From contig CAYZDE010000002.1 of assembly GCA_964477205.1 (NCBI GenBank), forward strand, positions 3,653 to 49,282: a stretch of 45,630 nt of DNA. The letters run 5' to 3'. The notes under the pieces were generated by a model, which searched no databases, was not told where the DNA came from, and saw only the letters and a program-made list of their open reading frames with translations. Origin of the DNA: Candidatus Micrarchaeota archaeon (lineage in GTDB: Archaea > Micrarchaeota > Micrarchaeia > Norongarragalinales > Norongarragalinaceae). Shown here piece after piece: positions 1 to 45,630 of the stretch (position 1 is the stretch's first letter; each line of letters starts with the position of its first letter). The position numbers were made by a program, and so were the translations under genes.

Positions 1-1
1 A

Positions 2-1126
2 TCACGGCAGGAAGTTTCCGGCTTGAATCTTCTCGGGTAAGTACGACTTGCTGATGTACTGGAGGCTCTTGCTCGAGAGCGCTTGGATTTCCGCCTTGAG
101 TTTCTTCTCGAGGAATAAGTCGATTTCCCCTTGCCATTGCTTGCTCTTGAACCAGTCGTACGCCTTTAATTCTTTAGCGCGCTTTATGTCGACTTCCTTT
201 GCCTTAATCGTCACTGATTTCAAGTCGTATTCCTCGATGTCCGTGGTGCTCATTCCGAGGAACTTCATTGCGGGGCACCCGAGCCTGTTCGAATCGTGGG
301 CCAGGGCCATCGAGCCGTACTTCATGGTCGAGTAAATGTACCACCCGTATGGGTCCGAGTCCGTTAGGCAGTACACCGGGAGCTTGAGTTCCGAGCTCAA
401 TCGTTGTAGTAAGCGGCGCGCGCCTCGGGCGGCTTGCCCCCCGGTGGTCATTAGCATGCATTTGTTCTTCTTCCAGTACTCGTCTTCGTTTAAGCGGTCG
501 AAGATTGCGTTCTTCTCGGCGACGAGTACGTACTCGGCGCCTACGTCTTTGAATTCGGTTTGCTCGACGATTGAGGGGACCGCCCAGCCGCCTGAGCCCA
601 TGTGCGCCAAGTCGATTTTATCGGTTTTGTTGCGCATGTGGTCGAGTACTACCATTTCGCCGGCGATTCTGCCCTTGGGTTCCGCGCGCAAGTGCAGCCG
701 CTCGCGGAAAGTGCCGAGCGCTACTTCAAAGTCGACGATTGCCGAGTCGCTCTCGCGCTGCTCGTCGATGGTATCTTCCTTGGACCCGGAAATCGTGTGC
801 TTCTTGGCGTAGTATAAGTCACGAAGGGTCGCCGTCAAGTTGTTCGCGAGCAAGTCTTTCTTAACGTACGACGCGACGAGGAGGGTTTGCATGAAGCGGC
901 GGGCGTGGGCCACGTTGAATAAGTAACGCGAGGATATCTTGTCGCCTAGCGTGATTTGCTTGCTTTTCTCGTCGAAGAACACGTTCGCGGACCCGCGAAT
1001 CGGGATGTTCATGTGGGGGTTTTCTCCCGCTTCGATTTCCTTGATTAGTTGCTCGCCGAGTTTCTCGATGCGGTCGCTGATTTCCTTGATGCGCTTTAGT
1101 TTTTCTTCTTTCTTCTTTGGAGTCAC
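2..1126 (-). CDS. top6A: DNA topoisomerase VI subunit A (Spo11-like)
   Basis: 374-aa ORF with a Spo11/TopVIA-like winged-helix and Toprim region (LTDSDPYGWYIYSTMKYGS). It lies directly downstream of, and 6 nt from, the topo VI B gene. The stop TGA is at 2-4, so the gene is complete. Confidence 0.9.
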   Translation of the reverse strand: MTPKKKEEKLKRIKEISDRIEKLGEQLIKEIEAGENPHMNIPIRGSANVFFDEKSKQITLGDKISSRYLFNVAHARRFMQTLLVASYVKKDLLANNLTATLRDLYYAKKHTISGSKEDTIDEQRESDSAIVDFEVALGTFRERLHLRAEPKGRIAGEMVVLDHMRNKTDKIDLAHMGSGGWAVPSIVEQTEFKDVGAEYVLVAEKNAIFDRLNEDEYWKKNKCMLMTTGGQAARGARRLLQRLSSELKLPVYCLTDSDPYGWYIYSTMKYGSMALAHDSNRLGCPAMKFLGMSTTDIEEYDLKSVTIKAKEVDIKRAKELKAYDWFKSKQWQGEIDLFLEKKLKAEIQALSSKSLQYISKSYLPEKIQAGNFLP

Positions 1127-1132
1127 TTAAAA

Positions 1133-3028
1133 TCAACCCTCTTCCTGAATTTGCTTTTCGGTTTCCTTCTCGAGTTGCTCTATTTCGTTTTCAGCGCCTT
1201 CATCAATGCTCTCGTTGCCCAAGTTGGTTTTCGACTCGGCGATTTTGCGCATGGCTTGTTCGAGCTCGGTTTTGGGCTTGCCCGTCACGTCGTGCAAGGC
1301 CGCGGCGACTTCGGTTATGTACTTGAAGAATATTTTGCGTCGGCGCTCTTGGTCTTCGACCCTGCGCAGCCCGGATAGGTAAGAGCCGACGGCGCGCGCG
1401 GCGTCCATCATTGCCATTCGTATTTCCGCGACGATTTCCTCTTCCGAGGCAATGGCGAGCTTGCCGGCGCCGGTGTAAGGCACGTAAACGCTAACGAAGT
1501 TCACGAGTACGGTTACGGGCTGTTGTGATTGGAAGTCTTTGAGGCCGTAGCGGCGCCAGTCCACGGTTTTGACTGCTTCGTTGATTGCGCAGGCGCCGGA
1601 GTCGAATAGTAAGGGCACGCGGTTAGCGTAGCGCATGTACTCTCCGTCACCCGAACCGGATTCGCCGCATTTCCCTCCGTACGCTACCGCGCACTCGACG
1701 AGGAACGGGATTCCACCGCGGAATACTTTCGGCTTGCGTTGGACTACTTTGAGGAACTCAGGCTTCAATAAGTTCTTTAGTGACTTCTCGAGTTGGTCCG
1801 CGCCTATTGGCTGCAGGGCGGTTAAGTCGGGGTTGTTGAATTTTACGTGTTGGAACGCGTTGATGATGCGTTCGGCTTGGTCCCAAGTGAGGGTGCGCGG
1901 GTGCTTGTTCAAGTCGATTATCCACGGGCTCTTTGCATCATTCGGCTCCGAGCGGCCTATGTATTTTTGCACTTCTTTTGTTTTGGCGGAGCTGATGCGT
2001 GAGAAGTCGGCGGATAAGAACGAGCCGATTTTTCGGGCTTGCGTTATTGCGGCTATGTCCATTAAGTCGCTCGTGGTCAACCCGAGGGGATGCGGCTTAA
2101 CGGCTTTTGCCCTGGACGGGACTTGGTTGCTTGCCCGCGGGAACACGACGATGTTTTTGTCGGGTTCGATGAGCGTGATTTGCGCGTGCGGGTTCGAGAG
2201 CGCGGTGCGGCGTAAGTACTCGTATACTCCGTGTTCGCCTCGGTCGTACGAGACTTCCGCGAATTCGGCTTCGATTCGGAGGCCGCGGAAATTTCCGCGC
2301 TTTTCTTCTAGTTTGTCTACTACGGATTGGTTCTTCTTTACGTCGATGCTCACGAAGCCCTCGTGATACTTGTCCTTGCCTAGGCCGGTTTTGAACTTTG
2401 TGGGCTTGCCCGTGGTGATTTGAGCGAATAGCGTTGCGTAAGCAGCGCCGATTCCTTGCTGGCCTCGCTTTTGCTTTCGTTGGTTGAATTTCGTGCCGGC
2501 GAGGAGTTTTCCCAGTGCGTGGCCTATCTTAGACTTGGGGACGCCGGTGCCATTGTCTTCAACAATTACTTTCAAGTGGCCGGTAGCCCAACGCACGGTT
2601 ATCTCAGAGTCCTCGGCGGGCGGCTTTCTAAATACGACTTGCTTGACGCTTTGCTTGCCGCGGCGGCCGTACTTAACAACGTAGTCGGGACCGCGATCTT
2701 TCTTCACGCTGTTCACGTACACTTCGAAGAGTGCCGCCTTGCCCATGGAGTTCGCTAAGTCAAAGTTGGTTTCCGAGCCGTTCGCGACTGCGAGCGTCGT
2801 TTTGCGTGGCCGCGCGGTGAGTGAGTGGACTTCCACTAAAAGGTCGGGGAGTATCTTCGCGTCCTCGCACGCATCCAGCGAGTTTGTAACGTATTCGTGC
2901 ACGATGGTCGTGAGGCTGCGCGTTTCTCCCGCATACCCCAACATTTGCCTGTTCTTCTTGAAGAATTCGGCTATGGAATACTCCTTAAATGATTGTTCTA
3001 GCTCTGTTTTATCAGCCATTGAAATCAC
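1133..3028 (-). CDS. top6B: DNA topoisomerase VI subunit B (GHKL ATPase), with an extra segment inside the Bergerat fold
   Basis: N terminus [15 protein letters not shown]...[10 protein letters not shown] (N-box) and VEDNGTGVP (G1 box) are typical of Top6B. It is followed by transducer-like sequence and is in an operon with top6A. Confidence 0.9.
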
Positions 3029-3031
3029 GAT

Positions 3032-3523
3032 TCACCTTCTCTGTTTAATGCGCTCTAGGAACGCGTACGCGGTCGAGTGCTCCGACCCCTCGAGTATCTT
3101 GTACACTGCGAGTTTCGCGTCTTGCAAATCCTCGTATCCCCCGAGTATTGCGACGTCGTCTCCGAAAATGCTCACTTCGGCCCCGCTTAATTCCTGCAGG
3201 TTTCTTTTCACCCTGCCTTCCGAACCGATTACGCGGGCTTTGTAACGCTTCACTTTTTTATGCTTGCCTGAATAAAAACGTTTCAAGTTGATGACTTCGA
3301 AGAAGCAATCTTCCTTGAGCAGCTTCAGCGCGCTCTTAGGGGTGAAGCCGTAGCCGATTGCGCGGCACACTTGTTCGGCTTCCCAAACCGCGCTGGAGTC
3401 CCCGTTCACGTCGACCGATCCGTCGGGCTTAATCGACAGTTCCACGCCGGTGCTTTCTTCAATGGCTTCGCGCGCCCGCTTTAATGCATTAACTCTCTTC
3501 GGGGATACAACTAAACAAGCCAT
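3032..3523 (-). CDS. KH-domain RNA-binding protein (aDim2/Pno1-like)
   Basis: 163 aa with two KH-like units; the second carries ARVIGSEGRVKRNLQELSGAEVSI (GxxG-type loop). The size and layout match archaeal Dim2-like proteins. Confidence 0.6.
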   Translation of the reverse strand: MACLVVSPKRVNALKRAREAIEESTGVELSIKPDGSVDVNGDSSAVWEAEQVCRAIGYGFTPKSALKLLKEDCFFEVINLKRFYSGKHKKVKRYKARVIGSEGRVKRNLQELSGAEVSIFGDDVAILGGYEDLQDAKLAVYKILEGSEHSTAYAFLERIKQRR

Positions 3524-3580
3524 TAAATAAACACCATTTCAAGACGCGAGCCTCCTCTATTAATTAAATGACTCGCAAGT

Positions 3581-3588
3581 TATAAATA
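3581..3588 (+). promoter_or_regulatory. TATA-box-like element about 28 nt upstream of ATG 3613 (would give a leaderless transcript)
   Basis: TATAAATA lies in an otherwise non-coding stretch, and its distance to ATG 3613 fits archaeal TATA-to-TSS spacing. Confidence 0.3.
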
Positions 3589-3612
3589 CTTTTGCGCCCT
3601 AGAATCGCTTTA

Positions 3613-3741
3613 ATGGCTGAATCGCGCGGTTTAAAGCAAGATTTAAAGGAGTTGAAGGGCTTGGCTTATGCAGTGCTCTTCATTGCCCTGCTAATCTTAT
3701 TCTTATTGCTTGGCTTCGCGTTGAAGTCGCTTGGTTTTTGA
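3613..3741 (+). CDS. Possible 42-aa single-pass membrane peptide (below the ORF-track length cutoff)
   Basis: The translation is MAESRGLKQDLKELKGLAYAVLFIALLILFLLLGFALKSLGF. It has one clear hydrophobic helix, a TATA-like box at -28, and overlaps the next ORF by 11 nt. Confidence 0.25.
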   Translation: MAESRGLKQDLKELKGLAYAVLFIALLILFLLLGFALKSLGF

Positions 3742-4156
3742 ATTGAGTGAGCTCTCCGAACTCTTGGAAAAGCACTTGCAGCCGCTTGGGCACGAGGAAT
3801 ACGGCGAGTGGCTGGAAAAGCACTTGAAATTGAAAGGGAACGCCGTACTCATTTACTACCCGAAAGCGTTTCCAATTGAACGCTTCCACAAGCCGAAAGG
3901 AAGCGAACTCGATTTGCAAGCTTTAACGCGAATTGCCTTATTGCACGCGGAAAGTGAAGCCGGCGCACCGTTCAACCGAATCACTAACGTGCTCTTACCA
4001 AAAGGCACCATCGTCAAAGGCGAGTTAGCCCGAGAGACGCGCAAGCTAGTTCGGTTGTTCCACTGCGAAGCATTTGAAAAGGGCGGCGCAGCTGGGATTC
4101 CCGCTTACGAAGAGCACGAGCGCTTGGTAAAGGAAGCGCGGTTGCAAAAGCACTAG
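3731..4156 (+). CDS. Hypothetical protein (141 aa, TTG start)
   Basis: Intact ORF in an otherwise unoccupied interval. No family was recognised. Confidence 0.4.
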   Translation: MVFELSELSELLEKHLQPLGHEEYGEWLEKHLKLKGNAVLIYYPKAFPIERFHKPKGSELDLQALTRIALLHAESEAGAPFNRITNVLLPKGTIVKGELARETRKLVRLFHCEAFEKGGAAGIPAYEEHERLVKEARLQKH

Positions 4157-4545
4157 TCAACGCGGAGCAAGAGCTTCTCGCCCATGGTCTCCATGTACTG
4201 AATTTCCTTGCCGACTTCAACGTCTTTCATCATCTCGGCGGGCACTTGAACGTCGAAAGTCTCGTACGACTCAACGTCCATTAAAGTCGCGGTGTTCCCG
4301 CTCACGTTCACTATTTGCCCGCGCTTGCGCTCGATAATCGGGATTTCACAGTCCGCGTCGGATGACTTGGCTAGTGAATGCTTTGAACTATCGAATAGGG
4401 ATACGGCGACGACGCTCACTTTTGCGGATCCGTGCTTGCCCGGCTTACTCTTGTCAACGCTCACGATTCGGCACGGGTGGTCGTCGATTAAAACGTACTT
4501 GCCTTTCTTGAGTTCGCCCATTTTAGAGAAAATCTTGTCTACCAA
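4153..4545 (-). CDS. eif5a: Translation initiation factor 5A (aIF5A)
   Basis: 130 aa; KGKYVLIDDHPCRIVSVDKSKPGKHGSAKV contains the hypusine-loop motif (S/T)KxGKHG. Confidence 0.9.
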   Translation of the reverse strand: MVDKIFSKMGELKKGKYVLIDDHPCRIVSVDKSKPGKHGSAKVSVVAVSLFDSSKHSLAKSSDADCEIPIIERKRGQIVNVSGNTATLMDVESYETFDVQVPAEMMKDVEVGKEIQYMETMGEKLLLRVD

Positions 4546-4600
4546 ATTATGCCACCTTTTGAAAACTAATTTTAAGAGAGCAGGCTAGTATATAATAAAA

Positions 4601-5347
4601 ATGTTCCTGGATGCGCACTGCCACGTGGAAAAAGGGTTAAAGTTCCCGCACTACCCCGACTTGGAGGAAGTAGTGGAGCGAATGCGCGTGAAGCGCGTGC
4701 GCGCCGTGAACACCGGGCGCAACTTGAAATCCAATGCAGGAGTGCTCGCAATTGCGCGGGAGTACCCGAACGAGTTTTACGCGGCAACAGGGTTGAGCCC
4801 CCACGACGCGGGCCAAGCGAATCTTGAAGAGGAAGTGGAATTCGTGCGCGCGCATGCTGATGAAATCGTCGCGGTGGGCGAGTGCGGACTCGACCACCAT
4901 TACTTCAAGGATAGGAAAGAGCAAGCGCGCCAGCTAGTTGCCTTTGAGGCAATGCTCGAGCTTGCGGAAGGGCTCGGGAAGCCGATCGTAGTTCACTCGC
5001 GGGACGCTGAAATCGAGGTAATGCAAGTGTTGAATTCGTTCAACGCTACTCCGTTATTGCATTGCCTTCAAAAGCCGAAGGCAGTGCGCCTCGCGCCCGA
5101 CTCTGCGTATTACTCCCTACCAACGCTTAAAAACAGTGCGAGGGTTAAACTAATTGAGACCGTGCCTTTCGAGCGATTGCTGGCTGAAACGGACTCCCCG
5201 TTCTTATGGAAAGGGGGGCGAAACGAGCCCTCGAACGTGATCGAGGTTTACGGGGAAGTCGCCCAAATCAAGGGGATTCCCGTTAACGAAGTCGAAGAAA
5301 GGTTCTGGTTTAATGCGGGTGAATTGTTTTCATGGCAAAAGTCCTAG
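4601..5347 (+). CDS. tatD: TatD-family metal-dependent hydrolase/DNase
   Basis: The N-terminal DAHCH motif, the internal GECGLDHHY motif and VHSRDA are typical of TatD/YcfH. Confidence 0.85.
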   Translation: MFLDAHCHVEKGLKFPHYPDLEEVVERMRVKRVRAVNTGRNLKSNAGVLAIAREYPNEFYAATGLSPHDAGQANLEEEVEFVRAHADEIVAVGECGLDHHYFKDRKEQARQLVAFEAMLELAEGLGKPIVVHSRDAEIEVMQVLNSFNATPLLHCLQKPKAVRLAPDSAYYSLPTLKNSARVKLIETVPFERLLAETDSPFLWKGGRNEPSNVIEVYGEVAQIKGIPVNEVEERFWFNAGELFSWQKS

Positions 5348-5790
5348 ACCAATTAAAAAAAATCATACAAAAGCGCACGCCAAAGAACGTAGCGCTCTTC
5401 GTGGACGGGCCTAACATGCTGCGTAAAGAGCTTAAAGTTGATTTGTCACGGGTTAAGAAGCGCGTTGAAAAAGTCGGAAAAATTAAGATAGCACGCGTGT
5501 TCCTAAACCAATACGCTTCGGACAAGCTAATCGAGGCAGTAACGAATCAAGGTTTTGAAGTGGTAATCATACCGAGCGACGTCGACGTAGCCCTCGCGGT
5601 TGACGCAACGCAAAGCGTTTTTAACGAAAAAATAGAGGTGATTTGCATCGCCTCGCGTGACTCGGACTTTAAGCCCGTGCTCACGAGGGCGAAAGAATTC
5701 GGTAAGGATACGGTGGTAGTCGGCGCGGAACCCGACTTCTCGATTGCCTTACAGAATACGGCGGACACGGTAATCAACCTTAGTAAGTGA
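5332..5790 (+). CDS. NYN/LabA-like (PIN-related) domain protein
   Basis: ALFVDGPNMLRKE near the N terminus plus SRDSDFKPV later, as in NYN-domain proteins. It overlaps tatD by 16 nt. Confidence 0.6.
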   Translation: MAKVLDQLKKIIQKRTPKNVALFVDGPNMLRKELKVDLSRVKKRVEKVGKIKIARVFLNQYASDKLIEAVTNQGFEVVIIPSDVDVALAVDATQSVFNEKIEVICIASRDSDFKPVLTRAKEFGKDTVVVGAEPDFSIALQNTADTVINLSK

Positions 5791-6374
5791 AAACAGTGCT
5801 ACCAGACGGAAAGGTTTTGAAAAAGGAAATCGACTTAACGCGAGCGAGCTTCCCGTCGCTATTGAAGGAGCTCAAGGAAAAAAAATTCTCGGGTTACGTT
5901 GCAATCACGATTCGCGGGGGAAATGGCCTCGAGGACGGCTTCGTCGCCTTTGACTCGGGAAAAGTAATGGCTGCGGTTTACGAGTACGGCCACGAGGGAA
6001 AAACAATAAAAGGAAAGCCGGCTTTCGAGCGGGCGGTTAACGCAACCGCCGCACCAGCCGCTTACGCGGACGTAATCGAATTGCGCCCGGAGGAAGTGCA
6101 AAATTTCCTTTCAATTGAATCGAACGCCGCTTACGCTCCGAGTGAGGAAGAGTTGGCGAACGCTAAAGCGGAAAAATTCTCCTTGAAGTTTGAAGAGGAA
6201 GTCGCCGGCTTGCCGGCTGAATCCACCCAGCAGTCACTCTTAAACAAATACAAACTCGCGGACGTGCTCGCGGGATTCAAGAAAAAAGAGGATACTGAAA
6301 AACGAGTTGAGCCGAAAATCGAGGAAGAGGAAGGCAGAATAAGGCCGCCATCATTTACGGGGACTAACAAATGA
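5787..6374 (+). CDS. Hypothetical protein with a DUF4388/PATAN-like N-terminal segment and an acidic C-terminal half
   Basis: FPSLLKELKEKKFSGYVAITIRGG...GFVAFDSGKVMAAVYEY resembles the DUF4388 pattern. It is translationally coupled on both sides (GTGA at 5787-5790, ATGA at 6371-6374). Confidence 0.35.
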   Translation: MKTVLPDGKVLKKEIDLTRASFPSLLKELKEKKFSGYVAITIRGGNGLEDGFVAFDSGKVMAAVYEYGHEGKTIKGKPAFERAVNATAAPAAYADVIELRPEEVQNFLSIESNAAYAPSEEELANAKAEKFSLKFEEEVAGLPAESTQQSLLNKYKLADVLAGFKKKEDTEKRVEPKIEEEEGRIRPPSFTGTNK

Positions 6375-7162
6375 AGAGCATAGCTTTCACTTCGGGCAAG
6401 GGCGGCGTAGGCAAGACTACCATCGCATTAAACCTTGGTTTACTGCTCGCCGCGCAGGGCCGCCGCGTGACCGTGGTTGACGCGGACTTGCAAATGGCTA
6501 ACCTTGGCATATTGCTGGGAGTGGACTCCACGCCAATCACGCTGAACAACGTTCTCTCCGGGGATAATACGATTAAGGATGCGGTTTACGCCGGGCCGAA
6601 GGGCTTGAAGTACGTTCCCGCCGGGTTGTCAAGCGACAGCCTCAACAAAGTGGATTACTCGAAGCTACCGGAAACAATGAGGGCACTCTCCGCGGATAAT
6701 GAATTCGTGCTAATCGATTCCCCGCCGGGCTTGGGGGAGGACGCACGAGCCGCGGCGAAGGCGGCCGACGAATTAATAATAGTAATGACGCCTGAGCCGT
6801 CTTCCCTCGCGGACGCGCTCAAAGTGAAGATAATGAGCGAGAGGATAGGCACGCAAATCAAGGGAATCGTGTTGAACATGTCTTACGGGGATAAGAGCGA
6901 GATAAACCCGCGTGACTTGAGCACGGTAATGGAAGTACCGATAATTGCAGTGCTCCCGGACGACCGCGAGGTGCGCCGCTCGAACGCGTTGCAGCAACCC
7001 GTGGTCTTGCGCGCGCCGAAGAGCGCTTTCGTAAAAGCGTTAGGCGTCGTCGCGCGTTTCGTGCTCGGCGAATCCGCGCCTGCTGCACCCCCTACCAAAC
7101 AAAGAAAAGGCATAGGGGCATCATTAATGGCATTCATCCGAAGATTATTCGGTAAGAGGTGA
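6371..7162 (+). CDS. minD: MinD/ParA-family P-loop ATPase
   Basis: Deviant Walker A SGKGGVGKTT, followed by VVDAD and IDSPPG motifs. Confidence 0.85.
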   Translation: MKSIAFTSGKGGVGKTTIALNLGLLLAAQGRRVTVVDADLQMANLGILLGVDSTPITLNNVLSGDNTIKDAVYAGPKGLKYVPAGLSSDSLNKVDYSKLPETMRALSADNEFVLIDSPPGLGEDARAAAKAADELIIVMTPEPSSLADALKVKIMSERIGTQIKGIVLNMSYGDKSEINPRDLSTVMEVPIIAVLPDDREVRRSNALQQPVVLRAPKSAFVKALGVVARFVLGESAPAAPPTKQRKGIGASLMAFIRRLFGKR

Positions 7163-7393
<231 letters not shown>

Positions 7394-7439
7394 AAAAGTT
7401 TTTTAATTGCACCCGCTCGTATTAGGTAGCGGGAAGCAA

Positions 7440-7512
7440 GGGCTCGTAGTCGAGTGGTTAAGACGCTCGCTTGACGTGCGAGAGATCCCCGGTTCGATTC
7501 CGGGCGGGCCCA
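7440..7512 (+). tRNA. tRNA-Val (anticodon GAC)
   Basis: Manual cloverleaf: acceptor GGGCTCG/CGGGCCC, anticodon arm CTCGC-TTGACGT-GCGAG, T arm CCCGG-TTCGATT-CCGGG, discriminator A. No CCA is encoded. Confidence 0.9.
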
Positions 7513-7602
7513 CTATCCTTCTTTTCAATGGTTAGCTTTAGCTCACCGCGCTTGCAAAAGGAAAGCGCTCCCGCTATAATAAAAAAGAAAAAATAATTAT
7601 TC

Positions 7603-7618
7603 GGGGCAATTATGCCCC
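7603..7618 (-). terminator. Hairpin followed by a T-rich tract downstream of the RGG zinc-ribbon gene
   Basis: GGGGCA-ATTA-TGCCCC hairpin. On the minus strand it is followed by a T-rich run (GAATAATTATTTTTTCTTTTTT). Confidence 0.35.
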
Positions 7619-7643
7619 AAAATTCAAAAGTTTAGTGTTGACT

Positions 7644-7967
7644 CTAGTAGTCATTCCTACGGCCGCCGCGACCGCCGCCGTAACTGCCGCCACGGCCTCC
7701 GCCGTAACTGCCGCCACGGTCACCGCCGTAACCGCCGCCGCCGCCTCCGCCGTAACTGCGGGGCTTGCGGTGCTTCTTGAAGCATTCGTTGCAGTAAATC
7801 GGCCTGCCTTCCGTGGGCTTGAAAGGAACTTCGCATTCCTTGCCACAGTCAGAGCAAACTGTCTTGTGCATTTCACGGTCGCCACCGAAGTGACCGCCGC
7901 GGTTGTCTTGGTGGTCGTCGCCACCGGAACTCGAATCTTTCGTCGAGCCATCGTCGTAGTCGTTCAT
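7644..7967 (-). CDS. Small zinc-ribbon protein with RGG/glycine-rich tails (probable nucleic-acid binding)
   Basis: The central CSDCGKECEVPFKPTEGRPIYCNECF (CxxC-x17-CxxC) is flanked by GG/RGG-rich segments ending in (RGGSYGGG)n. Confidence 0.7.
   Translation of the reverse strand: MNDYDDGSTKDSSSGGDDHQDNRGGHFGGDREMHKTVCSDCGKECEVPFKPTEGRPIYCNECFKKHRKPRSYGGGGGGGYGGDRGGSYGGGRGGSYGGGRGGRRNDY
7675..7763. repeat. About 3.5 tandem copies of a 24-nt unit (ccgccgtaactgccgccacggyct) inside the RGG tail coding region
   Basis: Read directly from the sequence; consecutive units start at 7675, 7699, 7723 and 7747. The repeat encodes the RGGSYGGG repeats. Confidence 0.7.
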
Positions 7968-8112
7968 TCTATCTATTCACCTATGCTCGGGTATACTACT
8001 CGGCACAACGATTGCATAATAGCCGTTGTTAATTGCCGAGAACCCGGAATCTAATTATTTATGCGAACACGGGAGCATATAAAGCAAACGGTTCGGCTAA
8101 TTGAACAAAGTA

Positions 8113-8124
8113 ATTAAAAGCTTT
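8113..8124 (+). promoter_or_regulatory. BRE/TATA-like element (ATTAAAAGCTTT) about 30 nt upstream of tRNA-Ala
   Basis: An A/T-rich box at the expected archaeal promoter distance. A near-identical box lies upstream of tRNA-Ile. Confidence 0.4.
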
Positions 8125-8149
8125 GTCACGCAAAAGGGTAAAAGGTAGC

Positions 8150-8221
8150 GGGCTCGTAGATCAATGGTAGATCGCTTGCATGGCATGCAAGAGGTTGCGG
8201 GTTCGAATCCCGTCGAGTCCA
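8150..8221 (+). tRNA. tRNA-Ala (anticodon GGC)
   Basis: Acceptor GGGCTCG/CGAGTCC with the G3:U70 identity pair, anticodon arm CTTGC-ATGGCAT-GCAAG, T arm GCGGG-TTCGAAT-CCCGT, discriminator A. Confidence 0.9.
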
Positions 8222-8225
8222 CTAT
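8214..8225 (+). repeat. Direct repeat copy 1 (CGAGTCCACTAT), covering the 3' end of tRNA-Ala plus 4 nt
   Basis: Exact 12-mer, repeated at 8871-8882. Confidence 0.6.
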
Positions 8226-8272
8226 ACCCTTTTGTGAGCAAAAAAGTTCAATCCGAATCAAACTAGTTTATT

Positions 8273-8794
8273 TCAGGCACGCTCATAATGTGACTCAATT
8301 GCGCCTAGGCTAAACGATTTAGTTTTTCTAAATACTAACTCTAATTCCTTATTGTTTCCACTAAATAACCGGATTCCATCTCCTAGGATTACGGGCATAG
8401 TGAAGATAAAGAATTCATCAATTAAATTATATTTTAGAAACTGATTTACGAGATTGGCACCGCCAACGAGCCAGATTTTTTGATTCTCTTTCGGGTCTAA
8501 GCTCTCAACAAATTTCTTAACATCCCCATTTACTATTTCCACATGTTTTCCTTTCTTGATCTTTTTTGAGAATACAAAACACTTCTTGCTTTTATAAGGA
8601 AATTCGCCAAAACCTAAAATCTGTTTATAGGTTGAGCTTCCCATGACCACGGCATTTATTGAATCATAAAATTTTTCGTATCCACAATCTTCTCCGGTAT
8701 TATTGAATTTGTCTAACCAATCAACTGACCCGTTTTTTCTAGCAATGAAACCGTCAAGGCTCATTGCGATGTAAAGTATTACTTTTTTAGGCAT
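8273..8794 (-). CDS. Dihydrofolate reductase-like / RibD C-terminal domain reductase
   Basis: MPKKVILYIAMSLDGFIARKNGSVDWL...VMGSSTYKQI...IWLVGGANLVNQF pattern. The start is taken at the internal ATG 8794; the track ORF extends to 8848. The gene is markedly AT-rich compared with its neighbours. Confidence 0.7.
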   Translation of the reverse strand: MPKKVILYIAMSLDGFIARKNGSVDWLDKFNNTGEDCGYEKFYDSINAVVMGSSTYKQILGFGEFPYKSKKCFVFSKKIKKGKHVEIVNGDVKKFVESLDPKENQKIWLVGGANLVNQFLKYNLIDEFFIFTMPVILGDGIRLFSGNNKELELVFRKTKSFSLGAIESHYERA

Positions 8795-8870
8795 ATAATT
8801 AAAGTTAATTAAATTTTTAATAAAGGATTGGTTCAATGTCTGAAACAAAAATTAACTTAAAGGGTGACGG

Positions 8871-8882
8871 CGAGTCCACTAT
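8871..8882 (+). repeat. Direct repeat copy 2 (CGAGTCCACTAT)
   Basis: Exact copy of 8214-8225. It lies at the point where base composition returns to the local norm and contains the first two bases of the likely GNAT start codon (ATG 8881). Confidence 0.6.
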
Positions 8883-9426
8883 GCGCACGATTCTCGAAGG
8901 CGAGCGGTTGCGCTTGCGACCGCTGGAAGAAAGCGACGAGGACGCGGTTTACGAGGGCGCGCGGCACGAGGAAATCGCCCGTTACACCCTCCGCATCCCA
9001 CACCCTTACCCGCGAGAGTCCTGCCTCCCATTCATTAAGAGGAAGATAGCGGAGTTCAAGGAAGGCAAAGCCTACTCATTCGCCGTCGAACTCGAAGGCA
9101 AGCTAATCGGAATTGTGGGGTTGCACGATTTCAGTGCGACCGACAAAAGCGCGAAAATCGGATATTGGCTGAATAAGGACTACTGGGGAAAGGGCTACGC
9201 CACGGAAGCCACGCGCCTCGCCCTCGAATTTGCTTTCGAGGACTTGGGATTGCACCGCGTTGAAGGCGGCGCGTTCGCGGAAAACAAGGCGAGCCAGCGT
9301 GTACAGGAGAAGCTCGGATTTAAGCGAGAGGGCGTTCGAAGGGAAGCCATCTACCGGAACGATTCCTGGCACGATCGCGTCGTAATGGGAATCCTCGCAA
9401 GCGAATTTAAACGCGGACGCGCTTAA
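8881..9426 (+). CDS. GNAT-family N-acetyltransferase (RimJ/RimL-like)
   Basis: ERLRLRPLEESD start, IGIVGLHDF..., GYWLNKDYWGKGYATEA and HRVEGGAFAENKASQRVQEKLGFKREG are typical of RimJ/L-type acetyltransferases. The start is taken at ATG 8881; the track ORF starts at 8836 inside the AT-rich DNA. Confidence 0.8.
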   Translation: MRTILEGERLRLRPLEESDEDAVYEGARHEEIARYTLRIPHPYPRESCLPFIKRKIAEFKEGKAYSFAVELEGKLIGIVGLHDFSATDKSAKIGYWLNKDYWGKGYATEATRLALEFAFEDLGLHRVEGGAFAENKASQRVQEKLGFKREGVRREAIYRNDSWHDRVVMGILASEFKRGRA

Positions 9427-9434
9427 TTACCATC

Positions 9435-10274
9435 GTGGCGAAAAGAAAAAAGAAGGGCGCGTTGAACGCTGCGTGGCGGTTTTTGAAGTGGCTAGCCCGC
9501 AGCGCGTGGTGGATAGCCAAGAAAACGGTTTCACTAGCTTGGAGAGTAATAAAGGCGCTAGCCGGCGCGGCTATCGGCCTCATTAGAAAACAAAAAGTCA
9601 AGGCGGCGAAGCCAAAGGGCTCGGCGCGATTCGATTCATTCAAGGCGGTTACCGTTGAAGCCGGCTCGCTGGCTTCCCTCGAGGGGTTCTTGTACGAGAA
9701 GAAGAGCACGGTCGGCTTGATTCTAGGCGCGCGGGGGAGCGGCAAGAGCGCGCTTGGGTTGCGCGTGCTAGAGAACGCTGCCGCCAAAGGGCGGCGCGTG
9801 TGCGCGCTGGGCTTCAAGGAGGGCGCGGTTCCGTCGTGGGTGCGCGTGGTTGACTCGCCGGAAGTGCCGAATGGTTCTTTCCTGCTCGTAGACGAGGGAG
9901 GTATTTCGTTCAGTTCGCGTAGCTCCATGAGCTCTGCTAACAAACTATTATCGAGCTTGTTATTCGTGGCGAGGCATAAGGACTTGAGTGTTTTGTTCAT
10001 TACGCAGAACTCGGCGAATTTGGAAGTGAACACGCTGCGGCAAGCGGATTACTTATTGTTAAAGAAGCCGTCGCTCTTGCAGCGCGACTTCGAGCGCAAG
10101 AAAATCAACGAGATATACGATAATGCCTCCGGCGGGTTCAAAGAAAACTCGAAGAACAAGGGGTTGTTTTACGCTTACTCCGACGCGTTCCGCGGCTTCG
10201 CGTCGAACACGCTACCCTCGTTTTGGAGTGACGCGGCGAGTAAGTCCTTCAAAAAAACTAAACTGGGAAAGTAA
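9435..10274 (+). CDS. Membrane-anchored P-loop NTPase with Zot-like motif order
   Basis: A basic, hydrophobic N terminus (WWIAKKTVSLAWRVIKALAGAAIGLI) is followed by Walker A GARGSGKS, Walker B FLLVDEGG, and then ARHKDLSVLFITQN. The order resembles the Zot/pI assembly-ATPase pattern hhhDE...HRH.G.Dhhh.TQ. GTG start. Confidence 0.45.
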   Translation: MAKRKKKGALNAAWRFLKWLARSAWWIAKKTVSLAWRVIKALAGAAIGLIRKQKVKAAKPKGSARFDSFKAVTVEAGSLASLEGFLYEKKSTVGLILGARGSGKSALGLRVLENAAAKGRRVCALGFKEGAVPSWVRVVDSPEVPNGSFLLVDEGGISFSSRSSMSSANKLLSSLLFVARHKDLSVLFITQNSANLEVNTLRQADYLLLKKPSLLQRDFERKKINEIYDNASGGFKENSKNKGLFYAYSDAFRGFASNTLPSFWSDAASKSFKKTKLGK

Positions 10275-10769
10275 TTACTCGAGTAATAATTCCGCGCCTT
10301 TCCCGTAATACTCCTTGATTAGGGAAACGACTATTTCCTTCGGCAGGGGTATGCGGTTGGCGTCGTGCTTGAACACGCGAACGCGCGTTACTTCCTCGCC
10401 GTTCTTGTAAGACTTGTTCACGCCGCGCAAGCGCACCGGGAGAAATAACTCATTCAACTGCTTTTCAGGGTCCGCTCCCGAATCAATTATTTTCACTTTC
10501 TTCTCGAGTAACTCGTCGAGTTTTCGCGCGACGCGGCCGCCCTTACCGATTAGCGCCGAGGGCGTCTTAGTGTAAATCGCGTAGAACGAGTCAAAGTCGC
10601 GGGCGCGCTCGAACGACGCGTCATCCAAAGGGTAATCCTGCTTGATTGAGTGTAATGCCCGCGACACCCGCAAGTCGTGTTCCGTGAACTCGCGCGAATC
10701 AACCTTGGCCTTGCAGCTCGCGCACAGCGCACTCGACTCTAGGCAAGCACTACAAAAAGGCAGTTCCAT
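10275..10769 (-). CDS. KH-domain protein (NusA-like) with an N-terminal Cys-rich zinc-ribbon-like segment
   Basis: CSACLESSALCASC at the N terminus, and a KH GxxG loop ALIGKGGRVARKL followed by KVKIID...DP, as in archaeal NusA. Confidence 0.5.
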   Translation of the reverse strand: MELPFCSACLESSALCASCKAKVDSREFTEHDLRVSRALHSIKQDYPLDDASFERARDFDSFYAIYTKTPSALIGKGGRVARKLDELLEKKVKIIDSGADPEKQLNELFLPVRLRGVNKSYKNGEEVTRVRVFKHDANRIPLPKEIVVSLIKEYYGKGAELLLE

Positions 10770-10820
10770 ATTTTCATAAAAATAAGGTTTAATGAAAAAT
10801 AAAAAGAGTTCGATTCGGGT

Positions 10821-11216
10821 TTACTTCTTCATGGTTAAGGTAACGCTCGAAACACGGCTCATTGACCCGTCCTCGTTCGTTAACTCCTCGGTTTCCACCT
10901 TGAATCCGGTTACTTCGAGCGCGTTGAAGAAACGGTTCTTCACGATTTGCGTTACGTCCACTGCTCGGGATATGGCTCGGCCGCGCGCCTTAACGACTAC
11001 TTCTTGCTCGCCGGAATTGAACTGCGTGACCACGGCGAGCACGTAAGTCATCACGTTCTTGCGCCCGATGTAAATTACCCCCGTGTGCGGCGGGCGTTGC
11101 GCGTGTGCGCCTAAGCCGGGAAGGCCTCCCGGGCGCTCGTGCATCGGGATTTCCTCAAGCGTTAATTCTCGCGTCTCTTCGGGACCCTGCGTTGATTGTA
11201 TTATTGGTTCTTCCAT
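10821..11216 (-). CDS. albA: Chromatin / RNA-binding protein Alba (with an N-terminal extension of about 40 aa if ATG 11216 is used)
   Basis: IYIGRKNVMTYVLAVVTQFNSGEQEVVVKARGRAISRAVDVTQIVKNRF matches the Alba core. Confidence 0.85.
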   Translation of the reverse strand: MEEPIIQSTQGPEETRELTLEEIPMHERPGGLPGLGAHAQRPPHTGVIYIGRKNVMTYVLAVVTQFNSGEQEVVVKARGRAISRAVDVTQIVKNRFFNALEVTGFKVETEELTNEDGSMSRVSSVTLTMKK

Positions 11217-11330
11217 TGTGTTTACTGCACCTCTCTAGTTCAAACGGCTAAAAGCCCAACAAGCCGCCAATTCCAACTTGCATTAATCGAAAGAGGCTTT
11301 TAACACTTGTTCAAACAAGCTCGCGCTGAA

Positions 11331-11376
11331 AAAATGAAAAAACAAGAAAAAAAAAGGTTAAAGGCTGTTTTCAGCC
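11331..11376 (-). terminator. Hairpin GGCTG-AAAA-CAGCC followed by long T runs (minus-strand sense)
   Basis: Read on the minus strand: ...GGGCTGAAAACAGCCTTTAACCTTTTTTTTTCTTGTTTTTTCATTTTTT. It overlaps the stop codon of the 11371-12204 gene. Confidence 0.4.
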
Positions 11377-12204
11377 CTTCGCGCCTTTGAGGTACAAGAG
11401 CGCGTTCTGTAGCATTTCGCGGCTAGTGGAACCCGGGTCAAAAGCGTAGTATAGCGTTTTCCCGGATAGGAACCCTTGCGACTCAATGACGCCGAATGTT
11501 GCAGGCGAAGTGGGCTTACCCATGTACGTGTCGATGTAAGCGAGCACGTTCGCATTAGAGGTCGGAAGCACATTCGTTAGGGTGCCGCTGAACTGGAAGT
11601 TCGTTATGCCGTTGAACATCGGGTGGTCCGGCGCGATTATCTTAAACTTGCCGTCGGCGTACACGCGGCTCTGGCCGGTTTTCTCGTGCATTATCACGCC
11701 GCCGTAAGTAACGGGCATGACGTCGCCGAGGAGGCCTATGCCGATGTCCCAGCCAAGGGCGTTCGGGTCATCGTTAACGCGCGTGCACGCGTCTCCGACG
11801 ACGACGAGCTTTCCGCCCGACTTAACGCGGTTCGTTATGGCCGCGCGTGCCGTGCGGTCGCACACCGTCGCGCCTTGTAGAATAATGATGTCAAAGTTCT
11901 CTAGCGAGCCGGGCACTACCGCTTCCTGGTTAATGGAACCCGCGTAAGTGATGCCTGCTTGGCGCATGGTCTCCGCCTTCAAGTTGTACTCGAGTTGAGG
12001 CGAAGCGCTGCCTATTACGAGAACCTTAATGTAAGGAGCCGGGAACAAAGAGCCCACGACGGGCATGGAGTGTAAGTCCACGTAACCCAGCTTTCCAGCG
12101 ATGAAAACCGCTAGAACTAAAATCAAGACTAAGGGAATTAAACTTTCCCCGTAACTTTGTTGTCCTCGTTTTCGAGTGTTATTAACCATTTTCGGCATCA
12201 CCAT
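11371..12204 (-). CDS. Membrane-anchored protein with a class-I glutamine-amidotransferase-like (ThuA/DUF1355-like) fold suggested
   Basis: An N-terminal TM helix (LIPLVLILVLAVFIAGKL) is followed by alternating beta-alpha segments (KVLVIGS..., FDIIILQG..., KLVVVGD). The family call is tentative. Confidence 0.35.
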   Translation of the reverse strand: MVMPKMVNNTRKRGQQSYGESLIPLVLILVLAVFIAGKLGYVDLHSMPVVGSLFPAPYIKVLVIGSASPQLEYNLKAETMRQAGITYAGSINQEAVVPGSLENFDIIILQGATVCDRTARAAITNRVKSGGKLVVVGDACTRVNDDPNALGWDIGIGLLGDVMPVTYGGVIMHEKTGQSRVYADGKFKIIAPDHPMFNGITNFQFSGTLTNVLPTSNANVLAYIDTYMGKPTSPATFGVIESQGFLSGKTLYYAFDPGSTSREMLQNALLYLKGAKG

Positions 12205-12247
12205 TAACTGTAATCTAAAGAGGGCTTTATTCGTTTAAAAACATTAC

Positions 12248-13516
12248 TTACTCACTTTTTTTCACTTTCTCGGCGGCATCCGCCACGCTCGAGAGCGACT
12301 CGCTCCCCGAACGCAAGTCTTTCAGCTTCACTTTACCGGATTCTAGTTCTTGTGGACCTACGAACGCGACGAATGGAATGCCTTGCTTGCCGGCCCAATT
12401 CGCGTTCTTCGAAGGCGAGCGAGCGGACAAGTCGACTAGCGCGTTTACGCCGAACGACCTGAAGTCACGGGCAACGCCGAAAGCGTCACTCAAATTAATC
12501 TTAATCGGGGCCACTAGGACGCGCGCAACGGACTTTAAAGAGCCCGCTTCGAGCGCTTCGCATAAAACGTCGAGCCCGAATGAAATGCCCACGGCGGGCA
12601 ACTCGCGACCGCAAAAAGAAGCGACTAATTCATCGTATCGGCCGCCCCCGGCAACGCTCGAATTAACCGGCCCTTTCCTAACGAACGCCTCGAAGACGAT
12701 TCCAGTGTAATAATTCAAGCCCCTGGCCAAACTCGCGCGCAATTGAATGAAGTCGGACGGCGTGCCCGCGGCTTCGGCTAAATCAATGAACTCGCGCAGC
12801 TCTTTCGCGCCGGGCAATCCCTTGACGCGCTCTAGGAACGCTTCGTTACCCAAGGCGTCGAGTTCGGCGAACTCTTCCAATAATTTCCCTGCGTTTTTCA
12901 AACCCAAAGCGATTAACTCTTCCTTAACCACTTCGTCACCGAGCTTCTCCAACTTATCCAAAGAGAGTATCGCCTTCTCTTGTTTTTGCTTGGGCACTCC
13001 CGCCTTGTCCAGAAGAGCATTCAATAATACTCGATTGTTCACTGCGAGGTAAGCATCCATTTCGAGCTCGGCGAACGCGTCCGCAGCCATCGCAGCTATC
13101 TCTGCTTCCGCCTGCACGCCCTTCACGCCGAGGCAGTCAACGTCGCACTGCGTGAACTCGCGGTACCTGCCCTTCTTAATCGGGCCGTCCCGCCAAACGC
13201 GCTCGACTTGATACCGCTTGAACGGCAAGGCAAGGTTAGAGTTCGCCGCTACAACGCGGCATAACGGCACGGTCAAGTCGTAACGCAATCCCAACTCTCG
13301 GCCCCCTTGGTCGGACAACTTGTAAGTTTCCTTTGCTATGTCCGCGCCTTCAGCGTACTTATTCAATAATACTTCAAGATTCTCTATGGCCGGCGTGCCC
13401 AGCGGATTGTAACCGTAACGCTCGAAAACGCGCTTAAACACCGCGACCACGCGCTCGCGCCGAATCGCATCTTCAGGCAGGAAGTCACGCATTCCCTTAA
13501 CGGGCGTCAAGTCCAT
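12248..13516 (-). CDS. hisS: Histidyl-tRNA synthetase
   Basis: Class II motifs: VKGMRDFLPED, RYDLTVPLCR, FKRYQVERVWRDGP..GRYREFTQCDVD, GGGRYDEL; C-terminal anticodon-binding domain. Confidence 0.95.
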   Translation of the reverse strand: MDLTPVKGMRDFLPEDAIRRERVVAVFKRVFERYGYNPLGTPAIENLEVLLNKYAEGADIAKETYKLSDQGGRELGLRYDLTVPLCRVVAANSNLALPFKRYQVERVWRDGPIKKGRYREFTQCDVDCLGVKGVQAEAEIAAMAADAFAELEMDAYLAVNNRVLLNALLDKAGVPKQKQEKAILSLDKLEKLGDEVVKEELIALGLKNAGKLLEEFAELDALGNEAFLERVKGLPGAKELREFIDLAEAAGTPSDFIQLRASLARGLNYYTGIVFEAFVRKGPVNSSVAGGGRYDELVASFCGRELPAVGISFGLDVLCEALEAGSLKSVARVLVAPIKINLSDAFGVARDFRSFGVNALVDLSARSPSKNANWAGKQGIPFVAFVGPQELESGKVKLKDLRSGSESLSSVADAAEKVKKSE

Positions 13517-13611
13517 AATGAATTACCTCCAAGACAACACTGCACGCTAGTTAAAAAAGAAGTGATAACGAAAACGAGTTTTCTTTGGTCAATACTTTCT
13601 TTTTTAAAAGA

Positions 13612-13631
13612 AAGTTTGAGGGCGAAGGCCG
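13612..13631. repeat. Direct repeat copy A (AAGTTTGAGGGCGAAGGCCG), a displaced copy of the tRNA-His 3' end plus trailer
   Basis: A 20-nt exact match to 13831-13850. A further 16-20 nt of imperfect similarity (T-rich hairpin) lies on the low-coordinate side. Confidence 0.7.
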
Positions 13632-13768
13632 AGGATATAAGCCGTAGGGGGGAAGTTTCCCCCCGGCGCTTATTCGAGCGGTTCGCAAGGAACCGCGAAA
13701 GCTGCGAACCGCAACTTTTGCGAACCTGTGCGGTTCGCTCAATCCACCGACCCCCCTCTAAGTATCCT
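13632..13768. other. GC-rich, highly self-complementary segment of unknown nature between the two tRNA-His 3'-end copies
   Basis: AGGATA (13632-37) and TATCCT (13763-68) are complementary termini. There is a GGGGGG-AAGTTT-CCCCCC hairpin plus a third CCCCCC at 13751-56. Four interleaved copies of GCGGTTCGC and GCGAACC(GC) occur at 13678, 13703, 13720 and 13730. Confidence 0.3.
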
Positions 13769-13830
13769 ATGAAAAAGTCAAGAAAACTAGTCGGTTTCTT
13801 TTTCATCAAAGTTTTTCTTTTTGAAAGAAA

Positions 13831-13850
13831 AAGTTTGAGGGCGAAGGCCG
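13831..13850. repeat. Direct repeat copy B (AAGTTTGAGGGCGAAGGCCG), covering the 3' acceptor strand and first T-stem bases of the intact tRNA-His plus 9 nt of trailer
   Basis: Exact 20-mer shared with 13612-13631. Confidence 0.7.
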
Positions 13851-13914
13851 GGATTTGAACCCGGGTCAAAGGAACCACAATCCCCCATGCTAACCAAGCT
13901 GCACTACCTTCGCC
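13840..13914 (-). tRNA. tRNA-His (anticodon GTG) with genome-encoded G-1
   Basis: Minus-strand reading: G(-1)-GCGAAGG-TA-GTGC-AGCTTGGTTA-GCAT-G-GGGGA-TTGTGGT-TCCTT-TGAC-CCGGG-TTCAAAT-CCCGG-CCTTCGC-C. The extra 5' G opposite discriminator C is the His identity feature. Confidence 0.9.
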
Positions 13915-14018
13915 ATTAAATGATGCAATGAAGGCGATACCCCAGAATAGTGCTTAGTCGAGCGTCATTGATGAAGGTAACCGCCTTTCACTTTCAACCA
14001 CTCTATTAAAAGCGCGTT

Positions 14019-14675
14019 ATGAAGTATTTAACCGTTACCAAAATGGAGAAATTATACTGGCTGGATGCCTACCAAAAGGAATGCGACGCGCAAGTGACTC
14101 AAGTTGACGCGAACAAGGTTTACCTCGACCGCACAGTGGCGTTCGCGTTCAGCGGCGGGCAGGAAAGCGACACCGCGTTCGTCAACGAAGTGGAACTCGC
14201 GGAATTAATCGCCGAAGGCAACGAAACCTCCCACGCTTTTTCCGATGCACCTTCCCTTAAGGAAGGGGACGAGGTTAAAGTGCGGATTGACTGGGAGAAG
14301 CGGGATTGTATCATGCGCTTGCACTCGGCGGCGCACATCTTGCATTATTTTGTTTTAGAGGCAATCGGCGACCAAAAGCCGATCGGCTCGAATGTAACAC
14401 GGGATAAGGCGCGCGTTGATTACGCTTACTCCGAGAGCGTCGGGCCGTTATTGCCTACAATCGAGGAGAAAGTGAACGCGTTCAACGCGGCCGGCCACGA
14501 AATCAAGACGTTTGATGACCCTGAAAAACCCGGTCGCCGCCTTTGGGCGTGCGACCAATGGCTAATGCCTTGTGGGGGGACGCACGTGAAGAACACTAGC
14601 GAGATTGGGGCTTTGCGCTTGAAGCGCAAGAACACGGGCGCCGGGAAAGAGCGCGTGGAAGTCAGTTTGCAGTGA
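14019..14675 (+). CDS. alaX: AlaX-type trans-editing protein (Ser/Gly-tRNA(Ala) deacylase)
   Basis: Editing-domain zinc motifs HSAAHILH and CGGTHV. The alternative start ATG 14043 (MEKLYWLDAY) fits the family N terminus and a TATA-like box at about 14001-14008. Confidence 0.8.
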   Translation: MKYLTVTKMEKLYWLDAYQKECDAQVTQVDANKVYLDRTVAFAFSGGQESDTAFVNEVELAELIAEGNETSHAFSDAPSLKEGDEVKVRIDWEKRDCIMRLHSAAHILHYFVLEAIGDQKPIGSNVTRDKARVDYAYSESVGPLLPTIEEKVNAFNAAGHEIKTFDDPEKPGRRLWACDQWLMPCGGTHVKNTSEIGALRLKRKNTGAGKERVEVSLQ

Positions 14676-15591
14676 CTTCAAAGCAGCGGTCTTGATTTGA
14701 CTCAACCCACTTGGTCGCCTCGGTGAACCTTAGCGACTCGGTGTTCAAGTCCAAAGGCGCCTCGCTCACGGCCCAAGAGACCGACCCGAATTCCGGAGAA
14801 TTCACGACTATCCAATACAGGCCCGCTTCCAACTCCGTGTTCACTTCCAAATCGAACCAATTATAATTGAATTCGTGGAGGCTTGGAACGCCCAGGTAAG
14901 CGACTAGCTCGCCGGGTTTACCACCCTCGTCGCGCGCTACGGCCACGAGGACCTCCGCTTCGGCGCCAATGGATCCCTTGAGTTGCACGCTCGCGCGCTT
15001 GACTGTCACCGGGTTGTCGAGGGTGAAGCGCTGGGCGAGTATCTCGCCGCCAGTCAACTCGCCGTCTGACGGGCTCGATGCCTTGTTTTCAATCGGGTAA
15101 ACTTGCATGGTGAACGATTGCTTGGCTTCACTGGCCTTCGTACCGTCAGCGTAGAGTACGCGCGCGATTACTTCCATGTCGTGCTCGCCGTCGTACTCGG
15201 CTACCCAATCAAGGGATAATTCTTCTTCGCTAGCATCGAACTCGAGTTTCGTGGAAGCGTACTCGACGCCGTCATCCATTAGTACTACTTCGCCTTCGGT
15301 GAACTCGGGTGCCTTGAATAATACGGTGAATTCGACGGTTCCGCTTTGGGAGAGAACCGAGTACTCGGGGAGTAACCCTAACTTGATTGAGGGAGTGTAC
15401 TCTGGCGCGTCCGGCTTCGCGATTGACGGGACCGTAGTCGGCTCTTCGGTTGCCTGGATCGTCGCTTGCTCTGTTGCAGATGCAATCGGGCCTAGCGACG
15501 GGCTCGCTTCTGCAATAGCCGCTGGCTCTCCCGGGGAAACGCAACCGAACAATAGCAACGAGGCTAATAGTAATACTAGTACTTGCTTCAA
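14662..15591 (-). CDS. Secreted, lipoprotein-like protein (paralog 1 of a tandem pair)
   Basis: Signal peptide ending in a lipobox-like LLFGC, a low-complexity linker, then beta-rich domains. The C-terminal half aligns by eye with the neighbouring ORF (SFTMQVYPI / SFLVQVTPI; LEAGLYWIVV / LEPGKYWILL). Confidence 0.6.
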   Translation of the reverse strand: MKQVLVLLLASLLLFGCVSPGEPAAIAEASPSLGPIASATEQATIQATEEPTTVPSIAKPDAPEYTPSIKLGLLPEYSVLSQSGTVEFTVLFKAPEFTEGEVVLMDDGVEYASTKLEFDASEEELSLDWVAEYDGEHDMEVIARVLYADGTKASEAKQSFTMQVYPIENKASSPSDGELTGGEILAQRFTLDNPVTVKRASVQLKGSIGAEAEVLVAVARDEGGKPGELVAYLGVPSLHEFNYNWFDLEVNTELEAGLYWIVVNSPEFGSVSWAVSEAPLDLNTESLRFTEATKWVESNQDRCFEVTAN

Positions 15592-15637
15592 GTCAAACCA
15601 CCTGCAATTCAGATATGCTTCAAGGTTTAAAATGGTT

Positions 15638-16537
15638 TTACTCGTTGGTAACCCGATAGAATTTATCCCGCGAGTCGCTTAGCCACTCCCCACCGTAACG
15701 GTAAACCGAGTCACTTGACTCATCCTCTCCGTACAAGTCACAGTGCCACTCGAACTCACCCATCGTCGTCAAGAGAATCCAGTACTTACCGGGTTCCAGC
15801 GACGCGTTCAATCCAACCGAATACCACGCGGGGAGCTCGGGCACGCCCGCGACGTCGTAATTATTATAGTAAAGCGGCTGGCCCGGGACGCCGTCGTCGT
15901 CAACGCACAACTCGAATTGGATTGCCGCGTCCGCCTTTTTCATCCCGTAAAAGGAAACGCGCGTTATTTCCAAAGCGCGTTCGATTGTGAACGATTGCGC
16001 GGCCTTGCTTGAAGAGTTCACGGAGCGGTTCTCGAACTCGTTACGGTAGTAGGAAATGGGCGTGACTTGCACGAGGAAAGAGCGCTCGATTGAATCGTAC
16101 TCCGAGCCGTTCGCGTAGTAAACCTTTGCTTCAGAAGAGTAAACCGAGTCGCCGACGCGAAGCGCGGGAATTGAATAGGATAAGTGAAGTGGCTCTCCCT
16201 TAACGGCCGAGTGCTCACCCACTGGGTCTTCGCCGGCGTAAACCTTGATTTCAGCGTAAGATAAGTTCCCTTCACCTTCCGGCAACTCGAAGTCCACGGT
16301 GAAGTCTACTTCGTCTCCCAAGCGCGCGGTTGACTCGCCGGAAAGCAACTCGAATAGGATAACGGGCTCGAAAGCAATTGGCGAGGGAGTAGGAATAGTG
16401 AAGTTCACTTCGGGAACTTCCACGCTCACGTTCAACGAGGCATTCGTGCAGTTGCCGCCAACGCATAACTCGGTCTGCGTAACGCAGCCCATCAAGAACA
16501 AAGCCGCAACGGCGGCGAACAATAATTTGAAACGCAT
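15638..16537 (-). CDS. Secreted, lipoprotein-like protein (paralog 2 of a tandem pair)
   Basis: Signal peptide with LFLMGC, and the same domain order as 14662-15591. Confidence 0.6.
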   Translation of the reverse strand: MRFKLLFAAVAALFLMGCVTQTELCVGGNCTNASLNVSVEVPEVNFTIPTPSPIAFEPVILFELLSGESTARLGDEVDFTVDFELPEGEGNLSYAEIKVYAGEDPVGEHSAVKGEPLHLSYSIPALRVGDSVYSSEAKVYYANGSEYDSIERSFLVQVTPISYYRNEFENRSVNSSSKAAQSFTIERALEITRVSFYGMKKADAAIQFELCVDDDGVPGQPLYYNNYDVAGVPELPAWYSVGLNASLEPGKYWILLTTMGEFEWHCDLYGEDESSDSVYRYGGEWLSDSRDKFYRVTNE

Positions 16538-16584
16538 TCAAACCCTCCAATAGGAACAAGAGGAAAACAAGTTAAAAAAGACGC

Positions 16585-16944
16585 TTAACGGCGCTTCTTA
16601 ACGATTTTAACCTTCGCGGGCGTCAAGAGAATCTTATTCTCGTCAATGCGCGCGATGTCACCGTTGATTTCAGCGGCGTGCTTGCGCATTGAGGCAATTG
16701 CGCTCTTGAGCTTCTGCGGGTTGCGCGCTATGGGCGTGATGTTCAAGAGGACGAGGTTATGGTTGTTCAACTCTTCCTCGACGATTTTCACGTCCGCTTC
16801 GGTTTGCAATGAAATGGGCTTCACGTAGAAATCCGCTGCTTCATGCATCACATCAATCTCTTCGGCTTCAGCAGCACTCATGAATTCGTCAATGTTCATT
16901 TCGCGCGACATTCCGAGAGCCCTACTCAAAGCCTTGAAAACCAT
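16585..16944 (-). CDS. sepF: SepF-like cell-division protein (DUF552)
   Basis: 119 aa. It has a short amphipathic N terminus followed by YVKPISLQTEADVKIVEEELNNHNLVLLNI...DIARIDENKILLTP. This matches the SepF core pattern (h.p..h.d...I.d.L..g..Vhlnl...). Confidence 0.7.
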   Translation of the reverse strand: MVFKALSRALGMSREMNIDEFMSAAEAEEIDVMHEAADFYVKPISLQTEADVKIVEEELNNHNLVLLNITPIARNPQKLKSAIASMRKHAAEINGDIARIDENKILLTPAKVKIVKKRR

Positions 16945-16997
16945 ACCAATTCACCATTCCTTATCAATTATTACAAGAGAATAATCTCTGTTTCTAA

Positions 16998-17915
16998 TTA
17001 CCCAACACGCGTTTTTAAATGCTTTCCCGCGTTTACAAGCAGCTCCCCGCGCTCGTTGAAAACGCGTTCGGCCCCACTCTGCTCTATAAACTCTAATAAT
17101 TCACTCTTGTCCGCGTGGTCACTCAAAGGGAATTGGGCGTCCGTTTGGAACGAGCGCGTTAGCGCCCAGCCCGTGGCCGCGGCGGTGCGCACCTCGCGAT
17201 TATAAAAGCGCTTGAGCTTGAAAGCAAGAACCCGGTTAACGCAGTTCAATGGCACGATTGCCGTGAACGCGCCATTCCGCAATGCCTCGGGCTCCGCCTC
17301 CGAGTCAATGAAATCCAGCTTAACTCCGTGGTCACGGTAAACCCTGGTTATGCGCGCGGATTCCCCGGAGAGCACGGGAATTATTCCGGCGTACTCATTC
17401 AAGCAGGCAACCAGCTCTTGCGTTTTCCCGAGGGCGTAACCGCCGATTATGCTCGTGTGGCCGCGGCGCTCGTTGAATTTAGCCCAACGCGATATGGATT
17501 CAAGGACTTGCTCTCGGTCAGGGAGCTCAGTGTCACCAAAAGTCGAGTCAACTACTAAATCATCGCATTCGGGTATTTCCGCGCCCTTAACTGTTAGTGA
17601 ATCAGACAGCTTGAAGTCGGGAGAGTAAGCGAACTTGCGGTCGCCCACCTGAGCGACGAGCTGGCGCGCGCCTAAAACGTGGCCCGCGCGTAATAACTTG
17701 AACCCGTTACGCCACCGCTCCCCCGCGAGGTTGAACCCGCGAGCTTTAAGCAAGTCCATGGTCGCGTCGGAAGCCATTACCCTGCGGCTCTTTTTCGAGG
17801 AGAAAGCGTGGTCCGCGTGGGCGTGGGAAATGAATACGTTCTCGTGGCGCGCGTCCAAGCCTAACTCGTCGTGCCCGTCGTTAAGGTAAACGCCCCGCCG
17901 ATTGAAATGGAACAC
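16998..17915 (-). CDS. Metallo-beta-lactamase-fold nuclease, beta-CASP-like (COG1236-type)
   Basis: HxHxDH motif (ISHAHADHA), VVDSTFGD (beta-CASP motif A-like) and a C-terminal LSDHAD. Confidence 0.7.
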   Translation of the reverse strand: MFHFNRRGVYLNDGHDELGLDARHENVFISHAHADHAFSSKKSRRVMASDATMDLLKARGFNLAGERWRNGFKLLRAGHVLGARQLVAQVGDRKFAYSPDFKLSDSLTVKGAEIPECDDLVVDSTFGDTELPDREQVLESISRWAKFNERRGHTSIIGGYALGKTQELVACLNEYAGIIPVLSGESARITRVYRDHGVKLDFIDSEAEPEALRNGAFTAIVPLNCVNRVLAFKLKRFYNREVRTAAATGWALTRSFQTDAQFPLSDHADKSELLEFIEQSGAERVFNERGELLVNAGKHLKTRVG

Positions 17916-17939
17916 GAATAGAGAACACGCGACGATTAT

Positions 17940-18512
17940 TTATGGCTTGCGAAGGAAAGCCAGGAAAGCCGTATGCGTTAAACCCGTGTTCACCGGGCGC
18001 GAGCCGCGCTCGCGCACGAGCCATTCGCGCTCGTTATTCTCCAAACACAATTCCAGCTCGAAGCCCGCGTTCACCGCGCATTCAACAAAACCGCGGAGCT
18101 GCTCAACGTGCGGCAAGTAACCGACGAGGAGCCCACCTGGCTTCAAATGCTCGAACGCTTCGGCAATCAACAAATTCGAGTCCCCACAATCCAAGAAAAC
18201 TAAATCCGCTTTCGAGCGCTGCCCTTGAAAAGCTTCCTTGCGAACGATTTTCACGACTTTCTCAAGCCCCGCCTTCTCCACGTTTTTTTGCGCTAAATCG
18301 GCAAAATCCTCGCGGCGTTCGAAAGAGTAAACCTTCCCCTTCGGGCGCACGGCATTACCCCAAATGATTGCTGCAAACCCGCTCCCTGCTCCCGCTTCGA
18401 GGACTACGTCCCCGCTCGATAGTCCGGAGTAAGCGAGCACCGCGCCGGCGTCCTTGCCGAGCACGACTTGCGGCCCGCGCTTGAGCTTCTTGAAGAATCG
18501 CCTTGGAAACAT
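17940..18512 (-). CDS. trmI: tRNA (adenine-N1)-methyltransferase, TrmI/Gcd14 family
   Basis: SAM-binding VLEAGAGSGFAA, DLVFLDCGD and HLKPGG. The start is taken at ATG 18512 (MFPRRFF...). The 66 codons upstream in the track ORF have no family resemblance and run into a divergent promoter. Confidence 0.65.
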   Translation of the reverse strand: MFPRRFFKKLKRGPQVVLGKDAGAVLAYSGLSSGDVVLEAGAGSGFAAIIWGNAVRPKGKVYSFERREDFADLAQKNVEKAGLEKVVKIVRKEAFQGQRSKADLVFLDCGDSNLLIAEAFEHLKPGGLLVGYLPHVEQLRGFVECAVNAGFELELCLENNEREWLVRERGSRPVNTGLTHTAFLAFLRKP

Positions 18513-18588
18513 GAATCGGTAAGCGCACTCCTCCCTTATATTATATAAGCAAGGGAAAGCGTGATTATTCGCGAGGCGAGAGAAAAAA

Positions 18589-19185
18589 ATGGAACGCGTT
18601 AGGAGGCTACACAAATTCTTCAAGTCGCTGGACTTTGTTGGGGAAAATGAAAGGGGCGGAAGGTTAACCCCGACGCGGTTCACCACTGAATTCGCTGAGA
18701 ACGAGGGCAATGGCTTGGACGCGCAAGTAACCTTGAAAATAGACCACCATCACATCGGAGCCGTAGCACTGGACAGGGAATTATTCCCGGAGAACTATGA
18801 CCCCTCTCGCGAGACCACGCCGAGAACGGACGCGGACAATAAAAGGAAGCTCGCTGAGAAGATTCGTGAGTTGGGAGTCCACGACGCGGAAATCAGCTCG
18901 ATTAACATGCAAAAGATGACGGACCACCGCTACGCTTACGGGAAAGTATTCACCATTAAAGGCATAACCGGCTCGAACGAAGCGGAACAAAAAGCCGTCG
19001 CCGAACTCGTGGAAAAACTCGCTAATTACCAGGCACTCGAGAAAAAATTATTGCCGTCCCAAAACGCCGAGCAATCCCATGAGGACGCGGAACTCGAAAA
19101 AGAAAAGTTCAACCTCGAAAGCCGCATTCGAATACTGAAAGGCAAGCTGGCCAAGGCAATAGGCGAACGACAAGATGGAAGTTAA
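18589..19185 (+). CDS. Hypothetical protein with a C-terminal coiled-coil-like region
   Basis: 198-aa ORF. A TATA-rich divergent promoter (TTATATTATATAAG, 18536-18549) lies upstream. No family was recognised. Confidence 0.4.
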   Translation: MERVRRLHKFFKSLDFVGENERGGRLTPTRFTTEFAENEGNGLDAQVTLKIDHHHIGAVALDRELFPENYDPSRETTPRTDADNKRKLAEKIRELGVHDAEISSINMQKMTDHRYAYGKVFTIKGITGSNEAEQKAVAELVEKLANYQALEKKLLPSQNAEQSHEDAELEKEKFNLESRIRILKGKLAKAIGERQDGS

Positions 19186-19501
19186 TCAAATAAGGCAAAG
19201 GCACGAAGTGCTCAATGGCAAGCTCGAAATGCTCGGGTTAAATCCGACGAATGAATTGTCAATCAAACGCGGTGAAAAAGGTAACTTCGAAGCAACCCAA
19301 CGATTCAAAGGCGCTGAAGATGCCATACGCCGCTTAGGGCTAACCAAAGAAAACTTCGAAAAGGCATTATCAAGAGAAATGCAGTTGCGTACGAAACCGG
19401 GCGGAGAGCGCGACAGTGACTCGCGTCTGCAATATACATTCAAGAGGACCGGCGACTCGCTCGAATTAATCGCAAGGCACTCCATTGGCTTCAAACGCTA
19501 G
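19175..19501 (+). CDS. Hypothetical protein (108 aa)
   Basis: The ORF overlaps the preceding one by 11 nt, suggesting an operon. No family was recognised. Confidence 0.4.
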   Translation: MEVNQIRQRHEVLNGKLEMLGLNPTNELSIKRGEKGNFEATQRFKGAEDAIRRLGLTKENFEKALSREMQLRTKPGGERDSDSRLQYTFKRTGDSLELIARHSIGFKR

Positions 19502-19558
19502 TGCGGCCCGCCGCCTTGCTTCAAGCTCTCTCGCGCATGAATCCTTCATCATCCATAA

Positions 19559-19630
19559 AGCCTCCGGAGGGCATTGAACCCTCGACCTCCTGCTTACAAG
19601 GCAGGCGCTCTACCACTGAGCTACGGAGGC
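19559..19630 (-). tRNA. tRNA-Thr (anticodon TGT)
   Basis: Minus-strand reading: GCCTCCG-TA-GCTC-AGTGGTA-GAGC-G-CCTGC-CTTGTAA-GCAGG-AGGTC-GAGGG-TTCAATG-CCCTC-CGGAGGC-T. Confidence 0.9.
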
Positions 19631-19693
19631 ACGCGTAAAGAGTTGATTGAAAACCAATAAAAAGCATGGGCATTCGACTATAATTCGATTGAA

Positions 19694-20335
19694 ATGAATA
19701 AGGCATTACTATTAGTATTATTGTTCTCGTTGCTCGCATTGCAAGTGAATGCCGTTTACTCGGTCGACGGCAAGCAAGTGCACGGGAATACCACGCTCGC
19801 TGCAGCTCCCTCGATAACCGTGGCGAACGAAAAGGGTTACGCGGTCACGGAAAACATTCAAGCCGTGGCCATAAGCCCTGACGGCCTCGAAGTCAAAGAG
19901 GAAGGCAAACTCATGCTGCCGTACGCAATTGAATCCAACGTCATTAACGCGGAAGTAGTAGCCGCCCAGGAAACGCACCGCGTACGCGTTACGCAGGAAG
20001 GCGAATTCGTGGTTCTCGAGTCTAACGGCGTTAAAGCGAACACAACGCAAATGGTGCAGATTCAAGAGCGAACCATGCTCGTCGCCCAACAGCAATTACA
20101 ATTAATGCCGGACCAAGCGCAAGCAATGGTGCAAGAGAAGCTTCAAGCACAAGTCCAGGCAATGGAACTCGTCAAGGACAACGAGGGGCTCGCCTACAAG
20201 GCACGCGTGCTCCAGCAAAAACAATTGTTGTGGCTCTTCCAAGTTAACGCGGAAGGCGACGCGTTCGTTGACGCGGAAACCGGCGAAGTGCGGAGCCCTC
20301 AAGGCCCGTGGTACTCATTCCTGTTCACCGGGTGA
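19694..20335 (+). CDS. Secreted protein with a Q-rich helical segment and a PepSY-like C terminus
   Basis: Signal peptide [20 protein letters not shown]. The C-terminal [32 protein letters not shown] resembles the PepSY motif. Confidence 0.45.
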
Positions 20336-20564
20336 CCCTCCTTTCAGTGATGACGAACCTGACCTAGTCCCGGCAATGAAGAAGGCGAGCGCAATCGTCA
20401 TGGACATGGGCGGCTTAACCTGCCACGCGGCAATCATTTCGCGGGAGTTGGGAGTCCCGTGCATCGTGGACACGAATAATGCGACGAAAGTCTTCAAGGA
20501 CGGCGATTTCGTTGAAGTAGACGCGACGAAGGGAACCGTGAAGAAGGTTCGAGAAAGAGGGTAA
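20268..20564 (+). pseudogene. Isolated PEP-utilizing-enzyme mobile (phosphohistidine) domain fragment, a likely remnant of a PEP synthase/PPDK gene
   Basis: [37 protein letters not shown]...[14 protein letters not shown] is the C-terminal two-thirds of the swivel domain, including the catalytic His (TCH). No ATP-grasp or TIM-barrel parts are adjacent, and the 5' part overlaps the preceding gene in another frame. Confidence 0.5.
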
Positions 20565-20705
20565 CTAGAAAAGCTTTTAAAAACCAAGAGTAGCAATATG
20601 TTGGACATAGTTGACAGGATTAACATAACTATTTTTGGTGGAATAAAAAAGTGAATGCCGCGAAATTAAATTAGTGGCTTCGATGTTTAGGAGGTAAAAA
20701 AAACA

Positions 20706-21977
20706 ATGGCAGAAAAACCGCATTTAAACTTGATTTTCGTCGGGCACGTAGACCACGGCAAGTCCACTCTCGTGGGCCGCGTACTCTACGACACCGGCGC
20801 CTTAAGCGAGAACGACTTGCGCAAGCTCAAGGAAGAAGCCGCGAAAGTAGGGAAAGCGACTTTCGAATTCGCTTTCGCAATGGACACCCTCAAGGAAGAG
20901 AGGGAGCGCGGAGTTACCATTGACATCGCGCACAGGGACTTCAACACCGACAAGTACTACTTCACCATCATCGACGCGCCGGGACACAAGGATTTTGTTA
21001 AGAACATGATTACTGGCGCCAGCCAAGCTGATGCGGGCGTACTCGTTTGCAGCGCCAAGGAAGGCGTTCAAGCGCAGACCATCGAACACGCTTTCCTAAT
21101 GAAAGTGCTCGGCGTCGGCCAATTCATCGTCGCCATCAACAAGATGGACGCGGTGAACTACGACGAAGCCAAGTACAAGGAAACCGTAGCCGCGTTGAGC
21201 GCGAAAATCAAGCCCATGGGCTACCCGGTGGACAAAATGCACTTCATACCAACGAGTGCGTTCAAAGGCGACAACATCGTCAAGAAGAGCGAGAACACGC
21301 CTTGGTACACTGGAAAATGCTTTGTGGACTGCTTGAACGAGTTAACCGTCCCGAACAAGCCGACGGACAAGCCGCTGCGCTTACCCATCCAAGAAGTCTT
21401 CACGATTACCGGCCAGGGCACAGTACCCGTGGGCCGCGTTGAAGCAGGCATCATGAAGCCCGGCCAAAAAGTCGTCATCATGCCCGAAGGGATAACCGGG
21501 GAAGTGAAGAGCATTGAAATGCACCACCAATCCCTAACGCAAGCCGGACCAGGCGACAATGTCGGCTTCGCCCTTAAGGGCGTTGACAAGAAGTCGATTA
21601 GGCGCGGCTGCGTAGTCGGGGACCCCGTTAACCCGCCGACGGTAGTCGAAGAGTTCAAAGCGCAAATCGTCGTGTTGAACCACCCCACGGCAATCGGAAA
21701 GAACTACACTCCCGTATTCCACTTGCACACAGCACAGCTCGCGTGCGCAATCACGGAAATCGTGGAGAAGAAGGACCCGAAGACCGGCCAAGTGGTTGAA
21801 GGCGAAGGCAAGGACTTTTTGAAGACTGGCGACGTCGCCATCGTCAAGATCAAGCCTACCCGCCCGGTGTGCGCGGAGAAGTACAGTGACTACCCCGCAC
21901 TCGGCAGGTTCGCGATGCGTGACATGGGTCAGACCGTTGCCGCGGGCATCATCCTCGAGGTAACGCCCAGGAAATAG
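20706..21977 (+). CDS. tuf: Translation elongation factor EF-1 alpha (aEF1A)
   Basis: [14 protein letters not shown] and NKMD GTPase motifs; strong SD (TAGGAGGT) 9 nt upstream. Confidence 0.97.
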
Positions 21978-22053
21978 GCTATTCCAAGACGGAGGGGTTA
22001 ATAACTCCTCCCAACCCCTTTTATTAAATTTAAAGGAGTTTGGTCCCACAACT

Positions 22054-22359
22054 ATGCAAAAAGCGAGAATCAAACTGGAGAGCAAAGACTGCACGACCCT
22101 TGACGCGGTATGCAACCAAATCAAGGACATAGCGGGCAGAGCGGGCGTTCAAATGAAAGGCCCCATCCCCTTGCCGACCAAAAAACTAAAGATTTCAACT
22201 CGCCGAACGCCGTGCGGCGACGGCTCGGACACTTACGAGAAATGGGAGTTGCGCATTCACAAGCGATTAATCGAAGTGCAAGCGGATGACCGCGTGCTAC
22301 GCGAAATCATGCGCATCAAAATCCCCTCGAATGTGAACGTTGAAATCGAACTCGGCTGA
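22054..22359 (+). CDS. rps10: Ribosomal protein uS10
   Basis: 101 aa; ARIKLES...LD..C..I......G....GPIPLPTK pattern; conserved position after aEF1A. Confidence 0.95.
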   Translation: MQKARIKLESKDCTTLDAVCNQIKDIAGRAGVQMKGPIPLPTKKLKISTRRTPCGDGSDTYEKWELRIHKRLIEVQADDRVLREIMRIKIPSNVNVEIELG

Positions 22360-22404
22360 AAACCGACTCCCAAAATTTTGTTTTCACACGCGTTAGTGAA
22401 AACA

Positions 22405-22416
22405 ATAAAAAGCTTT
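22405..22416 (+). promoter_or_regulatory. BRE/TATA-like element (AATAAAAAGCTTT) about 28 nt upstream of tRNA-Ile
   Basis: The same A-rich plus AGCTTT box as upstream of tRNA-Ala, at the same distance. Confidence 0.4.
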
Positions 22417-22439
22417 ACCGCGCAAAGTATTAGTTCACC

Positions 22440-22514
22440 GGGCTCGTAGCTTAGTTTGGCTGGAGCGTTCGACTGATAATCGAAAGGTCGGGAGTTCAAA
22501 TCTCCCCGGGCCCA
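22440..22514 (+). tRNA. tRNA-Ile (anticodon GAT)
   Basis: Acceptor GGGCTCG/CGGGCCC, anticodon arm TTCGA-CTGATAA-TCGAA, T arm GGGAG-TTCAAAT-CTCCC, discriminator A. Confidence 0.9.
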
Positions 22515-22620
22515 CTCTAAAAAAAAAAACTATGTTTACAAGGATAAACCTCCTTATGAAAACAGACAATTACGGAAGTGAAGAACAGTAGAGACACAAA
22601 AGAATTTCAAGGAACTAGGA

Positions 22621-23886
22621 TTGAACGAGCGCCTACTCCTCACGCTCAAAGACGAAGGCTACGAGACGCCAACACCAATACAAGAACAAACCATACCCGC
22701 GATATTACAAGGGCGGGACGTTATAGGATGCGCTCAAACGGGCACCGGCAAGACAGCCGCGTTCGCACTCCCAATCATCCAGCTGATTTCAAACAAGAAG
22801 CACTCCCGCTCGCGTTGGGGAACAAGATGCCTCATACTCACTCCAACACGCGAGCTCGCAGCACAAATCTTGGAAAGCTTCCGCACCTACGGGAGGCACG
22901 TGCGCCTCAAGCAAACCGCCGTATTCGGGGGCGTGGGCCAACGGCCCCAAGTGAACTCGCTCTCCCACGGCGTGGACGTCTTGATAGCTACTCCGGGGCG
23001 CCTCTTGGACTTAATGGAGCAAGGTTACGCGCACTTCGATGACTTGGAGTTGTTCGTGCTGGACGAAGCCGACCGCATGCTCGACATGGGATTCATCCGC
23101 GACGTGGAACGAATCATTCGCGCCTTACCAACTAAAAGGCAGTCCTTATTCTTTTCAGCCACCATGTCTCAGGGGGTAATGCGCCTCTCGAGAGAAATAC
23201 TATCCGACCCTGTCGAGGCTTCAGTCGCCCCGAGCGCCACCACGGTGGAACTCGTAAACCAACACGTTTACTTCGTAGACCGAGAGAACAAGTTCAAGCT
23301 GTTAAAGAGCATTCTCCAAGACGATGACGTTGACAAAGCCCTCGTGTTCGCGCGCACCAAGCGCGGCGCCGACCGCATCGCCAAACAGTTGAACCGCGAG
23401 CGCGTGTCCGCGGACGCGATTCACGGTAACAAGAGCCAAGGCGCGCGCACTAACGCAATGAACAACTTCCGCTCGGGCAGGTCGCGAGTAATCATCGCAA
23501 CGGATTTGGCTGCGAGAGGAATCGACGTCGACGGGATAACCCACGTGATAAACTACGAGTTGCCGAACGAACCCGAGACATACGTGCACCGCATCGGACG
23601 CACCGCGCGCGCGGGCGCCTCCGGTTCCGCCGTGTCGTTCTGCGACTTGGACGAAACCATTTACTTGCACGACATCGAGAAGCTCACCCGCCAAGGCATA
23701 TCCGTGGTGGAAGAGCACCCGCTGCACTCGGAGAAAGCACACGCAGCGAAGCGCGAGCTCGAAGCCGGGCGAACGCCGCATGGAATCAAGCCCCCGCACA
23801 AGCGCTCGGGAGGAAACCGCGGCGGCTTCCGCCGCGGGCCGCGCCGCACTGCGAAGCCCAAGCACAAGTTGCGCAGGCGCCGCTGA
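22621..23886 (+). CDS. DEAD-box ATP-dependent RNA helicase (RhlE-like) with a basic RGG-type tail
   Basis: PTPIQ (Q motif), [23 protein letters not shown]. See the finding about the missing in-frame start codon upstream of the Q-motif Phe. Confidence 0.9.
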
Positions 23887-23903
23887 AGCGAGAAAAAGTA
23901 AAA

Positions 23904-25322
23904 CTAGCGCTCCTTGATTCCAGTGCACTCCTCTTCGAGTAGGTCTTCTTCGGGAGTGGGAACCAAGCTCGTTTCCCACCAACGCGACTTCTTGAACCAA
24001 GCATAGCAAAAGAACACCATCAAGAACGAGCCGAGCGGGTACGACAATGCTAGGCCGTAAAAGCCGATTGCTCCCGCCGCGGCAATCGCAACGGACAAGC
24101 GCAATACTATCGTAACTAAAGACAACCCTAATGCCTGCAGCATATTACCGGAAGCGCGTGCAATGCTGACGAGGGTCATTCGCACTCCACCTAAGCCAAA
24201 TCCTAGGGAGTCAATGGCCATGTACAAGAAGGCTATTGACACTAAACCCGCGTCGTTCGGTAGGAACAAGCCGGCAAAGCCGCGGCCGAAGAGTAATAAT
24301 AAAGCCCCGAAGAAAGAGAGAGCCAAGAACGACAGGATAGCCCCTTCCCTGGCAACGCGAACCGCACGCTCTTTCTTCCCGGCTCCCAGGCACCGCCCGG
24401 CCATTATTCCCGCCGCAACGGATAAGCCCATTCCCGGTAGGAAGAAGAAAGTGCTTACGCGTTGGGCAACGCCGAACGCCGCGAGAGCCATGGTGCCGAA
24501 GCCGGCGGCGAGCGAAGTAATGATGACCGCGTTCAACGAATAAGTCATTCGGTCTAAAACCCCGGGAAAGCCGATTATCGTGAGTTCCTTCAACAAAGGC
24601 CAATCAAAGGAGAAGTTAGAGTAGTCCACGCGTACGCCGCGCCACCCGTAGTAGAGAACCGCAAAGCCGGCTACTGCGGAAAGCAACTCGGTCCCTATGG
24701 TAACCCAAGCAGCGCCGGCAACGCCCATCGCGGGAATCGGGCCAAAGCCATTAATGAAAATTGGGTCCAGCACGAAGTTCAATAGCACTGAAGCTAACAC
24801 TATCAACAGGGGCGTCCGTGTCTCTCCAACGCCGTTGAGCACTGACTGCTCGGCCATGAAGGCGAAAGAGAACACCATCCCAAAGAAAATAATCGACAAA
24901 TAACTGGTTGCATCAGGTAGAACGTCAGACCCAACGCCCATCGCCGCCAGTATCGATGGAGCCAGCAATAACCCTAACAAGACGAATCCCAATCCCACGA
25001 GCGTGGAAATCGCCACGGTCTGAGTAGCCACCTCATTAACCCGCTCGTGCTTGCGCGCACCGTAATACTGCGCCACTAGAATCGAGCCGGCAATGGAGAA
25101 GCCGCTCCCGAGCGTCCCGATTAGGAAGGTAACGGGAATGCACGCGGAAACCGCGGCTATCGCCCCAGCGCCGAGTTGCCCAAGCCAAAAAAGGTCGATG
25201 ACCTGATAAACCATGTGCAGGAAGAACACGAGCATTACGGGCAAGGCTAGCTTCAACAACGGAGCGACTATACTACCCTTAGTAAAATCCTTCTTCATTA
25301 GAAGAAAAGAAAACAAACCCAA
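23904..25322 (-). CDS. MATE-family efflux transporter
   Basis: 472 aa and about 12 TM segments. The N terminus (SIVAPLLKLALPVMLVFFLHMVYQVIDLFWLGQLG) is typical of NorM/DinF-type MATE proteins. Confidence 0.85.
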   Translation of the reverse strand: MGLFSFLLMKKDFTKGSIVAPLLKLALPVMLVFFLHMVYQVIDLFWLGQLGAGAIAAVSACIPVTFLIGTLGSGFSIAGSILVAQYYGARKHERVNEVATQTVAISTLVGLGFVLLGLLLAPSILAAMGVGSDVLPDATSYLSIIFFGMVFSFAFMAEQSVLNGVGETRTPLLIVLASVLLNFVLDPIFINGFGPIPAMGVAGAAWVTIGTELLSAVAGFAVLYYGWRGVRVDYSNFSFDWPLLKELTIIGFPGVLDRMTYSLNAVIITSLAAGFGTMALAAFGVAQRVSTFFFLPGMGLSVAAGIMAGRCLGAGKKERAVRVAREGAILSFLALSFFGALLLLFGRGFAGLFLPNDAGLVSIAFLYMAIDSLGFGLGGVRMTLVSIARASGNMLQALGLSLVTIVLRLSVAIAAAGAIGFYGLALSYPLGSFLMVFFCYAWFKKSRWWETSLVPTPEEDLLEEECTGIKER

Positions 25323-25335
25323 AAAAGAAAAAGGT

Positions 25336-25884
25336 TCACTTCGAGGCGTCGAGGGCGTCCGCCTTCGTCACGATGCCCTTAACCACACCCTTTGACGATA
25401 CGAGCACCGCCGAATGCGACTTCAACAACTCAAGCACTGTTTGAAACGGCGTGCCCGGCGAAACCTGCGGAAAACACTCCCCCATCAACTTCTCGGTAGG
25501 CGTTGACTTCAAGTCAACGCCGCTCGCCACTGCATCCAAGAGGATGGACTCGGAGACGCTGCCCACGATTACCCCATCGCGCACGACGGGCAATTGGGAG
25601 AGAGCGTTCTTCTTCATTAAGCGAGCGGCTTTCACCGCCGCTTGCTCGGCGCGCATTGCTTTAACTCCGCGATGCATCACGTCCGACGCCTTGAGCGAGC
25701 CCTCGTTCTCCAAGCGCGCGAGCGCGTCGAATAAAGCTTTCACTCGGGAATACGAGGCATCCGCCTTACCCGACTCGAGCTTGGCGACCAAGGATTGGCT
25801 TACCCTTGCCTCGCGCGCGAGTTGTGCTTGCGTGAGGCCGAGTTGCCGCCTTCGCGCCGCGAGTTCACGTGAATCCGGAAGCAT
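25336..25884 (-). CDS. Transcriptional regulator with an XRE-type HTH fused to a CBS-domain pair
   Basis: The HTH is LGLTQAQLAREARVSQSLVAKLESGK. Two CBS-like units follow (VMHRGVKAM...LPVV, and a second ending in VKGIVTKADAL). Confidence 0.75.
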   Translation of the reverse strand: MLPDSRELAARRRQLGLTQAQLAREARVSQSLVAKLESGKADASYSRVKALFDALARLENEGSLKASDVMHRGVKAMRAEQAAVKAARLMKKNALSQLPVVRDGVIVGSVSESILLDAVASGVDLKSTPTEKLMGECFPQVSPGTPFQTVLELLKSHSAVLVSSKGVVKGIVTKADALDASK

Positions 25885-25899
25885 ATTCCAATCGGAATA
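25884..25899. promoter_or_regulatory. Inverted repeat TATTCC-N4-GGAATA in the divergent regulator/metK control region (candidate operator)
   Basis: Read directly from the sequence. It overlaps the regulator start codon and lies about 20 nt from a TTTATA box (25917-25922). Confidence 0.25.
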
Positions 25900-25947
25900 A
25901 TATTGTCAGTAGATTATTTATACCTTCGCAACCGCATTAATTGAAAG

Positions 25948-27108
25948 GTGATTATTGTGCCAGAGAAGAAATTGTTTACTAGCGAGTCCGTTACCGAAGG
26001 TCACCCGGATAAAATCTGCGACCAAGTGGCGGACGCCATACTCGACGCGATGCTCGCGGAGGACCCGGAGTCGCGCGTAGCCATCGAATGCCTAACGACT
26101 ACCGGCTTGCTCATGATTGCAGGAGAAGTCACTACGAATTGCTATGTTGACATCCCGACGGTCGCGCGGAACACGCTCAAGGAAATCGGCTACACTAACC
26201 CGGAATTCGGCTTGGACGGCGACGACTGCGCGGTGCTAACGAGCATTCACGAGCAAAGCCGGAACATCGCGATAGGCGTTGACGAGGCGAAGGGGCACGA
26301 GCAAGGCGCCGGCGACCAGGGAATGATGTTCGGTTACGCGTGCAACGAAACACCGGAATTAATGCCGCTACCCATCTCACTCGCGCACGCGCTCACGAAG
26401 CGATTGAGCGAAGCGCGCAAGAGCGGCGAATTGCCTTGGGCCCGGCCGGACGGCAAAGCGCAAGTGACTATTGAATACGAAGACGAAAAGCCCAAGCGCG
26501 CCGAGGCAATCGTGATCGCAGTGCACCACGACCCCGCGATTAAGGGAGAGGAGTTGCGCGCGCAAGTAATCGAGAAGGTCGTCAAGCCGGTTTGCGGCGA
26601 GTGGATGGACGAGTCAACGAAGTTATTCGTTAATGCGACGGGCGTATTCGCAGTGGGCGGGCCCGAAGCGGACGCGGGAGTAACCGGCAGGAAGATAATC
26701 GTGGACACTTACGGGGGAGTCGGCCGGCACGGTGGCGGCGCGTTCAGCGGCAAGGACCCGAGTAAAGTGGACCGCTCGGCGAGTTACGCTGCGCGTTACA
26801 TTGCGAAGAACATCGTGGCAGCAGGGCTAGCGGAGAAGTGCGAAGTGCAGTTGGCTTACAGCATTGGAATTGCAGAGCCGGTGAGCGTTCGCGTTGACTG
26901 CTTTGGCACTGGAAAAGTCAGCGAAGAAAAGCTAGTCGAATTAGTGCGCGCGAACTTTGCATTGAAGCCGGCGGACATTATTCGCGAGCTCGACTTGAAG
27001 AGGCCATTGTACAAGGCGACGGCCGCGTACGGGCACTTCGGCAGGGACGGTTTCCCGTGGGAAGAAACAAACAAGGTTGAGGCACTGCGCGAGTCCGCAG
27101 GGCTCTAA
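25948..27108 (+). CDS. metK: S-adenosylmethionine synthetase, bacterial/eukaryotic MetK type
   Basis: [29 protein letters not shown] and [16 protein letters not shown] signatures. The alternative start GTG 25957 lies behind an AAGGTGA SD. Confidence 0.95.
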
Positions 27109-27143
27109 CCCCTTTTTATTACACTATTTCTTTTCTCTTTTCA

Positions 27144-27611
27144 ATGGACATTACCGCACTCCTCACGGGAATCTTTTACTCGTACGGGTTACTGGGATTA
27201 GGATTCATCGCATTCCTAAGCGTCTCGGTTCTCCCGTGGCCGAGTGAGCCGTTCATCATCATTGCAACTCAAATGTACGACCCGTGGACGGTGTTCCTCG
27301 TAGTCGTCGTCGCCTCCTGCTTATCGTCGACTATTGACTATTACATTGGATTGAAAGGCATTCGCATCTTCTTTGTTAAGCGCGACCCGGCCGGCGAAGA
27401 GAAAGCTTACGGTTGGTTCGAAAAGTGGGGGCCATTCGCACTATTATTCGGCCCTTGGCTCCCGTTCATCGGCGACTTGTTCAACCTGGTTGCGGGAAGC
27501 GTGAAAATGGAGTTCACCCGCTTCTTCCCGGTCATGGTCATTGCGCGCATTATTAAAACAGCTGTAATCGTGTGGTTCGGAATCGCCTTGAGTGGAATAA
27601 TCGCGTTGTAA
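27144..27611 (+). CDS. DedA/YqaA-family (VTT domain) membrane protein
   Basis: 155 aa with four hydrophobic segments; LPWPSEPFIIIA and FGPWLPFIGDLFNLVAG resemble YqaA-type proteins. Confidence 0.55.
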   Translation: MDITALLTGIFYSYGLLGLGFIAFLSVSVLPWPSEPFIIIATQMYDPWTVFLVVVVASCLSSTIDYYIGLKGIRIFFVKRDPAGEEKAYGWFEKWGPFALLFGPWLPFIGDLFNLVAGSVKMEFTRFFPVMVIARIIKTAVIVWFGIALSGIIAL

Positions 27612-27628
27612 CCCCTCCACAATCACAC

Positions 27629-27640
27629 AAGCTTTAAAAA
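27629..27640 (+). promoter_or_regulatory. TATA-like box (AAGCTTTAAAAA) upstream of the nrd leader
   Basis: This is the only strong A/T box between yqaA and the nrd start. It places the candidate NrdR boxes downstream of the promoter. Confidence 0.3.
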
Positions 27641-27675
27641 GGAAAACCTCGTTCACTTAATCCCTGAAGCGGAAA

Positions 27676-27723
27676 ACTCAATATATAGTGGTTCGCGAAG
27701 GACAATAGAACAACATGTTGGTG
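27676..27723. promoter_or_regulatory. Candidate NrdR-box pair A (ACTCAATATATAGTGG and GAACAACATGTTGGTG, centres 32 bp apart)
   Basis: By hand count, box 1 matches the published NrdR-box consensus acaCwAtATaTwGtgt at 14 of 16 positions. Box 2 contains the perfect palindrome CAACATGTTG but matches only about 9 of 16. Confidence 0.4.
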
Positions 27724-27759
27724 GTTTCAACGGCAAAAGCAATAAAGATAGTGGAACAT

Positions 27760-27807
27760 CGTCCATATATGGTGGCTTGCCGTTAGAGCTACTACAACAT
27801 ATCAATT
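27760..27807. promoter_or_regulatory. Candidate NrdR-box pair B (CGTCCATATATGGTGG and CTACAACATATCAATT, centres 32 bp apart)
   Basis: Box 3 contains the perfect palindrome CCATATATGG and matches about 10 of 16 consensus positions. Box 4 also matches about 10 of 16. The spacing is the same as in pair A. Confidence 0.3.
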
Positions 27808-27820
27808 AGGTGGGTTTTAA

Positions 27821-30292
27821 GTGAAATGTCCTGAATGCCAAAGCTCGGATACGCGCGTATTGGATAAGCGAAGCGTTGGAGACGCTGAAACGAACCGCAG
27901 GCGCCGCGAGTGCCTGAAATGCGGCAACCGATTTACTACTTACGAGCGCATTGAAAGCACGAACATTAAAGTCGTCAAGAAGGACGGCAGTTCGGTTGCA
28001 TTCGACGAGGACAAGATTCGCGAGGGAATAGAGCGTTCCGCGGGCAAGCGATTGGATGAGAAACAAATTCAAGCCATAGTCAAGGTAGTAATTGAAAAAG
28101 TGAAGAAGGCGTACCCTTCACAAGACATTCCAACTAGTGAAATAGGTGCGGCAGTGCTCGGCGAATTAAAGCAAGCGGATGAAGTCGCTTACCTGCGCTT
28201 CGCCGCTTTTTACAAGGATTTCGAAGGCGCGGAAGAATTCCAGCGCGAAGCGCGCTCCTTGCGCGAGCCGGACGCGAGGTTGCAAGCCAAATCGTTAATC
28301 ACGAAGATTCGCAAGCGCGACGGCAAGGTAGCGCCGTTCGACCGGGAACGCATCGCCAAAGCCATTTTGGGTGCGGCGAAGGCAATCGGCGGCAAGGACA
28401 AGAACGTTGCCGAGGAGTTAACGGACAAAGTCATTGCTTTCTTGAACTCACATTACTCGGATAAAAGGCCACCCGGGATCGAGGACATCCAGGACGCGGT
28501 GGAGAAGACGCTCATCGAGAACGGCCACGCGGCCACGGCGAAGGCGTACATCCTCTACCGAAAACAACGCGAAAAGGACCGGGAGCGCCGCTTCCTATTC
28601 CTCGACATCAACGAAGTAATGAGCGGCTACCTAACGCAAAGCGACTGGCGCACGAAGGAGAACAGTAACACGGACTACTCATTCTCCGGACTCATGCTTC
28701 ACACCGCGGGGAGCGTAATCGCGAATTACACCTTGAACGAGATGTACCCGTCGGAAGTCGCCGAAGCCCACAAGAAGGGCTACTATCACATTCACGACTT
28801 GTCTTCGGGCGTAGTCGGCTACTGCGCGGGCTGGTCATTGAAGAACTTAATCACGCGCGGTTTCAACGGCGTGCCGAACAAGGTGGACTCGAAGGCGGCG
28901 AAGCACTTGGACGTGCTCGTAAACCAAATGGTGAACTTCATCGGCTGCATGCAAATGGAATTCGCCGGGGCGCAAGCGTTCTCGAGCGTGGACACGCTCC
29001 TAGCCGCATTCATCAAGAAGGATAACCTGACTTACAAGCAAGTCAAGCAGGCAATGCAAGTCATCGTGTTCTCCTTGAACATCCCGTCGCGTTGGGGCAG
29101 CCAAATGCCTTTCTCCAACCTAACCTTCGACTGGATCGTCCCCGAAGACATGAAGAACGATAAGGCAATCGTGGACGGAAAGGAACAAGAATTCACTTAC
29201 GGCGACTGCCAAGCTGAAATGGACATGATTAACAAGGCATTCCTCGAGGTAATGAAAGAAGGGGACGCAAGCGGTCGCATCTTCACTTTCCCCATCCCCA
29301 CTTACAACCTAACCAAGGACTTCGACTGGAACTCGCCGAACGCCAAGCTATTATTCGAGGTCACCGCACGCTATGGCACGCCTTACTTCCAAAACTACAT
29401 AGGAAGCAACCTCGACCCGAAAAGCATTCGCGCGATGTGCTGCAGGCTCAGCATCGACTTGAACGAATTAAGGAGCCGAGGCAACGGCTTATTCGGCGCG
29501 GGAGAACAAACAGGCAGTATCGGCGTCGTGACGATTAACGTGAACCGCCTCGCTTACGAAGCGAAGAACAAGGAGGGTTTCCTCGAGAAAATCGCGCATT
29601 ACATGGAACTCGCCAAAAAATCACTGGAAATCAAGCGTAAGGTAGTCGACCGCAACATGGAAGGCGGGCTAATGCCTTACTCCAAGTCATACCTAGGCAC
29701 TTTCGACAACCACTTCGCCACCATCGGGCTCTGTGGGATGAACGAGGCATGCGTTAACCTAATCGGAAAGAACATCGCAACTCCCGAAGGCAAGAAACTT
29801 ACCATCGAAACCCTGGAATTCATGCGCGCTAAACTCGTTGAATTCCAAAACGAAACCGGCAATATGTACAACCTGGAAGCCACGCCGGCGGAAGGCGCGT
29901 CTTACCGCCTCGCGAAGGCGGATAAAAAAGCGCACGCCGACATTTACTTGAGCGGAGACGACGCCCCGTACCTAACGAATTCAACGCAACTGCCCGTCGA
30001 CCAGACGGACGACTTAATTGCGGCTCTGGAACACCAAAACGACATCCAGCCTTTGTACACCGGCGGAACCGTGTTCCACTCTTTCCTCGGCGAACGCGTG
30101 TCATCAGGGGAAGCATGCAAGCAACTCGTCAAGAAAATCGCGGAGAACACGCGCCTCCCTTACTTCTCGATAACGCCAACGTTCAGTATTTGCCCGGAAC
30201 ACGGGTACATACCCGGCGAGCACTTCACTTGCCCGATGTGCAACTCGAAAACCATAGGAAAGGAAGAGAAATTAGGCGTGCTATCGCAATAA
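27821..30292 (+). CDS. nrdD: Fusion protein: NrdR-like zinc ribbon and ATP-cone, a second ATP-cone, and the class III (anaerobic) ribonucleotide reductase catalytic body, lacking the glycyl-radical C terminus
   Basis: Residues 1-150 carry NrdR signatures (CPEC...RRRREC..CGNRFTTYE; AYLRFAAFYKDFE). Residues from about 160 have the NrdD ATP-cone (KRDGKVAPFDRERI). The catalytic region ends in SICPEHGYIPGEHFTCPMC. GTG start behind an AGGTGG SD. Confidence 0.9.
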   Translation: MKCPECQSSDTRVLDKRSVGDAETNRRRRECLKCGNRFTTYERIESTNIKVVKKDGSSVAFDEDKIREGIERSAGKRLDEKQIQAIVKVVIEKVKKAYPSQDIPTSEIGAAVLGELKQADEVAYLRFAAFYKDFEGAEEFQREARSLREPDARLQAKSLITKIRKRDGKVAPFDRERIAKAILGAAKAIGGKDKNVAEELTDKVIAFLNSHYSDKRPPGIEDIQDAVEKTLIENGHAATAKAYILYRKQREKDRERRFLFLDINEVMSGYLTQSDWRTKENSNTDYSFSGLMLHTAGSVIANYTLNEMYPSEVAEAHKKGYYHIHDLSSGVVGYCAGWSLKNLITRGFNGVPNKVDSKAAKHLDVLVNQMVNFIGCMQMEFAGAQAFSSVDTLLAAFIKKDNLTYKQVKQAMQVIVFSLNIPSRWGSQMPFSNLTFDWIVPEDMKNDKAIVDGKEQEFTYGDCQAEMDMINKAFLEVMKEGDASGRIFTFPIPTYNLTKDFDWNSPNAKLLFEVTARYGTPYFQNYIGSNLDPKSIRAMCCRLSIDLNELRSRGNGLFGAGEQTGSIGVVTINVNRLAYEAKNKEGFLEKIAHYMELAKKSLEIKRKVVDRNMEGGLMPYSKSYLGTFDNHFATIGLCGMNEACVNLIGKNIATPEGKKLTIETLEFMRAKLVEFQNETGNMYNLEATPAEGASYRLAKADKKAHADIYLSGDDAPYLTNSTQLPVDQTDDLIAALEHQNDIQPLYTGGTVFHSFLGERVSSGEACKQLVKKIAENTRLPYFSITPTFSICPEHGYIPGEHFTCPMCNSKTIGKEEKLGVLSQ

Positions 30293-30307
30293 AAAAGGTG
30301 ACATAAC

Positions 30308-30487
30308 ATGAGTGAAAATGGAATCTGCGGGAAAAGATGCGAGGTATACTCGCGTGTAGTCGGGTACTACCGCCCGGTACAAAACTGGAACATCGGCAAG
30401 CGCGAGGAATTCAAAGACCGCCTGGAATTCACTGAAGAAAAAGCGCGCGACAAGCAATTCGGCGACTGCGCCACTCAAAAAGAGTGA
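30308..30487 (+). CDS. 59-aa stand-alone NrdD C-terminal peptide carrying the glycyl-radical motif
   Basis: The translation is MSENGICGKRCEVYSRVVGYYRPVQNWNIGKREEFKDRLEF... The RVxGY radical motif and the WN.GK..E box are the canonical NrdD C terminus. AGGTGA lies 6 nt upstream of the ATG. The ORF is in the same frame as the large ORF but is separated from it by TAA and TGA. Confidence 0.65.
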   Translation: MSENGICGKRCEVYSRVVGYYRPVQNWNIGKREEFKDRLEFTEEKARDKQFGDCATQKE

Positions 30488-30492
30488 ATTAA

Positions 30493-31185
30493 ATGAACCT
30501 CGCGGGCCTGCAAAAACAAACCCTAGTCGACTACCCGGGTAAAGTCGCTTGCACCGTATTCACGCAAGGGTGCAATTACCGCTGCGGCTACTGCCACAAC
30601 CCCGACCTGATACCAATGAAGGGCAACACGCCGGCATTGCCTACGGACGAATTTTTGGAGTGGTTAAACAACCGAAAAAAGTGGTTGGATGGGGTTTGTG
30701 TTACCGGGGGCGAGCCGACTCTACAAACGGACTTGCCCGAATTCGCGCGTTCCGTGAAGGAAGCCGGCTTCTTATTCAAGCTCGACAGCAACGGCTCGAA
30801 CCCGGCAATGTTAAAGAAAATGTTTGACGAGGAGTTAATTGACTTCCTCGCAATGGACATTAAAGCACCCTTGGAAAAATACGAGAACATAGTCGGCCCC
30901 GGCATTAACAAGAAAGCAATTGAAGAGAGCATTCAACTCATTCGAGAGCGAGCGCCGGACTACGAGTTCCGCACTACCATCGCACCGGATTGGTACTCAA
31001 AGGAGGACGCAATCGCGATTGGCGAGTGGCTCAAGGGCTCGAAAGCTTATTACCTACAGAACTTCGTTGCCGAGCACGCGGCGGACCCAGCGTTCAGGAG
31101 CAAGCACGGTTTCTCGCGCGAAGAACTCAAAGAATTAAAAGTCATCCTAGAACCGTACTTCGACGAAGTCGGCATTCGAGAGTAA
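30493..31185 (+). CDS. nrdG: Anaerobic ribonucleotide reductase activating protein (radical SAM)
   Basis: CNYRCGYCHNP (CxxxCxxC) and GVCVTGGEPT; located immediately downstream of the nrdD parts. Confidence 0.9.
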   Translation: MNLAGLQKQTLVDYPGKVACTVFTQGCNYRCGYCHNPDLIPMKGNTPALPTDEFLEWLNNRKKWLDGVCVTGGEPTLQTDLPEFARSVKEAGFLFKLDSNGSNPAMLKKMFDEELIDFLAMDIKAPLEKYENIVGPGINKKAIEESIQLIRERAPDYEFRTTIAPDWYSKEDAIAIGEWLKGSKAYYLQNFVAEHAADPAFRSKHGFSREELKELKVILEPYFDEVGIRE

Positions 31186-31222
31186 GTTATTGACTCTCAG
31201 ATACGAGGGGACTACGCAACGC

Positions 31223-31245
31223 AAAAGTGTGGTCACCTCTTTTTG
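31223..31245. repeat. Left arm of the imperfect inverted repeat flanking the Fic gene (AAAAGTGTGGTCACCTCTTTTTG)
   Basis: Its reverse complement, CAAAAAGAGGTGACCACACTTTT, aligns with 32183-32206 with one 2-nt indel and about 3 mismatches. It overlaps the last codons and stop of the Fic gene. Confidence 0.45.
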
Positions 31246-32180
31246 AATGTTTTCTCCAAGGCGCGGTACTCTTTAAGTAATAACTCAATAGTCGGGCGCA
31301 GGTTTTGGCGGTGCTCGTACTCTTGCAATGAAGCGTAGTACTCACGGCGGTGCTTCAACTCGATGTTAACCGGCGGCAAGCCATGCTTTAACAAAACATT
31401 ATTCAACAATAAACGCCCGACCCTGCCATTACCGTCTTGAAACGGGTGAACATTCTCAAACTGGTTGTGCACCACCGCCGCCAAAACCAATGGAGGATAT
31501 TTCTTCTTGTTCCCATCATACCACTTCACAAGTTCTCCTAACAAACTCTTGACGCGAGTTGACGGCGCGCCTCGATGGATTACGCGGCCCAGCGAGTCGA
31601 CGACCGCGACTTCAACTCCCTTGCGCCTGAACTTGCCAGCGAAGCCCTTTGAATTCTTGAAAACGATTTCGTGTAGTTTCGCCATTAATTGCAGCGACAC
31701 GTGCTCTTTTGTTTCTCGAAGGTAATCTATTGCTTCGGCTACCCCGTAAGTTTCCGCAACTTCCCATTTCGCTCGGTCGGCGGGCCACTCGTCGCGTTCG
31801 AGTATTGATTTAGCCTCTCTAGCGGTAACCGTGGAGCCTTCAATGGCGTTCGTGTCGAACGCGAACGCTTCAGTGAACTTTAACCAGTCTTTCTCGCTTA
31901 AGTGCTTGACCTGAATCGCGCGCTTAACATCCGCCAAAACCCGCAACTCTCCTAATTCTTGAAGCGATAAAACCGTGTGAAACGGGTCTCGAATGAATTT
32001 TAGTAAACGGACGCGTTCGCGAAGCTCTTTTTCAACAACAACGCGCTTTACGGCTAAATCCTTCTTTGAAAGGTTGGAGCCCAAGTAAGCGCGAATTTTT
32101 TTTACCTTGCCCGACTCGCGGTAAGAATGAGCCAAGTAATACTTTTTCTTGCCTTCGACCGCGCGAACTTCCAAGTACAT
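31233..32180 (-). CDS. Fic/DOC-family protein (probable AMPylase)
   Basis: The canonical Fic motif HPFQDGNGRVGR is present within a 315-aa protein. Confidence 0.85.
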   Translation of the reverse strand: MYLEVRAVEGKKKYYLAHSYRESGKVKKIRAYLGSNLSKKDLAVKRVVVEKELRERVRLLKFIRDPFHTVLSLQELGELRVLADVKRAIQVKHLSEKDWLKFTEAFAFDTNAIEGSTVTAREAKSILERDEWPADRAKWEVAETYGVAEAIDYLRETKEHVSLQLMAKLHEIVFKNSKGFAGKFRRKGVEVAVVDSLGRVIHRGAPSTRVKSLLGELVKWYDGNKKKYPPLVLAAVVHNQFENVHPFQDGNGRVGRLLLNNVLLKHGLPPVNIELKHRREYYASLQEYEHRQNLRPTIELLLKEYRALEKTFKKR

Positions 32181-32182
32181 GA

Positions 32183-32206
32183 CAAAAAGAGAGGTGACTA
32201 CAAGTT
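32183..32206. repeat. Right arm of the inverted repeat flanking the Fic gene (CAAAAAGAGAGGTGACTACAAGTT)
   Basis: It starts 3 nt upstream of the Fic start codon. A third partial copy, AGGTGACCAC, is at 32223-32232. Confidence 0.45.
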
Positions 32207-32325
32207 AATAACTTTTTGCTTTAGGTGACCACTTGTCCTATATGCCTTATTGAACGCGGCTTCACGCGCTACGCACAAACGGCATTCGAGAGTAAATAAA
32301 AGCGCGCGCGTTCAAATAATTATTC

Positions 32326-32817
32326 ATGCCAGAAGAATTACGGCCGATGAACCGCGAGCACCCACAATACAAAGAATTCCAGCAAGCAGTCGAATTGACG
32401 GGCTGCGAAAGCAAAAAAGAACGCTTGAACGGCGTTCAAATGTTCGGCGAACTCGGGCACCCGGACGGCATCAAACCATTATCCAAAATGGCTGAAAAAG
32501 GATTAAAAAATAAAAACCCGGAATTGCGCATAGAAATCACTTTGGCAATGGAGAGCATAGTCAAAGCAATCAAGGAAGAACAGCCAACTCATCCCATAGT
32601 AATCGCGTCGAAACACATAGACCCAAAACAATACCCGAACGCATTCAGTAAACTCTGTGAAACGCTAACAAAAGGCGGGTACGAGGAAAAAACCGATGAG
32701 CAAATCTCCGACCTAGCCGAGAAGCTCAAAGCACGAAGCTGGATTAAATGGGTAGGCCGATGGGCTGAAACCAACGCGAAACAATTAAAAGAGCGGGAAG
32801 GCAACTTGAAAGAGTGA
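32326..32817 (+). CDS. Hypothetical protein, possibly with HEAT-like repeats
   Basis: FGELGHPDGIKPLSKMAEKGLKNKNPELRIEITLAMESI resembles a HEAT/PBS-lyase repeat. Otherwise nothing was recognised. Confidence 0.35.
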   Translation: MPEELRPMNREHPQYKEFQQAVELTGCESKKERLNGVQMFGELGHPDGIKPLSKMAEKGLKNKNPELRIEITLAMESIVKAIKEEQPTHPIVIASKHIDPKQYPNAFSKLCETLTKGGYEEKTDEQISDLAEKLKARSWIKWVGRWAETNAKQLKEREGNLKE

Positions 32818-33026
32818 CTTTAATGGTTGAAAAGGATTGGTTGATTAGCCAAGTTCTCGAAGAGACGGGCATGGAAGGAGCGGCCTTGATGGCAGAGGCG
32901 GGCTTGCATTGCGTGGGCTGTTTGGCGGCTCACGGCGAGTCGCTCGAAGCCGGCTGCAAGGCGCACGACTTGACGAGCGAGCAAGTGGACGAGCTCGTCG
33001 CGAAGTTAAACGAGTTAAAAAAATAA
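32814..33026 (+). CDS. DUF1858-type small redox-domain protein (hybrid-cluster-protein-associated family)
   Basis: 70 aa; GLHCVGCLAAHGESLEAGCKAHDL...LVAKLNE matches the DUF1858 pattern; GTGA overlap with the preceding ORF. Confidence 0.55.
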   Translation: MTLMVEKDWLISQVLEETGMEGAALMAEAGLHCVGCLAAHGESLEAGCKAHDLTSEQVDELVAKLNELKK

Positions 33027-33027
33027 C

Positions 33028-34137
33028 TTACTTCTTTAAGTACACTGTTTGGCTCGGGTACGCGAACTCGATTTTTGCTTTCGCGAATTCTTTTTGTACG
33101 AAAGAGTTAACCTTGTCCATTATCTCGCGCCGGCGCGAGGTCTGCTTTACCCAGTAACTAAAGCGGATTACCAGCGCGCTGTCCCCGAACGAGTCGAATA
33201 AGGCTTCGGTAGTGCCCTTCTCAATGCCGTCGTCCAAGGAATCCACTGATTTGAGTATTGCCTTAGCCCGCTCCATTTTCTTGGGGCTCGTGGAGTACTC
33301 CACCCCGATGTTCGTTAGGATGCGGCGCTTGTGGCACTTGCTGATGTTCTCGAGGGGCGAATTCGCCATTTGGGAGTTCGGGACCACCACGGTCGTGCCG
33401 TCGAAGGTTTTGATGCGCGTGGTGCGCATGCCCACTTCCTGCACCGTGCCCGAGTAATTCGCGACGGACACGGCGTCCCCGACTTCGAAGGGTCGGTCCC
33501 CGAAAATCGAGAACGAGCCCAACAAGTTACTCAGCGAGTCCTTGGCGGCCATGCCGATTGCAAGGCCGGCTATGCCGATGCCGCCGAGTAAGGCGGTGAT
33601 GTCATAACCGAAATTAGAGAGCACGAAGATGCCGGTGACGATTAGTACTATTGCCTTCAAGCCCTTGCGCAGGATTGGGAGTAGTTGGTCGTCGAGCTTT
33701 GACTTGGACTTGTCCGTCATGGGCGCTAAGACGGCTTCGAACAACAAGTCCACCAAGCGGATTAGGAACCACGCGCCGGTTATCACGAACAAGATTTGAA
33801 TCAAGTTGTCGGCTAATCCCTCCGGGAGGGTTAAGAACACGAGTACGTACTGCAAACCGAACACTCCGGCAGCCATCACGAGCGGCTCTTCTAGTATGTC
33901 CAACAACTTGTCGTCAAAATCCGTTTTAGTGTGCTTGGTGAGCACGCCCCCGTACTTCTTAACCAGGAAATACAAGATTTTAACTGCAATTAGGATTGCG
34001 AGGAGCAGGGTCAAGCTGATTAGGTACTGGGAAACCGTATTACCCATTAACTCGTTCTCCAAGAACGGGAGGGCCGAGGATAAGTTTTGGGAAACCCAAT
34101 CATTCAATAACTCGCTAGCGTGAACCAAAAATACCAC
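33028..34137 (-). CDS. mscS: Small-conductance mechanosensitive channel (MscS family)
   Basis: TM segments are followed by FGDRPFEVGDAVSVANYSGTVQEVGMRTTRIKTFDGTTVVVPNSQMANSPLEN, the MscS beta-domain signature. Confidence 0.85.
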   Translation of the reverse strand: MVFLVHASELLNDWVSQNLSSALPFLENELMGNTVSQYLISLTLLLAILIAVKILYFLVKKYGGVLTKHTKTDFDDKLLDILEEPLVMAAGVFGLQYVLVFLTLPEGLADNLIQILFVITGAWFLIRLVDLLFEAVLAPMTDKSKSKLDDQLLPILRKGLKAIVLIVTGIFVLSNFGYDITALLGGIGIAGLAIGMAAKDSLSNLLGSFSIFGDRPFEVGDAVSVANYSGTVQEVGMRTTRIKTFDGTTVVVPNSQMANSPLENISKCHKRRILTNIGVEYSTSPKKMERAKAILKSVDSLDDGIEKGTTEALFDSFGDSALVIRFSYWVKQTSRRREIMDKVNSFVQKEFAKAKIEFAYPSQTVYLKK

Positions 34138-34163
34138 CTTCTAGAATAACAAATGAATTGCAT

Positions 34164-35279
34164 TTAAATCCAATAGCCTTCTCCGGTTCCCGCGAACTCA
34201 CTGGTCCCGATGGCCTTGTACTCCTTGCCGTCTATTATCGCGGTGCCCACGCTCGGGTAGCCGCGGTAGTCGATGTCCGCGGTCTTTAGGAAGCGGGCGA
34301 GGCGCTTGCCCTTGATGGAATGGCGCTTGCCTTCGGACGAGCTTTGAATCAGCAATTTCACGCTTCCTTTTGCGTTGGTAACCTTGATGCGCGGGACTCC
34401 TTCAATCTTATCAACCAGCATTTCAGCTTCACTGAACACGTTGAACTCGCCGGTTGCAACGTCAACCGTGTAAAACTGGAAGTTTAACGGTATGCAGTTA
34501 AACAAATTGCCTATGAAGAAGTCGAAGAACCCGACGAACTTTTCCGGTTGTAACTCGCCGGGGTCGCGTTGGCAGGCGAGCACGCTCCACTGCCAGCCGG
34601 CGCGCAGGAACGGCAGGTTAGCGTGAACGCACTCGGTGTAACCGAAGTTTGACTCGAGCGGCTCGCCTACCAGCGGCTTCAAGTCGGCGTAGCCGAGCTT
34701 GGCCAAATCGCCTTTTGACTCGATTAATAATTTGCCGTGCATCGGGGCGAGGAACCAATCCGCTAGAATCGAGCCGTACTGCTCGAAAATGCATTTGTAA
34801 TATCCGATGTCGCGGCGAATGCGTGAGAAAGAGTAAGTTAATTTTAATTCGTTCGGGCCGTCGCGCACGGTGAATACGACTTCGTACTCGGGGCCCTTGC
34901 CGCTCCAAACGAGTTGCTTTCGTGCTTCTTTTACTACCGCCCGGCCTTGCTTTCCGTCGAAGCGCACTTTACACAATCCTTCTTCGATTCCGATTGTCTT
35001 ATTCTTGAACCTTATTTCATTGAATAAGTACGAGTTCGAGCCGTCGAAAGCAATTGAAATAAAGCCGCTCGCTTTTTTTCCGCCTACGAACGCGTACAGC
35101 CACCCCTTCGAGAAAGCGTCTTTGCCCCCGTCGTACTCGCGCGCGATGGTGAAGTACTTCGCGTACTTGCGCGCCTTTTCAGGGGGGAGCAGGCGCAACT
35201 CGTGCTTGAAGCCCGGCTTCTTGTTCTTGATAATCGGGGCGTTCGAGAATAATAACAAGTCGCGGTTCGTTGCCTTCAA
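34164..35279 (-). CDS. Hypothetical 371-aa soluble, apparently beta-rich protein
   Basis: Long intact ORF with local codon usage. No family was recognised with confidence. Confidence 0.45.
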   Translation of the reverse strand: MKATNRDLLLFSNAPIIKNKKPGFKHELRLLPPEKARKYAKYFTIAREYDGGKDAFSKGWLYAFVGGKKASGFISIAFDGSNSYLFNEIRFKNKTIGIEEGLCKVRFDGKQGRAVVKEARKQLVWSGKGPEYEVVFTVRDGPNELKLTYSFSRIRRDIGYYKCIFEQYGSILADWFLAPMHGKLLIESKGDLAKLGYADLKPLVGEPLESNFGYTECVHANLPFLRAGWQWSVLACQRDPGELQPEKFVGFFDFFIGNLFNCIPLNFQFYTVDVATGEFNVFSEAEMLVDKIEGVPRIKVTNAKGSVKLLIQSSSEGKRHSIKGKRLARFLKTADIDYRGYPSVGTAIIDGKEYKAIGTSEFAGTGEGYWI

Positions 35280-35305
35280 TTTAACACCGTTAACTGAAAA
35301 GCGGG

Positions 35306-35905
35306 TTGAAAATAAAAAGCCACTCCTGCAAAAGCGTTAAAAGAACGGGAGGCGTTCTCGCTAAAGGGTGGGTTAGTTTGAAGTTGGCTAAGCTGGTTAA
35401 GAGTTCGAATTTAGTGCGCGCAAAGCGCTTGAAGCAAAAGCTTTCGCCTAGTGAGCTGGCGGATGCATCGGGAGTGAAGCCGGCGAAGCTCAAGGCCATC
35501 GAGGCGAATAAGGCGAAGCCGTCGCTTGAAGAAGCAACGCGATTATCGCGCGTTCTCGGCGTCAAGGTGGAGTCATTGTTCTCTCTCAAATTCAAGGAGA
35601 AGGAAAAGAAGCCTGCGCGGGTTAAGGCGAGGAAGAAATTGAAGCGCGCTTCGGGAGGCCAGCCGTCCAAGCGAATTCTCCCATTGTTGACTTTAATGGC
35701 AGGGAAGAAAGAGCCGCGCATTCAAAAGAAGGTAATGCGTTTAGTGGGTGGCGTCGGTGCCAGGCACTTGGGCGAAACATTGGATACGGTAAAGAAGTGG
35801 AAGCGCAAAAACCCCGCACTCGTTAAGAAGTGCGCGGGCGAGCTCCGTAAGCGCCACAAGGGCGACCGAAAGGCGTACAAACTCATTCGCGAAGCGCTCG
35901 CGTAA
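35306..35905 (+). CDS. XRE-type HTH protein with a long, highly basic C-terminal region
   Basis: RAKRLKQKLSPSELADASGVKPAKLKAIEANKAKPSLEEATRLSRVLGV is an HTH_XRE pattern. The likely true start is TTG 35378, behind an AAGGGTGG SD. Confidence 0.55.
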   Translation: MKIKSHSCKSVKRTGGVLAKGWVSLKLAKLVKSSNLVRAKRLKQKLSPSELADASGVKPAKLKAIEANKAKPSLEEATRLSRVLGVKVESLFSLKFKEKEKKPARVKARKKLKRASGGQPSKRILPLLTLMAGKKEPRIQKKVMRLVGGVGARHLGETLDTVKKWKRKNPALVKKCAGELRKRHKGDRKAYKLIREALA

Positions 35906-35940
35906 ACCGGTTTAAATCAAGGGAACGGCATATTGATTGC

Positions 35941-37374
35941 ATGCAACGCGGGGTAATCCTCAATTTCGTTAGTATAGTCTTAAAGAGCATGGCCCCGCTA
36001 TTGCTAATACCGGTTATAGTAGGGTATTGGTACGGAGAGCCCACTGAGTCATTGTACGCGTTTCTTAATGCTTCATTATTGAGCGTACTTTTGGGCTACT
36101 CCATGGATTACTTGTCGGAGAAGGGCAAGGCGAGCACGAAGGAAGCCATGATGGCGGTGGGCCTCGGCTGGGTGTTCGCTTGCCTGGTCGGCGCGATTCC
36201 ATTCACGGGAGTCGGGTTGAGTTACTTGGACGCGGTGTTCGAGAGCGTCGCCGGGTTCACGACCACCGGGACTACGCTATTACTTGAGATTCGTGGGTTG
36301 CCGCACAGCGTGTTATTCTGGCGCTCGTTCATCCAGTGGCTCGGGGGCATCGGCATCATCGCCTCGTTCTCCGTGCTCCTCACCGGAGAGGATAACAAGT
36401 TATTACCGCAGATTTTCTTCGCGGAAACCAGTAAGATAGCGTCACAGCGCGTGACTCAAAGCGCTGCCAAGATGGTTGCAGTGCTCGGCGCGGTGTATTT
36501 AACGCTCACTCTCGCTGAATTCGTGGCTTTGAGCGCGCTCGGGGTAGGGGCGTTCGACGCGGTGACGCACTCGTTTACTACGCTGTCAACCGGAGGGTTC
36601 TCGACTTTCGTGGGTAGTGTGGCGGCTTTTGACAGCGTGGCGGTTGAAGCAGTGATAACCGTGTTCATGTTCCTCGGCGGATTGAACTTCATAGTAATCG
36701 CGCATTACTTTGCGAGAAAGGGCAAGGTTAATTACGAGACGAAGTTGTACGCGGCGATAATCGTTGCGGCGTCACTCCTAGTGTGTGCGGACCTCGCCTT
36801 GAACGGGGCGTCATTATTCAACTCGGCAAGGGAAGGCATCTTTCAAGTCGTCTCCATTATGACGACTACGGGTTACACCACGGCGAACTTCATTGCGTGG
36901 CCAAAGCTAAGCCAAATAATACTGGTAACCTTAATGGTCATCGGCGGTTGTGCGGGCAGCACCGGCGGGGGAATCAAGGTCATTCGCTTCGGCTTGCTCG
37001 CGAAGACCGCGTTGCGCGAGATGAAGAAAGTGTGCTCGCCAAAGCTGGCCGTGAACCAAGTGAGAATCGGTAGGGAAGCGGTTTCCGAAGGAGTCTTGCA
37101 AGGCGTGGCCGCATTGTTCGTATTGTGGCTGGGCCTCCTCTTGATCGGCGGAACAATCACCGCGGTTGCAACGAATTACCCGGTGTTCGAGTCGTTCTCG
37201 GGCATGGCAAGCGCGTTGGGCAACATAGGGCCGAGCTTGATTCCCGCTAGCGAAACGCCTTTATTGCCGAACTTGGTTAAAGTATTATTCATGATTGGAA
37301 TGCTAGCCGGGCGCCTCGAGATAATACCCCTCGTCGTGCTGTTTAACCCTGCTAGCTGGAAGGGATTCCCTTAA
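35941..37374 (+). CDS. trkH: TrkH/KtrB-family potassium transporter membrane subunit
   Basis: 477 aa and polytopic, with repeated selectivity-filter-like segments (GFTTTGTT, TLSTGGFS, IMTTTGYT, GSTGGGIK). Confidence 0.85.
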   Translation: MQRGVILNFVSIVLKSMAPLLLIPVIVGYWYGEPTESLYAFLNASLLSVLLGYSMDYLSEKGKASTKEAMMAVGLGWVFACLVGAIPFTGVGLSYLDAVFESVAGFTTTGTTLLLEIRGLPHSVLFWRSFIQWLGGIGIIASFSVLLTGEDNKLLPQIFFAETSKIASQRVTQSAAKMVAVLGAVYLTLTLAEFVALSALGVGAFDAVTHSFTTLSTGGFSTFVGSVAAFDSVAVEAVITVFMFLGGLNFIVIAHYFARKGKVNYETKLYAAIIVAASLLVCADLALNGASLFNSAREGIFQVVSIMTTTGYTTANFIAWPKLSQIILVTLMVIGGCAGSTGGGIKVIRFGLLAKTALREMKKVCSPKLAVNQVRIGREAVSEGVLQGVAALFVLWLGLLLIGGTITAVATNYPVFESFSGMASALGNIGPSLIPASETPLLPNLVKVLFMIGMLAGRLEIIPLVVLFNPASWKGFP

Positions 37375-37375
37375 A

Positions 37376-38023
37376 ATGTATGCTATTATCTGCGGTTTGG
37401 ACGCCTTCGGGCGAAAACTATTGACTGGCCTCCTCAAGAAAGGCCACGACGTCGTGGCAATAGAGGAAAACCGGGAAATCGCTAATGAAGTTCAAGCTGA
37501 CACTAACGGAGTAATAGTTAACGGAGACGCCACTTCGGTTATCGTACTCGAGCAAGCGGGAATTGCAAAAGCGAATGTTTTCATAGCGAACGCGCCAACG
37601 GACGCGACGAACCTCGCATTGTGCGTTATCGCGAAGAAGTACGGGGTAGAGTACGTTATCGCTAATGTGCGCGACCCAGCGTATTCAGACGCGTTCAAGA
37701 TAACCGGAGTGGACAAGCGCCTCGCCGCGGTCGACACGCTTTACGAAGAGTTAATCAACGTAATCGAGACCCCCTCAATCGAGAAGAGCTTGCCCCTCGA
37801 CGGGTACAAGCTCCTCGTCGTGGACGTTGGCGAGGACGATAAAATAGCGGGCAAGCGAGTGAGCGAGCTCGAAGAAAAAATCAAGGGCCTCCACGTGCTC
37901 GCGGTGCTCACCGGCGAGTCGCTGTCACGAAACAAGCAAGCGAAAATCACGGCGAACACAACGCTCGTACTGCTCGTGGAGAAGGACCGCGAGGAACGCG
38001 TGCGAAAGTTGTTCAAGAAATGA
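37376..38023 (+). CDS. trkA: TrkA/KtrA-type RCK (NAD-binding) regulatory subunit
   Basis: N-terminal Rossmann-like region (IICGLDAFGRKL) and a C-terminal TrkA-C-like half. It starts 2 nt after trkH. Confidence 0.75.
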   Translation: MYAIICGLDAFGRKLLTGLLKKGHDVVAIEENREIANEVQADTNGVIVNGDATSVIVLEQAGIAKANVFIANAPTDATNLALCVIAKKYGVEYVIANVRDPAYSDAFKITGVDKRLAAVDTLYEELINVIETPSIEKSLPLDGYKLLVVDVGEDDKIAGKRVSELEEKIKGLHVLAVLTGESLSRNKQAKITANTTLVLLVEKDREERVRKLFKK

Positions 38024-38637
38024 AGCGCGCTTTGAAAGTCCTTGAACGTTTAGACCGCGATTATTCTTGGAACGCTTGGCAGCCTAAGAACGCTTTTCGT
38101 GCGCTCGTCGCGACGATGCTGTCCGCCCAGTGCACGGACGCACAAGTCGAAAAGGTATTGCCCGCCTTATTCAAGCGGTTTAAAACGCCGACGGATTTTG
38201 CTAATGCTAAGACGCGCGAGTTAGAAAAGTTGATTCGCTCTACCGGGTATTACAAGGTGAAGGCGAAGCGGTTGAAGGCAATGTCGCGCGTTTTACTCGA
38301 ACAGCACGCGGGCAGGGTGCCCGATTCCATGCAAGCACTCGTTAACTTGCCGGGCGTTGGGCGCAAAACCGCGAACATCGTCCTCGAGCACTCGTTCAAT
38401 AAGGTCGAGGGCATCGCGGTTGACACGCACGTTTGGCGCCTCTCGCATCGCCTCGGATTTAGTGAAAAGAACACGCAGTGGGGAATCGAAAGCGACTTGA
38501 TGGCTGCGCTCCCGCACTCGTGGTGGGCGCGGGCGAACACTTTACTCATTATGCACGGGCGCGCGGTGTGCAAGGCGAGGAACCCGAAGTGTTGTGGTTG
38601 TTGCGTTTCGAGGTATTGCCCATACGCGCGAGTGTAA
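38020..38637 (+). CDS. nth: Endonuclease III (HhH-GPD DNA glycosylase with a 4Fe-4S cluster)
   Basis: ATMLSAQCTD, LPGVGRKTANIVL, VDTHV, and the C-terminal CKARNPKCCGCCVSRYC cluster loop. Confidence 0.9.
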   Translation: MKRALKVLERLDRDYSWNAWQPKNAFRALVATMLSAQCTDAQVEKVLPALFKRFKTPTDFANAKTRELEKLIRSTGYYKVKAKRLKAMSRVLLEQHAGRVPDSMQALVNLPGVGRKTANIVLEHSFNKVEGIAVDTHVWRLSHRLGFSEKNTQWGIESDLMAALPHSWWARANTLLIMHGRAVCKARNPKCCGCCVSRYCPYARV

Positions 38638-38673
38638 GGATTAAAACGATGCGGGGGCACTATATTCACTCGA

Positions 38674-38746
38674 AGCCCCGTAGTCTAGTGGTCAAGGATG
38701 CCAGCCTCTGGAGCTGGAGACGGCAGTTCGAGTCTGCCCGGGGCTA
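38674..38746 (+). tRNA. tRNA-Gln (anticodon CTG)
   Basis: Acceptor AGCCCCG/CGGGGCT (A1:U72), anticodon arm CCAGC-CTCTGGA-GCTGG, T arm GGCAG-TTCGAGT-CTGCC, discriminator A. Confidence 0.9.
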
Positions 38747-38747
38747 T

Positions 38748-39095
38748 ATGAAACTCGTTAAGGCTAGTGAAACGAAAAAGGTTAGTGGAAAATCGTATTA
38801 CAAGCGCGTGTTAGAGAGCTCGTTCAATGGGCGGGTTGAGTTAGTGGAGGAGGCGGTCGTTGAGCCAGGCGGAAAGATTCCCTTACACTCGCACGAATTC
38901 ACCAGTGAATTCTTTTACATTGCGTCGGGTAAGGCGCTAATGCTTGTAAACGGGAAAGAGTTAGCGGTGGAGCAAGGCGACTTCGTGTTCGTAGACAAGG
39001 GGGAAGAGCACGGGTTCGAGAATGCAAGTAAAGAGGAACTAAAGCTGTTGGTCTTGAAGCAAGACTTCCGGGAAGGCGATTCGTTTCTGAAGTAA
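38748..39095 (+). CDS. Cupin-domain protein (115 aa)
   Basis: GGKIPLHSHEFTSEFFYIASGKA...GDFVFVDKGEEHGFEN contains the two cupin motifs. The first ATG comes after the tRNA; the longer track ORF (from 38478) reads through the tRNA gene. Confidence 0.7.
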   Translation: MKLVKASETKKVSGKSYYKRVLESSFNGRVELVEEAVVEPGGKIPLHSHEFTSEFFYIASGKALMLVNGKELAVEQGDFVFVDKGEEHGFENASKEELKLLVLKQDFREGDSFLK

Positions 39096-39288
39096 AGAGT
39101 AAAAAGCCAGCAGGTACAATTATTATTTCCATGATGAAGAGGTATTAATTGAGGGCGCGCTTCGGTGCGTCCAGTGAGAGAAACAGAGTCAACTGATAGA
39201 CAAAAAACAAACCTCAAAAAAAAAGAATAGGCTGGGCTTGCAAGTGTTTTTATTGCCTTGTTGAGTTGTATGAAGTGAGTGATTTCCA

Positions 39289-39606
39289 ATGATTGATTCG
39301 AGTGCAATCGAGTACGCCCGAAAGGGCTTGAATGACGGCTTCAGTGAAGCCGAAATCAAAAAGGAGTTGGCTAAGTCCGGTTGGAGCGATAGCGACGCGT
39401 CCGAGGCAATCGAGCGCGCGAAGTCGCCTTCCAAGAAAAAAGAGCCGGAATCAAAGGAAGCCGGAACCGGCCCTCTCGCGGCGATACTAACTATATTAAA
39501 GTCGTTCACTTGGGCCGGCTGGCTGGGCGTAGTCATGCTCATTTTAGGGTTAATCGTCTTGTTGTGGGCGCTCACCGCGCCTTGCGAACACTGTATTATC
39601 TTGTGA
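39289..39606 (+). CDS. Small membrane protein (soluble N-terminal helical domain plus one or two TM helices)
   Basis: 105 aa with a C-terminal hydrophobic stretch (WLGVVMLILGLIVLLWAL). No family was recognised. Confidence 0.45.
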   Translation: MIDSSAIEYARKGLNDGFSEAEIKKELAKSGWSDSDASEAIERAKSPSKKKEPESKEAGTGPLAAILTILKSFTWAGWLGVVMLILGLIVLLWALTAPCEHCIIL

Positions 39607-39613
39607 GTGTATA

Positions 39614-41365
39614 ATGGCTGCGTTCCCGTTGTTTGACTTGGGCGTCATTATCGTTGCGGCTACACTCGCAGCGTATTTAGCTAAGATTTTCCATCAACCC
39701 AAGCTATTAGCTTACATTATTGCCGGGGTTGCCATCGGCCCGTTCGGGTTGAACCTGCTGCAGGACACTGAAGTCATTTGGGGCTTCGCCGAGTTAGGCA
39801 TCGCGTTCTTGTTGTTCATCGTCGGCCTTGAACTCGACGTTAGTAAGTTGAAGGCCATCGGCTTTGATTCCCTACTCATCGGCCTCGGGCAGATGACGGC
39901 TTGCTTCATCGCGGGTTACTTCCTGGCTTCAGCTCTCGGCTTCACTGACCAGACGGCGATGTTCTTGTCAATGGTATTCGTGTTCAGTAGCACGATGGTC
40001 GTCGTCAAGAGTTTTTCGGACGCCGGCGGACTGCAAACGCTGAGCTCGCGCATTTCCATCGGAGTGCTCTTGCTGCAGGACATCGTGATTATAGTCATAC
40101 TCGCGATGATGACGTCAAACGGCGGGTTGACTCAATCGTTCATCGCCTTGTCGCTCATTAAAGGCTTCGGCTTATTCGCTCTTGCTTACGTTGCCGGAAA
40201 AGTCATACTCCCGCCTTTGTTCGACTTCGTGGCTCACTCGCGCGAATTATTATTCCTATCCGCGCTGTCGTGGTGCCTCGGCCTCGCATTGTTTTCAACG
40301 CTCCTCGGCTTCTCGCTTGCAATAGGCGCTTTCCTAGCCGGCGTTGCCATGGCTTCCCTTCCTTTCGCCCTTGAAATCAAAGGGGAATTACGCTCGCTCA
40401 AGGACTTCTTTGCAATCATCTTCTTTGCGTCACTGGGAATGGAACTCGCGTTCGGGAGCGTGGCGTGGCTAAGCGTAATCGCGTTCAGCGCGCTGGTTCT
40501 TTTATTCAAGCCGTTCACGCTGTTAGTTCTCACCGGCCTGCGAAGGCACACCAAACGCACTTCGTTCTTGGCCTCCGCGCCAATGGGCCAGGTGAGTGAG
40601 TTCTCCCTAATCATCGGCTTGCACGCCTTGTCCACCGGAATGATTGCACACGATTCGTTCTCGCTGCTCGTATTAGTGACCGCCGCGACGATTACGGCGA
40701 CTTCCTACTTCTCAAAGTACTCCGAGCGAATCTACCGAGCGGTTTCCCCGTACTTGAACGCGTTCGAACGCACGGACTGCAAGCGGTACAAGCTCGAGTC
40801 CGCGGACAAGCTAGGCGGGCACATCATCCTCTTCGGCTGCGACCGAATGGGTTACCACATCCTAAAGACTCTTAAGGAAATAAAAACGGATTTCCTAGTG
40901 GTGGATTACAACCCGGACGTTATCAGCGCGCTCAAGGACCAGGAAGTGAATTGTGTTTACGGCGACCTGGCGGACCAAGAGTTACTAGAGCACATTCGAT
41001 TGAAGGACGCGAAAGTAATCATTTCCACGGTTCCCTTGCTGGAAGAAAACCAAAACCTCGTGCACTTGGCAAAGAAAAGCGGGAAGTCAAAAGCGTTCGT
41101 GATTGCAACCGCGAGCACGCTGAACGACGCGCTTAAGCTGTACGAGGATGGAGCGGATTACGTGATACTGCCTAATTACTTGGCCGGCGAGCGCATCTCC
41201 TCGCTCACTAAAGAATTGTTGTCGGGCGAGGGCGCCGCTAAGAAAAGGAAAACCCTCGAACGCCACTTGAAGGAGTTAAAGGAAATGAAGGAAGAGCAAC
41301 TACGCGTTAAGTACGAGCCGCCCTTCCTCAGGGGATTAAAGTTCGACTCTAAAGGAAACGCGTGA
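39614..41365 (+). CDS. CPA2-family cation:proton antiporter (Kef-like) with a C-terminal RCK/TrkA-N domain
   Basis: About 11-12 TM segments (IIAGVAIGPFGL start typical of Kef/KefB). A Rossmann-like HIILFGCDRMGY...VVDYN domain follows. Confidence 0.8.
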   Translation: MAAFPLFDLGVIIVAATLAAYLAKIFHQPKLLAYIIAGVAIGPFGLNLLQDTEVIWGFAELGIAFLLFIVGLELDVSKLKAIGFDSLLIGLGQMTACFIAGYFLASALGFTDQTAMFLSMVFVFSSTMVVVKSFSDAGGLQTLSSRISIGVLLLQDIVIIVILAMMTSNGGLTQSFIALSLIKGFGLFALAYVAGKVILPPLFDFVAHSRELLFLSALSWCLGLALFSTLLGFSLAIGAFLAGVAMASLPFALEIKGELRSLKDFFAIIFFASLGMELAFGSVAWLSVIAFSALVLLFKPFTLLVLTGLRRHTKRTSFLASAPMGQVSEFSLIIGLHALSTGMIAHDSFSLLVLVTAATITATSYFSKYSERIYRAVSPYLNAFERTDCKRYKLESADKLGGHIILFGCDRMGYHILKTLKEIKTDFLVVDYNPDVISALKDQEVNCVYGDLADQELLEHIRLKDAKVIISTVPLLEENQNLVHLAKKSGKSKAFVIATASTLNDALKLYEDGADYVILPNYLAGERISSLTKELLSGEGAAKKRKTLERHLKELKEMKEEQLRVKYEPPFLRGLKFDSKGNA

Positions 41366-42227
41366 AGTTCAAGTCCGCTTTCTCAAGCTTCTCGAGTTCC
41401 ACCTTGGTTTCGCGCGCGTGGGATTGAATCACGCTTATCTGCTCGGGCGTAACGTGCGCAAAACGCCCTTGCATCTTCAAGTACCCTTCAACCGGCTTGT
41501 CACCGATTGGCTGGCTTAACTTGAACTTGCCGTTCTCTATCTCGAATAAATTCCACAACCCGCATTCCACGGCTAGGCGCGACACCTCGATGGTCTTGTT
41601 GCTCTTAATCTTCCAGCCGACGGTGCACGGGGCGTGAACGCTGATGAAGCGGAATCCTTCCATGCCCATTGCTTTCTCGAGCTTCTTCTTCAAGTCCGTT
41701 GGGTTCGAGATGCTCGCGGACGCAACGTACGGAATCGCGTGGCTCGCGGCAATGAACATTAAGTTCTTCTTCCACTCGCCCTTCCCGCCGACTTCCTTTG
41801 GCGAAGTCGTAGTTGCGGAAGCAAAAGGCGTGGCGCCGCTCCTCTGCAAGCCCGTGTTAGCGTAAGCCTCGTTGTCGTAGCAAATGTAAATCATGTCCTC
41901 GTTGCGCTCCATCGCACCGCTCAAAGCTCCGAAGCCGATGTCGTAAGTCGAGCCGTCACCGCCGAGGCAGACGACCGTGCCTTTCTTGCCGAGCTTCTTG
42001 AACGCCCGGCTCACGCCCGACGCAACAGACGCAGCGTTCTCGAACACGCTGTGAATGTACGGGACGCCCCAATTATTACGCGGGTAAGGCGATGAAATGA
42101 TTTCCATGCATCCCGTAGCGTTCACTATTACTATGTCCTTGCCAAGCGACTCCAGCACGTGGCGCACGGTTAAAGCGCAACCGCAGCCGGCGCAAGCCGT
42201 GTGTCCTTTCAAGAATAATTCACTCAT
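41349..42227 (-). CDS. porB: Pyruvate (2-oxoacid):ferredoxin oxidoreductase beta subunit (TPP-binding)
   Basis: CAGCGC near the N terminus and the GGDGSTYDIGFGALSGAMERNEDMIYICYDNEAYANTG TPP motif. Confidence 0.85.
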   Translation of the reverse strand: MSELFLKGHTACAGCGCALTVRHVLESLGKDIVIVNATGCMEIISSPYPRNNWGVPYIHSVFENAASVASGVSRAFKKLGKKGTVVCLGGDGSTYDIGFGALSGAMERNEDMIYICYDNEAYANTGLQRSGATPFASATTTSPKEVGGKGEWKKNLMFIAASHAIPYVASASISNPTDLKKKLEKAMGMEGFRFISVHAPCTVGWKIKSNKTIEVSRLAVECGLWNLFEIENGKFKLSQPIGDKPVEGYLKMQGRFAHVTPEQISVIQSHARETKVELEKLEKADLNFTRFL

Positions 42228-42233
42228 TTAACA

Positions 42234-43346
42234 TCACACCCAAATGCAGCCTTCCTCGCCGCCGTCAGCTCTTTCCACGAGCGCACGCAAGTGGTCAACG
42301 GTAACATCCTTGCCGCCCATGCCCGCTATAGCGCTCAAAACTTTAGCTCGGTTGCCCGCGTTGTGCAGGCAAGCCTTCAACTCCACTGACAAAGCGCCTT
42401 CAAAGCCCAAACTCACGGACTTTTCAATAACGAGGATTTTCTCCTTGCCTTCAAGCGCCTTCGCGAGCGCTTCAACCGGGAACGGCCGCCAGCACTTCAA
42501 GCGCACGATGCCGACCTTGCCGTCATCCGCAACTATCTCGGCCTCTTCAGCGAGGCTGCCCAGGGTGACGATTGCAATCGGCTTGTCATTAGCGTACTCT
42601 TCAATCAACCCGAATTGCTCGCGCCCGAACTTGTCGGAGAACTCCTTCGCGACTTCCTCGATTACGAGCGCGCTGTTCTTCAACGCGCCGTCAAGCTCGC
42701 GGCGGAACTCTTGGTAATCACTCGGCATGGCGTAACAGCCAAGGGCAACCGGAGCGTCCACGTCGAGAACGTCCTCTTGAACGCGCTTCGGGAGGAAAGC
42801 CGCGATTTCATCTTGTGAGGGAATGTCCACCGGGCAAACTTCATGCGTGAGGTAGAACCCGTCAAAGCAAACCATCGCAGGAATTTTCACTTTCTCCGCG
42901 ACCTTGAATGCTTGAATCAGCGTGTCCAAGGCCTCTTGATTGTTCTTGCAGTATAATTGAATCCAACCCGCGTCGCGCTGCGACACCGAGTCCTGCCAGT
43001 CATTCCAAATGTTCAAGGGCGCGCCGATCGCACGGTTCGCCACTCCCATTACAAGCGGCAGCCTCATGCCTGCGGCGTTGAACAAAACCTCGTGCATTAA
43101 CAAGAGCCCTTGGCTGCTCGTCGCAGTGAAGACGCGCGCTCCGGCGGCTGAAGCGCCGAGTATGGCGCTGATTGCCGAGAACTCTGCTTCAACAGGAACG
43201 AATTCGAACCCGTACTTTGGCTGGATTCGCGACAACTCTTGGGGAATATGCGTTGACGGCGTAATCGGAAACGCCGCTACTACTTCGGGGCCACAGCGTG
43301 CCGCCGCATGGGCGAACGCCAGGCTACCCTCCATTATTTCTCTCAT
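42234..43346 (-). CDS. porA: Pyruvate (2-oxoacid):ferredoxin oxidoreductase alpha subunit
   Basis: MEGSLAFAHAAARCGPEVVAAFPITPST... is typical of the POR/VOR alpha N terminus. At 370 aa there is no fused gamma domain. Confidence 0.85.
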   Translation of the reverse strand: MREIMEGSLAFAHAAARCGPEVVAAFPITPSTHIPQELSRIQPKYGFEFVPVEAEFSAISAILGASAAGARVFTATSSQGLLLMHEVLFNAAGMRLPLVMGVANRAIGAPLNIWNDWQDSVSQRDAGWIQLYCKNNQEALDTLIQAFKVAEKVKIPAMVCFDGFYLTHEVCPVDIPSQDEIAAFLPKRVQEDVLDVDAPVALGCYAMPSDYQEFRRELDGALKNSALVIEEVAKEFSDKFGREQFGLIEEYANDKPIAIVTLGSLAEEAEIVADDGKVGIVRLKCWRPFPVEALAKALEGKEKILVIEKSVSLGFEGALSVELKACLHNAGNRAKVLSAIAGMGGKDVTVDHLRALVERADGGEEGCIWV

Positions 43347-43783
43347 TTGAATACCACTCCATACAATAAATTATCCGGTAACATCAACCATAACAAAGCT
43401 AGGAAGCCCAAAGCGAGTAGGGCCAAGCCGGCATAGAACAAGGCAATGCGCGAATCCTTCGGGACGAGAGTCGCTTTGAGGACGCCCGCCTGCGTTAATA
43501 TAATAGAGAACATTGTGCCGATGGCCATGACGGCTATTGCCCCCCAGAACTCCAGAAAAGACGGCTCGATGACGCGCTCGCAAGCCAAGTCACTCAATAA
43601 GAGCGTGTTTACGAGGAGCAAGGCTAAGCCGACCGCACTCAATGCTACCGAAGCCACCCAATACTTTCGGCCCCTCGCGCGGTTCAATAAGCCGAGCAAG
43701 GCGCCGTTCCAAGAGTAAACGCCGAGCCAAGTCCCGCCTAGGAAGAAAAGGAAACCCGTCCAAAGCCACCAAAACATGTTCAT
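43343..43783 (-). CDS. Four-helix integral membrane protein embedded in the oxidoreductase operon
   Basis: 146 aa with four hydrophobic segments. ATGA overlaps join it to porD on the upstream side and porA on the downstream side. Confidence 0.6.
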
Positions 43784-44013
43784 TCTAACTCCATCTTAAT
43801 GCACTTGACCGGGCACTCATTAGCGCAAATGCCGCAGCCCTTACAGTAATCCAAGTCGACTACCGCCTTCCCGTCCACGATTTTAATGGCCTCGTCCGGG
43901 CAGAACCGCGCGCAGGTACCACAGCCAATGCACTTTTCCTTGTCGATTACGGGCTTTTGAGAGCGCCACGAACCCGTCTTATTATTACAATTAGGTTTAA
44001 TCGAAGTATTCAT
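43780..44013 (-). CDS. porD: Oxidoreductase delta subunit (2x[4Fe-4S] ferredoxin-like)
   Basis: [12 protein letters not shown] and [12 protein letters not shown] cluster motifs; 77 aa. Confidence 0.8.
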
Positions 44014-44046
44014 GATACCCTTTTATTTGCAGTCTATTAATAAGGT

Positions 44047-45495
44047 TTGAGGAGCACTTCGCAAATGAACAAGACGAGCCTATCAATATTAAAAGCGTTG
44101 ACAAGCGAGTACGTCGACGCCCGCGAAGTCGCGGAACTCGCGGGAGTGAATTTCGACTCGGTAATGAGCTCACTGCAAGGATTAAAGCAGGACGGCCTCG
44201 TGAAAGTCGAGAAAAAAGAGGGCATTCAACGCGAACTCACTGACGAAGGCGCAGAGTACGCGAAGAAAGGCCTGCCGGAGCGCAGGCTTCGCGAAGCAAT
44301 TGCCGGGAAAGCGAGCATAGCCGAGGCAGTAGCCAAAGCAAAACTCTCACCAAAGGAAAAAGGCATAGCACTGCAATGGGCCAAGAAGAACAAGTGGCTT
44401 TTCATGGAGAGGGATAATGGGGAAATCGTTTTGAAAGCCTCGGACGCGCCGGAGAGCCAAATTGAAAAAGCGTTGAAGTCCATTGACTCAGCAAAAGGCA
44501 AGGCGTTCAAAGAACTGGAAGCGCGCGGGCTCGGCCGGGAAACAACGAAGAAGAGTTTTCGAGCGTGCGTGACCGCAAAAGGCGCGAAGGTCGTGAAGAG
44601 CGCGCGCGTAATCGCAACTCAATTGACTCCCGACGACTTGAAGGCCGGCGCTTGGAGGAAAAAAGATTATGCGAGTTACGACCTCGCAACGCTCAACACT
44701 AATTACGATTACGGCAAGAAACACGCTTACAAAGAGTTCCTAAATGAAATCAAGGGTAAGCTGGTGGCTCTCGGCTTCAAGGAAGCGCGCGGGCCGCTAG
44801 TCGAGCTCGAGTTCTGGAACATGGACGCGCTGTTCATGGCGCAAGACCACCCGGCCCGCGAGATTCACGACGTATTCCAAATTGACGACCCGGCGCGCGG
44901 CGAAATACTAAACCGGGAAACACTCGCGCGGGTACGCAAAGCGCACGAGGAAGGCCTCGCCGGCTCGAAAGGGTGGGGCTACAAATGGGACCCGGAAATC
45001 GCGGCGCGTTTAGTCATGCGCTCGCAGACCACCGCCGTGAGCGCTCGCGAGCTCGCCAAGGGAGTGGAAGTGCCGGGACGCGTGTTCTGCATCGGGCGCG
45101 TTTTCCGCCCGGACGAAATCGATTGGAAGCACTTTATTGAATTCAACCAATGCGAGGGCATAGTCGCGGACCAGGGAATGACGTTCCGTGAGTTACTCGG
45201 CTACTTGCGCGACTTTGCAATGGAAGTGTTCGGCGCCGAGAGGGTAAAATTCGCTCCGTCGTACTTCCCGTTCACCGAGCCCAGCGTTGAAATGTTCGCG
45301 GACATACCCGGCAAGGGCTGGGCCGAGGTAGGCGGCGCGGGAATGTTCCGCCCGGAGATGCTCGAAGCGCTCGGCGTTGAAGTGCCGGTCCTAGCTTGGG
45401 GCTTGGGAATCGACCGCCTGGCAATGATTAAGCTCGGCGCAACGGACATCCGAGATTTGTTCTCGCACGACTTGGAATTCTTGAGGTCACGATAA
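44047..45495 (+). CDS. pheS: Phenylalanyl-tRNA synthetase alpha subunit (archaeal/eukaryotic type)
   Basis: Long N-terminal winged-helix region and a class II core (HPAREIHDVF, FRPDEIDWKHFIEFNQCEG, FPFTEPSVE, GAGMFRPEML). Confidence 0.9.
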   Translation: MRSTSQMNKTSLSILKALTSEYVDAREVAELAGVNFDSVMSSLQGLKQDGLVKVEKKEGIQRELTDEGAEYAKKGLPERRLREAIAGKASIAEAVAKAKLSPKEKGIALQWAKKNKWLFMERDNGEIVLKASDAPESQIEKALKSIDSAKGKAFKELEARGLGRETTKKSFRACVTAKGAKVVKSARVIATQLTPDDLKAGAWRKKDYASYDLATLNTNYDYGKKHAYKEFLNEIKGKLVALGFKEARGPLVELEFWNMDALFMAQDHPAREIHDVFQIDDPARGEILNRETLARVRKAHEEGLAGSKGWGYKWDPEIAARLVMRSQTTAVSARELAKGVEVPGRVFCIGRVFRPDEIDWKHFIEFNQCEGIVADQGMTFRELLGYLRDFAMEVFGAERVKFAPSYFPFTEPSVEMFADIPGKGWAEVGGAGMFRPEMLEALGVEVPVLAWGLGIDRLAMIKLGATDIRDLFSHDLEFLRSR

Positions 45496-45630
45496 TGGTA
45501 AGCATTCAAATTTCAAAGAAATGGCTCCTCAACGAGCTAAAGGTAAGCGAAGCAGAATTAATCGATGCGCTGCCCCAAATCAAAGCGGAAGTGGACGCAA
45601 ACAATGAATTACTTTGCTTGAGCATCACGG
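45495..45630 (+). CDS. pheT: Phenylalanyl-tRNA synthetase beta subunit, N-terminal fragment (continues beyond the window)
   Basis: The ATG overlaps the pheS stop (TAATG). The open frame MVSIQISKKWLLNELKVSEAELIDAL... runs to the window edge, in the conserved pheS-pheT order. Confidence 0.6.
   Translation, partial: MVSIQISKKWLLNELKVSEAELIDALPQIKAEVDANNELLCLSIT

Follow-up and report, generated by a model that had tools for sequence, protein, structure and literature searches.

Can an anaerobic (class III) ribonucleotide reductase (RNR), an oxygen-sensitive enzyme that supplies the precursors of DNA, place its radical on a separate protein? In every glycyl-radical enzyme characterised to date, to our knowledge, the radical glycine and the catalytic barrel belong to one chain. 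The nrdD locus described here, located in a 45.6-kb stretch of archaeal DNA (referred to as the window), raises this question, as its barrel and radical domain are not on one polypeptide: a TAA and a TGA stop codon stand between them, and the RVVGYY motif of the radical domain is present, but on a separate 59-aa ORF. We propose that the locus very probably encodes a naturally two-subunit class III RNR that arose from an old, conserved gene fission.

Results

Gene layout at the nrdD locus

The nrdD body ORF (27821-30292, + strand; 823 codons, GTG start) begins with an NrdR-like zinc ribbon and an ATP-cone at residues 1-145 (Pfam PF22811 and PF03477), which also matched TIGR00244 (NrdR) with 141.9 bits against a cut-off of 124.65. 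A second ATP-cone follows at approximately residues 162-251 (PF03477 was matched as two stretches), and the NRDD barrel spans residues 280-810. The body exceeded the cut-off of NCBIfam NF006126 by a wide margin (1031.8 bits, cut-off 548) and covered positions 1-530 of the 562-position Pfam profile PF13597 (NRDD; E=1.3e-170). Its C-terminal end (...SICPEHGYIPGEHFTCPMCNSKTIGKEEKLGVLSQ, followed by TAA at 30290-30292) lies 16 residues past a CPMC motif and is without a glycyl-radical loop.

The junction (30290-30307, + strand) consists of this TAA stop and a 15-nt spacer (30293-30307; AAA AGG TGA CAT AAC), within which a second in-frame stop (TGA, 30299-30301) overlaps a Shine-Dalgarno (SD) motif (AGGTGA, 30296-30301), and an ATG follows 6 nt further on at 30308. 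The first stop, the spacer with its second stop, the SD and the ATG had all been reported in a preliminary description of the locus, and we confirmed each of them in the sequence. The SD is a 6-nt match, among the best in the window, where about 9 of 34 gene starts are preceded by a match of at least 5 nt compared to 4.6% of random 20-mers. The + strand of the junction was also scanned for terminator-like and promoter-like sites and none was seen, nor does a mobile element, an intron or an intein lie between the body and the small ORF in the window, which are separated just by the 15-nt spacer.

The small ORF (30308-30487, + strand; 59 codons, MSENGICGKRCEVYSRVVGYYRPVQNWNIGKREEFKDRLEF...) encodes Cys7 (30326-30328, + strand), Cys11 (30338-30340, + strand) and, within RVVGY, the predicted radical glycine Gly19 (30362-30364, + strand), which was assigned by homology to Gly621 of the Thermotoga maritima NrdD. 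Downstream of RVVGY, a WNxGKxxEF box is followed by a variable tail. The small ORF matched positions 527-562 of PF13597 (E=6.9e-11), i.e. the body and the small ORF jointly tile the full 562-position NRDD profile, and the NCBIfam search agreed with Pfam on this division. The radical-SAM activase gene nrdG (30493-31185, + strand) starts 5 nt downstream of the small ORF and was recognised by TIGR02495 (NrdG2; E=2.2e-64, 216.3 bits, cut-off 131.15) and by the Pfam families Radical_SAM and Fer4_12. Overall, the nrdD body, the small ORF and nrdG form a single operon in which each of the three proteins has a start codon of its own. The regulatory domains, the barrel with its finger-loop cysteines and the opening portion of the C-terminal zinc ribbon all reside on the 823-aa body, while the 59-aa protein contributes a conserved Cys beside the ribbon as well as the RVVGY glycine loop and the WNxGK helix. 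A search for NrdR boxes upstream of nrdD returned one weak palindromic match (27676-27691, 2 mismatches), which was equalled by 16 of 100 shuffles.

Distribution of the split among cellular relatives

The preliminary description had suggested that related genomes be compared for conservation of both the split and the SD, and both were recovered. Of the 120 closest NrdD bodies (at least 69% identity), 51 show the same fission and stop 6-50 residues past C..HGY..GEH..C[P/N], and 49 of these 51 fell into one clade of a neighbour-joining tree, with approximately five state changes. The order body, small ORF, nrdG was found in all eight cellular loci examined, and the radical domain was absent from the adjacent body in each of them. 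The spacers between the body and the small ORF measured 15, 12, 20, -4, 12, 19, 2 and -4 nt in these eight loci, with differing frames, and SD-like motifs stood upstream of the small ORF in the five junctions viewed. The shared reading frame of the two ORFs, to which the preliminary description had given weight as an argument for function, is incidental, as relatives show other frames and even 4-nt overlaps.

An exhaustive profile search with the small protein placed it in a large family of stand-alone proteins, with 149 of the best 150 of 5131 matches (E<=1e-3) being 48-234 aa long, and the best 120 matches of a word-index search were 39-101 aa long. Thirteen positions of the small-protein family alignment (A1) were invariant (S15, R16, V18, G19, Y20, R22, P23, W27, N28, G30, K31, E34 and R38). 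A scan of GTDB genomes with the small-protein alignment returned only unsplit NrdDs among the matches listed (at least 600), including unsplit relatives (L001 and L002) that carry an insertion where the split would later fall. C-terminal Cys tails, a possible redox shuttle, were not clearly enriched (36% of the small subunits versus 40% of the unsplit relatives).

Selection on the small ORF is strongly purifying, with a dN/dS of approximately 0.04-0.07 relative to its nearest relatives (pN 0.06-0.13, synonymous sites near saturation). At the assembly level, two further, independent ENA assemblies (ERZ27316532 and ERZ27315773) match the junction DNA with 100% identity, which argues against an artefact of one single assembly. 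The proposal of the preliminary description that the barrel and the radical segment are two functional polypeptides is thus strongly supported, on comparative grounds, by the 51 split bodies, the eight gene orders, the dN/dS values and the identical junctions. Many uncultivated archaea, as well as some bacteria and viruses, share the split layout, which is conserved among them and under selection, and the fission has been inherited across a large, mostly archaeal cellular clade rather than reflecting a sporadic phage event.

Position of the break and structural model

The candidate zinc ligands of the body (30191-30241, + strand) are Cys791 (30191-30193), His794 (30200-30202), Cys804 (30230-30232) and Cys807 (30239-30241), and those of the small ORF are Cys7 and Cys11. 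Cys791, His794 and Cys804 align with C594, H598 and C605 of the T. maritima NrdD, respectively, and were invariant across 40 sequences (C531, H534 and C544 in the numbering of the fused model, see below), whereas Cys807 is lineage-specific and missing from most split bodies. In the alignment with unsplit relatives, Cys7 of the small ORF aligns with the canonical fourth zinc ligand. The unsplit relatives carry the motif C..H...CPxCGxx[T/C]EVYSR, and some of them, L001 and L002 among them, have an insertion of 8-17 residues between CP and CG, which is where the split pairs break. The preliminary description had placed the split between two Cys pairs. By homology, the split point instead lies in the second knuckle of the C-terminal zinc ribbon or immediately behind it, the body already having CPEH...CPMC, i.e. 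a Cys/His knuckle and a complete CPxC, to which the small ORF adds CGKRC.

Relative to the SR of the motif, all 237 small proteins tested retain a Cys at position -8, at position -4 or at both. Because every small protein checked retains a Cys beside the radical loop, the two chains may be clamped by a shared zinc site. In this organism, the zinc site may be able to do without the Cys of the small subunit because the body has a complete CPMC knuckle that includes Cys807.

A fused model was built as a hand-made covalent fusion of the body core and the small ORF, guided by unsplit homologues. It adopted an NrdD fold (pLDDT 81.6, pTM 0.86) and, being a covalent fusion, is silent on the association of the separate chains. 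The pLDDT dropped below 50 only at the junction (residues 551-564), and the best structural matches were NrdD structures (TM 0.70-0.75). A sequence search of the PDB with the 103-aa concatenated junction peptide gave no match, while the profile of a second alignment (A2) matched the T. maritima NrdD (4COI; E=3.3e-55) and aligned Gly19 on Gly621, the radical site of that enzyme (PMC4493059).

Viral copies and alternative explanations

In the viral relatives of this NrdD clade, the break falls at almost the same position, and at one viral locus (L208) an HNH_3/NUMOD4 endonuclease gene directly follows the stop codon of the body. In 28 of 80 viral loci, the small gene stood alone, with neither an NrdD barrel nor NrdG within approximately 6 kb, and its neighbours encoded portal, terminase, DNA polymerase and helicase proteins. 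The archaeal virus ANMV-1 likewise encodes a stand-alone radical domain of 144 aa. A second viral scan, which looked for an NrdD body on the contigs carrying such orphans and detects just close relatives of this clade, gave no shared contig names.

An alternative explanation for the small protein is that it is a true GrcA/YfiD-type spare for an oxygen-cleaved complete NrdD encoded elsewhere, the adjacent truncated body being secondary. The stand-alone viral genes among phage genes and the ANMV-1 domain would agree with this explanation, and a precedent exists in T4 Y06I, a viral spare part for pyruvate formate-lyase (PFL) cited in a review (PMC13450708). We nevertheless consider it improbable, as the small gene lies between a radical-domain-less body and nrdG in all eight cellular loci, the small ORF matches NRDD (PF13597) and not the PFL-type Gly_radical family, and no intact NrdD was seen within the 45.6-kb window. 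Because the adjacent body itself lacks a radical domain, the small protein would be needed for any activity of that body and is predicted to be an obligatory radical subunit at this locus, not a GrcA-like spare. The comparison with GrcA drawn in the preliminary description therefore applies only partly: at the locus itself the body is without a radical domain and the peptide would be obligatory, while the viral stand-alone copies may come closer to a spare part.

The many viral contigs that carry the small gene alone would fit an exchangeable radical module. We tentatively raise the possibility, itself rather doubtful, that the radical segment is a free-standing, exchangeable 'radical cartridge' of approximately 6 kDa that would be activated by NrdG off the enzyme, docked via the shared zinc site and replaced after oxygen damage, with viruses of these hosts carrying copies of their own, either singly or as fusions to glutaredoxin or dCMP deaminase.

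Less probable still is the production of one polypeptide by recoding or splicing, whether through stop-codon readthrough or a frameshift, or by way of a split intein or an intron. The two ORFs do share a frame in the window, and group I introns, inteins and homing endonucleases are known to break up nrdD genes of phages (PMC3653736). However, readthrough would have to pass two different stops (TAA and TGA), the small ORF of relatives lies in other frames or overlaps the body, and the 15-nt spacer is too short for an intron. Split-intein halves measure approximately 100 aa and 35 aa, and both the body tail (16 residues past CPMC here, 6-50 in relatives) and the leader of the small ORF (6 residues here, median of 5 in the family) are far too short for an intein half. 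Least credible, and already effectively refuted, is the option retained in the preliminary description that the gene is a recently inactivated pseudogene or that sequencing or assembly introduced the stops as an artefact, with the small ORF as a remnant C terminus: two stops within 15 nt and an unchanged downstream frame resemble a nonsense mutation at first sight, but two independent assemblies carry the same junction, 51 diverged relatives stop at the same place, junction length and frame vary (4-nt overlaps included) in ways that a point mutation cannot account for, the small ORF has a dN/dS of about 0.05 with saturated synonymous sites, and the small proteins possess their own Met, short leader and SD. 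Split intein, intron, readthrough and pseudogene were all rejected on these grounds.

Discussion

In the two-subunit class III RNR proposed here, the small protein would dock with its glycine loop inside the barrel, similar to the covalently attached domain of an unsplit NrdD, and would be held there in part by a zinc site with ligands from both chains. NrdG would take a hydrogen from Gly19 while the small protein is free or docked, and the radical would next move to a finger-loop cysteine for catalysis. In glycyl-radical proteins, oxygen cleaves the chain at the radical glycine. Because the cleavage falls at this residue, oxygen would destroy just the 59-residue chain, which could be renewed while the 823-aa body is kept, and such a replacement might plausibly be a selective advantage.

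The barrel, the finger-loop cysteines, the C-terminal zinc ribbon (here with candidate ligands), the RVxGY radical loop and the adjacent radical-SAM activase are common to this locus and the canonical single-chain class III RNRs (T. maritima 4COI/4U3E, phage T4 1H78 and P. copri 8P23). In contrast to the latter, the radical loop is encoded here on a separate 59-aa polypeptide, which also carries the residue aligned with the fourth zinc ligand, the body stops after the zinc-ribbon knuckles, and its N terminus carries a full NrdR-like module. Similar to the small ORF, GrcA/YfiD and T4 Y06I are small stand-alone homologues of the C-terminal domain of a glycyl-radical enzyme; activation by the cognate activase is presumed for both kinds, and both occur in viruses. 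However, GrcA supplements a complete PFL after oxygen cleavage, whereas the partner body at this locus never had the domain, and the small ORF is homologous to NrdD and not to PFL (only PF13597 was matched, and no PFL-type family at E<=0.01). According to a 2026 review, formate lyases alone among the classes of glycyl-radical enzymes have known spare parts, and the GrcA-type spares for PFL are the only autonomous radical domains known (PMC13450708).

Two RNRs of other kinds are also made from separate ORFs. In the split class II enzyme NrdJa/NrdJb of Pseudomonas aeruginosa and others, the part with the C-terminal zinc finger forms a polypeptide of its own, encoded by the gene that follows, and the arrangement is functional and conserved (PMC9669993), but this enzyme belongs to another RNR class and draws its radical from adenosylcobalamin in the large chain, and NrdJb has a redox Cys pair and an IscU-like domain instead of a radical. 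NrdA-a/NrdA-b of the Aeromonas phage Aeh1 form a functional RNR from two ORFs without splicing, the gene having been split by the homing endonuclease mobE (PMC3653736); compared to this and other phage 'genes in pieces' RNRs, the window has no mobile element, intron or intein left. The features of a split RNR are present at the locus described here, where two adjacent ORFs cover the full enzyme and both parts are conserved under selection across lineages.

In the literature searched, we found no description of a split class III RNR with a separate radical protein. A conserved class III RNR with its radical on a separate 59-aa protein would change the one-chain picture of these enzymes. How the buried glycine loop exits the barrel to meet the activase is an old problem, and the loop would be supplied here naturally as a small soluble NrdG substrate that suits structural and kinetic work. 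The split also bears on annotation, as split bodies have been deposited as complete 'ribonucleoside triphosphate reductase' (e.g. PIO03221.1) and the 144-aa viral radical domain has been taken as evidence of a virus-encoded RNR (PMC4372165). The orphan viral copies point to an unrecognised class of auxiliary genes. If the radical segment does act as an exchangeable cartridge, ribonucleotide reductases would have their first spare-part-like system, and the viral copies would be auxiliary metabolic genes of a new kind, with which viruses could boost or take over the deoxynucleotide synthesis of their host without encoding a reductase of 600-800 aa. For the cellular lineages, a radical carried on a small, separately made subunit might make oxygen damage less costly to anaerobes with small genomes at oxic-anoxic boundaries.

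A separately encoded glycyl-radical domain

The nrdD body ORF (27821-30292, + strand; 823 codons, ending ...CPEHGYIPGEHFTCPMCNSKTIGKEEKLGVLSQ-TAA) was followed by a small ORF of 59 codons (30308-30487, + strand; starting MSENGICGKRCEVYSRVVGYYRPVQNWNIGKREEFKDRLEF...), and nrdG, the radical-SAM activase gene (TIGR02495, NCBIfam), started at 30493 on the same strand, 5 nt past the small ORF, the three genes being co-oriented and tightly spaced. We confirmed in the window sequence the junction set out in the preliminary description, with two stops, the second of them within a 15-nt spacer (AAA AGG TGA CAT AAC) that also contains an AGGTGA Shine-Dalgarno (SD) motif 6 nt ahead of the ATG at 30308. 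This SD was among the best in the window, where matches of at least 5 nt were present at roughly 9 of 34 gene starts compared to 4.6% of random 20-mers, and neither a terminator-like nor a promoter-like site was found at the junction on the + strand. Over the 562 positions of Pfam NRDD, the large ORF covered 1-530 and the small ORF 527-562, a division with which NCBIfam agreed; a separate conserved protein carries the radical glycine together with the motif around it and a conserved Cys, and the body is without them. Modelled with AlphaFold2 as one chain (pLDDT 81.6, pTM 0.86), the body core plus small ORF fell below a pLDDT of 50 only at the junction (residues 551-564) and compared to NrdD structures with a TM of 0.70-0.75; the model is compatible with the canonical NrdD fold and, as a covalent fusion, silent on the association of separate chains.

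Genes for Topo VI subunit B and an aEF1A-type elongation factor assign the window to an archaeon. A cluster of split bodies, 76% identical, was deposited as Candidatus Micrarchaeota, and GenBank labels split bodies ‘ribonucleoside triphosphate reductase’ with no comment on the split. A Fic/DOC-family gene (HPFQDGNGRVGR motif; 31233-32180, - strand) is convergent with the nrdG end of the operon.

The split is conserved and under purifying selection

An identical junction was present in two further ENA assemblies. Queried with the small ORF, a word-index search gave 120 best matches that were all 39-101 aa long, many of them from long contigs, and aligned as M, a short leader and C-G-x-x-C-E-V-Y-S-R-V-V-G-Y-[YF]-R-P-V-x-x-W-N-x-G-K-x-x-E-F. 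Searched exhaustively with the profile, 1.84 billion representative proteins gave 5131 matches (E<=1e-3), and 149 of the best 150 measured 48-234 aa. Among the 120 closest NrdD cores (at least 69% identity), 51 ended 6-50 residues past C..HGY..GEH..C[P/N] and 68 were unsplit; a coarse neighbour-joining tree grouped 49 of the 51 split bodies in a single clade and implied some five state changes in all. Gene order was body, small ORF, nrdG in all eight cellular loci read (the window, L081, L082, L085, L087, L252, L253 and L254), with spacers of 15, 12, 20, -4, 12, 19, 2 and -4 nt, respectively, and a varying reading frame of the small ORF relative to the body. L085 and L254 are archaeal, as MCM adjoins their split loci, while L087 is probably bacterial, judging from a nearby lgt. 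The five junctions looked at had an SD-like motif ahead of the small-ORF start. Compared to its nearest relatives, the small ORF had a pN of 0.06-0.13 with almost saturated synonymous sites, giving a dN/dS of about 0.04-0.07.

The preliminary reading of NrdD as two polypeptides is supported by the fission in 51 of the 120 closest bodies, its presence at every cellular locus read and the low dN/dS. An alternative explanation, raised at the same time, was recent inactivation or a sequencing artefact; identical junctions in other assemblies, conserved fission, varied spacers and frames, and purifying selection together exclude a pseudogene and an assembly artefact, and the differing frames add to the case against frame-dependent recoding of any sort, which is likewise excluded. 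The split arrangement is, on these comparisons, very probably functional.

The break maps by homology to the second zinc knuckle

Unsplit relatives share C-x-x-H-G-Y...G-E-x-x-x-C-P-x-C-G-x-x-[T/C]-E-V-Y-S-R-[IV]-V-G-Y, which aligns on C594, H598, C605, C608 and the radical Gly621 of T. maritima NrdD. From this alignment and the zinc site of T4 NrdD, which consists of four Cys, the first four residues are likely zinc ligands. Gly621 is the radical site of the T. maritima enzyme (PMC4493059). In the archaeal split clade, the C, H and C-P are retained on the body and the small protein begins a few residues ahead of ‘CG’; in alignment A2, of the fused window proteins with unsplit relatives, Cys7 of the small ORF stands in the invariant fourth-ligand column. 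Because CP is kept on the body and Cys7 occupies that column, the earlier placing of the split between the two Cys pairs was imprecise; homology puts the break within the second knuckle or immediately after it. Relative to the SR of the motif, Cys was found at both -8 and -4 in 156 of 237 small proteins, at -8 only in 57, at -4 only in 24, so that each protein had at least one of the two; a Cys at -4 was present in 76% of small proteins compared to 10 of 68 close unsplit relatives. An extra Cys807 (CPMC) on the window body recurs within that body’s sub-clade and in a few further ones, but most split bodies are without it. A zinc site with ligands from both chains is plausible from these patterns.

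Unsplit NrdDs of Micrarchaeota, Woesearchaeota and relatives (loci L001 and L002, match from 5001 onward; database proteins P0311, P0326, P0345 and P0372) had 8-17 extra residues inserted precisely between ‘CP’ and ‘CG’ in the second zinc knuckle; within the set of closest NrdD cores, such an insertion was present in 4 of the 68 unsplit ones. These proteins resemble evolutionary intermediates of the split form, or re-fusions of it.

Other features of the operon

Residues 1-145 of the large ORF (27821-28255) make up a full NrdR module, with both its zinc ribbon and its ATP-cone, fused N-terminally to NrdD (TIGR00244, 141.9 bits, over the cut-off) and preceding NrdD’s own ATP-cone. The fusion also occurs in L081, L082, L253 and many database relatives, and it is odd to find a transcription-factor module on the enzyme that it normally regulates. 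An NrdR-box-like palindrome, ACTCAATATATAGTGG (27676-27691; two mismatches to the consensus), was located 130 nt upstream of nrdD, a statistically weak match equalled in 16 of 100 shuffles, and a similar motif, CCATATATGGTGG (27762-27774), 83 bp downstream of it; both could be archaeal TATA elements. In L252, an 83-aa ORF (4800-5051) with weak glutaredoxin/thioredoxin-like matches separates the small radical ORF from nrdG, and its product may be a reductant for the split enzyme. The split bodies of L081 (~2777-3723) and L085 (~1844-2784) share a ~315-aa barrel insertion between window-core residues 166/167, whose size and position suggest an intein.

Viral splits and orphan radical peptides

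Viral relatives of the window NrdD clade were often split as well, near the point of the cellular break: 40 were unsplit, 17 had the small ORF next to a split body and 2 showed a gap of 1.4-2 kb. Viral NrdDs of this clade (L208, L237, L209-L227, L238, L244-L246) were split just past a complete CPxC knuckle. Phage nrd genes, nrdD among them, are known to be interrupted in places by introns, inteins or endonucleases, and nrdA of phage Aeh1 underwent fission through endonuclease insertion (PMC3653736). Endonuclease insertion is a plausible origin of such fissions, since an HNH_3/NUMOD4 homing endonuclease gene directly follows the body stop in L208 (~4209-4580). In L237 (~4560-5000), the RVMG motif is interrupted by a sequence with a weak LAGLIDADG match.

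Among the best 80 IMG/VR matches to the small-protein profile, 28 loci had neither a detectable NrdD barrel nor a detectable NrdG within ~6 kb, also when the threshold was lax. These orphans encode NrdD-type radical peptides of 40-70 aa (L083/L084/L089, 4001-4141; L090, L095, L098, L105, L121, L122, L138 and others, motif mostly near 6025), share the CGxxC...RVVGY signature with the small subunits of split systems, and neighbour phage genes (terminase and portal; elsewhere portal, DNA polymerase A and helicase). Archaeal virus ANMV-1 (KP703175.1) encodes a stand-alone 144-aa protein (AJP62049.1; L251, 3686-4120), annotated ‘anaerobic ribonucleoside triphosphate reductase’ (NrdD), that consists only of a zinc ribbon (CHDC...CPKC) and the glycyl-radical loop, and that was taken as evidence for a virus-encoded, oxygen-sensitive RNR (PMC4372165). 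A glutaredoxin domain (P0150, 147 aa) or a dCMP/cytidine deaminase domain (P0174, 192 aa) was fused at the C terminus of the small radical module, and further small radical proteins of 139-182 aa bear unassigned extensions. Orphans, ANMV-1, viral splits and fusions fit a modular, exchangeable radical domain.

Discussion

The literature searched, in which subscription journals were thinly covered, described no class III RNR whose radical domain is encoded separately; an earlier mention is possible. Class II NrdJa/NrdJb is among the split RNRs already known (PMC9669993), and a review of June 2026 names formate lyases as the sole class of glycyl-radical enzymes for which spare-part proteins are known (PMC13450708). 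The likeness to the GrcA spare part drawn in the preliminary description does not hold at this locus, where the small protein is an obligatory subunit; the viral orphans fit an exchangeable radical domain, and a spare-part dimension in viruses is possible. In the proposed mechanism, the glycine loop of the small protein would dock inside the barrel, NrdG would generate the radical on Gly19, and the radical would be handed on to the finger-loop cysteine. Oxygen cleavage would then cost only the 59-aa chain, which could be replaced; replaceability or zinc bridging we regard as slightly short of an even prospect. Overall, the comparisons support a class III RNR that is conserved and naturally heteromeric and that would carry its radical on the small subunit.
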